Below, piece after piece: positions 1 to 64,000 of a DNA stretch of 64,000 bases. Origin of the DNA: Candidatus Omnitrophota bacterium (GTDB lineage: Bacteria > Omnitrophota > Gorgyraeia > Duberdicusellales > 4484-171); contig JAIPHU010000003.1 of assembly GCA_021735045.1 (NCBI GenBank), positions 304-64,303 of the forward strand. Direction: 5' to 3'. How positions within the stretch are numbered: position 1 is the first letter of the stretch; the number at the start of each line of letters is the position of its first letter. Below the pieces are notes generated by a model that worked only from the letters and a program-made list of their open reading frames with translations, had not been told where the DNA came from and made no database searches. A program made the translations under genes and the position numbers.

Positions 1-392
<392 letters not shown>

Positions 393-393
<1 letters not shown>

Positions 394-1385
394 TAAATCA
401 TATATGCCCGGTATTTATTATTTTCAGGCTTTGTAGCTGTAACTGTTTCATCAACTTTCTTTTTATGATTTATTATATTTACCTTTATTTTATCTTTTGT
501 GGAGCTATATCTGGCAATGATAGTTGTACATAAATTTTTTATCGGCTCATTCATTTTTCCCCTTCCTAAACCAGTAGGGCCGGGCTTATCCAAAGGCCTA
601 AATATAAAGTCATCTTCTCTTTTTAAACTCTCCATTTTTTTATTTTCAGACTCATCTCTACCTACAATAAACTTAAAATCAGGATTAAACCTAAAATGCC
701 TGCCTACCTTAAGAAGTTCAATATTATCTAAATTAAATTGATCTTTTTTTATAATATCTTGAAGACGGCGAGAAAATCCTGAATCCGTTAACAAACAACC
801 TCCTCCAGCCCAAAAATAATTTTCTATTTTATATTTATTCGCAAATTCAAGCTGAACCTTTCTGCTTCTTCCCGAAATTGATAATAAATTATCTCTTTTT
901 ACCCATCTTTTTTTCTCGGGAATAGTTTCAGGAAATAATTGTGCTGAAAGCGGGCGCAACACTAAACCCTCAAGGCCTGATTCTCTTTCTACATTAAATA
1001 AAGCTTTTCGATGTTGAGACATCGGGCGTTGGCCCAAGACCTCACCTGTAATTATGAAAAAGGCTCCGATTTTATCCATATATTCTTTTGCCTTTTTTAA
1101 TATATATATTCGACAATCAATACAAGGATTTAAATTCTTTCCAAACCCATGTTTTGGATTTTTGATAATTGATAAATAATTTTCATCTAAAACTTTATTT
1201 TCGACCCTTATCCCTAACTGCTTTGAGATTTTATTAAGAAGAATTTGCTTTTGCTTTTCTGAAGAAACAGAGAAATGATTATCAAAATGTAGAGCCACTA
1301 CATCAATACCTTGCTCTTTAACTAATTTAGCGGCTATAATACTATCTAGGCCACCAGATAATAATGCTATTGCTTTGATTTTCAT
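393..1385 (-). CDS. PP-loop ATPase, ThiI-like sulfurtransferase domain without THUMP
   Basis: N-terminal SGGLDS PP-loop. TGEVLGQRPMSQ resembles the ThiI TGESLGQVASQ loop. NPCIDCR cysteine pair. Confidence 0.45.
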
Positions 1386-1442
1386 AATAAATCTTTAAAG
1401 AATTTATATCACAGCTATAGGCAGGTGTCAATTCAGGTGCTT

Positions 1443-2348
1443 CTAACTTAAATCCAACATCTTTTGAATACTTGCTTGTGCTTTAGAAATTATTTTTTCT
1501 TCAATTTTAACCTCATAACTTAAATCTTCTAAAGCTAGCAATAGTTTTTCTAAGTTAATTTTCTTCATATCAGGACAACTAGTTGCAGTAGAAGCCGGAT
1601 AAAAAGTTTTATCTGGTACCGCTTTTTTAAGAGGATAGACCATTCCCGGTTCTGTGCCCACAATTATCTCTTTTGCTGTAGTTTCTTTAGCAAACTTAAT
1701 CATCCCTGAGGTTGAAAGAGCTTGATCAGCTAAAGCTATAGTTTCGGGACGGCACTCAGGATGAACCATAATTTTTGCATCTGGATGGGCTTCTTTTTGT
1801 CTCTTTAAATCTTGCGGCATAATTTTTGCATGAGTTGGACAATAACCTTGCCAAATTATAAATTTACGATTAACTTGGCTTGCAGTATATTGAGCTAAAA
1901 ATTGATCAGGAACAAAAATAATCTCCTCATCCGGCCCAAAAGCTTTTTTAACTACCCTCACTGAATTAGCCGAAGTACAACAAAGATCAGATTCAGCTTT
2001 TACCTCAGCCGGACTATTAACATAAGTCAATACTTTAGCTTGGGGATACTTTTTCTTTAATTCTAGTAATTGTTTTGCAGTTATCATATCAGCCATGGGA
2101 CATCCGGCTTGCCTGTCAGGAATAATTACTTTTTTTTGCGGTGATAAAATTTTTGCAGTTTCAGCCATAAAATACACCCCACAAAAAATTATAATATCTG
2201 CATCAGTAGCTGCTGCTTTTCTACTTAAACCTAAAGAATCGCCCATAAAATCAGCAATATCTTGAACTTCTGGATTTTGATAGTTATGAACCAAAATTAC
2301 AGCATTTTTTTCTTTTTTTAACCTCTTAATTTTATCAATTATATTCAT
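1443..2348 (-). CDS. nadA: Quinolinate synthase
   Basis: 301 aa. ILVHNYQ, conserved Cys positions and length match NadA. Confidence 0.8.
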   Translation of the reverse strand: MNIIDKIKRLKKEKNAVILVHNYQNPEVQDIADFMGDSLGLSRKAAATDADIIIFCGVYFMAETAKILSPQKKVIIPDRQAGCPMADMITAKQLLELKKKYPQAKVLTYVNSPAEVKAESDLCCTSANSVRVVKKAFGPDEEIIFVPDQFLAQYTASQVNRKFIIWQGYCPTHAKIMPQDLKRQKEAHPDAKIMVHPECRPETIALADQALSTSGMIKFAKETTAKEIIVGTEPGMVYPLKKAVPDKTFYPASTATSCPDMKKINLEKLLLALEDLSYEVKIEEKIISKAQASIQKMLDLS

Positions 2349-3396
2349 CTAAAGCCTCCTCAATTATTCCTCCGCCTAAAACTATATCTTTATTATAAAA
2401 TACTACCGCTTGCCCTGGAGTAATCGCTTCTTGTTTATGCAAAAAAATAGCCTTTAATTTTTTACCATAGTTTTCTAAACTACAAACAGCCTCTTTATGA
2501 GCATAGCGAATCTTTGCTTTGGTTTTTTTAGGAAAAACATCCACGAAGAGATTAAGATTCCCCGCAATAAGACCTTTTTTCTTTAATCTTTTTTTCTTCC
2601 CTACAACAATTTTATTGTTTTTTGCATCAATAGCTAGAACATACAATGGTTCTTTGGCACTTATCCCTAGCCCTTTTCTTTGACCAATGGTATAAAAAGA
2701 TATCCCTTTATGTTTTCCTAGAGCTTCTCCGTCTGTATTTACAATTAAACCGCATTTTTCTCTTCCTTTTTTAACTTTAATAAAATCCGTATATTTTTTC
2801 TGCAAAATAAAACAAAGATCTTGGCTTTGAGGTTTATCGAAAACTGATAGTTGTCTTTCTTTAGCGATATCTTGAATTTGTTCCTTCTTATAATCAGCTA
2901 AAGGAAATAAAATATCAGCTAAATTTTCTTTTTTTATTGAGTAAATAAAATATGTCTGATCTTTAGTCTTATCTTTAGGCTTTTTTAATAAAAATCTATC
3001 TTTGTTTTTTTCAATTTTGGCATAATGGCCTGTTGCTAAAAAATTAAAACCTAATTTTTTTGCTTTTTTTAATAAAGCTCCAAATTTTATAACCTTATTA
3101 CAATGCACGCAAGGATTAGGAGTTTTACCTTCTAAATATCCTTTTAGAAAATTTTCTATTACTTTATTTTCTAAATCTTTTGAAAAATCTATTATGTAGT
3201 GTTTTATTTTTAATTGTTTTGCTATTTGCTTAGCATCTTCTATATTTTTTTGTTCAATTTTTCTTGACTCGCTATCTAAAGACTTATTGGCAAAAGACAT
3301 AGTAACGCCGGCAACAAAAAAACCAGCTTCTTTTAACAATAAAGCGGCAACAGATGAATCAACTCCACCACTCATTGCTACCATTACTTTTTTCAT
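2335..3396 (-). CDS. mnmA: tRNA-specific 2-thiouridylase
   Basis: MVAMSGGVDSSVAA PP-loop, NPCVHCN catalytic-Cys motif, 353 aa. Overlaps nadA by 14 nt. Confidence 0.85.
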   Translation of the reverse strand: MKKVMVAMSGGVDSSVAALLLKEAGFFVAGVTMSFANKSLDSESRKIEQKNIEDAKQIAKQLKIKHYIIDFSKDLENKVIENFLKGYLEGKTPNPCVHCNKVIKFGALLKKAKKLGFNFLATGHYAKIEKNKDRFLLKKPKDKTKDQTYFIYSIKKENLADILFPLADYKKEQIQDIAKERQLSVFDKPQSQDLCFILQKKYTDFIKVKKGREKCGLIVNTDGEALGKHKGISFYTIGQRKGLGISAKEPLYVLAIDAKNNKIVVGKKKRLKKKGLIAGNLNLFVDVFPKKTKAKIRYAHKEAVCSLENYGKKLKAIFLHKQEAITPGQAVVFYNKDIVLGGGIIEEALDEYN

Positions 3397-3424
3397 AATT
3401 TATTTAAGGTTAATAGGTGGGTAA

Positions 3425-3643
3425 TCAACGAAAATTAATATTAATGCCTTTTTCTTCCAATTGCTGAAAAAGACGCTTTAATTCTTTACTACTACCTTGG
3501 AAACTAACAATTGCCCAGCCAGTTGCAGTTGAAAAAGACGCTTCTAAAATACGCGGCACAACTTTAAACTCTTTGATTATATTATAAAAAAAAGGTTCTT
3601 TCTTAAAACTTGTAGGGATGTTTAATTCAACTTCTTTTGTCAT
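3425..3643 (-). CDS. Small NIL-domain-like protein (ferredoxin-fold, MetN C-terminal-like)
   Basis: 72 aa. NII...A...G...G pattern resembles the NIL domain. Sits immediately downstream of the radical SAM gene. Confidence 0.35.
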   Translation of the reverse strand: MTKEVELNIPTSFKKEPFFYNIIKEFKVVPRILEASFSTATGWAIVSFQGSSKELKRLFQQLEEKGININFR

Positions 3644-3688
3644 TTAACACTCCTTATTTTTCTAAATTGTACCATATTTAGAAGATTT

Positions 3689-4951
3689 TTAAAATTTTTC
3701 TTTTGGTAGATTGAAATAACCCATTTTTATTTTGAAAAAATTATTGCTAATATTACTAATAAGATTTAATATCCCGGTAGGGTTTAAATTATATTTTGCT
3801 ATTTTATTGGCATAATATAAAGGATCAATATTTAAATTCCGCCATTGGATCATATCTATTTTATTTTTTTTCAAAAATTTAATTAATTTATCTATTTGTT
3901 GTCTTGAATCACTAAAACCAGGAAAAATAAATAAATTGAGGGACACAAATTTATTATATTTATTAGCAACCTTAATTGATTTGCAAACATCTAAAAAGCG
4001 ATAGTTTTTGGGCCGAAAATACAAATTATAGAATTTTTCTTCCGGGCTATTTAGGCTAATCCGAAAAGAATCAACTCCGGCTTGACAAAGTTGCTCTATC
4101 TTATCTGGATAACTCCCATTGGTATTGATATTAATTGTTCCACGTTTAGTTTTTTGCCTAACCTGTTTTATGCTTTCTGCAATTAAATCGGCCTCCAATA
4201 ACGGCTCCCCTTCACAACCCTGGCCAAAACTAACGATTGCTTCTTTAGCCTGTTTTAGATGATTACTCATAATTTCAGACACCTCAAGAATACTCGGTTT
4301 AAAATTAATCCTTTGGTGCGAAGCAATGCAATTTTTATCTTGTTTGCTTAAACAACCAATACAGCGTGCATTGCAAAACCTTGCCACAGGCAAGGGCGCC
4401 TCCCATCGTTGCATAAAAAGATTTTTGGCCGCAAGACAATTATAGTTTAGAGCACAATTAAAAAGATGCCGGTAAAGGCGGTTCTGGGAATACTTTTTGA
4501 GAAAAATATTTGCATTTTTCTCAATTAATTTATTATTATAAAAACCCGGCGACTGTCTAATTCTTTTGTCAATCTTTTTTGCTGCCACTTTGAATTTACC
4601 ACCGTAAAATCCGCAAGCAGTATAAGCCCAAAGTGGCAGTTTTTGTCTCTTTTTGGCAAATTTTGCTGCAGGATTATATAAACGTAGATAAGACGGGGGG
4701 AGAAAAGCTGAAACTGGATATACTCTTTTTCCTTTAACTTTTTCTATTTGTTCAACCTTTTTAGTTAAAGGATCATATCCTAACGGATAACTATCTGGTA
4801 AATAAAAAAATGTTGTTCCTGAGGGAGCAGCAATTAATTCTTCCTGCCCAGGCAAGCAAAATTTATCTAACAATGCTCCTGCCATCCTTAAATAAGGATG
4901 TGAATGAATTTTACCCTCTTTATCAGCAAACAATAAATATGGAAGATTCAT
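3689..4951 (-). CDS. Radical SAM enzyme with ~190-aa N-terminal extension
   Basis: CNARCIGC (CxxxCxxC) around residue 195. SFGQGCEGEPLL glycine-rich SAM motif. NTNG. Confidence 0.7.
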   Translation of the reverse strand: MNLPYLLFADKEGKIHSHPYLRMAGALLDKFCLPGQEELIAAPSGTTFFYLPDSYPLGYDPLTKKVEQIEKVKGKRVYPVSAFLPPSYLRLYNPAAKFAKKRQKLPLWAYTACGFYGGKFKVAAKKIDKRIRQSPGFYNNKLIEKNANIFLKKYSQNRLYRHLFNCALNYNCLAAKNLFMQRWEAPLPVARFCNARCIGCLSKQDKNCIASHQRINFKPSILEVSEIMSNHLKQAKEAIVSFGQGCEGEPLLEADLIAESIKQVRQKTKRGTININTNGSYPDKIEQLCQAGVDSFRISLNSPEEKFYNLYFRPKNYRFLDVCKSIKVANKYNKFVSLNLFIFPGFSDSRQQIDKLIKFLKKNKIDMIQWRNLNIDPLYYANKIAKYNLNPTGILNLISNISNNFFKIKMGYFNLPKEKF

Positions 4952-5056
4952 AAAATACCAAATTCGAATTTCAAAATTCGAAGCACGAAATAATTTAAAA
5001 AATCAAAAAAAGTATAATCCCTGTTTTAAAAAATTGAAATATTTAGACATTCGAAT

Positions 5057-6760
5057 TTATTGTAAAGCAACGCCGACAATTTGAGGATTAATGATCAGAA
5101 TTAAACCTAAAACTACCATAATCACTCCACCAATTAACTTTATAATCTTAATTTGTCTCTGGCTAATTCTCTTAGCCTGGAAAGTATAGCCAAATATTGC
5201 AACTATTACAACTAAGGGCAATACATAAATTAAATTATAAAATAGTATCCACAAATAATAACTACTAGACTCTATAGCGATTTTACCAGCAAGTACAGTT
5301 GTAAATATTATGGGAAAACCCGCCGTACAAGGAAGTTCAACAAATGAACTAAATACTGCTAACCCTATTGAAGACAAAATCAACACAAACACAGAACCTT
5401 CCTCAGCTATCTTCCTCAATCGATTCATCTTTTTAACAAGAACTTCTTTTTGTTTTTGGCCAATAGTTAAAGAAACTCCTTTTTTAAAGAAAAAGAAATC
5501 TTTACAATTAATTAATCCAGCTATAATTGCAATAACTCCAATAATTAACCGTAAAGGGGTAAAAAATCCAAAATATTTAAATATATTAAGCCAAGCTACC
5601 ATAAACAGAAAATAAAAAAGAAAAATAATAAATACAAAAACAAAACCTACTGCGTATATTTTCTTCTTATTACCCGAAGCTGAAACTAATAAAGCAAGCA
5701 GTAAAGTTAAAACAAATAAATTACAAGGATTAAAACCGTCAACAAGTGCAATAATAAAAGTAAAAAAGGGTAAGGGTAAATTAGCTCCAAACTCTTTTAA
5801 AAAATCAGTGGGGATATTTTTTGCTATAATAAAAATAAAGGCAAAAGTAACTAGCGAAATAATTATTATGCCTAAATTTTTTAAGGCTTTACTTTTTTTT
5901 GAAAATAATAATTTTATTTTTTTCCAAAATAATAACAAAAATAGCAATAATATGACTAAGGCTTCTAAACTAATATATAAGTTTTTAGTTTTGATTGTCT
6001 TTTGCAAAGATAGAATATAATCAGTTAAAAATTTTTTTTCGGTTTGATTGGGTTTGGGTTTATCCCTACTTACCTTTTCTTGCTCCCATTGAAATATCCA
6101 CCCTCCTATTTTTACTGCATTTTTAAAAAAAATTTTCCCTTTAGATATTAAAATATCTCTAGGTTTAATTTTTTTGGAATCTAGTTCTTCTAAATTTGAT
6201 TTTAAATCAGATGATATAAGTAGCTTCTTTAATCTATTATTATTGCCATTTTTTTTACCTGAAATTAACACTCTGTCTTTATGCCAAATCTTTACCGCAC
6301 CTGGTAATGAGTTTAAATCTAGCTCACTAAAAGATTCACTTTGACCTGAGGGCAAAGAACAAAAATTCACGTCTTTGGTCCTTAATGTTTTATCTATTTT
6401 ATTAATCTCTCTGCTTCCTAAAGCTTTTGAATCTTTATTTAACAAAAAGAAAGGTACTCCGGAACGAGTGTTAGACAAGTAATTATCAAAATATTCCATA
6501 GCTATTTTTTTATTAGCTGAAGCTGATTTATAAATCTCATACTCAATAACTACTAAATCATCATATTCGGCAAGTAATTTAGAAAAAATTAAAGGATCCG
6601 TCGTGGCACAGTTACTACATCCAATACCGGTAAGATATACAGCACAAAGATCGGGATATTTAGGAGAAACTTCTTTAGCGGAAGAAAAATTTATCGGGGC
6701 TAAAAATAATCCTAAAATAAATAATATTAATATAATTTCTGTATTTTTTTGCCTAAACAT
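5057..6760 (-). CDS. Thioredoxin-like (CxxC) periplasmic domain fused to a CcdA/DsbD-type transmembrane disulfide-transfer domain
   Basis: Signal peptide. CSNC motif. Multi-pass membrane region with DGFNPCN and ELPCTAGFP, matching the two conserved Cys-containing segments of CcdA/DsbD-beta. Confidence 0.5.
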   Translation of the reverse strand: MFRQKNTEIILILFILGLFLAPINFSSAKEVSPKYPDLCAVYLTGIGCSNCATTDPLIFSKLLAEYDDLVVIEYEIYKSASANKKIAMEYFDNYLSNTRSGVPFFLLNKDSKALGSREINKIDKTLRTKDVNFCSLPSGQSESFSELDLNSLPGAVKIWHKDRVLISGKKNGNNNRLKKLLISSDLKSNLEELDSKKIKPRDILISKGKIFFKNAVKIGGWIFQWEQEKVSRDKPKPNQTEKKFLTDYILSLQKTIKTKNLYISLEALVILLLFLLLFWKKIKLLFSKKSKALKNLGIIIISLVTFAFIFIIAKNIPTDFLKEFGANLPLPFFTFIIALVDGFNPCNLFVLTLLLALLVSASGNKKKIYAVGFVFVFIIFLFYFLFMVAWLNIFKYFGFFTPLRLIIGVIAIIAGLINCKDFFFFKKGVSLTIGQKQKEVLVKKMNRLRKIAEEGSVFVLILSSIGLAVFSSFVELPCTAGFPIIFTTVLAGKIAIESSSYYLWILFYNLIYVLPLVVIVAIFGYTFQAKRISQRQIKIIKLIGGVIMVVLGLILIINPQIVGVALQ

Positions 6761-6806
6761 AATTAAATCATATTATATCAAATTATTTTCGGAATAAAAC
6801 CTTATT

Positions 6807-6823
6807 CCCACCTCTGAGGTGGG
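6807..6823 (+). promoter_or_regulatory. Hairpin CCCACCTC/GAGGTGGG sequestering the Shine-Dalgarno of the 6826 gene
   Basis: Perfect 8-nt inverted repeat. Its 3' arm GAGGTGG is the only SD-like sequence before ATG 6826. The 5' arm mimics the anti-SD. Confidence 0.4.
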
Positions 6824-6825
6824 AA

Positions 6826-9231
6826 ATGGTTGTAATATCAAAAAAAACAGCTAAAATGATTGATATGATTTATAAATTTAATAACAATACAGAAGAATTT
6901 ACAGTAGATAACGCTTACAAATACAACAACTATTTCCCTTTAACTAATAGATCCGGAAGCTTACTTTCTTCGATCAGTCCTAATTTATCCGGGGATATAA
7001 AAAGAGATAATGATCACTTCCTTACTCCACCGGCAACGATAATCGATACAAGACATAATCCTTTGGTCCGCAGAGATTTTTTTATAAAAATTAATTCTGG
7101 TTCAACAAAAGAAAAAATTATCCGGCTCTCAGATCCATATCCAGACAAGCTTCAAGCTGGTTTTTTTTATCATAAACTTACAAAATACACAAAGTTAATC
7201 GATGTAGAAATATTAAACTTTATCCCTTACAACCTCGATCTAGAACTAATGCAAATTAAAATAAAAAATAAATCAAATAAAGACTTAGATATTTCCGCTT
7301 GCTCATCAATCCCTCTCTACGGAAGAAGTGAGTCAACATTACGAGACCATCGTCATGTAAGCAGCCTTTTAAATCATATTAATTTAACCAAAAATGGCAT
7401 CTTACTTAGGCCTACACTCTTATTTAACGAAAAAGGGCATCAATTAAATCAAACTACTTATTTTTGTTTAGCTAAAAGTCCAAAAGCTAAAATTAAAGGC
7501 CAATTCCCTACTCTTGATTATTTTTGTGGCCAAGGAGACCTGATAAAGCCTGATGCAGTTTATAAAAATAAAAAATCAGCTAAAAAGAAATTAAATAGCT
7601 TTGACGGTAAAGAAGCAATAGCTGCTTTTAATTTTGAAACTAAAAAATTAAAAAAAGGTAAACAAATAAACTATATCATCGGTTTAGGCTTGATAACAGG
7701 CTCTGTGGGAAAATGTCAAAATAAAATAGATAACCTATTTTCTAAAGTCAACACCAACACAAAGATAAAAAAAGAACTTCATAATACTAAAAAATATTGG
7801 CGAAAGAGTTTTAAAAAAATAGAGTTTAATTTTAGCGATAAAAATTATAATTGTTGGCTTAAATGGGTAAAAGCTCAGCCGACCTTGCGAAAGCTTTTTG
7901 GCTGTTCCTTTCTGCCTCATTTTGATTACGGCAAAGGCGGCAGGGGTTGGAGGGATCTTTGGCAAGATGCATTAATCCTATTACACTATGAACCAAAAGA
8001 AGCTCGCAATTTAATTATCAACTCTTTTGCTGGTGTAAGAATAGATGGCTCTAATGCAACGATTATTAAAAAGGATAACTCTTTTTTACCAGACCGAAAT
8101 AAAATCAGCCGGGTTTGGTCTGACCATGGAATCTGGCCGTATCTTACTCTAAAATCTTATCTCAATCACAGTGCTGATATAAATATTTTAAATAATCAGC
8201 TACCTTATTTTCGTGACCCCCACTTATTTCGAGCCAGAAAAATAGATCCTAATTTTAAACAAAAAGATTTTATTTTAAAAACTACAAATAATAAAATTTA
8301 TAAGGGAACTATCCTAGAACACCTGCTTATCCAAAATTTAACATCATTTTTTAATGTTGGTTTTCACAATATTATCAAGTTAGAAAGTGCTGATTGGAAC
8401 GATGCTTTAGACATGGCTGATGATTCTGGAGAGACTGTAACTTTTAGTTTTATGTATGCGCACAATTTAAAAAGTATCGCTCAATTATTGCGCCTTTTGC
8501 AAAAAAAACAAAAGAAAATAAAAATTTTAAAAGAGTTAACTTTGCTCCTTGATAGCTTAGATAGCCCCGTTAATTACAATCATTTTTCTCAAAAACAAAA
8601 AAGATTAAAAAAATATTTAGCCAGTACTATAAAAATATCCGGAGAAAAAATAGAAGTTTCTTTAGAAAATGTTATCTATGATTTAGAAAAAAAATATAAA
8701 CACCTCAAAAATTGGCTCCTAGAAAAGGAGTGGTTAAAAGAAGGTTTTTTTAACGGCTACTATGATAATGCCGGAAAAAGAGTCGGGGGTAAAAACAAAG
8801 GAAAAATAAAGATGATGCTTGCTCCACAAGTTTTTGCCATAATGAGTGAAATAGCTACTGTAGATCAAATTAAAAAAATCTGGCGATCAACAAACAAGTA
8901 TTTAAAAGATAATACTAGAAGTTTTCGGCTTAATACAGATTTTGGCTCTACTTACCAAGAATTAGGCAGAGCTTTTGGTTTTAAGTTCGGTGATAAAGAA
9001 AATGGAGCTTTTTTTAGCCATATGATTATTATGTTTTCTTATGCTCTTTACAAAAGAGGTTTTAAAAAAGAAGGCGCTAAAACCCTCGCTTCTATCTATA
9101 AAATGGTTACATCTAACTCTAATACAACTTACCCCCAACTACCTGAATATTTCAACAGCCAGGGGCAAGGCCTTTATTCCTACCTTACCGGCTCAGCCAG
9201 CTGGTATATCCATACTTTATTACAAAATTAA
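6826..9231 (+). CDS. (alpha/alpha)6-barrel glycoside hydrolase/phosphorylase-like protein (GH94/GH65/GDE-like)
   Basis: 801 aa. GGRGWRDLWQD and ESADWNDALDMADD motifs resemble the catalytic region of cellobiose-phosphorylase-like / amylo-alpha-1,6-glucosidase families. Confidence 0.4.
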   Translation: MVVISKKTAKMIDMIYKFNNNTEEFTVDNAYKYNNYFPLTNRSGSLLSSISPNLSGDIKRDNDHFLTPPATIIDTRHNPLVRRDFFIKINSGSTKEKIIRLSDPYPDKLQAGFFYHKLTKYTKLIDVEILNFIPYNLDLELMQIKIKNKSNKDLDISACSSIPLYGRSESTLRDHRHVSSLLNHINLTKNGILLRPTLLFNEKGHQLNQTTYFCLAKSPKAKIKGQFPTLDYFCGQGDLIKPDAVYKNKKSAKKKLNSFDGKEAIAAFNFETKKLKKGKQINYIIGLGLITGSVGKCQNKIDNLFSKVNTNTKIKKELHNTKKYWRKSFKKIEFNFSDKNYNCWLKWVKAQPTLRKLFGCSFLPHFDYGKGGRGWRDLWQDALILLHYEPKEARNLIINSFAGVRIDGSNATIIKKDNSFLPDRNKISRVWSDHGIWPYLTLKSYLNHSADINILNNQLPYFRDPHLFRARKIDPNFKQKDFILKTTNNKIYKGTILEHLLIQNLTSFFNVGFHNIIKLESADWNDALDMADDSGETVTFSFMYAHNLKSIAQLLRLLQKKQKKIKILKELTLLLDSLDSPVNYNHFSQKQKRLKKYLASTIKISGEKIEVSLENVIYDLEKKYKHLKNWLLEKEWLKEGFFNGYYDNAGKRVGGKNKGKIKMMLAPQVFAIMSEIATVDQIKKIWRSTNKYLKDNTRSFRLNTDFGSTYQELGRAFGFKFGDKENGAFFSHMIIMFSYALYKRGFKKEGAKTLASIYKMVTSNSNTTYPQLPEYFNSQGQGLYSYLTGSASWYIHTLLQN

Positions 9232-9238
9232 AAAATTA

Positions 9239-9442
9239 TTATTTGCGGGCGATATCCTGAATATTTAAAGCAATATTAAAAAGTAAAGCCACCACACCTA
9301 ACTTCAGCAAGCTGGAAGCAGTTACTACTGTTGGCCCCAGCAAAAAATTAAAATCAAGTAGCTTTATTATACAGGAAAATCCAATAAGAATAACCGCAGC
9401 TATAAGGAATAAGTCTTCTCCTAACTTATACTCTTTTTTCAT
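9239..9442 (-). CDS. Small hydrophobic hypothetical protein
   Basis: 67 aa, two predicted transmembrane segments, no recognizable motif. May be spurious. Confidence 0.25.
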   Translation of the reverse strand: MKKEYKLGEDLFLIAAVILIGFSCIIKLLDFNFLLGPTVVTASSLLKLGVVALLFNIALNIQDIARK

Positions 9443-9520
9443 TTTGCCCCCTTTTAACTAATTTGGAAAATACCACAATTATTAATTTTTTTATTTCTCT
9501 CTTTTACCTGATCTACAAAT

Positions 9521-10015
9521 TTAGAAAGATATAGAAATAATTTTAGTTTGGTCACTTTTCGGATCAATAAGTTCTACTGAATCTACCTTTATTTTTGAAA
9601 CAGTGAAATTGCTTATCTTATCACCTTTAAAAACTCGCTTACCGTTGATAATCGCAAATGGATTATCTTTATCAAAAACTACTCCTTCTAATCTATAGGC
9701 AGAATTTGATTGTTTTGGTTTTGATTTTTCAGCTGCAGCCTTCCGGCGCCCGCCCAGGCTATTTTTTATCTTTTCTGCACCAGTTTCCTTTATAGACCCT
9801 GTTGCACTATCCTTTTTCCTAGGCCCAGAAGAAACTATTCTTTTAAAGCTAGAAAAATTATAAGCTAGAATAAAAGCCAGAGCAAAAACAATAAAAATCA
9901 AAGTAACTAAAATAATCTTTTTGGAATTAGGTTTTTTTGGCTGGTTATTCTTGCTAGATAAAGATTCGGGAGATTTACCTTCGGCCTTTTTTAAAGCTTC
10001 ATAGATTATGCTCAT
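9521..10015 (-). CDS. GspB/ExeB-like protein (T2SSB-type C-terminal domain), single transmembrane segment
   Basis: Single TM. C-terminal LEGVVFDKDNPFAIINGKRVFKGDKI...VELID matches the GspB/PilP beta-sandwich motif. Downstream of exeA. Confidence 0.45.
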   Translation of the reverse strand: MSIIYEALKKAEGKSPESLSSKNNQPKKPNSKKIILVTLIFIVFALAFILAYNFSSFKRIVSSGPRKKDSATGSIKETGAEKIKNSLGGRRKAAAEKSKPKQSNSAYRLEGVVFDKDNPFAIINGKRVFKGDKISNFTVSKIKVDSVELIDPKSDQTKIISISF

Positions 10016-10039
10016 GGTAATTTTATTAATTAATTTTCA

Positions 10040-10125
10040 TCTACGAATTTACTAATTTATACGAATATACAAATAAAAAATAAAAATATTCGTAAATTCG
10101 TAATTGATTCGTACGTTCGTTGATT
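10040..10125. repeat. TACGAAT/ATTCGTA iteron-like palindromic element, copy A
   Basis: TACGAAT x2 (10042, 10060) followed by ATTCGTA x3 (10088, 10096, 10107). Related element at 42670-42760. Confidence 0.6.
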
Positions 10126-10140
10126 ATTCTGCTTATCAAT

Positions 10141-10947
10141 TCATTGTAGTTCTTTGATGCAGACTTTCAGCATAGAAGGTGTTACTTTATTTTTTCCCTG
10201 AACAAAACCTAAAAGCAAAACTCTTTCGCAAAGTAAATTTATTAATCTCGGAATCCCTTTTGAAAATTGATAGATAACCTGATAGCACTCAGGCTCAATC
10301 GCTACATCTTGGGCTTTAGCCGTATTCAGGCGGTATTCTATATAGTTTTTTATCTCTTCCTTGCGTAAAGGCAAAAGCCTGCATTTTATATTTATTCTTT
10401 GTTTTATCTGCCTAAGCTTAAACTCATTTAGCTTATCTTCTAACTCCGGCTGTCCAACTAATAAAATCTGGAGTAACTTCTCTTGAGAAGTTTCTAAGTT
10501 AGATAAAAGCCTGACTTGTTCAAGCTGTTTAGAAGTTAAATTTTGAGCTTCGTCAATCACCAACAAAGCATTCTTACCTGAAAAGGAAGTATCAACTAAA
10601 AAAGAGTTTAACTTTTTTACTAAATCAAACCGGTTTAACCTGGCCGGTTCAAGGCCGAAATCAGCTAAAATAGTTTTAAGCAGTTGAGTTTGACTGAATT
10701 GAGGAGAACTAAAAATTACTGAACTTTTTATATCTTTAGATAAATGATCAAGAAAAACCTTACACAGAGTGGTTTTTCCGGTTCCAACTTCGCCGATAAC
10801 CGCCATTAAGCCTTTCTTCTGAACCACCCCAAAATTAAGAGTAGATAAAACTTCCCTGTGGGTTGAGCTTTGATAAAAAAAGTTAGGATCTGCAGTAATA
10901 TTAAAGGGAGCAGTTTTTAGGCCATATAAGCTTAAATAGTTATTCAT
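10141..10947 (-). CDS. exeA: ExeA/GspA-like AAA ATPase (MshM-like)
   Basis: LYGLKTAPFNITADPNFFY N-terminus, GEVGTGKTTLCK Walker A, 268 aa. Confidence 0.75.
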   Translation of the reverse strand: MNNYLSLYGLKTAPFNITADPNFFYQSSTHREVLSTLNFGVVQKKGLMAVIGEVGTGKTTLCKVFLDHLSKDIKSSVIFSSPQFSQTQLLKTILADFGLEPARLNRFDLVKKLNSFLVDTSFSGKNALLVIDEAQNLTSKQLEQVRLLSNLETSQEKLLQILLVGQPELEDKLNEFKLRQIKQRINIKCRLLPLRKEEIKNYIEYRLNTAKAQDVAIEPECYQVIYQFSKGIPRLINLLCERVLLLGFVQGKNKVTPSMLKVCIKELQ

Positions 10948-10952
10948 AAAAC

Positions 10953-12497
10953 TTATTTTTTCTTTTCTTCTTGGTTAAATTTGCTAGTAACATTATCTGA
11001 TTCGATTAACTCAATAGAGTTAACTTCACCCGGCTCAATAACATGAGCAGTAATAAATATCAGTAGATCTATTTTTTCTATATCTTCAGTTTGTCGCTTA
11101 AAAAACCATCCTAGGATTGGTATTTTACTTAAAAAAGGTACGCCAATTTCTTCTTTTGATTTTACATCCTTAAGTAAACCCCCAATAATTATAGTTTCAC
11201 CATCCTGCATTAAAACTTGTGTTTCGGCCTCCCGGGTATTTATTATTGGATATTCAGCAAGAGTATCATCGTTAGCAGAAGAAATAGTTACAGTTTCACC
11301 TTTAGAGGTAACAGCTGGATGAACAATCATATTTATATAGTCATATTCCTGGCCGGATATTTGCGGTATTACATTAAGTTGAATTCCTATATCTTGATAA
11401 TACTCTAGGGATCCCCCAGTTACAGTATTAGTGTCTGTACTCACCTCTGTACTGACTATCGGATATTTTTCACCTACTAAAATTGATGCTTCCTGATTAT
11501 CTAAAGTCATAATTGTTGGCGCCGAAAGAGTATTGGTATAGGCATCATCTTTTACAGCTTTTAATACTGCTTCTAAATTAGTTCCAGTAAGTTTTTTAAA
11601 AGCAAAATTAAGGCCAGAAGCAGGAGTCAAATTCGTTGTAGCAGGATTAAACACAGAGGGAGTCTGTTCAAAAGGGTCTATGGACCCTGTTCCTGTGCCT
11701 GAACCTATATCAATCGCTGTCCCCTCATTTCCGGTAAACCATTGAAAACCAAAATCATCTAATAGATCCTCACTAACTTCCATAATCCGGGCTTTAATCA
11801 AAATCTGTCTTGGTTTTTTATCTATTAAATTCAGTAACTCTCCTATTTCAGCCAGTCTTTTCGCGATATCTGAAATCAACAAAACTTTTGTTTTAGCAAC
11901 TCTTTCTTCACCGGTCCTTTCTCTTTTAGTTACATCCGTACCAAACCTCCAGCCGGCTTGGCCGGTCATCTCTAAAACTGTAGCCCTACCTACCGGTGAA
12001 AGTAGAGGTTCCACTGCTTTTTTTGCATCGTTGGCATCAATATATTTTAAATTAAAAACTTCGGTTTGCGGCCGTTCAACTTCTTGCCGAGCCTGATCTC
12101 TTTTTTCCCGCTCGGTAATTTTTTCAGTAGTATCAACAACTATAGTATTTTCCCCGATCCACTCATAACTATAGTCATAAGGCCTAATTACTACTTCTAA
12201 AGCAGTCAACCAATCTATATCTTCTAGGTCCACTGTAACAGTTCCTTGAACCTCAGGGCTTGTAGTAATATTAACTTTCTTCCCCTTTTCATAGGCTTTT
12301 TGGGCAATCGAACGAATCACGGTTTTTATATTTGCATCTTTAAACTTAAGAGCTTCGATGCTACTTTCTTGATTATTTATTTGATCGTTTTGGGCAAATA
12401 ATACCCCAAAATCGTTTCCCGTTGATAAAAAATTAAAAAATAGAAAAAAAGTTAAAATTAAAAATAACTTCATAAATTTATTAAAATTTATCTTCAT
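10953..12497 (-). CDS. pilQ: Type IV pilus secretin
   Basis: C-terminal secretin signature IGGLLKD...GVPFLSKIPILGWFFK, N-terminal signal peptide, 514 aa. Confidence 0.8.
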   Translation of the reverse strand: MKINFNKFMKLFLILTFFLFFNFLSTGNDFGVLFAQNDQINNQESSIEALKFKDANIKTVIRSIAQKAYEKGKKVNITTSPEVQGTVTVDLEDIDWLTALEVVIRPYDYSYEWIGENTIVVDTTEKITEREKRDQARQEVERPQTEVFNLKYIDANDAKKAVEPLLSPVGRATVLEMTGQAGWRFGTDVTKRERTGEERVAKTKVLLISDIAKRLAEIGELLNLIDKKPRQILIKARIMEVSEDLLDDFGFQWFTGNEGTAIDIGSGTGTGSIDPFEQTPSVFNPATTNLTPASGLNFAFKKLTGTNLEAVLKAVKDDAYTNTLSAPTIMTLDNQEASILVGEKYPIVSTEVSTDTNTVTGGSLEYYQDIGIQLNVIPQISGQEYDYINMIVHPAVTSKGETVTISSANDDTLAEYPIINTREAETQVLMQDGETIIIGGLLKDVKSKEEIGVPFLSKIPILGWFFKRQTEDIEKIDLLIFITAHVIEPGEVNSIELIESDNVTSKFNQEEKKK

Positions 12498-12853
12498 TCT
12501 TCAACCTCCAAATTTAAACTATGCTTTTTATTGCCTTTTTCTAAAATTATTTCTTTTGGCCTAATCTCTAATATAGTATATTCTCCTATCTTTTCTCCTG
12601 TTTTTAAAATTTCTCCATTTATAGCTACAACTGGATTTTTTTTAGAGTAAATTATTCCTTCTAAAGATAAATTAGCTATATTCACCTTTTTGGGGATTAA
12701 AATCTTGCCATAAGGATCAACCAAAGGGTGAAAAGGATTTCTTTGTTTATTTGAATAAGAATAGTCTTTATTGTAAGCAAATGATAAAGAACTTAATAAA
12801 CAAAGAAAAACAAAATATAAACTTATTTTTATTGCTTTTTGCCTAAACCACAT
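12494..12853 (-). CDS. pilP: Type IV pilus assembly protein PilP-like
   Basis: 119 aa, signal/lipoprotein-like N-terminus, LEGIIYSKKNPVVAINGEILKTGEKI motif. Position between pilO and pilQ. Confidence 0.55.
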   Translation of the reverse strand: MWFRQKAIKISLYFVFLCLLSSLSFAYNKDYSYSNKQRNPFHPLVDPYGKILIPKKVNIANLSLEGIIYSKKNPVVAINGEILKTGEKIGEYTILEIRPKEIILEKGNKKHSLNLEVEE

Positions 12854-13359
12854 AATAACATATTAATTTTATTGGGCCGATAACCGGTTATAGTTAACTC
12901 TTTTACCTCAAAAAAATAATCACTTTTTTGCAAAAAATTTAAAAAATTACCCAGATCATGAAAACTACCTTCAGCCTCGATCCTAAAAGGGATATAGTTA
13001 AACTTTTTGTTTTCAGTTGAAAAAGGGTCCAAGGGAGTGATTGCTTTAACTTTAACCCCGTAGTTCTGGCTACTTTTGGAAATAAATGAAATCAGCTTAG
13101 ATTCATGCCCAGAAGATACAATTTTATTTTTATTTTTCTTTATTTTATCTTCTAAGTTACTTATTTTAGTTAAATAATCTGATTTTCTAGACCACTCTGT
13201 CTTAGTTGTTTCAATTTTTTGTTTTAAGCTGTTTGCTCCTTTAGCCATCTTTGAAATTCTACTAATTTGCCAAGGCAAAAGTATAAATAACTCAACTATT
13301 AAAACTAACGCTAGACTGATAAAGATAACCAACTGTTTATCTAATTTTATTTTTTGCAT
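12829..13359 (-). CDS. pilO: Type IV pilus assembly protein PilO-like
   Basis: 176 aa, single TM plus coiled coil, operon position. Confidence 0.5.
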   Translation of the reverse strand: MQKIKLDKQLVIFISLALVLIVELFILLPWQISRISKMAKGANSLKQKIETTKTEWSRKSDYLTKISNLEDKIKKNKNKIVSSGHESKLISFISKSSQNYGVKVKAITPLDPFSTENKKFNYIPFRIEAEGSFHDLGNFLNFLQKSDYFFEVKELTITGYRPNKINMLLCGLGKKQ

Positions 13360-13910
13360 TTTATAATAAATTGAGTAACTTCTACCCCGTTAAAATTTGT
13401 TCTTTTAGTATCTTTGATATCTATAGTTTTAAATTCTTTTGAAAAACTTTCATTTTCTTGTAAATTATTAATAAAGTCCTCCAAAGACGCCAAAGAATCT
13501 TTATCCCATTTTAGGATATAACCCTCAAACTCAACTGCTTTTTGCTCAAAATTTATATTTTTAAACCAAATATTTTTAGGTAGAGCAGAAAACATACTGT
13601 TTAATAACATCACTCCTGTATACTCGGGGATTAAAACATCTTTTATTCTGTTAAACTCTCGCTGTAAACTGGACAAATCCCGTTTAATATCAGCTAATTG
13701 GTTGCTCTTCGGTTCCCACTTTTTCCATATCTTTTTATAGCCATTATATTTAGCAGCTTTTGTCAAAGAAAACAAGCCTATGCCAGAAACCAGCAAAGCA
13801 AAAAATACAACTAAAAGAATCAATAAAGGAATGTAGTCTAAAACTTTCCCCAAACCCTGGCCAAAAACAGCTGGTTTTCTAGGATTTAAATTTATCTTTA
13901 ATTTTTTCAT
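13347..13910 (-). CDS. pilN: Type IV pilus assembly protein PilN-like
   Basis: 187 aa, N-terminal TM, operon position after pilM. Confidence 0.5.
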   Translation of the reverse strand: MKKLKINLNPRKPAVFGQGLGKVLDYIPLLILLVVFFALLVSGIGLFSLTKAAKYNGYKKIWKKWEPKSNQLADIKRDLSSLQREFNRIKDVLIPEYTGVMLLNSMFSALPKNIWFKNINFEQKAVEFEGYILKWDKDSLASLEDFINNLQENESFSKEFKTIDIKDTKRTNFNGVEVTQFIIKCKK

Positions 13911-13914
13911 ACCT

Positions 13915-14934
13915 TTACAGCACTAAACCAAAAGTTACTGCCAAATTATGCCTATAATTTTTATATTTTTCCTGAGAAAAATTTTCGCTAAAATTTAAAC
14001 TATTTGATTCATCGGGTATTAAAATTTCTGAATCAATTTCTAAATTTTCAGAAAAAATATCAGCAATATTAGGAATCGCCGCTAACCCACCTGTTATATA
14101 TAGCTTATCTAAACTTTTGCCTTTGTTTAATTCAAAGAAATCAAACGAATGTTTAATTTCTTTGCACCAATCTGAAATATTTTCTTCTAAAATAGTAAAC
14201 AAATCGTTTTTTTTGTTTATTTTAGACAAAACGTCTATGGCTTCTTTTTCTGATATATTTTTTATTCTAGTTATGATTTCAACTAAATCTTTTGTGCTAA
14301 ATTTTACTTCGCGGCTGAAAAAGGGTAAACCTTCTTCTAAAATATTCATTGTTGAAAAACTATGCCCGATATCTAAAATACAACTATTTATTTTGCTACT
14401 TTCTGGATATTTATCTAGGTAAAGATTTATCAACGAAATACTATCTAGAGTAATTTCGGAAATAGAAAACCCTTTTTTAGCAAAAGATTTCAAAATTAAA
14501 TCAATATGCTTTTTTTTAGCTACAGCTAACAATATTTGATTTTGTGATGAGTTAAGTTGTTTCAATATTATATAATCAAAATAGACTTCATCGGGTGAGT
14601 AAGGGATAAGCTTATTTAATTGATAATATAAAGCCTCTTTCAACTTTCTTTTTTCAGTTTTAGGGAAAGAAAAGTAACGAACTAAACAATCTGGGCTTTT
14701 AAGAGATATCTTAACTTTTTTGGTTGGGATATTTTTATCTACTTTTAACTCTTCAATAGCTTCAGGAAGGTCTTTTTTGATTTTAATAAAACAGTCGGTA
14801 ATCTGGCCAGATTTAACTACTATTCCTTTTATAAAATAACTACCAATATTAACTGCAGTAAATGTCTCGGCCTTTCTTTTAATTAAACCTTTTTCAACTA
14901 GTTTGGAGGCTTTTTTTTGTATATTTTTGAGCAT
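13915..14934 (-). CDS. pilM: Type IV pilus assembly ATPase-like protein PilM (actin fold)
   Basis: 339 aa, first gene of the pilMNOPQ-order operon. YITGGLAAIPNI resembles the PilM/FtsA family. Confidence 0.6.
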   Translation of the reverse strand: MLKNIQKKASKLVEKGLIKRKAETFTAVNIGSYFIKGIVVKSGQITDCFIKIKKDLPEAIEELKVDKNIPTKKVKISLKSPDCLVRYFSFPKTEKRKLKEALYYQLNKLIPYSPDEVYFDYIILKQLNSSQNQILLAVAKKKHIDLILKSFAKKGFSISEITLDSISLINLYLDKYPESSKINSCILDIGHSFSTMNILEEGLPFFSREVKFSTKDLVEIITRIKNISEKEAIDVLSKINKKNDLFTILEENISDWCKEIKHSFDFFELNKGKSLDKLYITGGLAAIPNIADIFSENLEIDSEILIPDESNSLNFSENFSQEKYKNYRHNLAVTFGLVL

Positions 14935-15136
14935 TTTTAACTATTATTTTGGATTTATGTTTTTTTTATAGATAAGATACAACTACATAAACATAATAAA
15001 ACAGTTTATCTTGCTTGTCAATCTAATAGATAGTTAATTGATTTATTTTCTCCTTTGTGATAAAGTTTACTCTGTAGAATAATTTTGCTGCTTTTTAAAT
15101 TGAAGGCAAAATTGCCGCTTTGCGACATTCCACAGG

Positions 15137-16270
15137 GTGAATATGAAAAAAAATGAATATTTTATCTATTTAAACCAAAAAGAAAATGATCAAGCAGCAA
15201 AGGAAACTTCCTTAGAGATAAAAGCAAGATTTAAAAACAACCCTGACTTTATTTTTATTCTTTTTACCCCCGGATACAATCCTAAAAAACTATCTCAAGT
15301 TTTTAATTTAACTTTAAAAAACCCTAATTTATTTGCGATTCAAGCCCCTCTTCTAATATATAAAGACAAAATTATCGAAAAAGGGCTAATCAGTTGTTGC
15401 CTGAACAAAAAAGATGCAAAAATTAAGAGTTTATTTATTGGTTCTCAAAATTCAGAGAAAATTGAATATATTTTAAAGAAATATTTTAGAGAAATCAGAA
15501 GAAAAAATATAAAATTTATTTCTTTCATCTCATCCCAAATGAACTCTTTGTCTTTTTTAAAAGGCATAAGATTTTCTTTGGGAAAATTAATTAACTTCTC
15601 CGGAGCAGGATATAAAAATAAATATTCTTCCCAAGAAAACTTCATATTAAACAAAGGAATAGGCAATGGCTTAGTAAGCTTGATCTTAAATGGCATCAGT
15701 ACCAACACTCTCTATTTACAAAATTTTATCCCTTTTGGTAAGCCTTTTAACATAACTAGGCTTAATCCAAAACAACAAATAATTTATGAAATAAACAATA
15801 AACCTGCTGTAGAAATCTATAAATACTATTTCGAGGAAAAATTTAATAATTTTATCAAAAATCGCCTTTTTCCCTATTACCCATTAGGAATATTTACTAA
15901 AAATTATTTCCGCTTATTGACAATAATTGATATACTGGAAGATGGTTCTTTTTTATTTAAAGGAAATTTAAGAGATAAAACTCAAGGAAATCTAATGACT
16001 TTAAGAGACGCATACCCAAAAAAAGATCTCAGAAAAAAACTAGAAAAATCAGAAAAAAACGATGCCGGAATTGTTTTTATGGTTAATTCTTTAGAAAGAC
16101 AAAAAATACTGGGTAAAAAGGCAGAAAAAGAAATTGAAAATATACAAAATATATATTCGCCAAAAAAAGAAATTATTGGTATTTACTCTGATTACTATCT
16201 TTTCCCTGACGAAGAAACTCAAGATATCAATATAGAAAGCGGAGGATTATTATTAAATGTTTGGGAATAA
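15137..16270 (+). CDS. FIST-domain-like sensor protein (alternative ATG start at 15143)
   Basis: 377 aa. C-terminal IIGIYSDYYLFPDEE resembles the FIST_C GFYTYGEI motif. Stop overlaps the histidine kinase start. The track start is GTG. Confidence 0.35.
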   Translation: MNMKKNEYFIYLNQKENDQAAKETSLEIKARFKNNPDFIFILFTPGYNPKKLSQVFNLTLKNPNLFAIQAPLLIYKDKIIEKGLISCCLNKKDAKIKSLFIGSQNSEKIEYILKKYFREIRRKNIKFISFISSQMNSLSFLKGIRFSLGKLINFSGAGYKNKYSSQENFILNKGIGNGLVSLILNGISTNTLYLQNFIPFGKPFNITRLNPKQQIIYEINNKPAVEIYKYYFEEKFNNFIKNRLFPYYPLGIFTKNYFRLLTIIDILEDGSFLFKGNLRDKTQGNLMTLRDAYPKKDLRKKLEKSEKNDAGIVFMVNSLERQKILGKKAEKEIENIQNIYSPKKEIIGIYSDYYLFPDEETQDINIESGGLLLNVWE

Positions 16271-17747
16271 CCCAATTTTACTATCTGAACTTTTAAATGT
16301 TTCTTCTAAAAGTGTATTAGGTATCGGCTCCTTTTTTGTACTATTAATTGTTTTTATCTACATTTTAAAAAAAACACAAACTATATCCGATCTAAAAGAA
16401 GAAAACCATAACTTAAGCAGCACTTTAGAAAAATTAGACCAACAAGCAAAAATAATCTTAAAAAGCGATATGGACGTAAAACTTTATCAACAAGAAATAA
16501 AAGATAGAGGTAATAAACTTAATCTTTTAAGAAGATTTATCTCAACCAGCCTCCCTATACTTAGCAAAAATCAACTATTTTCAAAAATAGATAATCTTTT
16601 AATAGAAAAATTTGGTTTCAAAAAAGGCTTGCTGTTAGATTTTGATAGCCTGGAACAACTCTACAAAAATAATTTTGATCCTGTCGAAACTCAAGCAATA
16701 GTTAATATTCTTTTAAAAAATAAATCTTATCTTAAAGAGAAAAAAATATTAACTTCTGAATCTGAAATTTGCAAAACGCTTTCTTTTAAATTACATACAA
16801 AAAACATACTTATTTGTCCTATCAAAACTAAAAATAAAATTTATAATATTTTTATTGTAGCTGGTTTAATTTCTTCTGAATCCATTAAAGAATCTACAAA
16901 AGAAGCTTTTTTAATACTTTGTATGTATTTAGCTAAATGCTTAGATAATATAGACCTCTTTGAGCAAATTTATCAAACTAAAGAAAGTTTGGAAAAAAAG
17001 ATAAAAAATAGAACTAAAGAATTAGCAAAAAGCTTAAAAACGGTAGAAACAATTAGTAAAACAAAATCAGATTTTATTTCAAATGTTTCTCACGAACTAA
17101 GAACACCTCTTACTTCTGTTAAAGGATTTTCTTCTCTTCTAGCTGATGAAAAGTTTGGTAAATTACCTCAAGAGGCTAGCAAAAGGCTTAAAAAAATAGT
17201 TGAAAACGTCGACAAACTTATGGATATAGTTAATACACTTTTAGACATTTCCCGTATTGAATCCGGAAAAATAGAAATAAACATAACTCTTTACGATATT
17301 GTCCCTTTAATTAAAAATATTGCTGACTTTTTTGAACCTCAAAGCAATGAAAAAAATATAGCCATTGATATAGATACTCCTGAAACTTTTAATGTTTATA
17401 TGGATAAAAATTTAATTGAAAGAGTCTTGACTAACCTTGTTAATAATGCTATTAAATTTACACCTGAAGGAGGTAAAATAAAAATTTCCTGCAAAGAAAA
17501 AGAAGAAAAAGCTTTAATATCTATAGCTGATACAGGATTTGGTATATCTAAAGAAAATTTGGATAAAATATTTCAAGAATTTTATCGAATAAAAGATGTA
17601 GAAAAAAAATCTATAAAAGGAAGTGGGTTAGGGCTTTCTCTAGTAAAAAAAATAATTGATAGCCACAAACAAAAAATATGGGTTGAATCAGAACTAAACA
17701 AAGGAACTACTTTTTACTTTACTTTAGAAAGGGGAAAAAATGAATAA
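16257..17747 (+). CDS. Sensor histidine kinase
   Basis: N-terminal TM. HisKA box SHELRTPLTSV. HATPase_c N, G1 and G2 boxes (NLVNNAIKF, DTGFGI, GSGLGLSLVKKII). Confidence 0.85.
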   Translation: MFGNNPILLSELLNVSSKSVLGIGSFFVLLIVFIYILKKTQTISDLKEENHNLSSTLEKLDQQAKIILKSDMDVKLYQQEIKDRGNKLNLLRRFISTSLPILSKNQLFSKIDNLLIEKFGFKKGLLLDFDSLEQLYKNNFDPVETQAIVNILLKNKSYLKEKKILTSESEICKTLSFKLHTKNILICPIKTKNKIYNIFIVAGLISSESIKESTKEAFLILCMYLAKCLDNIDLFEQIYQTKESLEKKIKNRTKELAKSLKTVETISKTKSDFISNVSHELRTPLTSVKGFSSLLADEKFGKLPQEASKRLKKIVENVDKLMDIVNTLLDISRIESGKIEINITLYDIVPLIKNIADFFEPQSNEKNIAIDIDTPETFNVYMDKNLIERVLTNLVNNAIKFTPEGGKIKISCKEKEEKALISIADTGFGISKENLDKIFQEFYRIKDVEKKSIKGSGLGLSLVKKIIDSHKQKIWVESELNKGTTFYFTLERGKNE

Positions 17748-18669
17748 ATTAAAAATATTGGCTGTAGACGATGACCTAGATATATTAGATTTAATAAAAG
17801 CTACTTTAGAAAGTGAGTTTGAAGTTCAAACAGTTGACACTGGCAACGAAGCCTTAACTAGATTAAAAGAAATTACACCTGATTTAGTTATTTTGGACTA
17901 TATGTTACCAGATATAAACGGAGACCAGATTTGTAAAAAAATAAGACAAGATGCTTTGCTTATGAACTTACCTGTTCTTATGCTTACCGGAAAGGGAGAA
18001 GTTGAAGACAAAGTCAAAGGATTAGAAGCTGGCGCTGACGACTATATGACTAAACCATTTCTGCCGCAAGAGTTAATCGCAAGAATCAGAATGTTAATCA
18101 GAAGATCCAGCCTAAACCTTGATGCTAACCCTTTGACTAGACTACCGGGAAATATTTCCATAAATAAAGAACTAGAAAGTAAATTAAAGCTTGAAGAAAA
18201 CTTTGCTGTTCTTTATATTGACATAGATAACTTTAAAGTATTAAATGATTATTATGGTTTTGGTAAAGGAGATGAAGTAATTAAAAAAACTTCCCAAATA
18301 CTTGTCGAAGCTATCCAAGAAAAAGGCCAAACCAAAGACTTTATTGGCCATATCGGAGGAGATGACTTTGTGGTAATAACTTCTATAAAAAAAGCAGAAA
18401 TAATATCGCAAGGTATACTTTCGAAATTTGATAATTTTTCTCCAAACTTTTTTGCTTCAGAAGATAGAAAAAAAGGCTATATTGAAGCAAAAAGTAGAGA
18501 TGGGCAAACAGCTAAATTTGGGTTTCCTACTATTTCAATAGGCATAATCACCAATGAAAACAAAAAATTTGATCATGTAGCTCAGATAGGTTCTCGTGGT
18601 GCAGAGTTAAAAAATCTAGCTAAAAAATTCCCCGAAAGCAAATATATCTTCGATCGCCGCACAAGTTAA
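17740..18669 (+). CDS. Response regulator receiver fused to GGDEF-type domain (motif GGDDF)
   Basis: REC with D at ILDYMLPD. Linker DANPLTRLPGN. GGDEF-domain core HIGGDDFVV. Overlaps the histidine kinase stop. Confidence 0.75.
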   Translation: MNKLKILAVDDDLDILDLIKATLESEFEVQTVDTGNEALTRLKEITPDLVILDYMLPDINGDQICKKIRQDALLMNLPVLMLTGKGEVEDKVKGLEAGADDYMTKPFLPQELIARIRMLIRRSSLNLDANPLTRLPGNISINKELESKLKLEENFAVLYIDIDNFKVLNDYYGFGKGDEVIKKTSQILVEAIQEKGQTKDFIGHIGGDDFVVITSIKKAEIISQGILSKFDNFSPNFFASEDRKKGYIEAKSRDGQTAKFGFPTISIGIITNENKKFDHVAQIGSRGAELKNLAKKFPESKYIFDRRTS

Positions 18670-18752
18670 TGCGAGAGAGGGGACTTGAACCCCTACGGTA
18701 TCTCTACCACTAGCCCCTCAAGCTAGCGCGTCTGCCATTCCGCCACCCTCGC
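18670..18752 (-). tRNA. tRNA-Leu (anticodon GAG)
   Basis: Reverse-complement GCGAGGGTGGCGGAATGGCAGACGCGCTAGCTTGAGGGGCTAGTGGTAGAGATACCGTAGGGGTTCAAGTCCCCTCTCTCGCA. Long variable arm, T-arm GGTTCAAGTCC. Confidence 0.8.
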
Positions 18753-18814
18753 ATAAAATCTAATTTTAATCTTTTAAAATCTAATTTTGTAAAAATAATA
18801 AAAATAACGGTAAG

Positions 18815-19801
18815 TTAATGAGTGCCTTTGCCTTTACCTTTATCTCGGAATAAATCGAGAAATCTATCTTCGTATTCTTTGTAGGCATTCCAGTCATCAA
18901 GTTCTTTTTTTAATTCACTTGCAGCTGTTATATCTTTTTTTGCTTTTTTAAAAAGCTCTTCAATTTTACCTCTAGCTGATTGAGGCACTTTGGTGTATGC
19001 TGCTAAATCTTTTTTAATACTTTTTACATCTTCTTCGCTCAAAGGGCTAGGGCCTTCTTGTTTTGCTTCTCCCTTTAAATAGCTGATAAGCTTATCTATT
19101 TCCTTTTCGATAAATTTAGCCCTTTTCCAGACAGAAGAAATATCAAGTTTAATCCGTAAAAAATTGACAAGTAAATCCAAAATAATAGCTGTAGCTCTAG
19201 GATTTTCAATTTGGGCTGTATAAAAAGGAATTTCAGCTAAAACACAAGCTCCTTTAAGCCCTTCGTCTTTGGCTACACCTAAAAGTATTCCATTTAATCC
19301 ACTAATTTGGCCTTTTTTTAACACTTTTGTTTTAGCTTTTTCAAACTGTTTAATAACAGAAGGATGGGTTGCGGCTAACCATAATGATAAATCGTGCTTA
19401 TGATCAATCGATTCTGGTTTAGCAGCAAAAGTAATAGTCAGTTTTGGGCTGTATCTTTTTATGAACTTAATTATAATTTTTGAAAGTTCTTCTGCATGCT
19501 CAAGAGGAGGTTGAGCTTGTCCCAAAAAAAGAATTATATCCGGGCCTTCCTTACCTTTATAATAATAAAATAACCCTGCCGGCGGCTTAGGTATATTTGC
19601 GATTCCCGCCTTAACACTTACTGCTGCTGGCTTAAAAAAGAACTCGGCACGAAGCTTTGCAAACATTTTAAAGTTCATGGCCTCTTTTAAAAATAACGCG
19701 CTTCGATAAGCCACCTCGCCCATACCAGGCCAAGCGGCAATAAAGATTGGTTTTTTTAGTTTTGGATTAGATAACTGTTTAATCATTTTTAAATTCTTCA
19801 T
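18815..19801 (-). CDS. PAC2-family protein (ATP-grasp-like, COG1938)
   Basis: IFIAAWPGMGEVA N-terminal motif typical of the PAC2 family. 328 aa with C-terminal coiled-coil tail. Confidence 0.5.
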   Translation of the reverse strand: MKNLKMIKQLSNPKLKKPIFIAAWPGMGEVAYRSALFLKEAMNFKMFAKLRAEFFFKPAAVSVKAGIANIPKPPAGLFYYYKGKEGPDIILFLGQAQPPLEHAEELSKIIIKFIKRYSPKLTITFAAKPESIDHKHDLSLWLAATHPSVIKQFEKAKTKVLKKGQISGLNGILLGVAKDEGLKGACVLAEIPFYTAQIENPRATAIILDLLVNFLRIKLDISSVWKRAKFIEKEIDKLISYLKGEAKQEGPSPLSEEDVKSIKKDLAAYTKVPQSARGKIEELFKKAKKDITAASELKKELDDWNAYKEYEDRFLDLFRDKGKGKGTH

Positions 19802-19987
19802 GTTTTCTATTATAATCTATTAAAATAAAACCCCACCATAGGTCCGCTAGAGGTGGCGCTATCAGTCCTTTTCTCACACAAGTGGGCACCGCATTTTAAA
19901 CTTTTGTCTAAAAAATATTGGCTCCCTTAAAATTAATGTTGGCTGTAGCGCTAATACCCCCAAACGAGACAGGCAGGGTACTTATCA

Positions 19988-20016
19988 ATTATAACACTCT
20001 CTCTTTTTAGTTTCAA
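19988..20016 (-). promoter_or_regulatory. Near-consensus sigma70 promoter (TTGAAA-17-TATAAT) driving a ~180-nt leader ahead of the PAC2 gene
   Basis: Minus strand reads TTGAAA ctaaaaagagagagtgt TATAAT. Predicted TSS near 19981. The downstream leader is GC-richer than its surroundings. Confidence 0.45.
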
Positions 20017-20047
20017 GTAGGGGTAGCTTTTATAGCCGCTTTTCTGC

Positions 20048-22051
20048 CTATCTTAAAATAATACCTTTTTTATCATGAAGCTTTTCTCGAATTTGATTAT
20101 GATAAATATCTACCTGATCAGAGTTTAAAGTTTTCTGACTAGATTGATAAAAAAGGCGCAAAGTAAAACCAAAATGATCTTTGGGTAAATTTTTACCTTG
20201 GTAAGTATCAACTATTTTAAGATCAGATAAATACTGGCTTCCTTCTTCTATTATTTTGCTTATTTTCCTAAACTTTATATTTTTATCGATAGCTAAACTT
20301 ATATCTCTCCACACAGCAGGAAATTTAGAAAAAGACCTAAACTTTTTACCTTTTTTTAATTGCTCCAACAAATCTAAATCAAGTTCGGAAATAAACAAAT
20401 CTTCTTTTAAGCCAAACTTGTTTTTCACTTTTTGATCCAGTTTAGCCATAAACCCGATAATTTTACCTTCGGCTTTAAGCTCTAAGGAATTACTGAAGCT
20501 TGCCATTGTATTTTCTGAAACTGCCGGTTTTATATTTAAATAACTGAGAACTTCCCAAACTGCCCCTTTTAACTGAAAAAACCTTTCTTTATCCCCAGTT
20601 ACTCCTAAAGATAAAAAAGAACTCTCTTTAACTTTATTCTTGCTCTTCTTCTTGTATATATCAGCAATTTCAAAAAAAGTTAGATCTTCTTTGCCCCGAT
20701 TTAAATTATGTTTTATGCTTTTTATCATCCCTAAAGATAACCTGGGCCTTAAGCTATTTTCTTGGCTACGCAGAGGATTCCTTAGGCTAAGGCCTCGTTC
20801 TTTTGTAATTATTGCTAGCTCTTTTCTATTTTCCATGCTGTAGGTAATTATTTCTGAAAATCCTAATAAAGCAACAAAATCTCTTATTTTATTCTTAAAT
20901 TTCCAGCTATTTTCTTCTTTGTCTAAAACCGGATTTTTTTTCAAATCTTTTATCACAAAAGGTAGCTTCGCTTTAATTTTATTATACCCATAAATTCTTG
21001 CAAACTCCTCATAAACATCAACTTCTCTAGCTAAATCAAAACGAGATAAGGCTGGTTTGACTTTTATTTTATCAGCTGAAACTTTTTTTACTTTACAATT
21101 AAGAGAGTTTAATATTTTTTTGACCTCTGGTAGCCTAAAATCTGTACCCAGATAATTTTTCATTTTAGTTAAACTTATAGTTATTTGCTTTGGCTTTTCT
21201 TCGGTTTTCCTACCCACTTTTTTGTAGCCGCCAAATTCACCTTTTGCTAATTTTAGAATTAAATCTACTGCTTCGCCAGATGCATATTCTAGACAAAGTT
21301 CTGATACTCTTCTTTCAAAACGATAAGAAGATTCAGTATCAAGGCCAACTCCTCGCCGCGACCGGCGGACAGTAGTTGGGGAAAACTTTGCCGCCTCTAA
21401 AAATATATTTTTAGTATCTGCGGTAACTTCGGTGTTTTTTGCTCCCATAACACCTGCTAAAGCGATAACTTTCTTGCTGTCGGCAACTACTAAGTTCTCT
21501 GGCGTTAAGGTTCTTTGCTTTTGATCAATGCCGATAAAATTTTCTTTATCTTTTGCCCTCCTTATACAAATATCTCCTTCTATTTTATCTAAATCAAAAG
21601 CATGAAGAGGATTGCCCCATTTAAGCATACAGTAGTTTGTAGCATCGACAATATTATTTACCGACGCTATTTTACAATTTATAAGAAGTTTTTTCAGCCA
21701 CTCTGGTGATTGCCCTACTTTTGTCTTTTTTATTGTTCTACCTAAATAGTAAGGGCAATCTTCTAAATTATTTATTATAATTTTCTTTTTTTCTATCTTG
21801 GGGGTAGTTTTTGTCCGAGGATATTTTAGGTTTATTTTTTTACCTGATACCGCAGCAACTTCTTGTGCAATCCCTATGATTGAAAGCCAATCATACCGGT
21901 TGGTGGTAACTTCGGCAGAAAATACCCAATCATCAGCAGTTTTTTCTAAATTTTCTATTTCTAGGCCAGCTGAAGTAAGCAGCTTGGCAAGCTCTTGCGC
22001 CGAACTTTTTATATCTACAAATTGTTTTATAAAATTTAAGCTAAAATCCAT
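20048..22051 (-). CDS. pheT: Phenylalanine--tRNA ligase beta subunit (short form, 667 aa)
   Basis: Downstream of pheS. B3/4 and B5 domains and a C-terminal anticodon-binding-like region. Shorter than canonical ~800 aa. Confidence 0.75.
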   Translation of the reverse strand: MDFSLNFIKQFVDIKSSAQELAKLLTSAGLEIENLEKTADDWVFSAEVTTNRYDWLSIIGIAQEVAAVSGKKINLKYPRTKTTPKIEKKKIIINNLEDCPYYLGRTIKKTKVGQSPEWLKKLLINCKIASVNNIVDATNYCMLKWGNPLHAFDLDKIEGDICIRRAKDKENFIGIDQKQRTLTPENLVVADSKKVIALAGVMGAKNTEVTADTKNIFLEAAKFSPTTVRRSRRGVGLDTESSYRFERRVSELCLEYASGEAVDLILKLAKGEFGGYKKVGRKTEEKPKQITISLTKMKNYLGTDFRLPEVKKILNSLNCKVKKVSADKIKVKPALSRFDLAREVDVYEEFARIYGYNKIKAKLPFVIKDLKKNPVLDKEENSWKFKNKIRDFVALLGFSEIITYSMENRKELAIITKERGLSLRNPLRSQENSLRPRLSLGMIKSIKHNLNRGKEDLTFFEIADIYKKKSKNKVKESSFLSLGVTGDKERFFQLKGAVWEVLSYLNIKPAVSENTMASFSNSLELKAEGKIIGFMAKLDQKVKNKFGLKEDLFISELDLDLLEQLKKGKKFRSFSKFPAVWRDISLAIDKNIKFRKISKIIEEGSQYLSDLKIVDTYQGKNLPKDHFGFTLRLFYQSSQKTLNSDQVDIYHNQIREKLHDKKGIILR

Positions 22052-22055
22052 AATT

Positions 22056-23105
22056 TTAAAGAGGAAATTGTTTTAGAAAATTTTTATCGTTTTCATAAAA
22101 AAGCCTAATATCATTTATTTGATATTTTTGCATAATAATTCTATCCACACCCATCCCAAAAGCAAAGCCTTGATATTTTTTACTATCTATATTGCAAGCT
22201 TCTAATACATTCGGATGAATCATCCCGCAGCCTAATATCTCAAGCCAGCCTTTGCCTTTACAAACCGGGCATCTCTCTTTGTTTTTTTGTTTATTTTTCT
22301 GCGAACAAATGACACATGAAACATCGACTTCGGCAGAAGGTTCAGTAAAAGGAAAAAAATGAGGCCGGAACCGCAGTTGAACCTCCTGAGAAAAAAACTG
22401 CCTGGCAAAATAAAGAAGAACTCCCTTTAGGTGCGAAAAGCTTATATCTTGGCCAACTACAAACCCTTCTATTTGATAAAACATAAAAGAATGAGTTGCA
22501 TCCACTACATCAGGCCGATAAACCCTTCCCGGAGAAATAACAGCTAAGGGAGGGTCAACCTGCTGCATAATTCTAATTTGGGAAGGAGAAGTATGGCTTC
22601 TTAATAACCAGCTCCCACTTTTTTTATCTTTTTTGTCTAAATCTAGGTAAAAAGTATCAAAAGCATCCCGGGAAGGATGGTCAAGCGGAATATTTAAAGC
22701 AGAAAAATTATGCCACTCATCCTCGACCTCATTACCTTCAATAACATTAAACCCTAACTCTTTAAAGATCAAACATATTTCTTTTGTTACTGAACTTAAA
22801 ATATGTATTGATCCTTTTTGAGGATACTTAGCTGGATAAGTTAAATCTATTTTTTCTTCCTTCTGGACTTCCTTTGACAACTTTTCTTTGATAGCCGAAC
22901 TTATTTTATTTTTTAAAATATTCAGTTCTTTACCCCAGTGGCCTCTTTCTTGTTTAGCTAAATTTGGGATATTAGAAAAAAGCTGAGAAATTTTAGACTT
23001 TCTGCCCAAATATTTTACCTTTAGATTCTCTAGAGAATCTTTATTTTCTGCTTTTTCTAAATCTTTCTTAAATGATTCTTTTATGTTTTTTATTTCTTCT
23101 GCCAT
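22056..23105 (-). CDS. pheS: Phenylalanine--tRNA ligase alpha subunit
   Basis: Class II aaRS motifs (FRPHFFPFTEPS, GFAFGMGVDR), 349 aa. Confidence 0.85.
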   Translation of the reverse strand: MAEEIKNIKESFKKDLEKAENKDSLENLKVKYLGRKSKISQLFSNIPNLAKQERGHWGKELNILKNKISSAIKEKLSKEVQKEEKIDLTYPAKYPQKGSIHILSSVTKEICLIFKELGFNVIEGNEVEDEWHNFSALNIPLDHPSRDAFDTFYLDLDKKDKKSGSWLLRSHTSPSQIRIMQQVDPPLAVISPGRVYRPDVVDATHSFMFYQIEGFVVGQDISFSHLKGVLLYFARQFFSQEVQLRFRPHFFPFTEPSAEVDVSCVICSQKNKQKNKERCPVCKGKGWLEILGCGMIHPNVLEACNIDSKKYQGFAFGMGVDRIIMQKYQINDIRLFYENDKNFLKQFPL

Positions 23106-23596
23106 AGGCTTATTTTTATAAGGTAAATGACTCCTATTGTCAAGAAGATTACCATGCTAACCAAAGCAAACTTCTTTTTTTTATCTGAAACTAAGTAACT
23201 GAGTTCTTTCCCTTGAGTTACTACCTCTAAGGCGGTTAAATGTAACCCCCTTTGATTATGGATGGGGCAATTTTTATAAAAAATGCCTTCTATCTCAACA
23301 ATATCGCCTTTTTCTTTGTAACTACCCCAATAATGGGCCTTTTCTAGCATTTCTTTTTCTGCTAGATAGACACCCATATTATAGTCATTTGCACCAAGAT
23401 TTAACCAAATTCCTGTATCGGTGGTAAGCGGCTCCCCAATTAATTCTGCCTTTAAAGAAACTCTTTTTTGGTCATATTTTTCGGGATTATCTACTAAAGC
23501 TTTTAAACTTATAGTTGGAGCTTGACTATAAGCAGTTAAAGAAAATAAAAGAGTTAAGATCAAAATAAAAAATGATAACGCACCCTTACTTTTCAA
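23090..23596 (-). CDS. Hypothetical exported protein with C-terminal membrane anchor
   Basis: Signal peptide, 168 aa, C-terminal hydrophobic helix. No recognizable catalytic motif. Confidence 0.3.
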   Translation of the reverse strand: MKSKGALSFFILILTLLFSLTAYSQAPTISLKALVDNPEKYDQKRVSLKAELIGEPLTTDTGIWLNLGANDYNMGVYLAEKEMLEKAHYWGSYKEKGDIVEIEGIFYKNCPIHNQRGLHLTALEVVTQGKELSYLVSDKKKKFALVSMVIFLTIGVIYLIKISLWQKK

Positions 23597-23683
23597 AGTC
23601 TGTATCCCCCTTTTTCTTATCTGCCCTGAACCGTGATTTTGTAAAACAAAATCTCTGGTTTGGGACTGTGTTCATCTCTATTC

Positions 23684-25168
23684 CTACTTTTTAAAAAATG
23701 ATAACAACGAACCAATCATTACCACAATTGCGATAAACTCCAACCGGCCGGCCCACATCTGTAATATATAAACCACCTTTAAGGCAGAAGGCATGCTGGG
23801 GTCAGTTATCCCCATCGACAACCCTACATTTGCAGTTGCCGAAACAGATTCAAATAAAGAAGCTATGCCCGGATAACCAAACCCTATCGCTACCAAAGCT
23901 CCGGCTACATAGGTAATTATAAATAAAATAAAGATAATAAAAGCTTCCTTTATTCGTTTATTAGTTACCAGTAAATTATTTAAATGATGAAATTTTTCTC
24001 GAAATACTGCCCCCGCTGGCATAATCCAGCGTTTAATCTCAATTAAAATTGTTTTAAAGATGATTCCAATCCTCATCAGTTTAATTCCCCCGGTAGTAGA
24101 ACAAACCCCGCCACCAATCATCATCGCAAAAATTACCGCCAAAAGAGAAAGCAAAGGAAATCCTCCTAAAACACCTTGTTCTAAGTTAGTAAAGCCACAT
24201 CCGGTGTGTGCAGATATAAGTTGATAAAATCCATTTCTAAATAAACCGGAAAAATTAGCACCCAAAAAAGGTAGATAAAGAAGTAAAAGTAATGAGAAAA
24301 AAGTGAAAATAAAAGTTCTGGTTTCAAAGTTTTTAAAAATTTCTTTTTTGTCTTTGTGCCAAAGCCAAAAATGTAAATTGAAATTAAAAGCTCCCAAGAT
24401 CATAAAAATAATCGTAGCTACCTCTAGATAAAAACTATGGTAATAAGCAATACTTTGTTTATAGGGGGTAAACCCTCCTGTATCAAAAGCAGCAAAAAAT
24501 AACCAAAATGCCTGGAATATTGATTTAACTGAAGATAAACCAATTCTATTTAATATCAGAAAATAAGCAGCAACCCCTAAAACCAAATAGATGAAACTAA
24601 CCTTCCAGATAAAGCGAGCTGTGCCAATAACATTTGGTAAAATTTTTTCTTGTCTACCTTCACCAATATAAAAACCTATTGCCACAGACCTTGCCTGGGC
24701 TAAAATTGAAAGGCTCGCTAGGATTATTCCTTGACCTCCGATAAACATGGTAAGATGGCGCCAGGTATTATGAGAAAAAGACATGTGATCTAGATCTTGC
24801 ACTAAAATTAGCCCAGTCGTAGCAAATCCACTCATTGCTTCAAACCAAGCATCCAGGAAAGAACCAAAATGCCCAGACAAAAAAAGAGGGATAGCCCCTA
24901 AAAGTGAAAAAGACAACCAACCTAAACTAACTGTAAAAAAAGTATGGACCCAAGAAATTTCCTTTTTGATTGGAAATAAAATTAATAAGATAAAACCTAA
25001 GGCCCCACTGAGGGTAGTTCCGATAAGAAAATCAAAAAAGGGAGAATTTTCGCTCATAACCACTGCCACCAAAAGTGGCACTAGCATAAAAAAGCTTAGG
25101 CCTAAGATCAACCTTCCTAGTAAATTTAAGATTGTGGATAAATCTTTTTTGGTAGGTGAAATTATCAT
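23684..25168 (-). CDS. trkH: TrkH/KtrB-family potassium transporter
   Basis: 494 aa polytopic membrane protein with repeated pore-loop GxG segments (TGGF, GGGV). Confidence 0.75.
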   Translation of the reverse strand: MIISPTKKDLSTILNLLGRLILGLSFFMLVPLLVAVVMSENSPFFDFLIGTTLSGALGFILLILFPIKKEISWVHTFFTVSLGWLSFSLLGAIPLFLSGHFGSFLDAWFEAMSGFATTGLILVQDLDHMSFSHNTWRHLTMFIGGQGIILASLSILAQARSVAIGFYIGEGRQEKILPNVIGTARFIWKVSFIYLVLGVAAYFLILNRIGLSSVKSIFQAFWLFFAAFDTGGFTPYKQSIAYYHSFYLEVATIIFMILGAFNFNLHFWLWHKDKKEIFKNFETRTFIFTFFSLLLLLYLPFLGANFSGLFRNGFYQLISAHTGCGFTNLEQGVLGGFPLLSLLAVIFAMMIGGGVCSTTGGIKLMRIGIIFKTILIEIKRWIMPAGAVFREKFHHLNNLLVTNKRIKEAFIIFILFIITYVAGALVAIGFGYPGIASLFESVSATANVGLSMGITDPSMPSALKVVYILQMWAGRLEFIAIVVMIGSLLSFFKK

Positions 25169-25280
25169 AACTAAATTTTAAAAGAGAAAAAGAAGTTTAC
25201 CCCTAATGCTAATAAATATCCTGTTAAGATAATAGCTAAACAGCAACAAATTTCTAGAACAATACCGAAAAATGATTTTA

Positions 25281-25946
25281 TCATACTTTTCCAATAAGAG
25301 ACTTAGTTAAATCTGTTTCGCTATCAATTAAGGTAGCAGCGATTATTTCATCTCCAGGAAGAATAGTAGTTGACCCGGAAGGAATAACTATTTCCGGTCC
25401 CCGTAACACAGAAATCAAAACTGAGTTAGGGGGAAGCTTAATATCTTTTAAAGACTTGTTAGCTACAGGAGAATCTTCCGGAATATCAACCCGAACGATA
25501 GAAAGCCTTCCTTTTTTAATACTCAAAAGATTCATCACATCAGAAAAAGAAGCTTCTTCTTCAACAACTCTAGCAATAATAGAAGTTGAATCCACTGGGT
25601 TATCCACTTTCATATACTTATACAAAGGGGTGTGCTTTGGATCATTAACTCTAGATACTGTTCTTTTTATTCCAAAAAGTTCCTTAGCTAGATACGAAAT
25701 AATTATATTATCTTCATCACCGGAAGTTGCAGCAACCGAAACATCGACTTTTTCTATTTGCGCTTCCCGCAATACATCTGGATAAGTTGCATCACCGCAA
25801 ATAATCATTATTTTGTCTAATTTTCTGGCTAGAGAATTACATAGCTCTCGGTCTTTGTCTATAAGGCAAACTTGATGCTTATCTTCTTTAAGCCTTTTTG
25901 CTAAAATTAAACCTAGACGGCCTGCTCCAGCAATTACTATATACAC
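25281..25946 (-). CDS. trkA: TrkA/KtrA potassium uptake regulatory protein (TrkA-N plus TrkA-C)
   Basis: IVIAGAGRLG Rossmann motif, 221 aa. Confidence 0.75.
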   Translation of the reverse strand: MYIVIAGAGRLGLILAKRLKEDKHQVCLIDKDRELCNSLARKLDKIMIICGDATYPDVLREAQIEKVDVSVAATSGDEDNIIISYLAKELFGIKRTVSRVNDPKHTPLYKYMKVDNPVDSTSIIARVVEEEASFSDVMNLLSIKKGRLSIVRVDIPEDSPVANKSLKDIKLPPNSVLISVLRGPEIVIPSGSTTILPGDEIIAATLIDSETDLTKSLIGKV

Positions 25947-26329
25947 TTTTTCAATACCTCGCCTAAAAGATACGTTTTATTAATTATAGTTAAGCCTTCC
26001 TCTCCAAATATCTTTTTCTTCATTGCATCATTTACTTGCAAAACTACTTTTTTTGTCTGATATTTCCTTTTAGCAACTTTGCCTACAACCAAATTAAGAT
26101 TATCATTGCCAGTAAGTAAAAAAAGGGCATCTGCCTCTTTTATCCCAGCTTTTTCCAAAGTAGCTACATCCAAGGCATCGGCCCATATTTTTTTACCATT
26201 GAAATCTTCTCTTAAAAAATCAAGATTTTTTAAGCTCTTATCAATAATAACTACATTTTCTTTGCCAGACAACTCCTCTGCTAAAGCCCTTCCCGTTCGG
26301 CTACAGCCAACAATAATTATATATTTCAT
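25937..26329 (-). CDS. TrkA-N domain protein (second, short KtrA-like regulator)
   Basis: IIIVGCSRTGRALAEEL Rossmann motif, 130 aa. Overlaps trkA by 10 nt. Confidence 0.6.
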   Translation of the reverse strand: MKYIIIVGCSRTGRALAEELSGKENVVIIDKSLKNLDFLREDFNGKKIWADALDVATLEKAGIKEADALFLLTGNDNLNLVVGKVAKRKYQTKKVVLQVNDAMKKKIFGEEGLTIINKTYLLGEVLKKCI

Positions 26330-26348
26330 AATATTTTTAAAAACTTCT

Positions 26349-26693
26349 TTAATTCTTTACTTTATCAACGATTTGACTAAAGACCTCTGGATTTTCTGAA
26401 GCAATCAAGGCCAAAACATTTCGAGAAAGAACTATATTGTTCTTTTTTAAATCATTAATTAGTTCCCGATAAGATGTTCCTCTTTCTCTAGCAGCTGCGT
26501 TAAGACGAGTAATCCATAAAGAACGAAACTCTCTTTTTTTCAGCCTTCTGTGATTATAAGCATAAACATAGGCTCGTCGTAAAGTTTCAACGGCCCTGCG
26601 ATAGTTCTTAGACCGCCTACCCCAATACCCTTTGGCCTGCTTTAATACTTTCTTTTTTCTTTTTCGAGAAGCTACAGGACTTCTTACTCTCAT
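26349..26693 (-). CDS. rplT: 50S ribosomal protein L20
   Basis: YAYNHRRLKKREFRSLWITRLNAAARE signature. Confidence 0.9.
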   Translation of the reverse strand: MRVRSPVASRKRKKKVLKQAKGYWGRRSKNYRRAVETLRRAYVYAYNHRRLKKREFRSLWITRLNAAARERGTSYRELINDLKKNNIVLSRNVLALIASENPEVFSQIVDKVKN

Positions 26694-26739
26694 AATCTTC
26701 CCCCCTTAGTTGGTGATAATTAATGTGTGATTACCTAAT

Positions 26740-26940
26740 CTAGGCAGAATAAGGTAAAGCTCTTTTTACCACTTTTTTAAGTTCTTTCGGCACCAGATCC
26801 TTTTTGCGTAAATTTCTTTTTCTTTTACGCCCTTTTCCGCTCAACAAATGCCTTCTGCCAGCTTTAGCTCTTAATGCCTTCTTCTTTTTTGTAATCTTAA
26901 TTCTTTTGGCAATTGATTTTCTTGTTTTTAATTTTGGCAC
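26740..26940 (-). CDS. rpmI: 50S ribosomal protein L35
   Basis: MPKLKTRKSIAKRIKITKKKK, 66 aa. Confidence 0.85.
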   Translation of the reverse strand: MPKLKTRKSIAKRIKITKKKKALRAKAGRRHLLSGKGRKRKRNLRKKDLVPKELKKVVKRALPYSA

Positions 26941-26971
26941 ATCTTCCTCCTCAGTATGTTGTCTATTATAG

Positions 26972-27478
26972 CTATTTCGGGCTTAAAGTAAATATCATAG
27001 TTTTGCCCCTCATCTTAGGCTCTTTATCTATTTGAGCTATAGGCTCTGTGTCTTTTATGATATTGTCTACAATTCTTCTTCCAATTTCTTTATGTGTGAT
27101 CTCCCTTCCTTTGTAACGCATTCTTATTCTTACTTTATGTCTTTTTTCTAAAAACTTTTTTATTCTTTTTAGTTTAACTTGATAATCATGTTCTTCCGTC
27201 CGTGGAGTAATCCTTACTTCTTTAAGTTGAGAATGCTTTTGATGTTTTTTTAGCTCTTTTTCTCTTTTGCTCTGCTCATACTTATATTTTGTAAAATCCA
27301 TTATCCGGCAAACCGGCGGTTTTGCAGAAGGAGCAATCTCAACTAAATCAAGGCCATGCTCCCTTGCTTTATCTAAAGCCTCCTTGCGGGTTACAACTCC
27401 TAACTGTTGCCCGTCGGGGCTGATTAGTCTTAACTTTTCTGCAACAACTCTCAAATTTACTCTTACTCTTTTCTTCAC
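26972..27478 (-). CDS. infC: Translation initiation factor IF-3 (GTG start abutting the thrS stop)
   Basis: VVTRKEALDKAREHGLDLVEIAPSAKPPVCRIMDF. Start codon GTG at 27476-27478, immediately after thrS TAG. Confidence 0.85.
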   Translation of the reverse strand: MKKRVRVNLRVVAEKLRLISPDGQQLGVVTRKEALDKAREHGLDLVEIAPSAKPPVCRIMDFTKYKYEQSKREKELKKHQKHSQLKEVRITPRTEEHDYQVKLKRIKKFLEKRHKVRIRMRYKGREITHKEIGRRIVDNIIKDTEPIAQIDKEPKMRGKTMIFTLSPK

Positions 27479-29185
27479 CTATTTAGCCTCCTTTTTTAAA
27501 AATTCTATCAACGGTTCTATTTTTTTTGACCCTAAGTTTTTCATCCCTCTTTGTCGTAATGAAATTGTTTTAGTCTCTTTTTCTCTTCTTCCTACAATCA
27601 CCATATAAGGTATCTTCAATAGTTCCTTTTTTCTAATCTTCTTTTGTAAAGTTTCTTCCCCTAGATCACTTTCGACTCTAAAACCTTCTTTTTCTAGATC
27701 TATTTTTACTTCTTTTGCATAATCAGCTACATCTTTGTTGATATTTAAGACACTAATTTGAGTAGGAGCAAGCCAAAAAGGCAAAGCACCTGCAAAATGT
27801 TCTACCAAAGTAGCTACAAATCTCTCTAAACTTCCCAGGATCACCCGATGAATCATCACTACTCTTTGATCATTATCTTCCTTGGAACGATAAGTCAAAT
27901 CGAACCTTTCCGGAATATTATAATCAAGCTGAATAGTAGCACACTGCCAGCTTCTTCCTATAGCGTCTTTTAAAATAATGTCTATTTTAGGCCCATAGAA
28001 AGCTCCGTCACCAGGATTAAGTTTATAGTTAAGTTTTTTCTTTTTTAAAACCTCTTCTAAGACATCTTCTGCCTGTTGCCAGTCTTTTTCTTTACCAATA
28101 AACTGGTCAGGACGGGTGCTTAGCTCAGCACTGTAGTCACTAAAGCCAAACTTATCCATAGTAAACTTAACAAATTCAATAACCCCTTCAATTTCAGAAT
28201 AAAGATCTTCTTTTTTACAAAAAATATGAGCATCATCTTGGGTAAAACCTCTCAGGCGAAGCAAACCGTGCAACACTCCACTTTTTTCAAAACGATAAAC
28301 CGTACCTAGCTCAAACAAACGAAGAGGAAGATCCCTAAAACTATGCAGTTTTGATTTATAAACCAGAATATGCCCCGGGCAGTTCATAGGCTTTAGAACA
28401 AATTCTTGTTCTTCTTTTTTAATCGGATACATATATTCTTGATAATAGTTAAGATGGCCACTTTGCTCCCAAAGATTTTTATTCAGAATATGAGGCGTAT
28501 TAATCATCTGATAGCCTCTCTTTAGATGCTGATCTATCTCCCAATCTGTAATAATCTTACGCAAAATCGCCCCTTGAGGCAGATAAAAAACTAATCCTGC
28601 CCCGGCTTGCTCAGGGTATATATCAAACAAGCCTAGTTCTTTGCCTAATTTCCGATGATCTCTTTTTTTAGCCTCTTCTAGCCGGTTTAAATATTTTCTT
28701 AAACTCTTTCGATCCGGAAAAACTGTCCCATAGATCCGGCTTAGTTGGGCATTTTTCTGATCGCCCCGCCAATAAGCTCCTGATACCGAAAGTAATTTAA
28801 AGTTTTTTAAGGCCCCCGTATCTTTTAGATGCGGCCCCTTACATAAATCTATAAAATCATTATGCTCAAAGGTTGAAACTTGATCTAGGCCAAGGTCCTT
28901 AATTAATTCTAGCTTATAGCTTTCCCCTTTTTTCTTGAATAGATCAATAGCTTCTGACTTAGTCAAATTTTTTTGGATAAAGGGAAGTTTTGCTTTAATC
29001 TCTTCTTCCATCAATTTTTCAATTTTGGGCAAATCCTCTTGGCTTAATCCCCCCGGGAGATCAAAGTCATAGTAAAAGCCCTCTTCAATAGCAGGCCCTA
29101 TACCCAACTTTGCATCCGGATATAACTTCTTAACTGCCGAAGCTAATACATGCGAACATGAATGTCGTAGGCGTTCTAAATCCAT
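27479..29185 (-). CDS. thrS: Threonine--tRNA ligase (568 aa, lacks an N-terminal TGS-like extension)
   Basis: Class II motifs, HRKLGKELGLF, zinc-ligand region. Followed by infC-rpmI-rplT as in the canonical operon. Confidence 0.85.
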   Translation of the reverse strand: MDLERLRHSCSHVLASAVKKLYPDAKLGIGPAIEEGFYYDFDLPGGLSQEDLPKIEKLMEEEIKAKLPFIQKNLTKSEAIDLFKKKGESYKLELIKDLGLDQVSTFEHNDFIDLCKGPHLKDTGALKNFKLLSVSGAYWRGDQKNAQLSRIYGTVFPDRKSLRKYLNRLEEAKKRDHRKLGKELGLFDIYPEQAGAGLVFYLPQGAILRKIITDWEIDQHLKRGYQMINTPHILNKNLWEQSGHLNYYQEYMYPIKKEEQEFVLKPMNCPGHILVYKSKLHSFRDLPLRLFELGTVYRFEKSGVLHGLLRLRGFTQDDAHIFCKKEDLYSEIEGVIEFVKFTMDKFGFSDYSAELSTRPDQFIGKEKDWQQAEDVLEEVLKKKKLNYKLNPGDGAFYGPKIDIILKDAIGRSWQCATIQLDYNIPERFDLTYRSKEDNDQRVVMIHRVILGSLERFVATLVEHFAGALPFWLAPTQISVLNINKDVADYAKEVKIDLEKEGFRVESDLGEETLQKKIRKKELLKIPYMVIVGRREKETKTISLRQRGMKNLGSKKIEPLIEFLKKEAK

Positions 29186-29216
29186 CTTGATTAAAATCCT
29201 AAATTCAGCCCAATTA

Positions 29217-29397
29217 TAAATATCAAATTACAAATGACAAATTAATTCCAAATCCCCAATACCAAATTTTGTTTTTCTTTTTATTATTATTGGGAAGAAA
29301 TCCACCGTTAAAAGTGCTCTTTCTAAGTTTGGCTGGTTTAGCATTTATAGTTTTTGTTTGTCATTTATTTGATATTTGACATTTGGATTTTGATTTT
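29217..29397 (-). promoter_or_regulatory. Long imperfect inverted repeat (arms ~29217-29257 and ~29353-29397) in the thrS leader
   Basis: atatcaaattacaaatgacaaa pairs with tttgtcatttatttgatat. Bracketed by tRNA-Val and the thrS ATG. Confidence 0.35.
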
Positions 29398-29405
29398 AAG
29401 GTAAA

Positions 29406-29480
29406 TGGGCGGTGTAGGATTCGAACCCACGACCCTCTCGGTGTAAACGAGACGCTCTAAACCAGCTGAGCTAACCGCCC
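29406..29480 (-). tRNA. tRNA-Val (anticodon TAC)
   Basis: Reverse-complement GGGCGGTTAGCTCAGCTGGTTTAGAGCGTCTCGTTTACACCGAGAGGGTCGTGGGTTCGAATCCCACACCGCCCA. Confidence 0.85.
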
Positions 29481-29660
29481 ATTAAAAATGCAACTATTTA
29501 GCGAATACCTTTATTTATGGCACTAAGCCGAATCCTTTAGCACAGTGCCTTATCCCTAATAAATTATACCGCAATAATAACAAGAATTAGCAAAAAAATC
29601 AACCCCTTTAGCTTTCCCTCTTATGCAACATTTCTGTTTGAACCTGTTTTGTTGCATAAG
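29479..29660 (-). repeat. Conserved intergenic two-hairpin element, copy 2 (interrupted by a ~75-nt insertion)
   Basis: 29479-29547 and 29626-29660 align with 290-393. Hairpin 1 ATGCAACA...TGTTGCAT abuts the V-ATPase K stop. The other end abuts the tRNA-Val 5' end. Confidence 0.6.
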
Positions 29661-29669
29661 GCTTTTTGA

Positions 29670-30116
29670 TTAAGCTGAAGGAAGTGCCATCATGCAAAAT
29701 ACCATTACAAACAAAGCGACTGTCTCAATTACCCCCAATACCGTTATGTATTGGCCAAAACCTTTACCTGTTTCAGCTAAAGCATCACAAGCGCGAGCCG
29801 CAGCCTTACCCTGCATATAAGCAGAAGCTGCCATGGCTAAACCAGCAATAAAACCTAGAATCATTAAGTAAATATAGTTTTGGGTACCCGCTGGTATATT
29901 TGCATTTTGTATTTGATTTCGTAAAATCATCCCATAAATAGTTTGAGTTAAAGGCGCCCCTACAAAAGCAACCATGGTAAACGGAGCTGTTTTGTTTTGT
30001 GAAAAAGCTTTTTTCCAAGCTCCAACCGCCGCCATCCCAGCAACACCTGTACCTAAAGCAGAACCAACTGCTGCAATAGCCAAAGAAAAATTAAGATCAC
30101 CTAATCCTTCTACCAT
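29670..30116 (-). CDS. V/A-type ATP synthase proteolipid subunit K (c)
   Basis: 148 aa, hydrophobic hairpins with GxGxGxA glycine zipper repeats, conserved acidic residue. Confidence 0.75.
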   Translation of the reverse strand: MVEGLGDLNFSLAIAAVGSALGTGVAGMAAVGAWKKAFSQNKTAPFTMVAFVGAPLTQTIYGMILRNQIQNANIPAGTQNYIYLMILGFIAGLAMAASAYMQGKAAARACDALAETGKGFGQYITVLGVIETVALFVMVFCMMALPSA

Positions 30117-30230
30117 TTTTACCTCCTTTTTATTAGAAAATAGATAATAGAAATTAGAAGCTAGAAAAATATTTTACTTATTATTTTTTTATATTCTCTA
30201 ATTTCTATCTTCTCTTTTCTATCTTCTTCT

Positions 30231-31994
30231 TTATTTAAATGGCTGGTATTTCTTACCAGACCACTCCATACCTAGTTGACCGGAAAACTCTAACATATTA
30301 AGCCTTACTCCGTGTACAATAACTGACATCAGCCCTAACAAAATATTTAAACCATGGCCAAAAAAAAGAATAATTGCAGCTAAAAAACCTCCTAAAATCC
30401 CTGAACCGGCGCCAAGCGCCATAGTATTAAAGGTAGAAGCAACCGCCACTGTAGCATAACCTACAGCAAAAAGCCGCAAATAAGAGACGATATCTGAAAA
30501 CGAACTAATAATATCCAAAGGTAAAGTTCCTAAACTAGATAATGCTCCTTTTAGTATATTTTTTTGCCAATTAGAAAATAAAATAACTGCTGTTATTCCT
30601 ACAGTCCCTAAGATTAAACTAAAATCTGGAATAGGATTATTTAAAACTAGTTTCCCGGCCACAAAAAAAGCCGCCCAAAGTATACAAACCCAGCCAATCT
30701 CTGCTAAGGCTTTCAGAGAATTAAGGTAGCGAAAAGCTTTTATAAGATGTGCTACCGATAGATGAACTACCCCAATTATAAAACAAAAATAGATCATAAA
30801 GCTTTGATTTGCCTGAACAAAACTGTTAATTTTGTTAATAACTAAAAGTTTAAATACCGGTAACTGAGCAATATTTTCTGCACCAAACCAAGTACCAGAT
30901 AACGCTCCCCAAATAATTGTAGAAATTGCTAAAACATAGATCAAAAAAAACGGAGCCGCAGGAGCTTTTTTAAATTTCTTTCTTGCTAAATAAGTTAAGA
31001 TCAAAAAAATAAAACCGTAGCCGGCATCGCCAATCAACATCGCAAAAAATAAACTAAAAAACATTAAAAACCAGAAGCTTATATCATATTCTTTATAGCC
31101 CGGCAAAGTTCCCATAAAATTAAAAATAGGCTTTATGATTTCAACCCATTTTGGATTTTTAAGTAATGTGGGTACTTTCTGTGGATTATCCGGTTTTTGA
31201 ACAACTATCCCCCAGCCCTTTTCTTTAGCCATCTCTTTTAGGTTTTCTACTGAAGCTTTGGGGCAAAACCCTAAAAGCCAAGACAAATTCTTTGACTCTG
31301 CCATTCCAAATTTTACTTTTATAAACTCAAACTTATTGATTAATTTATTTTTATACTCTTTAAAACAATGTTTGTAGACAGAGTATGATCTTATCTGTTC
31401 TTCTATCTCGTTTTTGCTTTCTTCTAGATAGTTAATTTTTTCTTTAAGTGACTGGAGGCTTTCCTTAGGAACTTCGACCCTTTTAAACCCTAGATCCTTA
31501 TTCTTATCTCTGGCGATATCTACTACCTGCAGATTAGGCCCCATCTGGCCTAGAACAAAAATTAAATTATTTTCTTTAACTTTTTTAAACTCCTTTTGAC
31601 TGCAGCTGTATAAATTTATAAAAACACCTTTATCGGCTAGTCTTTGAATATCTTTTTTTGAGATATCTCCCCATTGGCTAAACCAAACAGTTTTAGCTTT
31701 AAGCTCTACTAAATTTTCTTTTATTTTATTTTTTTCTTCTAATAATCCTATAATTTCTTTAGGAATAGCTACTAGTTCTTCTTTGCTAAGTTTTTTTTGT
31801 TTTTTCGATTCACCTAAAAATGTTAAAACTTTATCTATCCTGGATACTCTTTTTTTTACTGTATCTATATAGTCTGCATGCGGTTTTTTTAGATGAGACA
31901 CATGGACCACTCCTAGCTCGCGCAAATCATGTAAAGCTGAATCAATGCTTGTTTTTGAAACTAAAATTGTAACTTTGCTCATCTTTACAATCAT
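30231..31994 (-). CDS. V/A-type ATP synthase subunit I (a)
   Basis: 587 aa, soluble N-terminal coiled-coil half plus multi-pass C-terminal half containing a conserved Arg region. Confidence 0.7.
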   Translation of the reverse strand: MIVKMSKVTILVSKTSIDSALHDLRELGVVHVSHLKKPHADYIDTVKKRVSRIDKVLTFLGESKKQKKLSKEELVAIPKEIIGLLEEKNKIKENLVELKAKTVWFSQWGDISKKDIQRLADKGVFINLYSCSQKEFKKVKENNLIFVLGQMGPNLQVVDIARDKNKDLGFKRVEVPKESLQSLKEKINYLEESKNEIEEQIRSYSVYKHCFKEYKNKLINKFEFIKVKFGMAESKNLSWLLGFCPKASVENLKEMAKEKGWGIVVQKPDNPQKVPTLLKNPKWVEIIKPIFNFMGTLPGYKEYDISFWFLMFFSLFFAMLIGDAGYGFIFLILTYLARKKFKKAPAAPFFLIYVLAISTIIWGALSGTWFGAENIAQLPVFKLLVINKINSFVQANQSFMIYFCFIIGVVHLSVAHLIKAFRYLNSLKALAEIGWVCILWAAFFVAGKLVLNNPIPDFSLILGTVGITAVILFSNWQKNILKGALSSLGTLPLDIISSFSDIVSYLRLFAVGYATVAVASTFNTMALGAGSGILGGFLAAIILFFGHGLNILLGLMSVIVHGVRLNMLEFSGQLGMEWSGKKYQPFK

Positions 31995-32026
31995 TTATTA
32001 CCTCTTGCTTATCATCCTTTAACCAT

Positions 32027-32635
32027 TTATTGATTTATAGCCTTTTTTTGTTCAATTTTTGCTTTAGCAATTTTACCCCTGACTACAGCCGCTGTTCTTC
32101 TTTCCCCTAAATAAATTTGAATTATTCGAATATTATCTTCTGTCTCAGGAATTTTAACTTTCTCAAATAAATTTACCCTTTGATTAGTAATCCTTAACTC
32201 TTCCTTTAAGGCATCTAGTTGTTTATGTAGCACGATTAACTGCGCTTTATAGCTGATCATTTCTTTAACCGCTTCAATTCCGGAATCAACCCAAAACGGA
32301 GTTATCAAAAAATCATAACCATCTTGGCTAAATTCAACCTTATCAAAAATAGGTAGATCAACACCAGCTACATTACCTTCTTTGGTCTTTATAGCTTTAA
32401 CATTTAACAGTTCTCCTATAGGATTTTGTTGAGCAAACACATCAACCCATTCAATAACTTGATTTCTGAAACCCTCTTCTTGGCCTGACACCTCATCTAT
32501 CTGCTTATGAACTTTTAGGATTTGCCTCTGCAGCTGTTTTTTCTTTAGCTGTAAGGTAGGAAGATATCGCCTGAATCTTGCTAAAGAATCTTTTTGCTTG
32601 CGTAACTCTTGTTTGGTTATTCTAACTTTTGCCAT
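32027..32635 (-). CDS. V/A-type ATP synthase subunit D
   Basis: [36 protein letters not shown], 202 aa. Confidence 0.8.
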
Positions 32636-33923
32636 TAGGCCAAAACTCTTTTATCAAGTCACTTCTAAAGCTAGTTTCTTCCGGCTCAAAACAATCCGAA
32701 AGAATCTGCCAGCCATTATCTAAGGCCTTCTCGAGAGGAATATTTACTGCTAAATCCATCATCTCTGATTCAAAAAGCTTGCCGTATTTAAGAAGCTTTT
32801 TATCCCAAGAACTCATTCTAAAACCCATTGAACGCTTTTCTTCAGTATCCCTGTATTGAGCATAAAGTTGGATCATCCCATCCATAATCGCCCGATGATC
32901 TTTTCTCGTCTTATCGTTTACCTGCTGCTTAAGGCGGCTTAGTGACCCAAAAGGTGCTATTGAGCCTCCCCGCAGGTAAAATTGGCCTTCGGTAATATAG
33001 CCTGTATTGTCAGGAACCGGATGAGTTACATCATCGCCGGGCATGGTAGTTACTGATAAAACAGTAATCGAACCTGCATCTTCAAACTCAACTGCTTTTT
33101 CATATCTTTTCGCTAACTGACTGTAAAGATCGCCCGGATAACCTCTGTTGGAAGGAACTTGCTCCATAGTAATCGCAATCTCTTTTAAAGCATCAGCAAA
33201 ATTGGTCATATCTGAAAGTAAAACTAAAACATCTTTATTCTCAAGTGCGAATTTTTCTGCAACCGCCAGACAAAGATCAGGAATCATCAACCCTTCAACT
33301 ACGGGGTCAGATGCGGTATGAACAAAAAACACCGAACGAGAAAGAGCCCCACCTTCTTCTAATTTATTCTTAAAAAATAAATATTGATCATGCTTTAGGC
33401 CAATTCCGCCCAAAATTATCATATCAGCCTCAGCTTGTAAAGCAATTCTAGCTAACAACTCATTATAAGGCTCACCGGATATAGAAAATATGGGCAGCTT
33501 TTGAGAAACAACTAAAGAGTTAAAAACATCGATCATTGGTATATTTGTCCTAATCATCCTCTCGGGGATAGTTCTTTTAACTGGATTAACTGTCGGGCCT
33601 GATATCTCAATTGTATTTTCTGTTAAACTGGGCCCTTTATCTCTAGGCCTTCCGCTTCCGTCAAATACTCTACCTAACATATCCTCGGAAAATGAAACTT
33701 TCATCGGATAGCCTAAAAATATTACTTGGTCATTAGTTGAAATTCCCCGGCTTCCTGCAAAGACCTGCAAAGATACTAAATCGCCATCAACTTTTATAAC
33801 CTGAGCTAAAGATTTACCCCTACTGCTTCTAACTTCAGCCAGCTCTTGGTAAGAAACATCTTTTGCTTTAACTGTGATTACATTTCCGATAATGCTTAAA
33901 ATTTTACTATGAACTTTTCTCAT
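32622..33923 (-). CDS. V/A-type ATP synthase subunit B
   Basis: 433 aa, non-catalytic nucleotide-binding fold ([15 protein letters not shown]). Confidence 0.85.
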
Positions 33924-35662
33924 TCTCCTTCCTCTTTTTGTTTTTGTGAACTTAAAAATTGATCAATCTCTTTTTCTAAGTTTTCATATTTATCTGAACC
34001 TTGCTCTGTATAGTTCCAATCAATAAAAAGCGATCTTAGTTTATAAAACATCTTTCTTGCCTGATCTTTATCAGAAAAACTAAACTTAACATCAAGAATA
34101 GAAAATATTTTATCAAAAACATAGGTTTGCCGCTTGATTCCTGTGGCTGCATCTACTGGATTAAACCCGTTCTGTTGAAGATAAACCGCATCTAAAAATT
34201 CAGCCTTCAGATATACTTGATAATCATCTATTGAAGTACCTTCTTCACCTACAACTTTCATCATCTGGTCGACTTCATCCCCCTTAGTTAAAACATCTTT
34301 AGCTTTTTGTACTTTATTTTTATCTAAAGGCGTTTGGTAGCGTGACCAGCTTTGCAACGGATCCACTGAAGGATATTTGCGGGCATTAGCTCTGTCTCGG
34401 GACAAGCCGTGGAAAGCCCCCACAACTTTAAGAGTGGATTGGGTAACTGGTTCATCAAAATTTCCCCCGGCCGGAGAGACAGTCCCGCCAATGGTAAGAC
34501 TTCCTTTTTTATCAAAGGGAAGCTGAACCTGGCCGGCTCTTTCGTAGAATTCAGCAATGCGAGATTCAAGATAAGCAGGATAAGCTTCTTCTCCTGGAAT
34601 TTCTTCCAACCTTCCTGAAATTTCGCGCATTGCTTGAGCCCAACGCGAAGTTGAATCTGCTAAAAGTAAAACATTTAACCCCATCTGTCGGTAATACTCA
34701 CCTAAAGTTGCGGCAGTATAAACCGATGCATCCCTGGCTGCAACCGGCATCGAACTTGTGTTGCAAATAACAATAGTTCTTTCCATAAGCGAACGCCCTG
34801 TACGCGGATCTTTTAATTTGGGAAATTCTTTTAAAGTTTCAACAACTTCTCCGGCTCTTTCCCCACAAGCAGCAAGCACCACAACATCTACATCTGCATA
34901 ACGGCTTATAAGTTGCTGCAAGACTGTTTTGCCTGATCCAAACGGACCGGGTATACAATAAGTTCCTCCTTTAGCCACTGGAAAAAAAGTATCTAAAATT
35001 CTCATCTTGGTAACTAATGATTCTTGCGGTGTAAACTTTTGAGTATAAGCTGAAATAGGAACCTTAACCGGCCAATTAGCTACCATAGTTACTTTTATCT
35101 TATTCCCGGATTGGTTTCCCAAAACTGCTATTTTATCCTTAACTTTATAGTCACCTTCTGAAGATATTTCTTCAACAGTTAAATCTCCTTTTGCAGAAAA
35201 AGGAACAAAAATAAAATGCTTAAAAATTCCTTCTTCAACATAACCCAGAGGTTGTCCCGCTGAAACCTTTTTACCTTTAATGTTTTCTTTAGGCCTAAAA
35301 TGCCACTTTTTTTTGCTGTCTACAGCTTCAAGTTGTTTACCCCTGGGCAAAAAGACCCCAAACTCTTTGGCCAAATCATGAAGAGGATTTTGCAACCCAT
35401 CATAAACCTGTCCAAGAAGGCCCGGGCCAAGCTCAACTGAAATCATTTCGCCTGAAAACTCAACCTTATCGCCTACTTTTATACCTTTTGTGTCTTCAAA
35501 AACCTGCATAGAAACAGTATTTTGGTTTATACGGATAACTTCTGATTTAAGGCGCTGCTGGTTGGCCACAACATAACCCACTTCATTCTGAGAAACACTT
35601 TCAGCAAATTCAACTGTAATCATATTCCCGCTAATTGCGGTTATTTTACCGGATTTTTTCAT
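33920..35662 (-). CDS. V/A-type ATP synthase catalytic subunit A
   Basis: GPFGSGKT Walker A, 580 aa, non-homologous insert region typical of A subunits. Confidence 0.9.
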
Positions 35663-35779
35663 CTTTTAACCTCATTACTTTTTTCTTCCTTTCAAAGCTT
35701 AACTTCAATCGTTAGTTTTTCCCCTTAATCAGCAATTGATGGAACCAATATTTTCTCTCTTTACGACAGGTAGCTTTTG

Positions 35780-36292
35780 CTATCGCAAAAGATTGGTTTC
35801 ATTTTCTACCTCTGTTAATGAATCAAATTTTTTAGTTCCTTCTTTTTTATCAAAACTCAATACTTTTTCTAATATTTGCAATTTTAGAAAATAAGCTATT
35901 ACCGCCTCTAAGTTAAAAACATATTCTTTAGACCGCTCGCTGAGCTCTTGCCACCTGTAAAAAAATAGTTTATTCTCAACTTCCAGCGGATTACCCTCAA
36001 GAAGTTTCTTTTCTAAAATCAATCGGGGCCCATATTCTTGTTTACTTTTTTTACTCTGTCTGTAAGCTGCCAACTCTTTTCTTAAACTTAGCTCAAACTC
36101 TTTATATTCTTGTAAAAACCGGTTTTTACCTTTTTTTTCTAAATCATCCAGATCCGCTTCTTGCAGCTTAATAAAATCTTCTTTAGTTAACCATTTTTTT
36201 GCTTCCTCTAGAAAAGAATTCTTATCTAAATAGTTTTGTTCCCTAAATTTAAGCAGAGGAAGTTGAGCAATAAGATAGTAGTATTTATCCAT
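35780..36292 (-). CDS. Hypothetical protein within the V-ATPase operon (possibly divergent C/d or F-like accessory subunit)
   Basis: 170 aa, helical. Between E and A. No recognizable motif. Confidence 0.3.
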   Translation of the reverse strand: MDKYYYLIAQLPLLKFREQNYLDKNSFLEEAKKWLTKEDFIKLQEADLDDLEKKGKNRFLQEYKEFELSLRKELAAYRQSKKSKQEYGPRLILEKKLLEGNPLEVENKLFFYRWQELSERSKEYVFNLEAVIAYFLKLQILEKVLSFDKKEGTKKFDSLTEVENETNLLR

Positions 36293-36896
36293 TCTTTTTA
36301 TCTGAAATTAGATCTGCTAGAGTAGAATTTAAAAAAACCGATAAACTTTCAGTTATGCCTTCATCGGAGAAATCATAGTAGGTGTCTTCTCCTTTTACCC
36401 CAACCTGAAAACCTTTTTCTATTGTACTAGAGCTTTTTATTTCAATATTATCTTTAGCTTTTTGGCCAAACTTTGAAAATATTAACTTTTCTAGCTCTTT
36501 TTTATCTTTATCGTTTACTAAAATTTCAAACTCTTTGTCTTTTTGTTTACTCCATTTATCAATTATGCTCTCTAACATTTTTGCCAGAGTATCAGGGCTT
36601 AATGATTCTTTTAATTCTTGTTTTAAAATACTGTCAAAAATAGAAGTGAGTTTTTCTCTAACTGAAAGAATCACATTACGCGCGGCTTGTTTTATGGAGC
36701 TTTGCGCGTTTTCTTGAAATTTTTGAGCTTCTTTTTTTGCTTCTTCTTTAATTTTTTCAGCTTTATCCTTTGCCTCTTGTACTATCTTTTTTTCTTTGTT
36801 GTGAGCTTGTTTTATTATCTGATCTGATTCTTGCTGGGCTTGATCTAGGCCTTCTTTTTTAATTTTCTCGATTAAACTTTCTAATTTAACATCCAT
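36285..36896 (-). CDS. V/A-type ATP synthase subunit E
   Basis: 203 aa, N-terminal long charged coiled coil (KEAKDKAEKIKEEAKKEAQ), globular C-terminus. Confidence 0.65.
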   Translation of the reverse strand: MDVKLESLIEKIKKEGLDQAQQESDQIIKQAHNKEKKIVQEAKDKAEKIKEEAKKEAQKFQENAQSSIKQAARNVILSVREKLTSIFDSILKQELKESLSPDTLAKMLESIIDKWSKQKDKEFEILVNDKDKKELEKLIFSKFGQKAKDNIEIKSSSTIEKGFQVGVKGEDTYYDFSDEGITESLSVFLNSTLADLISDKKNG

Positions 36897-36985
36897 ATTT
36901 TCCCTCCGAATTTTTATTTAGAATGAAATTATAAGGCTTTCAGTTAAAAATGCAAATTATTTTAAAACTTGCTTTTTAAACTAAT

Positions 36986-37687
36986 TTAAAAAGCACTTTC
37001 TATTAAATTTTCCGCAGCTTTATAGGGATTGTCGCTTTTGACAATAGGGCGGCCCACAACAAAATAGTCCGAACCGGATTTTACTGCATCGGCTAGACTA
37101 GCAGTTCTTTTCTGATCATCAGCAGATGATTCCTGCTTACTCTCCAAAGCTTTAGCGTAGGAGGGCCTTATCCCGGGAGTTACAGCAAGCAAACCCGTTG
37201 TTTCTTTAATCGCCTTTGCTTCCCAGACACTGCAAACAACACCTTGGACTCCTGCTTCTTTTCCTTCTTTAGCCAAGCTTAAAATTTGCTCTAAGGAAGC
37301 TTCTTTTGAAGTTAACTCTGTAACTCCAAAAACTAAAGGAGTTCTTTTGTTTTTTTCTTTAGCATATTTTGAAATTTTATTAGTTAATGTTGAAATGCTT
37401 TCTCTGCCTGCTTTTAGGTGCACAGTAAAAGCCCAGATACCCAAATCGACAAAAGCTTTAGCAGTTTCGGCCATCGTATTTGGAATATCATAAAGTTTAA
37501 AATCTAAAAAAACCTCCGCACTTTTTTTATGAACCCAACTAATAGCCTCCGGGCCAAATCTAGTATAGGCTACCGGGCCTATTTTAAATTTTTTTACTTT
37601 AGGGGTAAGTTTTGCGACTATATTTTTTATCTTTTGCTCCGAATCTAGATCAAGAGCAACAACTAAATTAGGCCATAAATCAGGCAT
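36986..37687 (-). CDS. pyrF: Orotidine 5'-phosphate decarboxylase
   Basis: LVVALDLDSEQK with active-site K. DFKLYDIPNT motif. Confidence 0.8.
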   Translation of the reverse strand: MPDLWPNLVVALDLDSEQKIKNIVAKLTPKVKKFKIGPVAYTRFGPEAISWVHKKSAEVFLDFKLYDIPNTMAETAKAFVDLGIWAFTVHLKAGRESISTLTNKISKYAKEKNKRTPLVFGVTELTSKEASLEQILSLAKEGKEAGVQGVVCSVWEAKAIKETTGLLAVTPGIRPSYAKALESKQESSADDQKRTASLADAVKSGSDYFVVGRPIVKSDNPYKAAENLIESAF

Positions 37688-38585
37688 TAAAACTTCTCCT
37701 TAAATCTCCTAAATTTTTCATTTTATTTTTTTTCATATATTTTTTAACTTCCTTTAATATATCTTTTGCACTATTAGGGTCGGTCAAATTTATAGTCCCT
37801 AGGCTCACTGCAGCTGACCCGGCAAGAAAAAATTCTATAGCATCTTTATAGTTTATGATCCCGCCTCCGCCAATTACCGGAAGCTTAACAGAATTTGCCA
37901 CCTGCCAGACCCTATACAAACTCATCGGCTTTATCGCCGGCCCTGAATAACCGCCAGTTATATTTCCTAAATACGATTTTTTCTTTTCTATGTCGATAGC
38001 TAAAGAAAAATAAGTATTTACCATCGAAACTGCATCTGCACCAGCATCGGAAACAGCTTTAGCTATCTTTACAATATCAGTAACTTCTGGGGTAAGTTTT
38101 GCGATTAAAGTTTTTTTAGTTAACTTTCTTAAGTTTTTTATCAAGTCAGAACTTAATTTTTGGCTCTGTGAAATTAATTTCTTCTTACCCAAATTAGGAC
38201 AAGATAGATTAAGTTCAAAAGCATCAACCTTGTCTTCTTTGTCTAGTTTCTCTACTAGTTGCTTATATTCTTTTTTAAAAGACCCCCCTAAACTTACAAT
38301 ATGTTTGGTTTTTAACTTTCCTAACGCTGGAAGTTTTTCTTTAATAAATGAATCAACACCGGGATTAGCCAGCCCTATTGAGTTGATCACTCCACAATTT
38401 GTTTCATAAATACGGGGAGGAATATTGCCTTCCCTGGGCTCTAGCGTAATAGTTTTTGAAACTACCGCCCCAATTGAGGAAAAATCAACTAGCCCCTTTA
38501 ACTCATCACCAAAACCAAATGTACCAGAAGCACATATAATTGGGTTTTTTAACGTTAATTTACCAATATTGACTGCTAAATCCAT
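37680..38585 (-). CDS. pyrD: Dihydroorotate dehydrogenase catalytic subunit (class 1B-like)
   Basis: NPIICASGTFGFG, NLSCPN, GGGGI motifs. Confidence 0.85.
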   Translation of the reverse strand: MDLAVNIGKLTLKNPIICASGTFGFGDELKGLVDFSSIGAVVSKTITLEPREGNIPPRIYETNCGVINSIGLANPGVDSFIKEKLPALGKLKTKHIVSLGGSFKKEYKQLVEKLDKEDKVDAFELNLSCPNLGKKKLISQSQKLSSDLIKNLRKLTKKTLIAKLTPEVTDIVKIAKAVSDAGADAVSMVNTYFSLAIDIEKKKSYLGNITGGYSGPAIKPMSLYRVWQVANSVKLPVIGGGGIINYKDAIEFFLAGSAAVSLGTINLTDPNSAKDILKEVKKYMKKNKMKNLGDLRRSFNA

Positions 38586-38630
38586 CTTCTTATTCTATTC
38601 TATAACCACTTAATTTTCAAATAATAAAAG

Positions 38631-38987
38631 TTACTTACCTAAGATCATTTTTAAAGAAACAACTAATAAAAACGCACCGAAAAATCTTTTTAGAACTAAA
38701 TCTGGTATTTTATGAACAAATTTTGCCCCTAAATAACCACCGACAAAAAAACCTAGACACATTAGTGCTGCTACTTTTATCTTTACATTGCCGGCCTGAT
38801 AATACTTGATTGCAGCCAATAAGCCAATGGGGGGAATCATCATCGCTAAAGTTGTGCCTTGAGCTTGATGCTGGCTAAACCCAACCAAATAAACCAAAGC
38901 AGGAATCATTACAGCTCCTCCTCCTAGCCCTAAAAAACCACTAAAAACCCCTGCACCCAATCCTAAAGCTATATATAAATACCACAT
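38631..38987 (-). CDS. TauE/SafE (DUF81) family small membrane protein
   Basis: 118 aa. GLGGGAVMIPALV motif typical of TauE/SafE half-repeats. Confidence 0.5.
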   Translation of the reverse strand: MWYLYIALGLGAGVFSGFLGLGGGAVMIPALVYLVGFSQHQAQGTTLAMMIPPIGLLAAIKYYQAGNVKIKVAALMCLGFFVGGYLGAKFVHKIPDLVLKRFFGAFLLVVSLKMILGK

Positions 38988-39004
38988 ATTTTCCTCCTTA
39001 AATC

Positions 39005-39823
39005 TTAGTATATTTCTTTTAGATTAAATACTGGCCCGTCCTGACACACTTTTTTATACCCCGTCTTAGTAGGAATAACACAGGCAGAGCAAACACCTAA
39101 ACCACAACCCATAAACTGTTCAAAAGAAAGTTGAGTATTTATATTTTTATAATTTTTTAAAATTTTATTTATTTGGTCAAACATATCTTTAGGGCCGCAA
39201 GCATAAATATTAGCCCGAAGCCCAAAGTCCGAAGTCCGAAGTCTTTTTTTTAGTAAGTCAGTTACAAAACCCTTATATCCTTTTGAGCCATCCTCACTAG
39301 CAATTTTTACCTGAAAACCTAATTTTTTAAATTCTTCCTCACACACTAATTCTTTCTTATCTTTTGCCCCCATTAATATTATATTATCTGGCGTTGAACG
39401 TTGCCCGCCTGCCGGCGAGGCAGGGACTTTAGACATTGGACGTTTTGCCAACTTCTGTGCCAAAAACAGTAAAGGAGCAACCCCAATTCCACCCGCAACC
39501 AAAATTGAATTTTCTCTTCTTTTTACCTTAAACCCATTTCCTAACGGCCCAATAAGATCTAGCTGATCGTTTTTTTTCTTTTCAGCTAAAGCTTTTGTTC
39601 CCCTACCTCTTTGCTTAAACAAGATATATATTAGATCATCTTTTACTCTGTGGATGCTTAAAGGCCTGCGTAGGATTGTTGTATTTACTTTTAGATGAAG
39701 AAAGTTACCCGGTTTAGCAGTTTGAGCAATATAAGCAGATCTGAAACTGAGTAAAAAAATATCATTTCTTACTTTCTTAACTTGGTCTATCTTTACAGTT
39801 AATTGTTTTGCTTCTTTTTTCAT
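39005..39823 (-). CDS. pyrK: Dihydroorotate dehydrogenase electron-transfer subunit
   Basis: FAD/NAD-binding fold, C-terminal CGLGVCSACV 2Fe-2S cysteine cluster. Confidence 0.75.
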   Translation of the reverse strand: MKKEAKQLTVKIDQVKKVRNDIFLLSFRSAYIAQTAKPGNFLHLKVNTTILRRPLSIHRVKDDLIYILFKQRGRGTKALAEKKKNDQLDLIGPLGNGFKVKRRENSILVAGGIGVAPLLFLAQKLAKRPMSKVPASPAGGQRSTPDNIILMGAKDKKELVCEEEFKKLGFQVKIASEDGSKGYKGFVTDLLKKRLRTSDFGLRANIYACGPKDMFDQINKILKNYKNINTQLSFEQFMGCGLGVCSACVIPTKTGYKKVCQDGPVFNLKEIY

Positions 39824-39910
39824 TGCCTTATTTTATCAGAAATCAATAGTTTCTCAATTTCTTCTTGCCCCGCCTTGCAGACGTCCTATATTTGCCTATT
39901 TGGGTACACC

Positions 39911-41710
39911 CTACAAGATATCTATAAACTTAGCTTCAAGTAGCCCTCGAACTGAATTGCCCAAATAAATTTTATCTGCTTTTTTTAAATCTCTTAAATA
40001 GAGTTTTTTGGCTTTGGCTTTCTTGCTTTGCAATAGATGCTGCCGGAAAACTCCTGGCAAAAGCCCCGAAGATAGTATTGGGGTGTATAAGTTGCCTTTT
40101 TTTGCCAGAAAAATATTTGTAATTGTTCCTTCGGTTAATTCATTTTTTTGATTGAGAAAGATTGTTTCAAAAAACCCTTCTTTTTGAGCTTTTTTTCTGG
40201 CTTGATTGTAAAAATCTCTCTTTGTTGTTTTATGGTAAAGATAAATGCTAGACGAATCTATTCTTTTTTTATGAATTTTAACTTTAACCGGTGATTTAAT
40301 TTTTTGTACCTTTTTTGCAGAAACCATTATTTGTCCTGATTGATCAAGCAAAAGCCTTAGTTTGGTATCCTGGTTTCTTTTGGTTACTTCTTCTTTTAAC
40401 TTTTTTTTTATTTTTTTTGGATAAAAAGAAAAAGAAAAAAATTGACAGGATTCTTTAAGCCGTCTTAAGTGTAGCTCCAGCAACCAAAACCCCTGGTCCT
40501 TAGACCAGAGTATTGTCTCGATCAATTGAGGTGGCTTTTGTAATTTTGTAAAAAAGTCTGCCTTCAGTAACGCTTCTTTATATTCAGCTTCTTTGTTTGA
40601 ATCATAAAGAATACCTCCTCCTACCCCCAGCTGCCCTTTTTCTTTTTTAATTTCTAATGTTCTTATCGCAACATTAAAACAAGCATTTCTTTTTGGAGAA
40701 ATATAGCCTATAGCTCCAGTATATATTCTTCGTGGTTCTTTTTCTAAATCTCTTATTATTTCCATTGTTTTTATCTTTGGCGCCCCAGTTACTGACCCAC
40801 AGGGAAAAAGAGCCGAAAATATCTCCTTTATTTTTTTTCTTTTTTTTAGTTTAGCTTCAATGGTGGAGGTCATTTGATAAAGAGTACGGTATTTTTCAAT
40901 ATCAAAGAGCCTCGGTACTTCCACTTTTTCAGAAATTCTCCCTAAATCATTGCGCAGAAGATCTGTGATCATCAGGTTTTCTGCTTTAATCTTTCTGCTT
41001 TTAGCAAATTGACGTACTTTATTTTTGTCTTTGGGAATACTTTTACCTCGAGAAAGAGTTCCTTTCATCGGCCTGGTTATAACTTTATTTTTCTTTATTC
41101 TAATAAATAATTCTGGGGAAAAAGAAAGAAATGTATTTGTATCGTCTGGCTTAATCAAAGCTGCATAAGAAGTCGGCTGGCTGATCCGCAAATGATTATA
41201 AAGATTTAAGGGATTTCCTTTGAAATCAAAATTAATCTTAAAGGTAAAATTAGTTTGATAGCTAAAACCTTCTTTTAAAAAATATTTAATTTTTTTAATT
41301 TTATTTTTATACTCTTGTTTGGTAATATTTGGCTTTACATTTTTTATTAAAAAATCTTCTCTATATTGATTCTGATCATTTTTTATCTTAATTTCTTGAG
41401 GGGCTTTTGTTACTAGTAACCAGACAAGAGGCGTGTCTTTTTTATCTTGTAGGCTTTTTAGGCTATCTTCTAGAAAGTAACCAAACTCATAACAAAAATA
41501 CCCCGTTAGCCAAAATCCTTTTTTTAGCCGATTGTCTATTTTTTTAAAAAAAGAGTCTACCGAATCTTTGGGCCTAAAAATTAATGTTTCAACTACATCC
41601 GAAAAAAGAAAAGATTTTTTATTTTCTCCATCCTTTCGGATTGTATCTAAAAGTAGGTAGGGAGGTTTTAACCGCAACAATTTTTTCTGAGTTAATAAAG
41701 AAATAGCCAT
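39911..41710 (-). CDS. pabB: Aminodeoxychorismate synthase component I fused to class-IV aminotransferase (PabB-PabC fusion)
   Basis: Chorismate-binding motifs (FPCGSVTGAPK, TGAIGY). C-terminal ~220 aa with class-IV aminotransferase / ADC lyase features. Confidence 0.7.
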   Translation of the reverse strand: MAISLLTQKKLLRLKPPYLLLDTIRKDGENKKSFLFSDVVETLIFRPKDSVDSFFKKIDNRLKKGFWLTGYFCYEFGYFLEDSLKSLQDKKDTPLVWLLVTKAPQEIKIKNDQNQYREDFLIKNVKPNITKQEYKNKIKKIKYFLKEGFSYQTNFTFKINFDFKGNPLNLYNHLRISQPTSYAALIKPDDTNTFLSFSPELFIRIKKNKVITRPMKGTLSRGKSIPKDKNKVRQFAKSRKIKAENLMITDLLRNDLGRISEKVEVPRLFDIEKYRTLYQMTSTIEAKLKKRKKIKEIFSALFPCGSVTGAPKIKTMEIIRDLEKEPRRIYTGAIGYISPKRNACFNVAIRTLEIKKEKGQLGVGGGILYDSNKEAEYKEALLKADFFTKLQKPPQLIETILWSKDQGFWLLELHLRRLKESCQFFSFSFYPKKIKKKLKEEVTKRNQDTKLRLLLDQSGQIMVSAKKVQKIKSPVKVKIHKKRIDSSSIYLYHKTTKRDFYNQARKKAQKEGFFETIFLNQKNELTEGTITNIFLAKKGNLYTPILSSGLLPGVFRQHLLQSKKAKAKKLYLRDLKKADKIYLGNSVRGLLEAKFIDIL

Positions 41711-42511
41711 TTATTTTTGACAGCGGGGACAAAAGCAGGTTCCTCTCCCGGCTACAACCACCTTTTTAAGAAAAGTTTTACAAACTGGACAAGGTTCATT
41801 CTTTTTCCCATAAACTTTCAGCCTTTTTTCCATTCCCCCGGCTTCTCCGCTTAAATCACGATAAGAATCAACCGATGATCCCCTGTATTTTACAGCTTCG
41901 GTTAAAACCGCTTTTAAATTTTGGTAAAGCTTTTTGATTTCTGAGCCAGATAAACTGTTTGCTCTGCGGCGCGGGTCAATTTTTGCCAAAAACAGAGCTT
42001 CTTGAGCATAGATATTTCCAACTCCGGCAATAAAATTTTGATTCATGATTAAAGCCTTGATATTTCCTTTTTTAGGCTCCACCATCTGTCTAAATTGCTC
42101 AGCGGTTAACTGAAAAATTTCTGGGCCCAATTTTTTTAAAAAATCTAAATCTTTGTAATTTTTTCGCAATCGCAGGTGCCCAAGCAAGCGTGAATCCATG
42201 TAATTAAGTGCTTTGCCATTGGAGAAATTGAAAATTACTCTAGCCCGTTCTTGGCTTTCTCCATAATGAAGCCAGCCGGTCATTCTTAAATGAATTACTA
42301 AAAATTTTTCTTTTTTTAATTTAAGAATCAAAAGCTTGCCCCGCCTGATCACCTTTTCAACTTCTTGACCAATAATTTCTTTTTTAAATTGGGGCCAGGA
42401 TGGTTCTTTTATCACTTCAACTCTGTTAATTTTTACTGCAGTAATTTCTTCCCCGAGAACATTTTCGGCTAATTCTCTTTTGATTGTCTCGACTTCTGGT
42501 AATTCTGGCAT
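41711..42511 (-). CDS. mutM: Formamidopyrimidine-DNA glycosylase
   Basis: MPELPEVETIKRELAENVLGEEI N-terminus (catalytic P2/E3). C-terminal CPVC...CPRC zinc finger. Confidence 0.9.
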   Translation of the reverse strand: MPELPEVETIKRELAENVLGEEITAVKINRVEVIKEPSWPQFKKEIIGQEVEKVIRRGKLLILKLKKEKFLVIHLRMTGWLHYGESQERARVIFNFSNGKALNYMDSRLLGHLRLRKNYKDLDFLKKLGPEIFQLTAEQFRQMVEPKKGNIKALIMNQNFIAGVGNIYAQEALFLAKIDPRRRANSLSGSEIKKLYQNLKAVLTEAVKYRGSSVDSYRDLSGEAGGMEKRLKVYGKKNEPCPVCKTFLKKVVVAGRGTCFCPRCQK

Positions 42512-42669
42512 AGCTTTTTATCCTTTATTTTATTCTTTGTATCAAATTATTTTCTTTTTTATATAGATAACGTCGGATCCAATATTATTATTGATTAAGT
42601 TTTGCTTCGCAAAAATTGGATGCGACTTCTGGTAATTCTGGCATTATACTCTCCAGGTTAACTCAATTT

Positions 42670-42760
42670 ATTATCAACGAATATACGAATCAATTACGAA
42701 TTTACAAATAGAAATAAATATTCGTATATTCGTAGGAGATTGGTAAATTCGTTGATTAAT
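42670..42760. repeat. ACGAAT/ATTCGT iteron-like palindromic element, copy B
   Basis: ACGAAT at 42677, 42685, 42696, then ATTCGT at 42720, 42728, 42747. Nested inverted repeats (atcaacgaa/ttcgttgat). Confidence 0.6.
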
Positions 42761-42767
42761 TCTTCTC

Positions 42768-43160
42768 CTAATTAATTATCTTCAGATAGACTTTCCTGTC
42801 CCGCGGGCCATCAAACTCACAGAAATATATTCCCTGCCAAGTTCCTAAAACAATCTCATTGTTTTCTATAATCAACTCTAGGGTAGGCCCCAAAAGTGAG
42901 CTTTTTATATGAGAATCAGAGTTGCCTTCTGCATGCCGATAACCTTTATCGGCAGGAACAAGCTGATTTAGATAATTTATGATATCCTCACAAACTGCCG
43001 GGTCCGCATTTTCATTTATAGTTAAAGCCGCAGTAGTATGAGCACAAGACAAAAGACAGATTCCTTTCTTTATCTGAGATTTTTTTATTATCTGTTTTGT
43101 TTCTGAACTGATATCAATAAGTTCATTCCTTTTTTTTGAACTAATATTTATTGTTTCCAT
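42768..43160 (-). CDS. YjbQ/UPF0047 family protein (secondary thiamine-phosphate synthase-like)
   Basis: CAHTTAALTINEN...NSDSH...LGTWQGIYFCEFDGPRDRKVYLKI matches YjbQ family conserved blocks. 130 aa. Confidence 0.7.
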   Translation of the reverse strand: METINISSKKRNELIDISSETKQIIKKSQIKKGICLLSCAHTTAALTINENADPAVCEDIINYLNQLVPADKGYRHAEGNSDSHIKSSLLGPTLELIIENNEIVLGTWQGIYFCEFDGPRDRKVYLKIIN

Positions 43161-43180
43161 AAAAAACCCCCTTGGTATAT

Positions 43181-43417
43181 CTAGTTAAAAAAGATAAAAT
43201 AACTCAACAAAACTATAATTAATATAAAAACCGTCCAATAGACCCAACTGGATCTTTTCCCAAAATCTACCGGCTTGCCACAGTAGTAACAGTTGATAGC
43301 ATCTTTTGGGATTGGTTTATGGCAGTAGGGACACTCTACTAGTTGATTGTAATCTAGGCCCTCTTTTTGTTCAGTTATTTGTTTATAGTCAAAAAAATCT
43401 TCCGGCATCTTTATCAA
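43181..43417 (-). CDS. Zinc-ribbon membrane protein, hypothetical
   Basis: CPYCHKPIPKDAINCYYCGKP (two CxxC) then a C-terminal TM helix. 78 aa. Confidence 0.4.
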   Translation of the reverse strand: MIKMPEDFFDYKQITEQKEGLDYNQLVECPYCHKPIPKDAINCYYCGKPVDFGKRSSWVYWTVFILIIVLLSYFIFFN

Positions 43418-43434
43418 TCAGCTTAGTTTATTTT

Positions 43435-43947
43435 TTAGGTTAAATGCTTATGGATACCCTTGTATTCTGTGGTTTTTTCTACTCTAAAAAATACAAGTTG
43501 AGCTATGCGCGCATTTTCTTTTATCTTAACCCCAGCTGGATTTTGCACAGATAAAAGAAACTCCCCCTTACCTGAAAAACCTGCATCCCAGACCCCATGA
43601 GAACTAAAGCACCCCATGCGCAAAATAGAGGTACGGCTAAAAGCCAATGCCGTTAAATTATTAGGTAAATTTATTATCTCGTTAGTTTTAATTTTATAAG
43701 AACCCGGAACAAGGCTCCACCAACCATATTTATCTTCTGGATTTTTTTTCTCAAGAACAACTTCCTCTCCTTCCGGAATTATTCTTTCATCATTAGAAAA
43801 ATCCAATGACCCAGCCTTTAGGAAAGTTGACAATTTAGCTACAGTTAAATCAACTCCGTTTGGAGTAAGCTGTTTTTCTAGGTTTATATAGTTTTCGATT
43901 AGATCTTTTCCTTCAATTAAATCTCTGATTTCTTTTTTGTTTAACAT
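43435..43947 (-). CDS. dcd: dCTP deaminase / dUTPase-family protein (short Dcd-like)
   Basis: AFSRTSILRMGCFSSHGVWDAGFSGKGEFLLSV matches the dUTPase-fold motif III/IV region. 170 aa. Confidence 0.55.
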   Translation of the reverse strand: MLNKKEIRDLIEGKDLIENYINLEKQLTPNGVDLTVAKLSTFLKAGSLDFSNDERIIPEGEEVVLEKKNPEDKYGWWSLVPGSYKIKTNEIINLPNNLTALAFSRTSILRMGCFSSHGVWDAGFSGKGEFLLSVQNPAGVKIKENARIAQLVFFRVEKTTEYKGIHKHLT

Positions 43948-44383
43948 GATATTTTATCTCCTCTATTGCATCTTTAGGTGTTTCTTTTTTTATTATTCCT
44001 TCTATATCCCAGCTATCTATTCCTACCACAATTTTACCTTCCGATAAAGCAAAGCCTATTTCTGAAAGAGTACCATATTTCCCATCAACTGCTACTATAT
44101 AATCTGCCGACCTAACTACCAAGGTATTACGCACAAAGCCAAGGCCCGTAGGTATTTTAATATCTAGATAATTGTTTGCTTCTTTGCCGTCATAAGAAGG
44201 CAAAAGCCCCACAGTAACTCCTCCTGACTGTTTTGCCCCACAACAAGCTGCTTCCATAACCCCTGGGCCTCCACCACAAACTAGAACCCAGTTTTCTTGA
44301 GCAATAAGCTCCCCAACAACTTTTGCTGTTTTGTAAGCTTTTTCTGAACACTTTGAACCACCGATTACTGCTATATTTAACAT
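43913..44383 (-). CDS. LOG/TIGR00725-family Rossmann nucleotide-binding protein
   Basis: VCGGGPGVMEAACCGA and DGKYGTLSEIGFAL motifs (GGGxGxM / GGYGTxEE pattern). 156 aa. Overlaps dcd by 35 nt. Confidence 0.6.
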   Translation of the reverse strand: MLNIAVIGGSKCSEKAYKTAKVVGELIAQENWVLVCGGGPGVMEAACCGAKQSGGVTVGLLPSYDGKEANNYLDIKIPTGLGFVRNTLVVRSADYIVAVDGKYGTLSEIGFALSEGKIVVGIDSWDIEGIIKKETPKDAIEEIKYHVKQKRNQRFN

Positions 44384-44395
44384 GAGTTTTAACTT

Positions 44396-44513
44396 TTATC
44401 CTTTATCCTTTATCCTTGATAGTGTCCCTGGCAGCCCCGACGCTCGCACTCCGTGTTCGGTCGGGAGATTCGGCCTACATTTCTGGCTCCATCCTCCCCT
44501 TTTTACATTTATC
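44396..44513 (-). ncRNA. GC-rich structured island plus (TTATCCT)x3 tandem repeat between tRNA-Arg and the LOG gene; candidate ncRNA of unknown class
   Basis: 44424-44513 is ~65% GC in a ~33% GC genome (ccctggcagccccgacgctcgcactccgtgttcggtcgggagattcggcc). No ORF support. The track ORF 44382-44579 lies antisense to the tRNA and is probably spurious. Confidence 0.3.
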
Positions 44514-44585
44514 TACCCCTTAGGAGAGTCGAACTCCTATCTCAGGCTCCGGAGGCCTGCGCTTTATCCATTAAGCTAAAGGGGC
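44514..44585 (-). tRNA. tRNA-Arg (anticodon CCG)
   Basis: Reverse-complement GCCCCTTTAGCTTAATGGATAAAGCGCAGGCCTCCGGAGCCTGAGATAGGAGTTCGACTCTCCTAAGGGGTA. Confidence 0.8.
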
Positions 44586-44611
44586 AAGATATCCATTGAG
44601 CTACAGGGACT
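44586..44611 (-). repeat. Degenerate tandem copy of a tRNA 5' acceptor/D-arm segment abutting tRNA-Arg
   Basis: Minus-strand GTCCCTGTAGCTCAATGGATA versus tRNA-Arg GCCCCTTTAGCTTAATGGATA (17/21). Confidence 0.45.
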
Positions 44612-44676
44612 AAGTTGAAATAAACTTAGCAACTACTAAATCTTACCGCAATTAGGGTATTTTGTAAATTTATCTG

Positions 44677-45945
44677 CTAAAATTGTTTTCCTTTATGAAA
44701 AACTTTTTCGATTTTTCCTTGCAGTTTTCGGCCGAGAAAACAAGAATTTTTGGATTTAGAATAAAAGTTTTCTTTAGAGACTACCCACTCTTTATCCGGA
44801 TTAAAAATAATTAAATCTGCATCGGCTCCAACTTTAATTGATTTTTTCTTTATTTCTAAAATTTCAGCAGGGTTGGTTATAAACTTATCTAGCAAACTCT
44901 GCCAGCTTAAAAATTTCTTTTTAATAAGTTCTGTAAATGCCACCGAAAGCTCTGTTTCCAGCCCAATTGTCCCGAACTCAGCTCTTTGAAATTCAATATC
45001 TTTTTCATTCTCTGTATGAGGAGCATGATCAGAAGCAATTACATCAATTACGCCATCAGCTAAAGCTTGTTTGATTGCTAAAATATCCTCTTGGTTGCGT
45101 AAGGGTGGATTGATTTTTTTGTTGGTATCAAAACTCCAAAGATCTTTTTCCGATAATGAAAAATAGTGGGGAGCAGTTTCTGCGGTAACCTGAACTCCTT
45201 TCTTTTTAGCTTTCGCAATAATCTCTATGGATTCCTTACAGCTTACGTGAGCAATGTGTATTTTTGCATCAGCTTTTTTTGCTAACTTTATGTCTCTAGC
45301 TACTCTCATAAACTCGGCTGACTTTGGTATTCCCCGCAAACCAAGACAAGTCGAACTAAAGCCTAGATTGAGCACTCCTCTTTTTGATAAAGTTTTATCC
45401 TCGCTGTGGCAGATTACAGTAATATTGTTTTTCTTAGCTTGCTTTAAAGCTTCTAGCATCAGTTGGCTATTATCCACTGAATCACCATCATCGGTTATAG
45501 CTTTTATCCCTTCTTTAGCTAATCTTTCTATATCACCAAGCTCTTTGCCTTTTCTGCCTTTGGTTATGGCTGCAGAAAGAAAAACATCAACAAAAGCTTC
45601 TTGTTTAATCTTTCTTTTTAGGTATTTTACTGTTTCTCTGGAATCTATCGCTGGTTCTGTATTTGGCATAGCTAAAACCGAACCTATTCCGCCGGCTAAA
45701 GCAGCTCTGGTACCAGTTTTAATCTCTTCTTTATCTTCCCTGCCTGGTTCACGTAAGTGAACATGCATATCTATAAGCATCGGCAATACTATCTTTCCTG
45801 CCGCATCTATAATTTTATCAATCCCTTCTGGATTAATAGCTGTTGCGATATCAATTATCTTGCCCGCCTCGATTAAAATATCTTCTTTCCTAGATCGGCC
45901 GGTACCGGCCCTAACTACTTTTGCATTTTTAATCAAAGTTTTCAT
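44677..45945 (-). CDS. pyrC: Dihydroorotase
   Basis: DMHVHLREPG metal-binding motif, 422 aa. Confidence 0.85.
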   Translation of the reverse strand: MKTLIKNAKVVRAGTGRSRKEDILIEAGKIIDIATAINPEGIDKIIDAAGKIVLPMLIDMHVHLREPGREDKEEIKTGTRAALAGGIGSVLAMPNTEPAIDSRETVKYLKRKIKQEAFVDVFLSAAITKGRKGKELGDIERLAKEGIKAITDDGDSVDNSQLMLEALKQAKKNNITVICHSEDKTLSKRGVLNLGFSSTCLGLRGIPKSAEFMRVARDIKLAKKADAKIHIAHVSCKESIEIIAKAKKKGVQVTAETAPHYFSLSEKDLWSFDTNKKINPPLRNQEDILAIKQALADGVIDVIASDHAPHTENEKDIEFQRAEFGTIGLETELSVAFTELIKKKFLSWQSLLDKFITNPAEILEIKKKSIKVGADADLIIFNPDKEWVVSKENFYSKSKNSCFLGRKLQGKIEKVFHKGKQF

Positions 45946-46892
45946 CTTTTTCTTGCTCCTGATACAAGATATAAAACAGCCATTCGAACCGCGATTCCGT
46001 TGGTAACTTGGTCTAAAATAACAGAGTTTGGCCCATCAGCAACTTCAGAAGATATCTCAATACCTCGATTGATCGGCCCCGGATGCATAACTATTATATT
46101 TTTATTTGTTTTTTCGATACGTTCTTGGGTAATGCCATAATTTTTAAAATAGTCTAGCTTTTGAGGAAACGCTGTATTTTCATCCCTTTCAAACTGCATT
46201 CTTAATACATTTACTGCATCAGATTGAGATAAAGCTTTATCTATATTTGAAGTTACAGAAACACCCATTTTTTCAATTTCAGCTGGAATAAGCATGGCCG
46301 GGGCACAGACTATAACTTTTGCTCCTAATTTAGTTAAGCCCCAAATATTTGAACGGGCAACCCGAGAATGAGCAATATCTCCAACAATAGTCACAGTCAG
46401 CCCCTCAATTTTACCCCTTTTTTCAACTAAAGTAAAAAGATCAAGCAAGGCTTGAGTAGGGTGCTCATGCCAACCGTCTCCAGCATTAACCACACCTATA
46501 TTTAGATGCCGGGAAAGCATCGCTGCTGCACCAGCTGCATTATGCCTTACTACGATTATATCTGCTTTTAAGGCTTCAATATTTCTACCTGTGTCATTAA
46601 GGGTCTCATTTTTCCGTACGCTTGAATATTCAGCTGCTATATTTATTACGTCTGCTGAAAGCCTTTTTGCCGCTACCTCAAAAGAGACTCTTGTTCTGGT
46701 AGAAGGTTCATAAAAAAGATTGACTATGGTTTTACCCCGTAAGGCCGGAACTTTTTTAATTTGGCGCGTAGTAACTTCTTTAAAAGATGCGGCCGTCTGG
46801 AGCAAGATCTCAATCTCTTCTTTTTTTAAATCCCCCAATCCCAGCAAATCTTTCTTGTACCAGTTTATAGCCTCTTTTCTTTTTTTGCTCAT
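45942..46892 (-). CDS. pyrB: Aspartate carbamoyltransferase catalytic subunit
   Basis: STRTR and HPTQ motifs, 316 aa. Overlaps pyrC and pyrR. Confidence 0.9.
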   Translation of the reverse strand: MSKKRKEAINWYKKDLLGLGDLKKEEIEILLQTAASFKEVTTRQIKKVPALRGKTIVNLFYEPSTRTRVSFEVAAKRLSADVINIAAEYSSVRKNETLNDTGRNIEALKADIIVVRHNAAGAAAMLSRHLNIGVVNAGDGWHEHPTQALLDLFTLVEKRGKIEGLTVTIVGDIAHSRVARSNIWGLTKLGAKVIVCAPAMLIPAEIEKMGVSVTSNIDKALSQSDAVNVLRMQFERDENTAFPQKLDYFKNYGITQERIEKTNKNIIVMHPGPINRGIEISSEVADGPNSVILDQVTNGIAVRMAVLYLVSGARKR

Positions 46893-47437
46893 CTCTTTCC
46901 CCGTAAAACAGCTTTATCTTCAGAATCTATTTCTTTTAGCTTTACCTCAACAATCTGTTCTTTTGCTGTAGGAATATTCTTCCCTACAAAATCAGCCCTA
47001 AAAGGAAGCTCCCTGTGGCCTCTATCGATCAAGGTCAGAAGTTGAATTTTTTCCGGACGGCCAAAGTCCATAATTTGATCTAGAGCAGCCCGCACTGTTC
47101 TGCCGCTAAACAAAACATCATCAACTAAAATTATTATTTTTTCGTAAATATCAAAACCAATAACAGTTTTTTTAACCACAGGGTTTGGCCCAATAGTAGT
47201 TAAATCATCCCGGTAGAGAGTAATATCAAGTTCTCCTAACGGTAAGCTTGTTTTGCTTATATCCTCAACTATATTTTTTATTCTTTTGGCTAAAGGAACT
47301 CCGCGAGTTTGAATTCCTACTAAAGCTATTTCGTTTGGGTTGGGATTTTTTTCTAAAATCTGGTGAGAAAGCCTAACCAGAGCTTTTTCTATATCTTGGC
47401 CAGTTAAAATTATCTTTTCTTTATTTTTATCTTCCAT
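46889..47437 (-). CDS. pyrR: Bifunctional pyr operon regulator / uracil phosphoribosyltransferase PyrR (ATG start at 47437 preferred over the track's upstream GTG at 47458)
   Basis: MEDKNKEKIILTGQDIEKAL aligns with PyrR N-termini. VDDVLFSGRTVRAALD PRPP motif. The track's extension would read through the PyrR-binding loop. Confidence 0.8.
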   Translation of the reverse strand: MEDKNKEKIILTGQDIEKALVRLSHQILEKNPNPNEIALVGIQTRGVPLAKRIKNIVEDISKTSLPLGELDITLYRDDLTTIGPNPVVKKTVIGFDIYEKIIILVDDVLFSGRTVRAALDQIMDFGRPEKIQLLTLIDRGHRELPFRADFVGKNIPTAKEQIVEVKLKEIDSEDKAVLRGKR

Positions 47438-47450
47438 GGTATTCCTTACT

Positions 47451-47464
47451 GGCCTCACTGGACC
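47451..47464 (-). promoter_or_regulatory. PyrR-binding RNA loop (GGUCCAGUGAGGCC) immediately 5' of the pyrR ribosome-binding site
   Basis: Matches the PyrR binding-loop consensus ARUCCNGNGAGG. Followed by AAGGAAUACC AUG. Confidence 0.6.
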
Positions 47465-47540
47465 AACTTAAAGGCTAGCATAATATTATTATATTTACCT
47501 TTTTATGTCAAGGACAAAAACCGATGCTTCCTAAGCCTTA

Positions 47541-48203
47541 TCAAGCTGGGGCCAATACTAAAGTAATTTCTCCTTTTGGCTTTTTTTTGCTAAAATGCTC
47601 TACCGCTTCTTTCAAGTTAGATTCAAAAACTTCTTCAAACTTTTTAGTTAATTCACGGCATACCGTTATTTTTCTATCTCCTAAAACTTCTTCTAACTCT
47701 CCTAGGGTACGAATAATACGGTAAGGAGACTCAAAAAAAACACAGGCTGTCGGCCAGTTTAAGATACGGGAAAAAAACCTTAGGCGGGCAGTTTTTTTGC
47801 GCGGCAAATAACCAAAAAAAGTAAACTCATTTGAACTTATACTGCTACTAGAAATTGCTGTAATTATACTAGAGGGGCCCGGTAAAGAAGTAACTTCAAT
47901 ATTCTTTTCTCTAGCTTCCCTTATTAGTTTAAACCCTGGGTCAGATATAGTAGGAGTGCCTGCACTTGATACCAAGGCGATATTTTTTCCTCTTTCTAGC
48001 TCATTTATAATTTGAGATTTTTTTCTATTTTCATTATGTTCATAAAAACTTATTAGCTTATTTTTTATATTAAAATGGTTTAACAAAGCCCCTGTTTTAC
48101 GAGTATCTTCAGCTAATATACAATTAACCTCCTCTAAAACGCGCAAGGCTCTTAAGGTTATATCTTCCCGATTTCCTATTGGAGTTGCGATTATATAAAG
48201 CAT
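47541..48203 (-). CDS. rsmI: 16S rRNA (cytidine1402-2'-O)-methyltransferase
   Basis: MLYIIATPIGNREDITLRALRVLEEVNCILAEDTR, 220 aa. Confidence 0.85.
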   Translation of the reverse strand: MLYIIATPIGNREDITLRALRVLEEVNCILAEDTRKTGALLNHFNIKNKLISFYEHNENRKKSQIINELERGKNIALVSSAGTPTISDPGFKLIREAREKNIEVTSLPGPSSIITAISSSSISSNEFTFFGYLPRKKTARLRFFSRILNWPTACVFFESPYRIIRTLGELEEVLGDRKITVCRELTKKFEEVFESNLKEAVEHFSKKKPKGEITLVLAPA

Positions 48204-48229
48204 GGTGTTTTCAATAGGGGTAGACCCCC

Positions 48230-50059
48230 TTACTCAACCGTGACCGACTTAGCCAGATTACGCGGCTGGTCTATCTCTGCCCCTAAGTTTCTTGCTACCG
48301 AATAAGCAAGTAGTTGTAGGGCTACAGCCACAAGTAAAGGTGAGAGTTCTTGATAGTTTAATCTGGGAATATAAATAGCTTGGTCTGCAAAAGGAAGAAT
48401 TTCTTTGTCGGCTGGATTAATTATTGCCAGAATCTTTCCTTTTCGAGCTTTTATCTCCTGCAAATTAGAAGCCATCTTCTCATAAAGATGATCCTTAGGG
48501 GCAATGCAGACTACGGCTCGATACTCATCAATTAAGGCAATCGGGCCATGTTTCATCTCCCCGGCCGGATAACCTTCTGCTGGGATATAAGATATCTCTT
48601 TTAATTTAAGAGCTCCTTCTAGGGCTGAAGGAAAATTTATCCCTCTTCCTAGAAAAAGAAAGCAACCCATCTTTGAAAATTTTTTGGCAATAGCCGCTAT
48701 TTTTTTGTTTTGTTTTAAGATTTTTCTCTGATAAAAAGGTATCTTAGATAACTCTTTTAATATCTTTTTTCTTTCTTCTTTAGGTACAGTATTTTTTATG
48801 GTAGCTAGATGCAAGCAAAACAGATAGAGACAAATCAACTGAGTTGTATAAGCTTTAGTCGATGCAACGCCGATTTCTGGACCAGCCGGTGTATAGATAA
48901 AGCTATCGCTTTCTCTAACCAAGCTTGAACCAATAACATTACAAATTGATAGTACTTTTGCTTTCTGCTGTTTTGCTTTTTTTAAAGCAGCTAAAGTATC
49001 TGCTGTTTCTCCTGATTGAGAGATAGCAATAAATAAATCTCCTTTGCTCACGTTAAAATCTCGATAACGAAACTCAGAAGATGTGTCGACCTCAACTTTA
49101 ATTTTGGTGTGTCGTTCTAGAAAATATTTAGCTACATAAGCAGCATGAAAGGCCGTACCGCAAGCGGTAATAAAAATATTTTTTATTCCTTTTAAGTATT
49201 TTTTGGTCAGTTTTAGCTGGTCAAAGTTAATTTTACTATCTTTTAGATATATATCTAAACTATCTTGCAAGACTTTGGGTTGCTCATAAATTTCTTTGAG
49301 CATAAAGTGCTTAAAGCCTTTTTTCTTAGCCTCCTCAGTTTTTATTTCTATTTTTTCTTTTTTTACCCTTAGCTTTTTACCCTCAAAGCTATAAAGTTTT
49401 ATTTTATTTTCTTCTAACACAGCTATTTGTTTTTCTTTTAAATAGATAACTTCTTTAGCTAAAGGAATTACAGCCGGTAAGTCTGAGGCTAAAAAAAACC
49501 CTTTATCCGCAACCCCAATTAAAAGCGGGCTTCTGTGACGAACCGCTACAATCTTATCTGGTTCAGATTCTGACAAAACACCTAAAGCAAAAGCCCCTTT
49601 AAGTTTTTTAACTGCAGAAGCTACAGCTTTTTCAATAGAGTTTTTATAAAAACTTGCGATTAAGTTTGCCACCACTTCTGAATCTGTATCGGTTTTAAAC
49701 TTATAGCCTTTCTTCTTTAATTTCTTTTTTAGGTCAAGATGGTTTTCTATAATTCCATTATGAACAACATATATATTTTTCTTAAAACTTTTATGCGGAT
49801 GAGCGTTCAACTTTACCGGCTTGCCGTGTGTAGCCCAGCGAGTATGGAGTAAGGCAGATGAGTATTTGTCATTTAGTTTAGCTCCTAAATCTTTTTTAAG
49901 TTTTTGGATTTTCCCAGAATTTTTTTGACAGAGAAATTTCTCCAGATTATAAGAGACTACCCCACAAGAGTCATACCCGCGATACTCTAACCTTTTCAGC
50001 CCCTCTATAAGACAAGAAAGCTTAACCTCTTTTCCTTTATATCCAAAAATACCGCACAT
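48230..50059 (-). CDS. glmS: Glutamine--fructose-6-phosphate aminotransferase
   Basis: MCGIFGY Ntn glutaminase start, two SIS domains, 609 aa. Confidence 0.9.
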   Translation of the reverse strand: MCGIFGYKGKEVKLSCLIEGLKRLEYRGYDSCGVVSYNLEKFLCQKNSGKIQKLKKDLGAKLNDKYSSALLHTRWATHGKPVKLNAHPHKSFKKNIYVVHNGIIENHLDLKKKLKKKGYKFKTDTDSEVVANLIASFYKNSIEKAVASAVKKLKGAFALGVLSESEPDKIVAVRHRSPLLIGVADKGFFLASDLPAVIPLAKEVIYLKEKQIAVLEENKIKLYSFEGKKLRVKKEKIEIKTEEAKKKGFKHFMLKEIYEQPKVLQDSLDIYLKDSKINFDQLKLTKKYLKGIKNIFITACGTAFHAAYVAKYFLERHTKIKVEVDTSSEFRYRDFNVSKGDLFIAISQSGETADTLAALKKAKQQKAKVLSICNVIGSSLVRESDSFIYTPAGPEIGVASTKAYTTQLICLYLFCLHLATIKNTVPKEERKKILKELSKIPFYQRKILKQNKKIAAIAKKFSKMGCFLFLGRGINFPSALEGALKLKEISYIPAEGYPAGEMKHGPIALIDEYRAVVCIAPKDHLYEKMASNLQEIKARKGKILAIINPADKEILPFADQAIYIPRLNYQELSPLLVAVALQLLAYSVARNLGAEIDQPRNLAKSVTVE

Positions 50060-50511
50060 TATATTTTTTGATTATTAACTTTTTTTCTTAAAAAGAAATC
50101 TTTTATATTCTTGTTAGTAAAATACAAAATAACTATAGAAAAAAATAAAAATTGGGGGAAAGCAAAAATTATAGAAGCTGGCTGAATTACAGCTGCTAAG
50201 ATAAAAAGAATAACAACAAAAACAGAGAACCAAACCATAACTTTTCTAGCTAGCTCTTTGCGATAAAGGATACCTATACCTGAAGATAAAAGAAACGCTG
50301 AAATAATTAAAGATATTTGATTAGCTATTTTTATTTGATCTTTTTTTATTTGGGAGCTAATTTCATTTTGCCCAATTCTTTTTAAAGAATCTCTATAGCT
50401 ATTATGATCTAAAGTAAAATAGTTAACTAGAGAAAGCAGTCCAAAGATAACAATTAATACACCTAAGATCAAGACTCCTTTAGGATTTTTTAGTTGTTCT
50501 TTGTTTTGCAT
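50059..50511 (-). CDS. Hypothetical membrane protein
   Basis: 150 aa, 4 predicted TM helices, no motif. Confidence 0.3.
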   Translation of the reverse strand: MQNKEQLKNPKGVLILGVLIVIFGLLSLVNYFTLDHNSYRDSLKRIGQNEISSQIKKDQIKIANQISLIISAFLLSSGIGILYRKELARKVMVWFSVFVVILFILAAVIQPASIIFAFPQFLFFSIVILYFTNKNIKDFFLRKKVNNQKI

Positions 50512-50563
50512 GGGAAGGAGTAAAGTTGTTTAAGAAAATAATAGCACATCCAAATTATGCAAA

Positions 50564-50601
50564 CTTCGGCGTAAGCCGAAGCTAGGCCGAAGGCCTTTTT
50601 T
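50564..50601 (+). terminator. Twin GC hairpins (CTTCGGC-GTAA-GCCGAAG and GGCC-GAA-GGCC) followed by T6. Terminator-like on the plus strand, with UUCG/UUAC loops if read on the minus strand
   Basis: Seen directly in the sequence. No plus-strand CDS upstream, so it is either a bidirectional terminator after tRNA-Glu or the 3' end of a small plus-strand RNA. Confidence 0.3.
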
Positions 50602-50760
50602 GCATCCAGCAACACTTTAATGCTAACTCTTGCTTTTACTATTACCTACTAGTTTTTAAAAAAACCTATAGTCTATCATAAGTAAAAGCTGAAGACGTTG
50701 GCTGAAGAATTATCTCCGTTTTTGATTTACAAATAACATTTTTAATACAAATAAAAACAA

Positions 50761-50835
50761 CGTCCCCAGCCGGATTTGAACCGGCGCCGCAGGCTCGAAA
50801 GGCCCGTGTCCTAGACCAGGCTAGACGATGGGGAC
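50761..50835 (-). tRNA. tRNA-Glu (anticodon TTC)
   Basis: Reverse-complement GTCCCCATCGTCTAGCCTGGTCTAGGACACGGGCCTTTCGAGCCTGCGGCGCCGGTTCAAATCCGGCTGGGGACG. Confidence 0.8.
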
Positions 50836-50893
50836 GATTTCATAATTTTAAGTTTTATTTCTAAAATGTCAATGAATTTTCCTAATTTTATAG

Positions 50894-53335
50894 CTAACTA
50901 CCCGGTACAACGTGAGCAATAGCAGCCAACTTATCTTGTTTGCCCAAGTTTATGACTTTAACTCCCTGGGTTGATCGCCCAGAAATACGAATATCGCCTA
51001 CTTTGGTTCTAATCAGTATCCCTTTTTGCGTAATATACATTACTTGATCTTCAGCTTTAACCAAAAGTATTCCTTTTACTTCTCCCAATTTAGAAGAAAG
51101 TTTTATATTAATTATCCCCTTCCCGCCTCTTGATTGACTTCTATACTCTTTAATCTTAGTTCTTTTAGCAAACCCTTTTTCAGTTGCGGTTAAAAGGAAT
51201 AAATCCTCGGTCTTAAGGCTGGGTTCTATAATTCCCATGCCCAAAACTATATCTGATTTAGTTAGTTTGATTCCGCGGACTCCTTGTGACTGTCGGCCGG
51301 TAGCTCTAGCTTGCTTAACCGCAAAACGAATCGATAATCCTTTTTTAGTCGCAAGCACCAAATCATCTTTTTCTGTAGAGAGCTGAACCCCAATAAGCCT
51401 GTCTCCTTTTTTTAGGCTTATAGCAATAATCCCGGTTTTACGTGCGTTGGCAAATAATTCTAGAGAACATCTTTTAACCATACCTTTTTGGGTAGCCATA
51501 AGCAGAAAAGAGTTGGAATCAAATTCTTTTACCGAAAGAACGGCGGTAATTTGAACTTCGTTCTTTAGATTCAAAACATTAACAATGGCTCTTCCTTTTG
51601 AGGTACGAGAGCCTTGGGGAACTTCATAAGTTTTAAGCGGATAAGCTTTCCCTTCGTTAGTAAAAATTAAAAGAGTATCTTTGCTTGAAGCAACAAAAAG
51701 ATGCTGAACAAAGTCTGTATCTGAGGTCGCCATGGCAGTTACCCCCCTGCCGCCTCTTTTCTGGTGCCGGTAGGTAGTAATTGGCATCCTTTTTATATAC
51801 CCTAACCTACTTATCGCCACCACCATATCTTCTTCAACAATTAAATCTTCTACTTCTATTTCTTCATTTTCTGCAACAATATCAGTTCTTCGCTTGTCAG
51901 AAAATTTATCTTTAATCTCTTTTAGTTCTTCTTTTATTAACTCTTCTTGTTTCTTGCCAGAAGAAAGGATATTATTCAAATATTGGATTCTTTTCAGGAG
52001 CTCCTTGTACTCTTGATCTATCTTTTTTCTTTCCAGAGCACAAAGCCTTTGTAACTGCATTTGTAAAATCGCCTGAGCTTGAACTTGAGATAACTTAAAT
52101 TCTTTAATTAAAGTTTTTTCTGCATCTTTAGGGTCTTTAGCCTGTTTTATTATTTTTATTATTCTATCTAAATTTTTTAATGCTATTTTTAACCCTTCGA
52201 GAATATGAGCTCTTTTTTCGGCTTTACTAAGTTGAAATTTGGTCCGCCGAATAATAACTTCTCTTCTAAAATTTATATGATGTGATAGTATATCTTTTAA
52301 ACCAAGCCTTTGAGGGGTCCTGTTAACCAAAGCCAAAAATATGGCTCCAAAGGTTGTCTTCATACTAGTATGCTTATACAATTGGTTTAAAATTATTTCT
52401 GCTTGGGCGCCTCTTTTTAGTTCAATAACTATTCTTATCCCGTCTCGATCTGATTCATCGCGAAGATCAGAAACTCCTTCTATTTTTCCTTTATTTACAA
52501 TATTAGCTATTTGTTCTAAAAGAGTGGTTTTATTCAACTGATAGGGAATTTCGGTAACTACGATGTAATTTTTATTTTTTTCTTTTTCAATAGTAGCTCT
52601 AGCTTTGATCGTAAGCTTACCCCTTCCTGTTTTATACATATCTAATATATCTGTTTTGCCACAAATAATTCCACCGGTAGGAAAATCTGGCCCTTTTATA
52701 TATTTATGAAGTTTTTTAACCGTCGCTTTTGGGTTATCAATTAGATAAGCAAGTGCATCACAAACTTCCCCTAAGTTATGGGGTGGAATATTAGTAGACA
52801 TCCCCACTGCAATTCCACTTGCTCCATTACACAAAAGATTAGGTAAAACTGAAGGTAGCACTTCCGGTTCTGTAAGAGAATTGTCAAAATTAGGAAAGAA
52901 GTTTACCGTGTCTTTGTCTATATCTTGGAGCATATAATCTGATATTTTTGCCATCCGGCATTCCGAGTAACGCATCGCTGCTGCTGGGTCGCCATCGATT
53001 GAACCAAAATTTCCTTGCCCGTCAACTACCGGATAACGCAAGGAAAAATCCTGAGCCATCCTAACTAAAGCATCATAAACTGCTGAATCTCCATGGGGAT
53101 GGTACTTTCCTAAAACTTCTCCGACAACTCTGGCACTTTTTTTATAAGATTGATTGTAGCGAAGATGGATGCCTTCCATCGCATAAAGGATCCTCCTTTG
53201 GACTGGTTTCAACCCATCTCTAATATCTGGCAAAGCCCTTCCTACAATAACACTCATCGCATAAGACAGATAAGATTCCTTCATTTCTTCTTCGAGGAAT
53301 CTGTTAATGATGTTTTCTTTAAAATTTTGTTTCAT
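50894..53335 (-). CDS. gyrA: DNA gyrase subunit A
   Basis: AMRYTE-like motif (AAMRYSECR), active-site Tyr region, C-terminal beta-pinwheel repeats. 813 aa. Confidence 0.9.
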
Positions 53336-53350
53336 TTTTAAATCGCTTTT

Positions 53351-55705
<2,355 letters not shown>

Positions 55706-55981
55706 TTATTCAACCTCTATATCTACCCCTTTAATGGCGGGGAAGTTTTGTTTTATTTTTTTTTCTATTTTTCCCTTTTGTAGCCTAAGCTCATAAACAG
55801 CGCTGGATGACCGGAGAAAAAACACTATTTTTTTGTTTGGTTTGGGCTCTATCCGCAAATGTTTTACTGTTTCGGCTTTTAAGGTTTCTTTTAATATTTT
55901 TTTTATTTTTTCGTGTTCTTTTTGTTTCTGTTTGTTTTTTTGTAAATACTTATCAATTATTGTTTTAATGTGTTCTGCCAT
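55706..55981 (-). CDS. DUF721/DciA-like small protein between dnaN and gyrB
   Basis: 91 aa, basic. Conserved position between dnaN and gyrB where DUF721 proteins sit. No recF present. Confidence 0.4.
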   Translation of the reverse strand: MAEHIKTIIDKYLQKNKQKQKEHEKIKKILKETLKAETVKHLRIEPKPNKKIVFFLRSSSAVYELRLQKGKIEKKIKQNFPAIKGVDIEVE

Positions 55982-55983
55982 TA

Positions 55984-57081
55984 TTAAGTTTTCATGGGTA
56001 GAAGAAGATAAATATGGTTTTCTCTTTTTACTACCGCTGGTTTTTCTGTGCCGAAGAAATCGATTGTAACTTCTGGCTCGTTTATTTGTTTTAAGATATC
56101 TATAAAATAGTTCGGGTTAAACTCTATTTCCATTGTTTGCCCTTGATAATTTACCTCTATCTCTTCTTTTGCTTCTCCTAGTTGCGGTGTTGTTTTATAA
56201 ACCATCATCTTGTTTTTTTTCAGGTTTAGTTTAACCCCTTGATACTCTGTTGTTGTTAACAAACCGATTCTTTTTAAAGAAGCCATAAAAGCTTCTCTGT
56301 TTATAGTTAACTGATCCCCTGTTTTTTTTGGTAGATACTGTGAGTAGTTAGGGAAATCCCCTTCTATAGGCCTGGCTATAATTTTGGTTTCTTGAAGATC
56401 AAACTCTATGTTTTTTTCTGAAAAAGACAGATAAAGAGGTTCTTGCCTTTCTTTGGTTATTCTGGCAACTTCTCCCACCGCTTTACTGGGAAGAATAAAA
56501 GATATTTTCTCTTCGACCCCTGCTTGGTTTTTAGAGAAATCTCTGGTTACAAAAGAGAGTCTCTTCCCGTCGGTGGCCACAAGTTTTATTTTGTTTTTTT
56601 CTAGTTCAAACAAAACCCCGCTTAAAATATAATTTACATCTTCATAGCCAACACAAAAAGAAGTTAGCCGGATCATTTCCTCTAAAACTTCTGGTAATAT
56701 TTTTATAGTTACAGCTTCTTTTTTTTCTTGGATTTTGGGAAACTCTTCTTCTTTTAAGGTGTTTATTTTAAACTCAACTTTTCCACACTTTATTAAGAGG
56801 ATATTCTTAAGTTTTTCTAAGGTTACATCCCCTTCTGGAAGCTCTCTGGCGATAGAGATAAACCTTCGCATAGGAACCAGCGCTTTACCCGGGCTTTTTA
56901 CTTTGTTTTTTATATATGTAGTTATAGTGATATCAAGGTCTGTTGTTACAAACTTAATAATATCTTTCTTTGCTTCAATCAAAACACTTCCCAAAGCAAG
57001 AAAATCTTGTTTGGTTGTAGTGGGTCCGGTAACACTTTTTAGTTTCTCTACTAATTCTCTTCTATTAATAGTAATATTCAT
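55984..57081 (-). CDS. dnaN: DNA polymerase III beta sliding clamp
   Basis: 365 aa, three-domain clamp. Position downstream of dnaA. Confidence 0.85.
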   Translation of the reverse strand: MNITINRRELVEKLKSVTGPTTTKQDFLALGSVLIEAKKDIIKFVTTDLDITITTYIKNKVKSPGKALVPMRRFISIARELPEGDVTLEKLKNILLIKCGKVEFKINTLKEEEFPKIQEKKEAVTIKILPEVLEEMIRLTSFCVGYEDVNYILSGVLFELEKNKIKLVATDGKRLSFVTRDFSKNQAGVEEKISFILPSKAVGEVARITKERQEPLYLSFSEKNIEFDLQETKIIARPIEGDFPNYSQYLPKKTGDQLTINREAFMASLKRIGLLTTTEYQGVKLNLKKNKMMVYKTTPQLGEAKEEIEVNYQGQTMEIEFNPNYFIDILKQINEPEVTIDFFGTEKPAVVKRENHIYLLLPMKT

Positions 57082-57177
57082 AGTCTTAGTATAAGTAGTT
57101 GTTGTTAAAATTGTTAACTTTTGAAATATTATAACAATTATTTAAGAAAAAGAAACAATTCAATAAAAAAAACATTA

Positions 57178-58512
57178 TTATAAGTTTTTAATTTCCTGTG
57201 CAAGGCTGTTAACTGTTGTTTTTAACTTCTCATCTTTAGTTAAAGCCTTTCTTATTTTTTTACAAGCATAAAGAATATTAGTGTGATGTTTACCCCCAAA
57301 AAAACCCCCAATTTCAGGGAGAGAACTCTCGGTCAACTCTCTTGTTAAATACATTGCAACCTGACGAGGCAAGACCAAAGTTTTACTTCTTTTAGCTTTT
57401 TTTAAATCTTCCTTGTCAACTCCATAAAAACAACTAACTTTATCCAAAATAATTTCCGGAGTAACTCTTGCGCTGATTTCGCGAACCATATCTTTTAAGA
57501 TTCCTTTAGCTAGATCAACAGTGATTGTTTTATTTTCTATTAAGGAATAAGCTATAATTCTAACTAAAGCCCCCTCTAGTTCGCGGATATTTGAAGAGAT
57601 ATTTTCAGCAATAAAGCGGATAACTTGGGGGTCAACCTTTACTGCTTCGTTTTCTAGTTTTTTCTCTAAAATTGCGACTCTGGTTTCATAATCCGGAGTT
57701 TGGATGTCAACAACCAAGCCCCAGTTAAAGCGGGAAACCAATCTTTCTTCTAAATCTGGAATTTCTTTCGGGGGGCGATCCGAAGAGACAACGATTTGTT
57801 TATGGTGGTCGTATAAGACATTAAACGTATGAAAAAACTCTTCCTGGGAAGCCTCTTTCCCCGAAAGAAATTGGATATCATCGATTAAAAGAATATCTAT
57901 GTCTCGATATTTTTTTCTAAACTTATCCGTGTTTCTTTGCCGAATAGAAAGAATAAGGTCGTTAGCGAAGCTTTCTGAAGAAATATACTTAACTTTTGTT
58001 TGTGGGTTTAAAGAAAGCACATAATTAGAAATTGCTTGCATCAGGTGAGTTTTACCTAAACCAACTCCTCCATATATAAAGATCGGGTTGTACGACTTTC
58101 CTGGGGCTCGGGCAACAGCTAAAGATGCAGCATGCGCCATTCGGTTTGAAGAGCCAACTACGAAATTATCAAAAGTAAAGCGGGGGTTGAGCCGCAAGGA
58201 TGTTTGGGTTTTTTCTCCAAAGCTTTTATTAAAAGAACGAAAGATTTTTGTAGTTTTACTTTTAAGGATACCAGGATTTACCCGGAACTCTATATTTATT
58301 TTCTTTCCCTCAACTTCTTGGGAAATCTCTTCTATAGAAGAAAGATAGTTGCTTTCTACCCAGTTTTTAAAAAAACTGTCAGGAGCCTCTAAAACCAGAT
58401 TTCCTTTAGAAGCTTCTTTGAGCTGTAAAGGAGATATCCAAGTATCAAAAGAAGTTTCTCCTAAACGTTCTTTAAGCTTTTTTTTACAATTTTCCCAAAT
58501 ATCTTGTTTCAT
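57178..58512 (-). CDS. dnaA: Chromosomal replication initiator protein
   Basis: GGVGLGKTHL Walker A, AAA+ box, C-terminal DnaA-box-binding helix-turn-helix. 444 aa. Confidence 0.9.
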   Translation of the reverse strand: MKQDIWENCKKKLKERLGETSFDTWISPLQLKEASKGNLVLEAPDSFFKNWVESNYLSSIEEISQEVEGKKINIEFRVNPGILKSKTTKIFRSFNKSFGEKTQTSLRLNPRFTFDNFVVGSSNRMAHAASLAVARAPGKSYNPIFIYGGVGLGKTHLMQAISNYVLSLNPQTKVKYISSESFANDLILSIRQRNTDKFRKKYRDIDILLIDDIQFLSGKEASQEEFFHTFNVLYDHHKQIVVSSDRPPKEIPDLEERLVSRFNWGLVVDIQTPDYETRVAILEKKLENEAVKVDPQVIRFIAENISSNIRELEGALVRIIAYSLIENKTITVDLAKGILKDMVREISARVTPEIILDKVSCFYGVDKEDLKKAKRSKTLVLPRQVAMYLTRELTESSLPEIGGFFGGKHHTNILYACKKIRKALTKDEKLKTTVNSLAQEIKNL

Positions 58513-58712
58513 TGACGATTTAACAAAGTTAACAACTTATTCACATTTTTAAGGAATGATTATTTCCTGCGCGGTACCAGAAGTAACCTATTGATTTTGA
58601 ATAACCAATTATACCTCAATAAAATATCTTTGCAACTTTTTTGTAGTTGACACCTAATTATTTTATGCTACAATTTCAACTTACCTGATAGTATATTGAA
58701 TTTAAAAAAGGC

Positions 58713-58764
58713 GATGAGCTATATAAGTATAGTTAATTTTTGATAAAAAGATAACTAAAAGGTG
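58713..58764. repeat. 52-bp perfect direct repeat, copy 1 (promoter/RBS-like module)
   Basis: gatgagctatataagtatagttaatttttgataaaaagataactaaaaggtg is identical at 58861-58912. Copy 1 precedes a 15-codon ORF (58769-58816, MYAFFAAGKHSLAIA) and a complex hairpin (58772-58832). Copy 2 precedes rpmH. Confidence 0.7.
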
Positions 58765-58860
58765 CAAAATGTATGCGTTTTTTGCCGCAGGCAAACATTC
58801 TCTAGCTATTGCCTAAGAGAATATAACGCATCCATGTAATGTATTAGACTCACAAACAGT

Positions 58861-58912
58861 GATGAGCTATATAAGTATAGTTAATTTTTGATAAAAAGAT
58901 AACTAAAAGGTG
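58861..58912. repeat. 52-bp perfect direct repeat, copy 2 (ends at the rpmH Shine-Dalgarno AAGGTG)
   Basis: Identical to 58713-58764. Confidence 0.7.
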
Positions 58913-58919
58913 AAAAAAC

Positions 58920-59057
58920 ATGAAAAAAAATCTAAAAACACCTAGTAATTTAAAAGGGAAAAGAAAACACGGTTTTCGTAAGAGGATGAGCTCGAAAAAC
59001 GGGAAAAAAATAGTAAATCAACGGCGAAGAAAAGGGCGTAAAAAAATATCTGTATGA
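58920..59057 (+). CDS. rpmH: 50S ribosomal protein L34
   Basis: [45 protein letters not shown] matches the L34 consensus. Not in the ORF track (under the length cutoff). Confidence 0.85.
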
Positions 59058-59260
59058 GAAGGGCTGCTATCTTTTTAATCCAGATATATCAAAAACTTCC
59101 CCAATTCTTGCCTACTTCTTGCATATATATCCCAACTTGTTCTGAATATGCTAAGCAAGCTTTTGAGAAGCATTTCTTTTTAAAGGCTTTGGGGTTGACT
59201 GTATTTCGCATCTTACGTTGTAATCCTTTTTCACGAGGTGGGTTTGACCCTGTGAGGTAA
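59054..59260 (+). CDS. yidD: Membrane protein insertion efficiency factor YidD
   Basis: [13 protein letters not shown]...[13 protein letters not shown] conserved YidD motif. ATGA overlap with rpmH. No rnpA between rpmH and yidD. Confidence 0.8.
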
Positions 59261-59262
59261 CA

Positions 59263-60708
59263 ATGGAAAAAAGAACAGTTTTTGCTTTTTTATTGTTGAT
59301 TGGCTTTTTTTTGGTTTGGTCTCAGTTTGCTCCAAAGAAGGTTCCACAAACGCTTGAAGGACAAGAAGTTGTAAGCGAAAGCGTGCAAACGACCCCCCAA
59401 GAGCCTCAGCCGAAAATATCGGAAGCCGGAGAAAAAAGCCTTCCTGCAGAAGGTGTCGCCCTCAAAGAAATAAAAATAAATAACTACTATATTACCTATT
59501 CTCCTCAGGGTGGATATATTCAGTCCATTGCTTTAAATAAACCAACTAATATTCTTCCTTTTCAGAACTTAGGGTACCAATCAGCGAAAAAGGACATAAA
59601 CTATAAAGTTAATGTTGGGCAAGACAGCATTTCTTTTGTTGAGGGCAGTTCCCCTCCCAAAAAATATGTTTTTAGTGAGGATACCATAAAGATAGAAAAT
59701 GTTGCCGGCTCCCCCATTTTATTGTTTTCATTTTCTTTAAATTCAGGAACTTCACATATAAGTAAAAGGTATTTTGAATCATTTTATAGTAAAGATAAAT
59801 CTATCCAAAGAACCCATCCTAAAAAAGTTAAACAAGAAGTTGAAAAAAGAGTAGAATTTGCCGGGGCTAGGAGTAGGTATTATGCAATTAGTTTATTACC
59901 CGATCTTTATAATATTGAATGGAGCAAAACTAAAGAAAGAACAAATCTTTACCTAAATAATCCTTCCTCCACCATATTGCTTTATCTTGGGCCGCAAATT
60001 ACCGACAATATGGAAACATATGGGTTGGCGGGTATAGTTTATTATGGGTTTTGGCATTTTTTGGCGGTAGCAATTATAAAAATACTATATTTTTTCTATA
60101 GTTTTCTGCATAATTGGGGGCTTAGTATAATCTTTCTTTCTTTTTCTACTTATGCTGTGCTGTTTCCTTTTACTTCAAAAAGTACCAAAGCAATGAAAAA
60201 GATGCAAGAGATTCAGCCCTTAATGCAAGAGTTAAAAGAAAAACATAAAGATAATCCTCAAAAGATGCAAAAAGAGACTGTTGAGCTTTATAAAAAGCAT
60301 AAAGTAAACCCTTTGGGCGGGTGTCTTCCTCTTTTGTTTCAATTCCCGATAATTATTGCTTTTTATCAAGTAGTCTTTAGGTTTAGCCGGCTTCAAGGAG
60401 CTTCTTTTCTTTGGATTCAGGATCTATCCTTGCCGGATCGGTTGTTCCATTTGCCTTTTACGATTCCTGTTGTAGGTGTTGAATATTTTAATCTTCTTCC
60501 TATTCTAGTAATGATTTTAGGAATTGTTCAACAACACATAACAGCTTCTTCGTCAAATCCTCAACAAAAAAAGATAGGTTTATTTATGGGAGTATTTATT
60601 GGAATAATATTTTATAAGTTTCCTTCTGCATTAGTTTTGTATTGGTTTGTGCAAAATCTACTCACTCTTATCTACCAAGTCCGTTTGAAAAAAGCCCGCA
60701 CCACCTAA
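59263..60708 (+). CDS. yidC: Membrane protein insertase YidC
   Basis: 481 aa. Periplasmic N-domain plus 5-TM YidC/Oxa1 core (LYWFVQNLLT). Confidence 0.85.
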   Translation: MEKRTVFAFLLLIGFFLVWSQFAPKKVPQTLEGQEVVSESVQTTPQEPQPKISEAGEKSLPAEGVALKEIKINNYYITYSPQGGYIQSIALNKPTNILPFQNLGYQSAKKDINYKVNVGQDSISFVEGSSPPKKYVFSEDTIKIENVAGSPILLFSFSLNSGTSHISKRYFESFYSKDKSIQRTHPKKVKQEVEKRVEFAGARSRYYAISLLPDLYNIEWSKTKERTNLYLNNPSSTILLYLGPQITDNMETYGLAGIVYYGFWHFLAVAIIKILYFFYSFLHNWGLSIIFLSFSTYAVLFPFTSKSTKAMKKMQEIQPLMQELKEKHKDNPQKMQKETVELYKKHKVNPLGGCLPLLFQFPIIIAFYQVVFRFSRLQGASFLWIQDLSLPDRLFHLPFTIPVVGVEYFNLLPILVMILGIVQQHITASSSNPQQKKIGLFMGVFIGIIFYKFPSALVLYWFVQNLLTLIYQVRLKKARTT

Positions 60709-60749
60709 AAAAGATCACTTAAAATCAAAAAACGCTTATTTGGCAAGAG

Positions 60750-61030
60750 GTATTTACGTTTTCACGTGAAAACGCTGCAACCCCTTGATTCTATTAACAT
60801 TTTCTATTTTTACGTGTATCTTTCCAGCTATTAAAGAGGGCTGAAAGATCCATGTGGGAACCTCTACACAACTAGAAAGAAGGAGGCGTTTTCACGTGAA
60901 AATTTTCTTGCTTCTAGATATATGAAAATTTCCACGTGGATATTCTCCTTTTCTTTAGGTGGTGGAGAATATACACGTGAAAACGCTAGAACCCCTTGAT
61001 TTTATTAACAATTCTCATTTTGGTTGTTAT
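60750..61030. promoter_or_regulatory. parS: Cluster of parS-like palindromes (GTTTTCACGTGAAAAC at 60758 and 60888; variants at ~60927, ~60972, ~60850) with two ~40-bp direct repeats, followed by an AT-rich tract (61023-61113)
   Basis: 14/16 match to the parS consensus TGTTTCACGTGAAACA. Immediately upstream of parA-parB. Confidence 0.65.
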
Positions 61031-61113
61031 TTTTTTTGAGTAATTAAATAAAAATGGTTGCAATTCTCATCAAATAGTATTAAAATAAAGAAAATTGAAA
61101 TATTTATATATTA

Positions 61114-61920
61114 TTGATAACAAAAGATATGGGTAAAATAATTGGTATTTGTAATCAAAAAGGTGGGACCGGCAAAACAACAACTGCCATTAACTTTAGT
61201 TCTTTTTTAGGGCTGGCAGGGGAAAAGACTCTTCTTGTGGACATGGATCCCCAGGGCAATGCTTCTTCTGGAGTTGGCATAGATCCTCAAGGTAAAAAAT
61301 CAGCTTATGAGGTAATTTCAGGAGATGCCCAGGTAGAGGAAGCTATTTATTCTACAGATTGGCCTAATTTATCTGTTATGCCCTCAGATATATCTCTTAC
61401 TGGTGGAGAAGTTGAGTTGGTTTCTTTGAACCAGCGGGAACTACTGCTGCGGCAAAGTCTTGAGAAGATTAAAGACGAGTATTCCTATATAGTTATTGAC
61501 GCCCCTCCTTCTTTAGGAGTACTTACTGTTAATGTGTTGTCTGCCGCTGACAGTTTAATTATACCAGTTCAATGTGAGTATTATGCACTAGAAGGAGTTT
61601 CGAAATTGATCGGCACGATTGAGTTAATAAAAGAAAGGCTTAATCCAGGCTTAGAAATTGAAGGGGTTTTGTTGACTATGGCAGATTTTCGAACCCGGCT
61701 TACTTTACAAGTAATAGAAGAAGTAAGAAACTATTTTAAAAATAAAGCTTTTAGCATTATTGTTCCCAGAAACGTGAAGTTAGCTGAAGCTCCTAGTTTT
61801 GGCAAACCTATCTATTTTTATGAATCCGGTTGTGTGGGGGCGAAAGCTTACTTAGAGTTGACTAATGAAGTTGTAGGGCAAGTTCAAGAAATAAATAACT
61901 TTGTTAAGCAGAGAGGTTGA
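61114..61920 (+). CDS. parA: Chromosome partitioning ATPase ParA/Soj
   Basis: KGGTGKTTTAINFS deviant Walker A, 268 aa. Confidence 0.9.
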   Translation: MITKDMGKIIGICNQKGGTGKTTTAINFSSFLGLAGEKTLLVDMDPQGNASSGVGIDPQGKKSAYEVISGDAQVEEAIYSTDWPNLSVMPSDISLTGGEVELVSLNQRELLLRQSLEKIKDEYSYIVIDAPPSLGVLTVNVLSAADSLIIPVQCEYYALEGVSKLIGTIELIKERLNPGLEIEGVLLTMADFRTRLTLQVIEEVRNYFKNKAFSIIVPRNVKLAEAPSFGKPIYFYESGCVGAKAYLELTNEVVGQVQEINNFVKQRG

Positions 61921-62744
61921 TTATGGGTAAAAAAGTATTAGGAAAAGGATTAGACGCTCTTATTCCCAAAAAGAAAAATTCTGGGGGGGACCAATTTGTT
62001 TATCTTCCCGTGGAACAAGTCGAGCCTAATAAATTTCAGCCGCGTAAAGGCATGAACCAGAAGGACTTAGCTGAACTAACCCAATCAGTTAAAGAAAAAG
62101 GTTTTATTCAGCCAATATTAGCGCGGGATATTAAGGGAGGAAAGTATGAAGTTGTGGCTGGAGGAAGAAGGTTAGAAGCCGCTAAGTTGTTGGGCATCAA
62201 GGAGATACCCGCAGTAGTCAGAGACCTAGACAATAAAGATTCCTTTATCGCCGCAATAGTCGAAAATCTACAAAGAAAAAATCTTAATCCAATTGAAGAA
62301 GCCCAAGCTCTTACCCGCCTTAGGGATGAGTTTAATTTTTCTTTAGATGAAATTGCCAAATTTATCAGTAAAGACAAGACAACAGTGGTAAATACAATTC
62401 GTTTGCTTAAACTTCCAAAAAAGATTAAATCGGCTTTAGAAGAGAATCTTATTAACCGGAGCCAGGCCAGGACAATACTTTCTTTTAAAAGCAAGATTCA
62501 GCAAGAAAAAATATTTTATAAGATTCTTCACAAAGGGCTTACAGTAAGAGATGTGGAGAAACAAGCTGTCAGGAAAAACAAAAAAACAAAAGTTGATCCT
62601 TTTGTTGAAGAAGCTGAGCAGCAGTTACAAAAAAGCCTTGGGACAAAGGTAAGAATCATTAGTTCAAAAAATAAAAAAGGCAAGATTATTCTTCATTATT
62701 ATAATTTAAATGATTTTGAAAGAATCATAAAAAGAATTAGCTAA
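61917..62744 (+). CDS. parB: Chromosome partitioning protein ParB/Spo0J (TTG start)
   Basis: GGRRLEAAK ParB box, helix-turn-helix. Overlaps parA. 275 aa. Confidence 0.85.
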   Translation: MIMGKKVLGKGLDALIPKKKNSGGDQFVYLPVEQVEPNKFQPRKGMNQKDLAELTQSVKEKGFIQPILARDIKGGKYEVVAGGRRLEAAKLLGIKEIPAVVRDLDNKDSFIAAIVENLQRKNLNPIEEAQALTRLRDEFNFSLDEIAKFISKDKTTVVNTIRLLKLPKKIKSALEENLINRSQARTILSFKSKIQQEKIFYKILHKGLTVRDVEKQAVRKNKKTKVDPFVEEAEQQLQKSLGTKVRIISSKNKKGKIILHYYNLNDFERIIKRIS

Positions 62745-62770
62745 AAACAATAAGGCACAGAGGGGGAATT

Positions 62771-63277
62771 ATGGACCAAGAGGCAACTTTAGTAATTATA
62801 AAACCAGATGGTTTAAAAAAGTCTTTAACCGGAAATATATTGACGCGGCTTTCGGAAGCAAAGCTAAAAATTATTGGGGCAAAAGTTGTAAAAGTTGGCA
62901 ATGACTTAGCTAATACCCATTATCGACACCTAAAAGATAAACCATTTTTTAAAGAACTAATTAAATATATCAGTGGCAAGCTGCACGGAGAAAACAGGGT
63001 TATGCCTTTGGTTTATTGGGGGCAGGCAGCAATTGGAAAAGTCCGCCGTATTGCTGGAGCTACAAATCCGGAGGAAGCCGATCCGATTTCAATAAGAGGG
63101 GCTTACGGAAGGATACTTACCACCGGCCTTTATGAAAATGTAGTTCATGCATCAAGCGATCCCGACGAAGCTGAACGCGAGATCAAGCTTTGGTTTAACC
63201 CGGAGGAGATAGTTTATGATCTGTATCCTGCTAAAGAAGAAAAAAGCAACAATCAAAACCGGAGAGTTTGGCAATGA
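62771..63277 (+). CDS. ndk: Nucleoside diphosphate kinase (with insertion)
   Basis: TLVIIKPDG, NxxHASD active-site His region. 168 aa. Confidence 0.8.
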   Translation: MDQEATLVIIKPDGLKKSLTGNILTRLSEAKLKIIGAKVVKVGNDLANTHYRHLKDKPFFKELIKYISGKLHGENRVMPLVYWGQAAIGKVRRIAGATNPEEADPISIRGAYGRILTTGLYENVVHASSDPDEAEREIKLWFNPEEIVYDLYPAKEEKSNNQNRRVWQ

Positions 63278-64000
63278 GGTCAATGACAGCTTATTCTGAA
63301 GCCCAAGAAAAAACGAAGAATACAAAAACAAAAATTATTCTAAGATCCCTAAATTATAAATATCTTGATATTTCTGTTTACAATCTTCCTCAGCAACTTT
63401 TGGTTCTAGAAGAAAAAATAAAAGAACAAATAAAAAGAAGTATAACCAGAGGAAAAGTCGAAGTTTATTTTTATCAAAGCAGTAAAAGCAAAGAAAGATT
63501 TTCTATAAATAAGGAAAAGTTCAGTAATTATGTAAAACAAATTAAATCTTTAGCTAAGCAATTTGACTTAGAAAAAAAGTTATCCCCGTTAGAGATATTA
63601 AACTTACCGGGCGTAGTTTCTGGTGGGAAAAAGGGAAATATTTCAAAGACGCAACTATCGTCGGCAGTTAAAAAATCTTTGAATAAATTGATTAGCTTTA
63701 AAAAAGAAAAAGGTAAAGTAATAGAAAAGGAAATAGCTAAAAATCTTTCTTTGCTTGAGAGCAATATTACTAAAATTGGGAAAACTAAAAGAAGGCCCTC
63801 AAAAGAAACAGATGGAAAAGAGGATATAGACGAAGAACTTTCTTTGATTGGATTTTATTCTCAAAAGGTAAAAAAGATAATAGCTAAGAAAAAGCAAATA
63901 CGTAAAGGTAAGGCAATTGATTTTTTGACCCAAGAAATTTTGCGGGAATTAAACGCAGCGTCTAGTAAAACTAGACAGAAAAAAATAGCAACTTTAATAG
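63274..64000 (+). CDS. yicC: YicC-family stress-induced protein, N-terminal part (runs off window)
   Basis: MRSMTAYSEAQ resembles YicC N-terminus MxxSMTGFG-like. ATGA overlap with the ndk stop. Confidence 0.5.
   Translation, partial: MRSMTAYSEAQEKTKNTKTKIILRSLNYKYLDISVYNLPQQLLVLEEKIKEQIKRSITRGKVEVYFYQSSKSKERFSINKEKFSNYVKQIKSLAKQFDLEKKLSPLEILNLPGVVSGGKKGNISKTQLSSAVKKSLNKLISFKKEKGKVIEKEIAKNLSLLESNITKIGKTKRRPSKETDGKEDIDEELSLIGFYSQKVKKIIAKKKQIRKGKAIDFLTQEILRELNAASSKTRQKKIATLI

Follow-up and report, generated by a model that had tools for sequence, protein, structure and literature searches.

A widespread, uncharacterised radical SAM enzyme beside a thioredoxin-like membrane protein and a NIL-domain protein in Omnitrophota

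Three consecutive genes on the minus strand of this Omnitrophota contig, encoding a thioredoxin-like membrane protein (5057..6760), a radical SAM enzyme (3689..4951) and a small NIL-domain protein (3425..3643), raise the question of whether they form a dedicated redox or maturation module, as the initial annotation of the locus had proposed. All three open reading frames that it listed were present in the window (the whole stretch of 64,000 nucleotides analysed here). The only notable member of the trio, however, is the radical SAM enzyme, an autonomous representative of a broad, unnamed bacterial family, while its membrane-redox and NIL neighbours are confined to one Omnitrophota group.

The enzyme (420 aa) carries the CX3CX2C cluster motif CNARCIGC at residues 193-200 (C193/C197/C200; 4352..4375, minus strand), and Pfam Radical_SAM (PF04055) matched its residues 188-354 with 56.5 bits against a cutoff of 29.5. 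The three cysteines were invariant in an alignment of 55 diverse family members, the motif aligned with that of NifB, and each of the cysteines was kept in 79-81 of 82 distant family representatives. This motif, the Pfam score and a partial TIM-barrel fold support membership of the radical SAM superfamily, within which the protein is uncharacterised. No specific Pfam or NCBIfam family claimed it in profile searches, and the best NCBIfam match, MoaA (TIGR02666), reached 51.1 bits against a cutoff of 284, in agreement with the earlier view that it falls outside the common families. Likewise, the protein is free of cysteines beyond residue 323 and has no SPASM match in Pfam, so that a SPASM or twitch tail is absent, as had been noted; all NCBIfam SPASM models scored far under their cutoffs. 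A PqqD-like RRE was not found, the N-terminal domain having neither a Pfam nor a fold match, and no THUMP, TRAM or PUA RNA-binding domain was recognised in the enzyme.

In Foldseek, the full-length AlphaFold2 model (pLDDT 95.2) gave 107 PDB matches at E<=0.001, with the highest-ranking solved radical SAM structures at E<=1e-7. The closest solved folds were those of NifB, BlsE, viperin-like proteins, LipA/LIAS and MoaA, in all cases over the radical SAM core only (TMq <=0.41), and sequence matches started at around residue 187. The N-terminal beta-rich domain (residues 1-132; 4556..4951, minus strand) is conserved across the 55 diverse members and, when modelled alone, gave 13 strands at a pLDDT of 93.5. 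It had no Pfam match, its best Foldseek match in the PDB was at E=0.6 with a TM below 0.2, and its best match in a viral structure library was at E=0.3.

The best matches among solved structures, both by sequence and by fold, were MoaA/NifB-type cores (PDB 6Y1X, 7BI7, 1TV7); for NifB these amounted to 37 bits (E=1e-8), over the core only, and to E=3e-9 in Foldseek. The enzyme has CX3CX2C, GEP, xTNG, an SLN strand and PGxxD in common with these cores, the GEP of its FGQGCEGEP segment (GGE-type SAM-binding motif; 4202..4228, minus strand) aligning with that of NifB and MoaA. Like them, judging from its cysteine pattern, it probably has an additional Fe-S cluster. The extra cysteines are nevertheless arranged differently: two precede the radical SAM motif and one lies in the GGE loop, whereas MoaA has a C-terminal triad and the K1 and K2 ligands of NifB are found elsewhere. 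Moreover, the 130-residue N-terminal beta domain is absent from MoaA and NifB, and the enzyme does not possess a NifX-like tail. MoaA itself was ruled out by the score given above and by the absence of C-terminal cysteines, and NifB by a match restricted to the core, by the different positions of the extra cysteines and by no NifB NCBIfam model being listed.

A second group of enzymes relevant for comparison comprises LipA/LIAS and the sulfur-inserting enzymes MiaB, RimO and BioB, in which auxiliary ligands lie N-terminal to CX3CX2C at a comparable distance. Foldseek alignments with LIAS and LipA, of up to 296 columns, ranked with the longest ones obtained, and the sulfur-gene-rich surroundings in Omnitrophota are a further point of likeness to sulfur-inserting radical SAM enzymes. 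An hhalign comparison with E. coli LipA gave a probability of only 17%, with C172 placed on LipA C73 as the sole ligand aligned. LipA was rejected on account of the absence of its CX4CX5C and RSSY motifs, a MiaB/RimO/MtaB methylthiotransferase on account of there being no UPF0004 or TRAM match in Pfam or NCBIfam, and a SPASM/twitch maturase (PqqE, anSME, SkfB, SuiB) for want of a SPASM or twitch domain, an RRE or a precursor gene.

With regard to the cysteines outside the radical SAM motif, C166 and C172 lie in the segment CALNYNC (C166-x5-C172; 4436..4456, minus strand), a helical linker before strand beta-1, and C246 lies within FGQGCEGEP. Among 201 family members, C166 and C172 were each cysteine in 200 and C246 in all, that is, they were conserved as strongly as the cysteines of the SAM cluster; C166 and C172 were also invariant among the 55 diverse members, and all three persisted in family variants devoid of the CX3CX2C motif. 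This conservation suggests a putative second Fe-S cluster, proposed only from conservation and geometric reasoning, and the three residues could be catalytic or structural instead. In the mechanism that we propose, motif and fold indicate that SAM is bound and reductively cleaved by the CX3CX2C cluster and the GGE-type motif within a MoaA/NifB-like partial TIM barrel. C166 and C172, from the helical hairpin, together with C246, two residues ahead of the GGE glycine, may provide the ligands of a second [4Fe-4S] cluster, situated at the barrel top. The one open iron predicted for this cluster would serve either substrate binding, as in MoaA and TYW1, or sulfur donation, as in LipA and MiaB, and the family-specific N-terminal beta domain may dock the substrate, possibly an RNA, a cofactor or a protein.

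The enzyme family was represented by at least 598 confirmed stretches from at least 12 phyla in a collection of one genome per species, and 181 clusters at 50% identity reached E<=1e-30 against the enzyme, most matches being full-length. Among the listed matches were those of Omnitrophota, Desulfobacterota, Spirochaetota, KSB1, Poribacteria, Planctomycetota, NC10, Bacteroidota, Myxococcota, Fibrobacterota and Auribacterota, and the family is also carried by Bacillota and Eremiobacterota. Outside Omnitrophota its gene contexts were heterogeneous: 75 loci had no common neighbour, the most frequent Pfam family occurring only 8 times among 141 flanking proteins, and a Bacillota locus, for instance, placed it with an ABC ATPase, RelA, Dtd and the CCA enzyme. 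Both the membrane protein and the NIL protein were absent from all 75 of these loci, as well as from an Omnitrophota locus with a 47%-identical enzyme. In most phyla the enzyme is encoded by itself amid diverse housekeeping genes, and its substrate would therefore be a common cellular molecule and not a locally encoded peptide. The trio is consequently not a unit conserved throughout the enzyme family. The neighbours of the enzyme are not broadly co-conserved; the enzyme itself falls into no characterised housekeeping family.

The membrane protein (567 aa) comprises a signal/anchor, formed by a hydrophobic segment at its N-terminus, a periplasmic thioredoxin-like CxxC domain, an extra domain and 2+6 transmembrane helices, with the topology taken from hydropathy and the positive-inside pattern. 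The periplasmic CxxC (C48-S-N-C51, CSNC; 6608..6619, minus strand) is invariant, and P103 was retained in 90% or more of the members. In a weak hhalign match to thioredoxin (E=0.0025, probability 12%), the CxxC and Pro103 fell on the active site and the cis-Pro, and Pfam Thioredoxin_2 was matched, again weakly, in only 2 of 34 family members. In the same 34 proteins, neither DsbD nor DsbD_2 of Pfam was matched at E<=5, and a weak hhalign match to E. coli DsbD (E=0.004, probability 8.6%) aligned ELPC with DsbD C285. Relatives of a shorter type scored 13-34 bits with the ArsG model NF040495 (cutoff 200), one of them matched the DsbD part of TsoB, and several homologues had been named CcdA by JGI.

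DsbD/CcdA/ScsB/SoxV and ArsG have a six-helix core with one Pro-preceded cysteine in each of helices 1 and 4. The same is seen here with the invariant Cys346 in core helix 1 (DGFNPCN; 5720..5740, minus strand) and Cys478 in core helix 4 (ELPCTAG; 5318..5338, minus strand), whose positions, together with the topology and the fused periplasmic CxxC domain, fit a DsbD-type conduit. In contrast to DsbD/CcdA, conserved acidic residues (D341, E475) stand ahead of each cysteine, and the long type of membrane protein, to which that of the window belongs, is larger by a periplasmic domain of about 140 residues and by two helices. A distant DsbD/CcdA/ArsG type with a thioredoxin-like domain is hence a plausible assignment for which sequence-model support is weak: as regards the thioredoxin-CcdA/DsbD fusion first described, the invariant cysteines and topology agree with it, whereas the protein had no Pfam match and the ArsG/DsbD-type and thioredoxin matches stayed below threshold.

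DsbD/CcdA-type proteins use thiol-disulfide exchange to carry electrons from thioredoxin outward into the periplasm. Given this direction, such a protein is not a plausible source of reductant for a cytoplasmic radical SAM cluster, contrary to the role of dedicated reductant conduit first attributed to it. We propose that it would relay thioredoxin electrons via C346/C478 to the periplasmic CxxC, and that the enzyme would not be fed by it. In a set of 80 loci of the long type, the neighbours included TrxA in 7 cases and a TrxB-like protein in 6; NifX-like genes and a periplasmic thioredoxin lipoprotein also recurred.

The NIL protein, with 72 aa and an AAGGAG ribosome-binding site, is encoded exactly 45 nt after the stop codon of the enzyme gene, the distance originally reported, and its NIL-like character was confirmed by PF09383 (34.8 bits, cutoff 24; residues 5-69 on model positions 3-71 of 73). 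It had 15 close homologues, all of which, where the source was named, came from Omnitrophota. The same Pfam domain occurs in MetN and in the NIL-ferredoxin of the DUF39 pathway (MA1822, DvMF_0262), which acts with DUF39 in homocysteine synthesis (PMC5764234). Unlike these, the protein stands alone, with neither a ferredoxin nor an ABC ATPase part, and its gene adjoins a radical SAM gene and not a DUF39 gene; proximity to genes of sulfur amino acids is shared with the NIL-ferredoxin of the DUF39 pathway. It may be a small ligand-binding protein.

A thioredoxin-like/DsbD-like membrane protein was encoded directly upstream in all nine distinct contexts examined among Omnitrophota whose enzyme shares at least 58% identity (window, L001, L002-4, L005, L088/89, L090/91, L092, L093 and L094). 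The two genes were often 0-28 nt apart or overlapped at stop and start, as at the abutting 5000/5001 in L092 and 5001/5001 in L093, while the outer flanks varied. Downstream in the window, on the same strand, come MnmA, the tRNA 2-thiouridine34 synthase (2335..3396; NF001138, 406.9 bits against a cutoff of 284), the quinolinate synthase NadA (1443..2348; NF006878, 424.8 bits), which overlaps the MnmA stop by 14 nt, and a ThiI-like PP-loop ATPase with a C-terminal NFACT-R_2 RNA-binding domain (393..1385; Pfam ThiI and NFACT-R_2). The latter recurred downstream in Omnitrophota more often than any other neighbour (window, L002-4, L005, L088/89, L090/91, L094). Sulfur-handling genes of this island are those of MnmA, the ThiI-like protein, CysK, Thi4 and DUF39/HcyBio with its NIL-ferredoxin, and in related loci HcyBio with NIL-ferredoxin lay 4-5 kb downstream. 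No terminator-like site was found between the three genes of the window.

The explanation that we favour, and to which we assign about an even chance, is that of an autonomous, putative two-cluster enzyme which sits in a lineage-specific operon and receives no electron feed from the membrane protein. Its gene would have been captured into this operon in the Omnitrophota clade concerned, at the head of the sulfur-gene island, and the favoured reaction would be sulfur-related or directed at a thio-cofactor or an RNA. The association with sulfur genes is limited to Omnitrophota, where it could simply be a result of the close packing of genes in small genomes; MnmA and NadA overlap here although they are functionally unrelated.

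An unlikely alternative is that the membrane protein, the enzyme and the NIL protein together carry out the dedicated maturation of an envelope-bound peptide, protein or cofactor. The membrane protein would then maintain the product's periplasmic thiols in the reduced state, with the NIL protein as carrier or chaperone. In line with this, the membrane protein is constantly upstream of the enzyme in the clade in spite of differing outer flanks, the slot is taken by either the short or the long type, a DUF1573 protein lies between the pair in L001 and L005, and this NIL subfamily was encountered only directly after the enzyme (in four contexts: window, L005, L088/89 and L090/91). However, neither partner accompanies the enzyme in the 75 loci of other phyla or in the 47%-identical Omnitrophota locus; the enzyme was downstream in only 1 of 48 informative long-type loci, and none of 80 such loci carries a NIL gene; and about half of the Omnitrophota contexts are devoid of the NIL gene. 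Nor does the trio offer SPASM/twitch, an RRE or space for a precursor: the gaps of 105 and 45 nt contain no open reading frame, and no conserved small open reading frame was found across the enzyme loci, which speaks against the peptide maturation system initially envisaged.

A wider reading, improbable as we judge it, would make the family responsible for a widespread modification (sulfur insertion or another auxiliary-cluster reaction) of RNA, a cofactor or an envelope component, relying on a novel fold for substrate binding and on a novel 2+1 pattern of cysteines for the second cluster. In Omnitrophota the enzyme would then be functionally coupled to a thiol-redox protein of the envelope and to the NIL protein as a carrier, and the trio would amount to a new pathway of sulfur trafficking or maturation.

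Quite unlikely, in our estimation, is that the enzyme modifies tRNA or rRNA, e.g., in the xnm5s2U34 or thiolation network, with RNA bound by the N-terminal domain. Radical SAM enzymes of mnm5s2U synthesis provide a precedent (PMC13228596). MnmA is nearby in the window and in L090/91, the ThiI-like/NFACT-R_2 protein in six contexts, and a SpoU methylase overlaps the NIL gene in L088; in L099, from an unrelated lineage, a 45%-identical enzyme is followed in order by a 240-aa protein, NadB and an MnmC2-like methyltransferase, and other neighbours include TyrS, RNase Y, Dtd and the CCA-adding enzyme. Each association, however, is limited to one or two lineages: MnmA lies close to the enzyme in just the window, L090 and L091 and is not conserved beyond these closest relatives, and MnmA, NadA, NadB and MnmC2 are not near it in any other locus. 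Such neighbours are also common by chance in compact genomes, and the RNA-binding domains sought were not recognised.

Finally, we give little credence to a plain inherited order of unrelated housekeeping genes packed in a small genome, for which the overlap of MnmA and NadA, the lack of any association outside the clade and the retention, at most of these loci, of a divergently transcribed GH94-like gene together with secretin and AAA genes upstream can be adduced, but against which the pair persists through many rearrangements of the downstream flank, still abuts in L092, where four other genes separate it from GH94, and accommodates two membrane protein subtypes only 22-26% identical. This constant, tight pairing across nine contexts, with either type of membrane protein, hints at a real functional tie for which our favoured explanation, an autonomous enzyme in a lineage-specific operon, does not account.

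On the minus strand, a gene for a 567-aa membrane protein (6760..5057, ORF) is followed by those for a 420-aa radical SAM protein (4951..3689, ORF and Pfam; hereafter, the enzyme), a 72-aa NIL protein (3643..3425, ORF, with PF09383 above its cutoff), MnmA (3396..2335), NadA (2348..1443), the latter two supported as ORFs and by Pfam and NCBIfam, and a 330-aa ThiI-like PP-loop/NFACT-R_2 protein (1385..393, ORF and Pfam). The existence and identities of the first three genes were as described in the initial annotation; the motifs CNARCIGC (enzyme residues 193-200), CSNC, DGFNPCN and ELPCTAG are all present, and the spacing of 45 nt that it gave for the enzyme and NIL genes was recovered. An AAGGAG ribosome-binding site precedes the NIL gene, and no terminator-like sites were found in the intergenic gaps between the three genes. 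Rfam searches of window positions 1-10000 yielded no credible match, with a single chance-level hit to mir-6134 (E=0.37), and in 20 enzyme loci from other phyla no match reached the gathering score; no riboswitch precedes the enzyme gene.

The window derives from an Omnitrophota genome, and an NCBI protein from 'Candidatus Omnitrophica' matches the enzyme at 100% identity. Pfam assigned it only the generic Radical_SAM family (residues 188-354), leaving residues 1-187 without a family, and the best NCBIfam model was MoaA, at 51 bits against a cutoff of 284, with no model close to its cutoff. No Pfam or NCBIfam family is dedicated to the enzyme, and the initial view of it as uncharacterised was supported. 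At E<=1e-30, 181 clusters (50% identity) were retrieved, most of which align from enzyme residue 1-10 to about residue 415, and a one-genome-per-species collection contained at least 598 confirmed stretches. Among the matches listed were members from Omnitrophota, Desulfobacterota (including Desulfopila aestuarii DSM 18488), Spirochaetota, KSB1, Poribacteria, Planctomycetota, NC10, Bacteroidota, Myxococcota, Fibrobacterota and Auribacterota; Bacillota and Eremiobacterota also have members. Source annotations carry generic names alone (radical SAM protein, PFL-activating enzyme, MoaA, TYW1), ten longer members revealed no additional Pfam domain, and literature searches combining radical SAM with NIL, Omnitrophota or CcdA, or using the motif GQGCEGEP, retrieved no description of the family.

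The AlphaFold2 model of the enzyme had a pLDDT of 95.2. Foldseek comparison of the whole model with the PDB returned radical SAM cores only (NifB, BlsE, viperin-like enzymes, LipA/LIAS, PFL-AE, MoaA and HydE), with query-normalised TM-scores of 0.41 or lower, and a profile search of PDB sequences placed NifB at the top (37 bits), followed by MoaA and BlsE. When the N-terminal domain (residues 1-132) was modelled alone, 13 strands were predicted with a pLDDT of 93.5; Foldseek found no significant match for it in the PDB (best E=0.6) or among viral structures. The model points to a new fold for this domain.

In an alignment of 55 diverse family members, C166, C172, E184, C193, FGQGC246EG, G292, R297 and P344-G345 were invariant, and C197 and C200 were conserved in at least 90% of the sequences. 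Across 201 full-length members, cysteine was found at positions 166 and 172 in 200 each and at position 246 in all, a conservation equal to or higher than that of the SAM-cluster cysteines. A helix-turn-helix directly before strand beta-1 carries C166 and C172, and C246 is placed at the end of strand beta-2, preceding the GGE glycine by two residues. The two sites would share the side of the barrel that holds the cluster, and a three-cysteine auxiliary [4Fe-4S] site is therefore the most economical reading, with C166, C172 and C246 as proposed ligands and one open iron; this arrangement of second-cluster cysteines is probably new. Two-cluster members of the radical SAM superfamily catalyse reactions that rank among the hardest in the biochemistry of cofactors, RNA and lipids, and many radical SAM families remain uncharacterised. 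As a separate observation, the CX3CX2C cysteines are gone from the family member P0229, whose N-terminus is similar to that of P0123, and from roughly 3 of 82 family representatives, in all of which C166, C172 and C246 are kept; these proteins could be paralogues that lack catalytic activity yet retain binding of the second cluster.

The neighbourhood of the enzyme was surveyed in 81 loci, 75 of them outside Omnitrophota, and no universal neighbour emerged. Among 141 flanking proteins outside Omnitrophota, the Pfam families seen most often were EamA (8), histidine kinases (7) and Fur (6), and a membrane-protein HMM gave no match in the 75 non-Omnitrophota loci or in the Omnitrophota locus L006, which has a 47%-identical enzyme. 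In Omnitrophota with an enzyme 58-82% identical, a membrane-protein homologue was found directly upstream in every context (the window and loci L001, L002-4, L005, L088/89, L090/91, L092, L093 and L094), either of a short type (338-401 aa) or of a long type (567-574 aa). The gaps between the two genes are mostly 0-28 nt or replaced by overlaps, and reach about 75-105 nt in L094 and the window; in L001 (7643-8029) and L005 (7462-7869), a gene for a DUF1573 protein (128-135 aa) lies between them. Downstream, the flank of the pair varies (TatAC, opposite-strand ThiFHGSE, TPR genes or sulfur genes), and upstream GH94 is adjacent, yet four genes away in L092. Seen from the long-type side, of 48 loci whose downstream sequence extends over 1300 nt or more, only 1 contained the enzyme and none the NIL gene. 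The membrane-protein and enzyme genes thus form a stable lineage-specific operon, which is not a property of either family.

Only 15 close homologues of the NIL protein were found (63-96% identity, 72-87 aa), and those with a source-named organism all belong to Omnitrophota. Its gene is directly 3' of the enzyme gene in every readable locus (the window, L005, L088/89 and L090/91), and several further NIL clusters, whose longest contigs have the same length as those of enzyme clusters, suggest the same position; the gene that follows encodes MnmA, a SpoU methylase or a ThiI-like protein. In the other loci of the 81-locus set, no NIL gene was present within 8 kb of the enzyme, except in the Omnitrophota loci L002-4, where the NIL-ferredoxin gene follows at a distance of about 4.6 kb downstream. 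NIL domains occur in MetN and also in the NIL-ferredoxin protein that partners DUF39 when homocysteine is made (PMC5764234).

Pfam gave no match for the membrane protein. Its hydropathy profile comprises a signal or anchor, a periplasmic region of ~235 residues, two helices and a six-helix core, whose loops obey the positive-inside pattern, with both ends outside and the cysteines in core helices 1 and 4. Among 34 aligned relatives, the CxxC motif was invariant and Pro103, DGxNPC and ExxCTxG were conserved. Weak hhalign matches aligned the CxxC with the active site of a thioredoxin and the proline with its cis-Pro (E=0.0025), and ELPC with the C285 region of E. coli DsbD (E=0.004); no internal 3+3 repeat was detected in the transmembrane core. 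Profile search against PDB sequences gave non-significant DsbA/ScsC-like matches only, at the CxxC, and short-type relatives matched the ArsG permease model weakly (13-34 bits), two of them spanning nearly its whole length. In an unbiased sample of 80 metagenome loci, the recurrent neighbours of long-type genes were NifX-like Nitro_FeMo-Co proteins (16/80), DUF134 (15/80), a periplasmic thioredoxin lipoprotein, always directly upstream (14/80), MinD/ParA-ferredoxin ATPases (13/80), a membrane MarR-type regulator (13/80), thioredoxin (7/80) and a thioredoxin-reductase-like flavoprotein (6/80). This context fits a thioredoxin-fed, outward-facing thiol-disulfide relay.

These results correct the idea that the three genes constitute a general maturation module: the gene identities and the uncharacterised status of the enzyme stood, while the general module did not, the membrane-protein and NIL genes being absent from the 75 non-Omnitrophota loci. 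The proposal that the membrane protein serves as a dedicated reductant conduit for the enzyme was rejected on the known direction and thiol-disulfide chemistry of DsbD/CcdA proteins, by which a DsbD-like protein could not credibly supply electrons to a radical SAM cluster in the cytoplasm. A RiPP maturase was dismissed, as the SPASM domain, RRE and precursor gene are all absent.

Functional hints came from the Omnitrophota operon. Sulfur genes downstream of the pair encode ThiI-like/NFACT-R_2, Rrf2, CysK, Thi4, HcyBio with NIL-ferredoxin, MetY/MetX/MetW and ThiE, the ThiI-like/NFACT-R_2 protein, seen in six contexts, being the enzyme's commonest downstream neighbour in Omnitrophota. In locus L099 of an unrelated low-GC lineage (623-4855; enzyme 45% identical), overlapping or abutting genes encode enolase (opposite strand), the enzyme, a 240-aa unknown protein, NadB and an MnmC2-like methyltransferase, an order that echoes enzyme, NIL, MnmA and NadA in the window, with NAD synthesis and mnm5s2U genes in both; MnmA, NadA, NadB and MnmC2-like genes did not recur near the enzyme in the other loci examined. 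Neighbours in other phyla include HemW-like, PurD, TyrS, RNase Y, RelA, Dtd and CCA-enzyme genes. Altogether, the contexts lean weakly towards sulfur or RNA/cofactor modification by the enzyme, and the operon offers a first, weak hint at sulfur handling or envelope thiol redox. The main value lies in the enzyme family itself, with its putative new N-terminal fold, probable new auxiliary-cluster arrangement, wide distribution and lack of annotation. Its presence in hundreds of species of many phyla under generic names only, its confidently modelled N-terminal domain devoid of relatives in the PDB and viral libraries, and its three invariant extra cysteines give enzymology and phylogenetic profiling a concrete target.

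Several further observations concern the surrounding genes. The loci L002-L004, L088 and L094 contain a compact sulfur island 4-6 kb downstream of the enzyme (Rrf2, ThiI-like, CysK, Thi4, HcyBio (DUF39) and NIL-ferredoxin), which indicates a DUF39 route to homocysteine in these Omnitrophota. The gene cluster that usually surrounds the long-type gene also includes DUF5320, ARMT1-like and MBL genes (L101-L180, L085, L086), with Fur and ferritin genes adjoining the membrane-protein gene in L086, and makes up an uncharacterised set of genes for metal/Fe-S and thiol redox; the long-type paralogues P0321 and P0322 share one 3.36-Mb contig. In L085, from another Omnitrophota genome, a 263-aa radical SAM gene (5200-5991) lies 9 nt upstream of a long-type homologue, and is unrelated to this enzyme beyond the superfamily level.

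Within the window, an 801-aa GH94-like protein (cellobiose/chitobiose phosphorylase superfamily; 6826..9231, plus strand), recognised by Pfam only, with no NCBIfam match, is encoded divergently from the membrane-protein gene, a position kept in most related Omnitrophota loci. The perfect 20-nt palindrome TTCGAATTTCAAAATTCGAA (4963-4982) is located in the 105-nt gap between the membrane-protein and enzyme genes, 11-30 nt upstream of the enzyme ATG; it occurs once in the window and is not present in the shorter gap of L090. With 3 mismatches allowed, at least one match appeared in 32 of 100 shuffles, and the palindrome could be an operator or a product of chance. The MnmA stop and the NadA start overlap by 14 nt (2335-2348), so that functionally unrelated housekeeping genes are translationally coupled here, which cautions against inferring function from adjacency in this genome. 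Finally, the ThiI-like PP-loop ATPase (393-1385, minus strand), for which no NCBIfam model scored above its cutoff, contains a CxxC motif and ends in an RNA-binding domain of the NFACT-R_2 type; it is possibly a tRNA thiolase that depends on Fe-S and is as yet uncharacterised.

Follow-up and report, generated by a model that had tools for sequence, protein, structure and literature searches.

The window analyzed here, a stretch of 64,000 nucleotides from a Candidatus Omnitrophota genome, contains two homologous copies of one interrupted palindrome, built from short arrays of the heptamer TACGAAT that face each other across a loop. Copies of the same element make up a family dispersed across numerous Patescibacteria, Omnitrophota, and Bacteroidota genomes, where they sit in short spacers between genes that are usually co-directional. 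The occurrence of an identical construction between genes in at least three phyla suggests a widespread repeat and not the site of a local regulator, and it looks like a repeat element that has apparently escaped description hitherto. We refer to it as the “TACGAAT element”, a name coined here for a non-coding, non-autonomous palindromic repeat of about 75–90 bp. The 14-mers ACGAATATACGAAT and ATTCGTATATTCGT had no occurrence in the literature searched, and nothing relevant was found there on palindromic repeats, MITEs, or REPs in Patescibacteria or Omnitrophica. Two matches from the same literature were set aside: the 77-bp inverted repeat of Porphyromonas gingivalis is unrelated in sequence, and the TIGR arrays differ in architecture.

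Table 1. Coordinates, in the numbering of the window, of the repeats discussed in the text and of the genes and spacer next to them
Feature	Position	Strand	Description
Third locus	4952..5062	.	18-nt inverted repeat pair (4960-4977, 5041-5058) around an AT-rich spacer
164-aa ORF	9521..10015	-	downstream of copy 1, start codon 23 nt away
ExeA-like/164-aa ORF spacer	10016..10140	-	125 nt, segment absent from relatives
Copy 1, TACGAAT palindromic element	10039..10124	.	86 nt
Copy 1, left arm	10039-10075		units TACGAAT, TACTAAT, TACGAAT, TACAAAT
Copy 1, right arm	10087-10124		ATTCGTA x3 + GTTCGTT; A-rich loop between the arms
ExeA/GspA-like AAA_22 ATPase	10141..10947	-	stop codon ~16 nt from copy 1
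Sibling element	30131..30226	.	TAGAAAn x5 facing nTTTCTA x5; same architecture, other unit
MutM/Fpg gene	41711..42511	-	downstream of copy 2
Copy 2, TACGAAT palindromic element	42673..42756	.	84 nt
Copy 2, arms	42673-42710 and 42719-42756		8-nt gap between them
YjbQ/UPF0047 gene	42768..43160	-	stop codon 11 nt from copy 2

The two window copies align with each other on both strands, each being a long interrupted palindrome, and every one of their arms holds four (T)ACGAAT heptamers grouped into two dimers; the arms of copy 2, 38 nt each, are 82% complementary. The general plan of the element consists of 2–3 terminal nucleotides joined to a unit, 0–1 nt, and a second unit, followed by a spacer, the inner dimer TACGAAT-N-TACGAAT (which reads TACGAATATACGAAT in most copies), a variable loop, and the mirror image of the whole. 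Within an arm the units are spaced by 7–8, about 11, and 8 nt, and a strict tandem is absent. The first-pass annotation of this DNA had reported palindromic arrays at three loci, and two of these have proved to be non-random arrays, as judged by clustering, dimer excess, and palindromic alignment. Nine of the 11 exact TACGAAT heptamers in the window fall inside the two loci, as do eight of the ten window matches to the dimer ACGAATnTACGAAT (≤2 mismatches; 1.3 expected), and an nhmmer arm profile run over the 64 kb returned the four arms of copies 1 and 2 and no others. As to motif frequency, which according to that annotation would refute the finding if it equaled expectation, the plain hexamer is found at its expected frequency in the window (20 versus 19.6); the signal therefore resides in clustering and architecture and not in the abundance of the motif.

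The remaining locus, which had been described as a TTCGAA-based analogue at 4955–5060, is not a member of the TACGAAT family. The motif AATTCGAATT (≤1 mismatch) occurs four times in the window versus 7.8 expected, the fold of the locus is no better than that of shuffled sequence (z = −0.84), and the arm profile gives no match there; its spacer is weakly heptamer-periodic.

Both copies are located at same-strand gene junctions, as had been noted before, with copy 1 between an ExeA-like gene and a 164-aa ORF and copy 2 between yjbQ and mutM (Table 1). The ExeA-like gene is the last identified member of a PilM/N/O–secretin cluster, and the 164-aa ORF has no Pfam match and no Shine–Dalgarno-like motif at its start codon. 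At the other junction, the ancestral start context of mutM, GTTAACCTGGAGAGTATAATG, has its start at 42644, 28 nt from copy 2, and the 111-bp insert at mutM has no second copy in the window or in the other loci. No replication gene was found near the copies, the ParAB genes and parS-like sites being 18–50 kb away and unrelated; a viral contig scan gave 0 matches, and a plasmid BLAST gave none. The only Rfam matches in the window at gathering score are four tRNAs, and a search of 9950–10200 at E values of up to 10 produced no credible match.

The 125-nt segment between the ExeA-like gene and the ORF is made up of about 16 nt, the palindrome, and about 23 nt, with ATGA at both junctions, and in five out of five relatives of the host genome (L117–L121, with ExeA-like proteins 94–80% identical) the two flanking genes overlap by ATGA or are 3 nt apart, from which it follows, given the additional 125 bases in the window, that copy 1 is an insertion. 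Copy 2 is missing from the yjbQ–mutM spacer in all four of the relative loci that could be checked (L125–L128, from two lineages). The comparison of orthologous intergenic regions, which the first-pass annotation had recommended, thus reveals both copies to be polymorphic among related genomes in the manner of MITEs, being present in the window and missing in relatives, and its suggestion of “short palindromic mobile repeats” gains support from these empty sites together with the existence of a multi-copy family. As for a target-site duplication, the single filled-versus-empty pair has ATGA on both sides, but with non-palindromic flanks of ~16 and ~23 nt, and no consistent direct repeat was seen to flank the remaining copies. 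Among the neighbors of 116 loci, the search for a transposase, a RAYT, or another partner gene beside the copies was negative, with no transposase family recurring; in the 0.92 Mb surrounding these loci, no gene is enclosed by a correctly ordered arm pair, and a tblastn search with the Y1_Tnp protein of L128 had no match in the window or in the 116 loci. The gene for that protein, the sole Y1_Tnp gene seen, has another inverted repeat, CYAGGGACACATCCCATTTT, on its flanks.

A pattern of 22 specified bases taken from the window copies matches more than 116 loci versus about one expected by chance. The matching loci come from MAGs of Patescibacteria, Omnitrophota, and Bacteroidota, with a few labeled as Gammaproteobacteria and one as Anaerolineae, and several genomes hold several copies, some of which have loops and spacers in common within a genome (L035, L039, and L093), in keeping with intragenomic spread. 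The density is estimated at about 30 copies per Mb, on the basis of the two copies present in the 64 kb of the window and of the additional ones at the retrieved loci. All 142 of 142 clusters are oriented TACGAAT...ATTCGTA. The element lies between a stop and a start codon in 77 cases, between two divergent starts in 17, and between two convergent stops in eight, the median distances being 9 nt to a preceding stop codon and 16 nt to a following start codon; a Shine–Dalgarno-like motif precedes only 10 of 111 downstream genes. No coherent regulon emerges from the 125 downstream proteins, which span 190 Pfam families, and copies occur within ribosomal-protein, pilus, and V-ATPase operons. Three of them interrupt a single spc operon in the order S8-E-L6-L18-E-S5-E-L15 (L035; E denotes the element), others precede the L3, L2, and S17 genes (L039), and the arrangements pilB-E-pilC (L013 and L030) and REC-E-REC (L067 and L103) were each encountered at two loci. 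At L075, one copy abuts a CIRCE operator.

Between orthologous copies, the unit modules are 92–98% identical and the loops and spacers 31–73%. In the terminal 3 nt, 175 of 285 positions are symmetric where 101 were expected, and none of 5000 shuffles reached the observed count; the terminal pairs between the arms covary (UA 14, GC 6, CG 4, and AU 1), so that with its inverted arms the element possesses the terminal inverted repeats of a MITE. The central N of the dimer is likewise symmetric, in 83 of 124 copies versus 49 expected. It is the heptamer modules and the palindrome's base that are conserved or covary, the loops and the inter-dimer spacers being subject to drift. The predicted RNA folds are stable (−22.6 kcal/mol, z = −3.7 for copy 1; −31.8 kcal/mol, z = −7.6 for copy 2), but unit position 4 varies without compensation, being unpaired in 12–15 of 28 copies, and the inter-dimer spacers of opposite arms are non-complementary, which argues that the hairpin is not maintained throughout its length. 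A bias of G-U over A-C on the sense strand, as a sign of an RNA hairpin, was considered and dismissed, as the overall counts (63 versus 98) reflect spacer composition and those in the units (17 versus 9) are not significant. The strong conservation of the units in situ, at orthologous sites, is better explained by a function for the host or by gene conversion than by a purely selfish element.

Heptamer-periodic arrays, often inverted, abound between the genes of these genomes, and the TACGAAT element is a member of this larger class. Period-7 arrays number 184, compared with 5–6 in shuffled sequence and none in an E. coli control, an excess of about 30-fold over shuffled expectation in the genomes sampled; they are built from many different units, and more than half have inverted partners. 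One such sibling in the window (3 matches versus 0.02 expected) is situated between the genes for V-ATPase subunit I and subunit c, starting ~5 nt past the stop codon and ending ~15 nt ahead of the next start codon, with AGGAGG in between. Related lineages hold different heptamer arrays in one and the same yjbQ–mutM spacer, and this exchange could reflect local turnover rather than transposition.

The explanation that we favor, and to which we give about an even chance, is that of a dispersed, insertion-polymorphic palindromic repeat that is copied by a trans-acting protein and that preserves coupling between genes as a co-transcribed hairpin. In this model, a putative trans-acting protein would copy the element into new intergenic sites, and the candidate protein would recognize the TACnAAT units together with lineage-specific termini, by analogy with a transposase acting on repeated TIR sites or a RAYT acting on REPINs. 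The element would be co-transcribed with its flanking genes and would fold into a long interrupted hairpin, the base of which may bring the stop codon of the preceding gene and the start codon of the next to within about 25 nt of each other, thereby allowing translational coupling to survive the insertion. Such surviving coupling would account for the tolerance, and perhaps the retention, of copies in operons for ribosomal proteins, pili, and ATPases, as well as for the absence of a Shine–Dalgarno site from most downstream genes. As to its parts, it is likely that some protein recognizes the heptamer, and a co-transcribed intercistronic hairpin is the most likely mode of action. Taken together, the intact 7-mer in at least three phyla, the fixed palindromic plan, the presence of essential operons among the sites, and the conservation of the units at orthologous positions where the loops decay imply a common molecular recognizer. 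We consider it rather doubtful that the TACnAAT arrays are the cis-element of a horizontally shared system in which a conserved sequence-specific protein, shared by Patescibacteria, Omnitrophota, and some Bacteroidota, binds the heptamers and tunes expression between the cistrons of essential operons (ribosome, type IV pilus, ATPase); the candidates for that protein would include a sigma-H/ComX-like factor, an RNA binder of the cold-shock/S1 type, or a new enzyme that binds DNA or RNA hairpins, and the other inverted heptamer arrays would then be sister “dialects” of one mechanism.

Among the alternatives, the arrays may act as RNA platforms for a single-strand nucleic-acid-binding protein (S1-, cold-shock-, or CsrA-like) which controls translation of the downstream gene, in a manner analogous to that proposed for the TAACTGA repeats, with mobility being secondary and the complementary arm masking or unmasking the binding sites. 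Consistent with that, the last unit ends ~8–17 nt before the start codon, in the place of the Shine–Dalgarno motif that is so seldom found, the units are conserved in situ where the loops diverge, copies occur within ribosomal-protein operons, and the parallels with the TAACTGA repeats (PMC4679880) are close. Against it, a symmetric element puts half of these sites in the wrong sense in stop-E-start contexts, eight copies are situated between convergent genes, and copy 1 is a recent insertion in a lineage poor in relatives; we consider this reading rather unlikely. Local turnover of heptanucleotide simple sequence by slippage and strand switching, with no mobilizing enzyme and with TACGAAT as merely the favored unit, would agree with the abundance of many-unit period-7 arrays and their frequent inverted partners, with the finding that three related lineages have three different heptamer arrays in the yjbQ–mutM spacer, and with heptanucleotides reportedly being the most abundant class of long simple-sequence repeats in prokaryotes (Mrazek 2007, as cited in PMC4679880). 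We nevertheless regard it as unlikely, given that copy 1 is a complete eight-unit palindrome in a former 4-nt gene overlap that offers no local seed, that the unit, the dimer spacings (7–8, about 11, and 8), and the orientation recur across phyla, and that the units are not strictly tandem.

Three further readings would assign the element a function in transcription or replication. The units could be −10-type boxes for a sigma-H/ComX-like factor, making the element a portable face-to-face promoter cassette for pilus and competence genes; this is suggested by the identity of the unit plus its common next base with the CIN-box consensus TACGAATA, by the recurrence of copies in type IV pilus/T2SS clusters (L013, L030, L067, L103, and the pilM–secretin–exeA cluster of the window), and by two half-elements oriented toward pilin-like genes. 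It is quite improbable all the same, because the majority of neighbors are unrelated to competence, copies reside in ribosomal-protein operons, there are four boxes per arm that always face inward, and a 7-mer match to one among many known motifs may be due to chance; the half-elements, tried as oriented promoters, turned out to be too few and too ambiguous in orientation. A sigma-70 promoter within the element was also considered, given the symmetric TTTACA/TTGTAA...TATATT matches of copy 2, and was rejected: the −35 to −10 spacing would equal the loop plus 8, with loops of 5 to >20 nt, so that such a promoter is not a conserved feature. The hairpin could alternatively serve the upstream gene as a terminator, attenuator, or stabilizer of the mRNA 3′-end, in keeping with its median position 9 nt past stop codons, its predicted stability, and the precedent of the E. 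coli REP elements, which act as 3′ stabilizers. In place of the GC-rich stem and T-run of an intrinsic terminator, however, the stems are AT-rich, no T-run follows either window copy, and a terminator scan finds none at either locus; moreover, three copies occur in one spc operon that needs read-through, 17 lie between divergent starts, and the sequence is conserved and not the structure alone, making this highly improbable. The reading given in the first-pass annotation, namely an array of operator sites or iterons to which a dimeric transcription factor, a response regulator, or a nucleoid protein would bind, with control of the adjacent genes or of a replication origin, can draw on the resemblance of symmetric, short conserved units to protein-binding sites and on the copy abutting the CIRCE operator. 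It is contradicted by the lack of a coherent regulon, by distances of 9 and 16 nt to the codons of neighbors that are probably co-transcribed, which leave no space for a separate promoter, by the estimated density, by the conservation of TACGAAT over three phyla including the genome-reduced Patescibacteria, and by the absence of a rep gene nearby, and as it was worded it finds no support here; it is largely refuted, and we find it scarcely credible. More generally, the varied gene context, the operon-internal copies, and the empty sites speak against an operator array, a set of iterons, and a terminator alike.

The closest known parallel is provided by the TAACTGA heptamers, intergenic direct repeats of Beggiatoaceae, Cyanobacteria, and some Bacteroidetes (MacGregor 2015, PMC4679880), which are found just upstream of start codons with few ribosome-binding sites, also inside ribosomal-protein operons, and which have a patchy cross-phylum distribution, with shorter and repeat-free spacers in relatives (PMC4679880). 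The TACGAAT arrays share with them an intergenic heptamer near start codons that mostly lack an RBS, the presence in ribosomal-protein operons, the unrelated downstream genes, the patchy distribution across phyla, and the shorter, repeat-free spacers of close relatives, and no mobilizing mechanism is known for either. They differ in the unit, in having Patescibacteria, Omnitrophota, and Bacteroidota as hosts, in dimers spaced 7–8 and about 11 nt, and in having two arrays that face each other as an interrupted palindrome, the termini of which covary. The sets of TAACTGA consist of direct repeats, with one indirect repeat reported (PMC4679880). The TACGAAT units thus have the intergenic position near start codons of heptanucleotide arrays without being arranged head-to-tail in a single orientation. 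A similar distinction applies to the long simple-sequence repeats, among them the cyanobacterial STRR heptanucleotide repeats that Mazel reportedly described in 1990: like these, the period-7 arrays are enriched in intergenic DNA, but STRR-type repeats are tandem arrays regarded as products of slippage, whereas the TACGAAT arrays come as inverted pairs, follow a fixed plan, and use one unit across phyla.

REP, BIME, and REPIN sequences are short extragenic palindromes that are long-persisting and present in tens to hundreds of copies per genome in Enterobacteria and Pseudomonas, where they lie between co-transcribed genes near stop codons and are transcribed as hairpins. The TACGAAT element is likewise extragenic, multi-copy, and palindromic, with a position close to stop codons, and some of its termini have a GTAG that resembles the REP head, but the termini of other lineages read GTTGAT, GTATG, or GTAAA. 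In contrast to REP, its arm is a direct heptamer array that pairs only with the opposite arm and is not self-complementary, and its unit is common to several phyla, whereas REP sequences are lineage-specific; a single-copy RAYT gene flanked by TACGAAT repeats, as the REPIN–RAYT system would have it, was not found in the window or the 116 loci. The element is similar to MITEs such as Correia/NEMIS, RUP, and Nezha in being small, non-coding, intergenic, probably co-transcribed, and insertion-polymorphic between relatives, with terminal inverted symmetry. It differs from them in having no clear target-site duplication, in arms made of four repeated 7-mers, and in the conservation of the units alone at orthologous sites; we know of no parent insertion sequence with the ends of the TACGAAT element, and none was found in the 0.92 Mb. 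Integron attC sites were considered by inspection and rejected: the termini ATCAAC...GTTGAT resemble RYYYAAC/GTTRRRY only loosely and differ in other lineages, and a cassette-array context is lacking. Replication iterons, which are direct repeats of ~17–22 bp next to rep or dnaA and an AT-rich unwinding region, are unlike the inverted 7-nt units described here. The CIN-box or com-box, the −10 element of streptococcal ComX (sigma-X), has the consensus given above (PMC11288034), and the identical 7–8-mer, with an equal tolerance at its first two bases, is a resemblance in sequence only; the late competence genes of Firmicutes have one such box upstream, whereas the TACGAAT element comprises eight inward-facing boxes beside genes of all kinds in other phyla.

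Patescibacteria and Omnitrophota are ultra-small and mostly uncultured bacteria, the gene regulation of which is almost uncharted. The element would carry the heptamer-repeat phenomenon represented by TAACTGA and STRR into further phyla and into an inverted architecture that is new, and it would offer a bait sequence for the recognizer protein as well as a marker of genetic exchange between episymbionts and Bacteroidota. Its likely practical effect on MAGs is to cause breaks in assembly and to mislead the prediction of operons, start codons, and terminators.

The TACGAAT element is an interrupted palindrome of about 75–90 bp built from (T)ACGAAT heptamers, here called units, and is present in two copies in the window, copy 1 and copy 2, both of which the sequence shows as the first-pass annotation had described them, at 10040–10125 and 42670–42760. 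Of the 11 exact TACGAAT matches in the window, nine are within the two loci, and the dimer ACGAATnTACGAAT, with up to two mismatches, gives 10 matches against 1.3 expected, a count reached by no shuffle, with eight of the 10 in the two loci. As to motif frequency, which had been put forward as a check on the arrays, the hexamer ACGAAT by itself is no more frequent than chance predicts (20 vs 19.6 expected), whereas its clustering is non-random. One locus can be aligned with the other on either strand, and a four-arm profile search of the 64 kb gives no match beyond them. The single-strand folds of copy 1 (−22.6 kcal/mol, z = −3.7) and copy 2 (−31.8 kcal/mol, z = −7.6; arms of 38 nt, 82% complementary) are far better than those of shuffled sequences, and neither copy has a match in Rfam. 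A third locus, 4955–5060, that had been proposed as an analogue does not belong here, its motif being found 4 times vs 7.8 expected, with a fold z of −0.84 and no match to the arm profile.

Beyond the window, the element was sought with the pattern CGAATNTACNAATN{5,20}ATTNGTANATTCG, taken from the centre of both copies and specifying 22 bases, for which chance matches are estimated at roughly one per 596 Gb. More than 116 stretches of the species-representative genome collection contain it, a count that is a lower bound. All listed matches are metagenome-assembled genomes, with some contigs of 0.3–1.5 Mb, and belong to many classes of Patescibacteria (CPR), Omnitrophota and Bacteroidota, with a few records labelled Gammaproteobacteria and one labelled Anaerolineae (taxon names throughout as given in the records); viral contigs contain no match to the pattern, and no element was found in plasmids. 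Counted as unit clusters, 142 copies are present in 0.87 Mb of fetched sequence, all 142 of them oriented TACGAAT...loop...ATTCGTA, and the extra copies in the fetched loci, together with the two in the 64-kb window, give an estimated density of about 30 copies per Mb. It has to be noted that the family-wide counts rest on 8-kb blocks around matches and that conservation at the 22 pattern positions is partly by construction, because the pattern fixed these positions; this bias does not extend to outer units, termini or orthologue comparisons.

Each arm is composed of 2–3 terminal nt and an outer unit, 0–1 nt, a second unit, a 2–7-nt spacer and an inner dimer (TACGAAT-N-TACGAAT), and after a loop of 5–20 nt (35–105 nt in a few copies) the same plan is repeated as a mirror image, with Bacteroidota copies usually having one outer unit per arm. 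Among the three terminal nt, 175 of 285 positions show mirror symmetry (101 expected; reached by 0 of 5000 shuffles), and the terminal pairs of a 28-copy alignment covary (column 2–96: UA 14, GC 6, CG 4, AU 1; column 3–95: CG 22, AU 3, UA 2, UG 1), with a covariation score of 0.090 vs 0.036 that none of 500 shuffles reach. The N inside the dimer is likewise symmetric, in 83 of 124 cases vs 49 expected, whereas the spacers between dimers are symmetric at chance level (46/129) and variation at unit position 4, the G of TACGAAT, is uncompensated (83 paired vs 82.3 expected), this position being unpaired in 12–15 of the 28 copies. Symmetry being thus selective, conservation applies to the sequence of the units (TACnAAT) and to the pairing or symmetry of the palindrome base, while the remainder drifts. 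In four orthologous copy pairs, with flanking proteins 69–99% identical, the unit modules are 92–98% identical and the loops and spacers only 31–73%; after insertion, the heptamers are held intact by selection or, alternatively, by gene conversion. In three CPR genomes a variant arm (AATGCAAATCTACAAATC..ATGCGAATGCCGCGAAATTGCGAATGCTACAAATC) combines TGCGAAT with CTACAAAT units, a mixture that points to sub-families. Solitary half-elements, i.e. one four-unit arm without its mirror, were also encountered, two of them directed at pilin-like genes.

The window comes from a Candidatus Omnitrophica/Omnitrophota MAG; NCBI proteins of a MAG, encoded on an 82-kb contig, match its ExeA-like and MutM proteins at 100% identity. 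Both copies in the window are intergenic, and their neighbours are minus-strand genes. An ExeA/GspA-like AAA_22 ATPase gene, the end of a PilM-PilN/O-secretin cluster, stops about 16 nt before copy 1, which in turn lies 23 nt ahead of the start of a 164-aa ORF with no Pfam match. In five relatives, whose ExeA-like proteins are 94, 86, 84, 84 and 80% identical to that of the window, these two genes overlap by ATGA or, in the most distant relative, are separated by 3 nt; compared with them, the window has 125 extra nt exactly at the junction, i.e. about 16 nt, the palindrome and about 23 nt, and ATGA is kept on both sides of the insert, so that both reading frames are intact. Copy 2 lies 11 nt past the yjbQ stop codon, upstream of mutM, and in relatives with 84 and 74% MutM identity the yjbQ–mutM spacers measure 94 and 59 nt and lack the element. 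The orthologous-site comparison that the first-pass annotation had called for has thereby revealed insertion polymorphism of both copies. Several genomes give several loci, some 4–8-kb stretches containing three copies (L035, L039 and L093, fetched blocks from other genomes), and copies within one such genome have loop and spacer sequences in common. The empty sites in relatives and these shared loops and spacers indicate that copies arise through copying of the whole pre-formed element.

Two further observations concern the window itself. The first 22 nt of mutM (ATGCCAGAATTACCAGAAGTCG) form an exact direct repeat around 111 bp, of which the upstream copy keeps the RBS context conserved in relatives (GTTAAYCTGGAGAGTATWATG) and now opens an 18-codon stub, with the true ORF beginning at the downstream one; the arrangement resembles a 133-bp insertion accompanied by a 22-bp duplication, and the 111 bp have no second copy in the window or the fetched loci. 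Three parS-like palindromes (TTTTCACGTGAAAA) sit between yidC and parA/parB, and the window is probably near a replication origin.

Across 126 copies, 77 have the arrangement stop-E-start (E, element) between co-directional genes, 17 start-E-start and 8 stop-E-stop, and with the stop codon at a median of 9 nt and the start codon at 16 nt the element is essentially the intergenic spacer. The 125 downstream proteins represent 190 Pfam families, each found at most three times, and include ribosomal proteins, tRNA synthetases, RuvB, Lpt proteins and glycosyltransferases. A ribosomal-protein operon of a Saccharibacteria contig reads S8-E-L6-L18-E-S5-E-L15, copies stand upstream of the L3, L2 and S17 genes on a Sungiibacteriota (Sungbacteria) contig and adjoin the S3 and L14 genes on another, and further copies are met repeatedly in pilus clusters, as pilB-E-pilC and REC-E-REC (REC, receiver-domain gene). 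Such diverse neighbours and intra-operon positions rule out that the copies define a specific regulon, act as plasmid-type iterons, one of the readings of the first-pass annotation, or serve as an obligatory terminator; at copies 1 and 2 no T-run follows and a terminator scan finds nothing. A simple promoter reading is opposed by the inward-facing eightfold arrangement of the units as well as by the diversity of neighbouring genes. At one locus, a perfect CIRCE operator (TTAGCACTC-N9-GAGTGCTAA) abuts a short two-dimer TACGAAT element.

As an intergenic palindromic repeat, the TACGAAT element is dispersed and insertion-polymorphic, with constraint on the sequence of its heptamers and on the structure or symmetry of its base. 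In the model proposed here, a putative trans-acting protein would recognise TACnAAT together with lineage-specific termini and copy the element, which would be co-transcribed and then fold; at the hairpin base, about 25 nt would separate the upstream stop codon from the downstream start codon, and termination-reinitiation could go on as at the former ATGA overlap. Such a mechanism would account for why copies are tolerated where operons are tightly coupled and why Shine-Dalgarno sites are scarce, a motif of this kind being found in the usual place for only 10 of 111 downstream genes. In the blocks around matches, no transposase or RAYT gene stands beside any copy and no arm pair encloses a gene, and the sole Y1_Tnp gene encountered, which belongs to a relative, has flanking repeats that differ from the TACGAAT element. 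This IS200/RAYT-like gene (229 aa) adjoins yjbQ, with inverted CYAGGGACACATCCCATTTT copies on both sides and a tandem duplicate downstream, and constitutes with CYAGGGACACATCCCATTTT a separate REP-like system in Omnitrophota.

Coordinates of the elements, related arrays and neighbouring features (L001–L116, fetched blocks around pattern matches in other genomes; L125–L128, orthologous loci of relatives)
Feature	Location	Remark
TACGAAT element, copy 1	window 10039-10124	interrupted palindrome
TACGAAT element, copy 2	window 42673-42756	interrupted palindrome; yjbQ-mutM spacer
TAGAAAn/nTTTCTA palindrome	window 30131-30226	
mutM 22-nt direct repeat	window 42490-42644	minus strand
yidC	window 59263-60708	
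parS-like palindromes	window 60744-60787, 60886-60907, 60965-60986	
parA/parB	window 61114-62744	
Variant arm	L016:6781-6814, L058:4192-4235, L099:1129-1172	CPR
Solitary half-elements	L030:4786-4824, 6867-6900; L003:2314-2345; L115:2810-2840	
CIRCE operator with TACGAAT element	L075:5520-5600	
Y1_Tnp gene	L128:648-1337; L127:1303-1992	
GACGAnG units	L125:2430-2470	yjbQ-mutM spacer
TGATAAn/TTATCAn units	L127:2424-2495	yjbQ-mutM spacer
TACGAAT + TTAGAnn junctions	L054:7300-7340; L111:6200-6235; L056, near 6850-6890	L056 on minus strand

The kind of feature is already known, i.e. intergenic heptamer arrays and REP- or MITE-like palindromes, and one close analogue is found in the literature, the TAACTGA direct repeats of Beggiatoaceae, Cyanobacteria and five Bacteroidetes (PMC4679880). 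These closely precede start codons, where ribosome-binding sites are few, and also lie within ribosomal-protein operons, their downstream genes are unrelated, and their transfer mechanism is not known, with S1, Csp and CsrA having been proposed as binders (PMC4679880). Heptanucleotide units dominate the long simple-sequence repeats of prokaryotes according to Mrazek, as summarised in PMC4679880. The dimer 14-mers are printed in no paper of the searched literature, and no description seems to exist of the TACGAAT unit, of its inverted 4+4 arrangement with termini that covary or of the Patescibacteria/Omnitrophota/Bacteroidota spread. Cyanobacterial STRR heptamers are a further analogue.

A second palindrome of the same plan is present in the window, in which five TAGAAAn units face five nTTTCTA units between the genes of V-ATPase subunits I and c. 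TCTAnnn arrays are also seen in L013, L016, L030, L082, L093, L096 and L125. Period-7 arrays of at least four units, with many different units, number 184 in L001–L116 and the window, vs 5–6 in shuffles (about 30-fold); the fetched loci contain 28–30 period-8 arrays, and a 50-kb E. coli control, ribosomal operons included, has 0 period-7 arrays. Inverted units lie near 110 of 192 arrays, and about half of the arrays are outside ORFs, though ORFs cover about 91% of the sequence. Among three related Omnitrophota lineages, the yjbQ–mutM spacer differs in its heptamer array, each lineage having one of its own. In two Omnitrophota genomes, a TTAGAnn array directly follows the TACGAAT element and extends up to the next start codon, so that both unit types can be physically joined.

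Follow-up and report, generated by a model that had tools for sequence, protein, structure and literature searches.

tRNA genes are landing pads of large integrative elements, which leave single 3′ fragments behind, and the anticodon loop and the T arm were reportedly distinguished by Williams in 2002 as the two classical crossover sublocations. Genes are also invaded by homing, either of introns or, in its intron-less form, of free-standing endonuclease cassettes such as the seg genes of phage T4. Fragments of tRNA genes normally derive from integrative elements and lie as partial copies beside a complete gene for the same isoacceptor, with the functional gene preserved (PMC9897764). In Caldiarchaeum subterraneum, an archaeon, a complete tRNA-Thr(GGU) allele is preceded by a 5′ fragment of another allele of that isoacceptor, and a 1.8-kb element that encodes a recombinase separates the two; the authors read this disruption as mobile-element-driven replacement within the population (Sugahara et al. 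2012, PMC3293823).

The locus described here lies in a 64-kb stretch of Candidatus Omnitrophota DNA, which was analysed as a whole (the window), and consists of an intact tRNA-Arg(CCG) gene nested in the wreck of the resident tRNA-Arg(CCG) gene. We assign a probability of about 0.8 to the reading that the nest arose by insertion of a tRNA cassette bounded by inverted repeats and that the relics around it are inert. As with integrative elements, the partial copies accompany a complete gene of the same isoacceptor and the breaks fall in the anticodon loop and the T arm; in contrast to them, the layout is nested and two-sided instead of tandem, the complete gene is wholly foreign and not a host/element chimera, and the insert of ~100 nt carries no cargo or integrase, has inverted and not direct repeats, and comes with the deletion of 13 nt of target. 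As in homing, an insert would have invaded the intact allele of one gene, whose halves would provide the homology, with identical junctions each time and an incoming copy that differs at the disrupted segment, but there is no endonuclease gene and no splicing, and function would be rescued by a whole replacement gene rather than by RNA excision. The archaeal tRNA-Thr(GGU) case differs in having no 3′ relic and no nesting, and its new allele contains BHB introns (PMC3293823).

All four features that an initial annotation had described at this spot, namely a GC island, a heptamer repeat, an intact tRNA-Arg(CCG) gene and a 21-nt tRNA-like piece, were found in the sequence. The intact inner gene (44514–44585; like all parts of the nest and the LOG-like gene, on the minus strand) belongs to the tRNA family RF00005, with 68.2 bits against a gathering threshold of 29, and ARAGORN places it at 44513–44586 with anticodon CCG. 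It has a G1·U72 pair, does not encode CCA and is presumed to be functional; it is the sole CGG-decoding tRNA within the window, and the host needs such a tRNA because CGG is in regular use, at 4.6 per 1000 codons and with 34 of the 48 ORFs containing it. The remaining three tRNA genes of the window (Leu, Val and Glu) have plain flanks. Directly downstream lies a LOG-like gene of the TIGR00725 family (43913–44383); tRNA-Arg(CCG) followed by a LOG-like gene is a conserved pair in Omnitrophota, and the genes around the nest are pyrB, pyrC, LOG, dcd, Zn-ribbon, YjbQ and Fpg (Pfam).

About ten syntenic relatives within Ca. Omnitrophota, with the order pyrC–tRNA–LOG, carry a single plain tRNA-Arg(CCG) gene at this locus. 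Plain genes of the resident type lie directly upstream of LOG in L002/3, L004–6, L020, L021, L022–27, L028, L029 and L036 and are 93–99% mutually identical; the gene upstream of LOG in L032–35 is also plain and belongs to a divergent type, ~78–82% identical to the resident one. A Y1 transposase gene is present near the locus in L036. Comparison with these genes accounts for the 21-nt piece (GTCCCTGTAGCTCAATGGATA, 44590–44610), which is identical at 21/21 positions to the plain tRNA of L004, L020 and L021 and represents positions 1–21, that is, the acceptor 5′ strand, U8 and A9, the D-stem 5′ strand and the D-loop. Its proposed origin as an unusual 5′-side tRNA fragment is thus borne out, and its parent is the syntenic tRNA-Arg(CCG) of the relatives. 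It is not a duplicate of the adjacent gene, with which only 17/21 positions match (89% identity over 19 nt at the start of the intact gene). The piece is next to that gene, as described, without strictly abutting it, as four nucleotides (TCTT) lie in between.

The same comparison explains the GC island, which proved to be the 3′ two-thirds (positions 36–73) of the broken tRNA-Arg(CCG) gene. Piece A of this 3′ relic (GGAGCCAGAAATGTAGGCCGAATC, 44467–44490, positions 36–61, by alignment to the plain orthologues) holds the end of the anticodon loop, the anticodon-stem 3′ strand, the variable loop, the T-stem 5′ strand and a degraded T-loop; its departures from the orthologues are a C>T in the T stem and, in the T-loop, a T>C and the loss of 1 nt. 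Piece B (CTGCCAGGGACA, 44423–44434, positions 62–73; 12/12 identical to L004, L020 and L007) contributes the T-stem 3′ strand, the acceptor 3′ strand and the discriminator A, and is perfectly complementary to the acceptor strand of the 5′ relic: GTCCCTG (44610–44604) pairs with CAGGGAC (44430–44424) at the 3′ end of the island, a match that the initial annotation had overlooked. The native 3′ flank is kept as well, since CTATCAAG resembles TTATCAAAG in L004 and TTACCAAG in L007. The old T stem is interrupted at C61|C62 by an inserted 32-nt GC-rich hairpin (TCCCGAC, an 18-nt loop and GTCGGGG; 44435–44466), which none of the plain orthologues has; it forms the GC-rich core that had stood out in the initial annotation. 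The three pieces align with the orthologues on the same strand and in the same order, at 21/21, 21/24 (positions 36–61, with a 1-nt gap) and 12/12 positions, and the joined relics are colinear with resident-type genes, with 3 differences in ~58 nt (~95% identity) and a gap at 22–35. Colinear homology to the syntenic orthologue thus covers 44610–44590 and 44490–44423, and comparison at the sequence level identifies the 21-nt fragment and the GC island as the two flanks of one dead tRNA-Arg(CCG) gene. Essential elements have been lost, as positions 22–34 (the D-stem 3′ strand, the anticodon-stem 5′ strand and the first anticodon base) are gone, the hairpin interrupts the T stem and the T-loop has decayed; as a tRNA, the outer relic is missed by both ARAGORN and Rfam, even with Rfam at E<=10.

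The island and the 21-nt piece are GC-rich because they combine tRNA sequence with a GC hairpin. The island had been described as ~65% GC over 90 nt; it is indeed the GC-richest 90 nt of the window, but the best stretch (44410–44499) reaches 60% and the originally proposed limits (44416–44505) give 57.8%, so that ~65% is valid only for the 73-nt core (44424–44496, 64.4%). Across all 90-nt segments, mean GC is 33.9% (sd 7.2%) and 0.008% attain 60%, while the runners-up (59%) overlie tRNA-Leu and tRNA-Glu. This composition, a 6–7 bp GC hairpin, the position directly upstream of LOG and the absence of ORF support would all suit an independent structured ncRNA, as the initial annotation had proposed, whether SRP-, 6S-, tmRNA- or RNase P-like or a LOG riboswitch. 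We now regard this as very improbable, because 36 nucleotides of the island are colinear with tRNA positions 36–73, the island is missing from the ~ten syntenic relatives, where only a plain tRNA precedes LOG, and its folding is no better than that of shuffles (z = +0.64 for the minus strand, −0.59 for the plus strand). It thus has neither the syntenic conservation nor the folding beyond shuffles by which a novel ncRNA would be recognized. All Rfam 15 models were run against the whole window at the gathering threshold, where only tRNAs matched, and against 44300–44720 (421 nt) at E<=10, where no family covered the island and the only further hit was a chance lncRNA match in the AT-rich flank (E=0.61); ARAGORN found no tmRNA. 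By-eye readings of the island as SRP RNA, tmRNA, RNase P, tRNA-Sec, a type II tRNA, an HDV-like pseudoknot or a BHB motif did not fit, and became moot once the orthologous plain tRNA had been seen. The complementary segments noted earlier are present: CCCGAC and GTCGGG pair with each other, and CTGGCAG is complementary to CTGCCAG at the T-stem/acceptor junction.

The repeat reported between the island and LOG is likewise real. TRF detects (TTATCCT)x3, or (AGGATAA)x3 on the minus strand, at 44395–44417 with period 7, 3.3 copies and 100% matches. The tRNA-to-LOG spacers of the relatives contain other short A/T-rich tandem repeats of ~6–8 nt, some with inverted copies, which indicates that the heptamer is variable low-complexity spacer outside the nest. 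The minus strand shows no terminator-like site in the interval from the tRNA to LOG. A promoter-like site (TTTACA-17-TAAGAT, 44640–44668, minus strand) lies ~30 nt upstream of the outer 5′ relic and may drive transcription of the whole nest, although the consensus scan that returned it gave 3 sites against 2.6 expected, which is not significant by itself.

Interrupted tRNA genes are familiar from archaea and algae, where split, permuted and multi-intron genes are broken at the D-loop, anticodon and T-arm and have flanking helices, as is the case here. This locus differs in being bacterial and in that the interruption is itself a complete tRNA. Since positions 22–34 are absent, joining the outer exons would not restore a tRNA; an intron-containing or split tRNA was rejected because the joined relics lack 13–14 positions, among them C34 and the entire 5′ strand of the anticodon stem, and a group I intron because Rfam gave no intron match and 72 of the 99 nt of the insert are tRNA.

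The 99-nt insert (44589–44491) replaces positions 22–34 (target in the plain gene: GGATA|GAGCGTTGGCCTC|CGGAGCC) with TCTT, the complete tRNA and a 23-nt tail. The left terminus TCTT (44586–44589), together with A21, pairs with AGGAT of the right terminus in the MFE fold; its equivalents are TCCC in L007 and TCCC or CCCC in L018. The tail (GATAAATGTAAAAAGGGGAGGAT, 44491–44513; its homologue in L007 is AAAGGGGCGGGG) comprises an A-rich spacer, a repeat of the acceptor 3′ strand of the inner gene and the right terminus, as delimited by complementarity and MFE folding. Its AAAGGGG is the complement of CCCCTTT in the inner 5′ strand, and in the MFE structure the leader and the 5′ acceptor strand pair with this distal copy. 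The inner tRNA is only 74–79% identical to the resident type but 90% identical to the inner tRNA of L007, with compensatory T-stem changes, thus indicating that it came from a different lineage. This also bears on a local tandem duplication of the resident tRNA with subsequent decay of the outer copies. Partial copies can yield the order 5′ fragment, gene, 3′ fragment, and the 19-nt direct repeat is consistent with such an origin; however, duplication predicts a complete gene that resembles that of the relatives, and the reverse is observed, with near-perfect fragments around a complete gene that is 21–26% different and whose acceptor, anticodon and T stems differ fully from the fragments' type. 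We therefore find this explanation scarcely credible.

Nesting recurs elsewhere. One other Omnitrophota MAG (GCA_021735105; L007/L009, one contig) has the same architecture as the window. Two JGI samples of an unrelated metagenomic bacterium (L018/L019) have, downstream of alaS and so in a context unlike that of the window, at least two nested levels and a tRNA inserted in a T-loop, with two intact tRNA-Arg(CCG) genes amid layers of fragments. The L018 lineage is unclassified; its closest named AlaS relatives, at ~50% identity, are Elusimicrobiota, and a relative of L018/L019 (L037–40) has one plain gene at the corresponding spot. The break points after A21 and before C35/G36 are common to the window and the other nests. 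In all, nests are known from three organisms, with four or five nest levels, and because the search patterns were strict this count is a lower bound. A scan of GTDB returned only the genome of L007 and a scan of JGI only L018/L019; the genome-contig scan with AGCTCAATGGATAH-N{86,116}-GGAGCCA gave 10 matches, one real (L009) and nine by chance in coding DNA, and did not return the window's own genome. Five scans of viral contigs (inner tRNA, nest junction, right-end motif and two generic nest patterns) yielded nothing or two chance coding matches and thus give no hint of a phage donor.

Every source is a MAG or a metagenome contig, and a chimeric assembly of two co-occurring strains with different tRNA-Arg alleles could in principle create such a pattern. 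Against this, an independent Logan assembly (L001) is identical throughout the region, and L018 and L019, from different samples, differ by a single SNP, located within a relic; together these indicate that the nest is not an artefact. In addition, the junctions hold unique non-tRNA sequence and blocks common to both tRNA types are at most ~14 nt long, below assembler k-mers, which leaves a chimera hardly believable.

Within the set of window, L007, L004 and L002, only the window and L007 are nested, and amino acid identities (76–82% between the window and the others, 85–90% inside that group) make the window the outgroup. The non-tRNA parts of the window and L007 inserts are unrelated in sequence, as are the two T-stem inserts, that of L007 at C61|C62 being a 20-nt perfect palindrome. 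Apart from L001, which is the same locus, no other copy of the 32-nt hairpin or of tRNA-Arg 5′ fragments was found in the window or the fetched loci. Fourfold-degenerate sites are 48–60% (window) or ~70–75% (L007) identical, versus ~95% for relics against plain genes, and the probability of three or fewer differences in the relics is 1e-9 to 1e-3 under neutrality since the splits. This preservation, together with the distribution of nesting and the unrelated insert parts, points to separate and fairly recent events in the window and in L007.

Relics as well preserved as these may also be a sign of selection, that is, of function. The outer acceptor stem, which counts 7 bp and, if TAGCTC/GGGCTG is included, as many as 13 bp, might form a scaffold together with the stalks, and this scaffold might direct processing of the inner tRNA, yield a two-piece tRNA-like molecule that retains A20 (and C35 in L007 and L018) or regulate LOG. 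In line with this, ~95% conservation exceeds the 50–70% expected under neutrality, and the outer strands are paired in the fold of the full 206-nt region (z = −2.2); the junction helix shows one compensatory change (U-A in the window, C-G in L007), and a C4>T change in the 5′ relic of L007 still pairs, as U·G. Yet the outer T arm is broken both in the window, by the degraded T-loop and the 32-nt insert, and in L007, the acceptor stem of the outermost L018 relic contains 2 mismatches, and the one SNP that distinguishes L018 from L019 lies in a relic. As most relatives have no nest and a recent insertion explains the conservation equally well, we consider functional relics quite unlikely.

The inserts end in short inverted repeats, YCCC…GGGR, a very short terminal motif that was read at 6 of 7 boundaries. 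Pairing of the ends involves ATCTTGCCCCTTT and AAAGGGG-AGGAT in the window, and extends over 12 bp in L007 (TCCCGCCCCTTT with AAAGGGGCGGGG) and 7–17 bp in L018 (TCCCGC with GCGGGA, CCCCGAA with TTCGGGG, and a 17-bp stalk around tRNA #B), where two units fold with z = −4.4 and −4.6. The right ends of L007 and of L018-1 both contain AAGGGGCGGGRCGGAGCC. Short inserts with an inverted-repeat stalk in the loops of a structured RNA gene are reminiscent of MITE-like elements and of the intervening sequences of bacterial rRNA. In contrast to MITE-like elements, there is no target-site duplication (the insert is flanked by …GGATA and CGGAGCC…), and the tRNA that is carried matches the target in kind. 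Within the 64-kb window, the hairpin and fragment motifs each occur once. No link of the insert to a known transposase family could be made, no enzyme able to insert the cassette is encoded near any nest, where the neighbours are housekeeping genes, and the 14-kb region of L019 contains no recombinase. Without a target-site duplication and with 13 nt lost, the insertion fits no standard transposition or integrase chemistry. None of the specific mechanisms tried on the junctions fitted either: crossover by a tyrosine or serine integrase, IS200/IS605 insertion on the 3′ side of a pentanucleotide (GRATM precedes both sites), addition of a non-templated C tail, a target in the anticodon loop that is palindromic (CTCCGGAG) and deletion between GAGC repeats.

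A scar of integrase-mediated phage or ICE integration, in which the element's copy restored the gene and att fragments remained after the element was deleted, was considered because tRNA fragments usually have such an origin (PMC9897764). It would agree with a 3′ relic that begins in the anticodon loop, with a second insert in the T arm and with the repetition of the inner acceptor 3′ strand 13–15 nt downstream in both the window and L007. The classical case, however, leaves one chimeric complete gene and one identical fragment as a direct repeat, whereas here fragments flank the gene on both sides, and the gene is not chimeric: both of its acceptor strands are foreign, and the gene is 74–79% identical to the relic type, from which it differs in the acceptor, anticodon and T stems. 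The loss of 13 nt of target also counts against such a scar, no integrase or cargo is left between or beside the repeats at any of the three loci, and identical end points of secondary deletion would be needed in at least three separate events. We consider this origin unlikely.

We therefore favour cassette insertion into the resident gene. The original gene stood between pyrC and the LOG-like gene, as it does in the relatives, and has lost positions 22–34; the 32-nt GC-rich hairpin in the old T stem, between C61 and C62, is a second insert. The inner gene is probably transcribed from the upstream context of the old gene, and its tRNA would be freed by RNase P and RNase Z before CCA addition, while the relics would end up in the leader and in the trailer or LOG 5′ UTR, with no function of their own. 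More generally, cassettes with YCCC…GGGR ends may enter tRNA-Arg(CCG) after A21 and before C35, and in the T arm, either through a site-specific activity or through copying that is guided by homology and starts from an allele with a nest. Each such event would kill the resident copy and take over its function, so that repeated events would stack into Russian-doll nests.

The recurrence of these break points in two unrelated genomes hints at a tiny mobile cassette that carries a tRNA. A bolder and more doubtful proposal, which we put forward tentatively, is a minimal self-targeting element, a "tRNA on a stalk" with inverted repeats at its ends, whose sole cargo is tRNA-Arg(CCG), which replaces the resident gene at fixed sites (A21|C35 and the T arm) and crosses between distant bacteria (Omnitrophota and the unclassified lineage). 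Such an element would destroy the resident tRNA and substitute its own, and the host would thus be unable to lose it. If this is true, it would be a homing-like gene-replacement parasite that operates without splicing and without a linked enzyme gene.

For annotation, the analysis removes a false ncRNA candidate and illustrates how, in an AT-rich genome, the remains of a tRNA gene can pass for a GC-rich structured RNA. Our search of the literature on nested or interrupted bacterial tRNA genes found no precedent. What has landed in the tRNA gene here is little more than another copy of the same tRNA, and both halves of the old gene remain, broken at the same positions in separate events and in genomes that are unrelated. 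If an active process lies behind this, it would represent a new form of selfish gene replacement on an extremely small scale and a route for horizontal turnover of tRNA genes, as well as a natural case of one tRNA being expressed within the transcription unit of another, and it would offer a concrete system for studying the exchange of tRNA genes among lineages.

On the minus strand, the pyrC stop codon at 44677 is followed by a 66-nt spacer and then by a 5′ relic, GTCCCTGTAGCTCAATGGATA (44610-44590), corresponding to positions 1-21 of the tRNA-Arg(CCG) gene resident here in relatives. The linker TCTT separates this relic from an intact tRNA-Arg(CCG) at 44585-44514 (ARAGORN and Rfam, 68.2 bits); the 21-nt fragment of the initial annotation is real, but lies 4 nt off the intact gene rather than abutting it. 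Directly 3′ of the intact tRNA come GATAAATGTAAAAAGGGGAGGAT, GGAGCCAGAAATGTAGGCCGAATC, a 32-nt hairpin (TCCCGAC…GTCGGGG, 44466-44435) and the end of the 3′ relic, CTGCCAGGGACA (44434-44423, resident positions 62-73). CTATCA, three copies of AGGATAA and 12 nt then lead to the start codon of a LOG-like gene (TIGR00725; ATG at 44383), which overlaps the downstream dCTP deaminase-like gene by 35 nt (43913-43947), a conserved overlap of 11-23 nt in relatives. Not noted in the initial annotation, a perfect 7-nt complementarity links the start of the fragment to the last paired nucleotides of the GC-rich island that contains the 3′ relic; when all 206 nt are folded, the minimum free energy structure joins these ends in 13 bp around everything in between. 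A G1·U72 wobble tops the acceptor stem of several tRNA-Arg(CCG) genes (window 44513-44586, L018:5023-5096 and L037:4196-4269), for which the ARAGORN call is shifted one base relative to Rfam (74 nt, anticodon at position 35).

The LOG-like protein assigns the window to a Candidatus Omnitrophota MAG. Loci of the closest LOG-like homologues, fetched for comparison, conserve the gene order pyrB-pyrC-(tRNA)-LOG-dcd-Zn ribbon-YjbQ-Fpg, and about ten distinct relatives (L002/3, L004-6, L020, L021, L022-27, L028, L029 and L036) carry a single plain tRNA-Arg(CCG) directly upstream of LOG. These plain genes are mutually 93-99% identical (for example, GTCCCTGTAGCTCAATGGATAGAGCGTTGGCCTCCGGAGCCAGAAATGCAGGTTCGACTCCTGCCAGGGACA). 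The 21-nt fragment matches their positions 1-21 (21/21), GGAGCCAGAAATGTAGG-CCGAATC covers positions 36-61 and departs from them by a T-stem substitution and, in the T-loop, by a second substitution and a 1-nt deletion, and CTGCCAGGGACA matches positions 62-73 (12/12). Because the relics align with these three stretches of one gene, the fragment and the island are the separated halves of the tRNA-Arg(CCG) gene that this lineage originally had. Positions 22-35 are absent from the joined relics and replaced by a 99-nt insert with the intact tRNA, while the 32-nt GC hairpin forms a second interruption between C61 and C62. The complementary segments noted initially are present, but are explained by this inserted hairpin and the old T-stem/acceptor junction. 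Nor is the fragment a partial duplication, as had been proposed: the inner tRNA belongs to another type, with 74-79% identity to the resident genes and differences in the acceptor, anticodon and T stems alike, which excludes tandem duplication. Independent assemblies exclude an assembly artifact.

The pairing of tRNA-Arg(CCG) with LOG is conserved across Omnitrophota (window 43913-44610; loci L002-L036) and persists when the upstream neighbor changes from pyrC to an MJ0043_C-like 415-aa gene or an FMN reductase (L032-35). The distance from the preceding stop codon to the tRNA is just 0-10 nt in several relatives, which suggests co-transcription. One plain locus has a Y1_Tnp gene (IS200/IS605-type transposase, PF01797) between Zn-ribbon and fpg, about 1.2 kb from the tRNA (L036:2784-3482).

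The island indeed contains the most GC-rich 90-nt stretch of the 64 kb (60%, core 64%, versus a mean of 34%), but its initial assignment as a structured ncRNA is contradicted by Rfam, folding and the missing homologues in plain relatives. ARAGORN and Rfam detect only the intact tRNA at the locus, even at E<=10; by itself the island gains no stability over shuffled controls (minus strand, z = +0.64; plus strand, z = -0.59); and the fetched syntenic loci of plain relatives all lack it. Its GC content is at the level of tRNA sequence in a 34% GC genome, and the runner-up 90-mers of the window sit on tRNA-Leu and tRNA-Glu.

The same architecture recurs in another Omnitrophota MAG, GCA_021735105 (L007/L009), where outer positions 1-21 are followed by TCCC, an inner tRNA, a 26-nt tail ending AAAGGGGCGGGGC, outer positions 35-61, a 20-nt perfect palindrome at C61|C62 and outer positions 62-73. 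This inner tRNA is 90% identical to that of the window, with compensatory T-stem changes. Both nested Omnitrophota loci have palindromic inserts at C61|C62 (L007:2371-2390; window 44435-44466) of unrelated sequence, the L007 palindrome (CCTGCCTGCCGGCAGGCAGG) being perfect and made from local T-stem sequence; C61|C62 may be a further site of targeting, or else a relaxed quasi-palindrome that is a hot spot for mutation.

A pattern scan of JGI metagenomes located a multi-level nest in two samples that differ by one SNP, which falls in a relic (L018:4863-5320 and L019:8490-8960). It lies downstream of alaS, whose product shares ~50% identity with named Elusimicrobiota proteins. Two 5′ fragments stop at …GGATA; the nest holds an intact tRNA-Arg(CCG), #A, and a second, #B, inside the T-loop of the inner fragment's 3′ part on a 17-bp stalk, and is closed by the outer fragment's 3′ part. 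A possible third tRNA-like fragment (GGATCCATAGTTTAATGGAT) lies upstream, followed by a near-copy of the #A leader (TCCTGAAAAAAAT versus CCCCGAAAAAAAT). In a relative whose AlaS is 77% identical, this spot is occupied by one plain tRNA-Arg(CCG) with 92% identity to #A. An AbiEii/DUF2204-like nucleotidyltransferase gene (type IV toxin family) is directly upstream of and overlaps alaS (L019:5168-5749), and was not seen there in the plain relative L037.

Four nest levels retain both flanks, and in each of them the outer gene runs to A21 and picks up again at C35 or G36. Every insert ends in short inverted repeats: (A)TCTT…AGGA(T) in the window, TCCC…GGGG in L007, TCCC GC…GC GGGA and CCCC GAA…TTC GGGG in L018, with CCCCGCACCAATTA…TAATTGGTGCGGGG around #B, and TCCCGAC…GTCGGGG in the window T-stem hairpin. 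In the window and L007, the left end and the inner tRNA's 5′ acceptor strand together form 12-13 bp with a distal second copy of the acceptor 3′ strand, and in L018 the two intact tRNAs stand on 17-20 bp leader/trailer stalks (z = -4.4 and -4.6). AAGGGGCGGGRCGGAGCC is common to the right ends of L007 and the outer L018 level, and TCCCGCYCCTT to the left ends, which indicates that the cassette ends in these unrelated hosts have a shared origin. A classical integrase scar would account for 3′ fragments starting in the anticodon loop, but leaves unexplained a fragment on the 5′ side, an inner gene that is not chimeric, the absence of any cargo and end points that recur unchanged.

As regards age and INDEPENDENCE, the window falls outside the clade of L007, L004 and L002 (76-82% versus 85-90% protein identity), yet only the window and L007 are nested. 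The relics carry changes at ~3/58 sites relative to the plain gene, whereas fourfold-degenerate sites differ by 40-52% (window) or ~25-30% (L007) between the compared genomes; so few differences would be very unlikely had the relics drifted since the splits (P 1e-9 to 1e-3). Conservation of the relics by selection is an alternative, against which stand their broken T arms and the decayed outermost relic in L018. Outside the tRNA, the two inserts show hardly any alignment, and the T-stem inserts are unrelated. The simplest reading is that related cassettes were inserted twice, separately and fairly recently, at the same positions.

The heptamer array of the initial annotation is present (3.3 perfect copies), outside the nest. 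Since the tRNA-LOG spacers of relatives contain other short A/T-rich tandem repeats (AAGTTAA-like in L004, GGGTAAA/GGGTATA-like in L020, CCTAAA(C)-like in L021), this spacer is a fast-evolving, low-complexity region with AGGATAA as one variant. The repeats are lineage-specific with units of ~6-8 nt (L020:1308-1500, L021:1319-1500, L004:2455-2500); inverted copies follow in L020, L021, L002 and L029, and long imperfect hairpins can form.

A tRNA gene that sits inside the remains of its predecessor, with break points that recur and inverted repeats at its ends, is unusual, and no description was found in the searchable literature. The nearest cases are tRNA fragments of integrative elements (PMC9897764) and a model for archaeal tRNA-Thr disruption (PMC3293823). 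The junctions matched no standard mechanism: there is no target duplication, the target has lost 13 nt, and no gene for a suitable enzyme lies nearby.

Structure, homology, recurrence and terminal repeats are directly observed; beyond them, we infer that the inner tRNA is the working decoder of CGG, which occurs at 4.6 codons per 1000 and in 34/48 ORFs. Since the 4-nt gap to the relic leaves no room for a promoter, transcription of the inner tRNA would have to begin upstream, where 44668-44640 holds a weak promoter-like site; there is no terminator before LOG. RNase P and RNase Z would free the tRNA, followed by CCA addition, and the relics would be leader and trailer debris. More speculatively, cassettes bounded by inverted repeats may enter intact tRNA-Arg(CCG) genes at defined points, through a candidate site-specific activity or through homology-guided copying of an allele that already contains the nest, a route that, as in homing, would regenerate the junctions automatically. 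Each insertion would replace the function that it destroyed.
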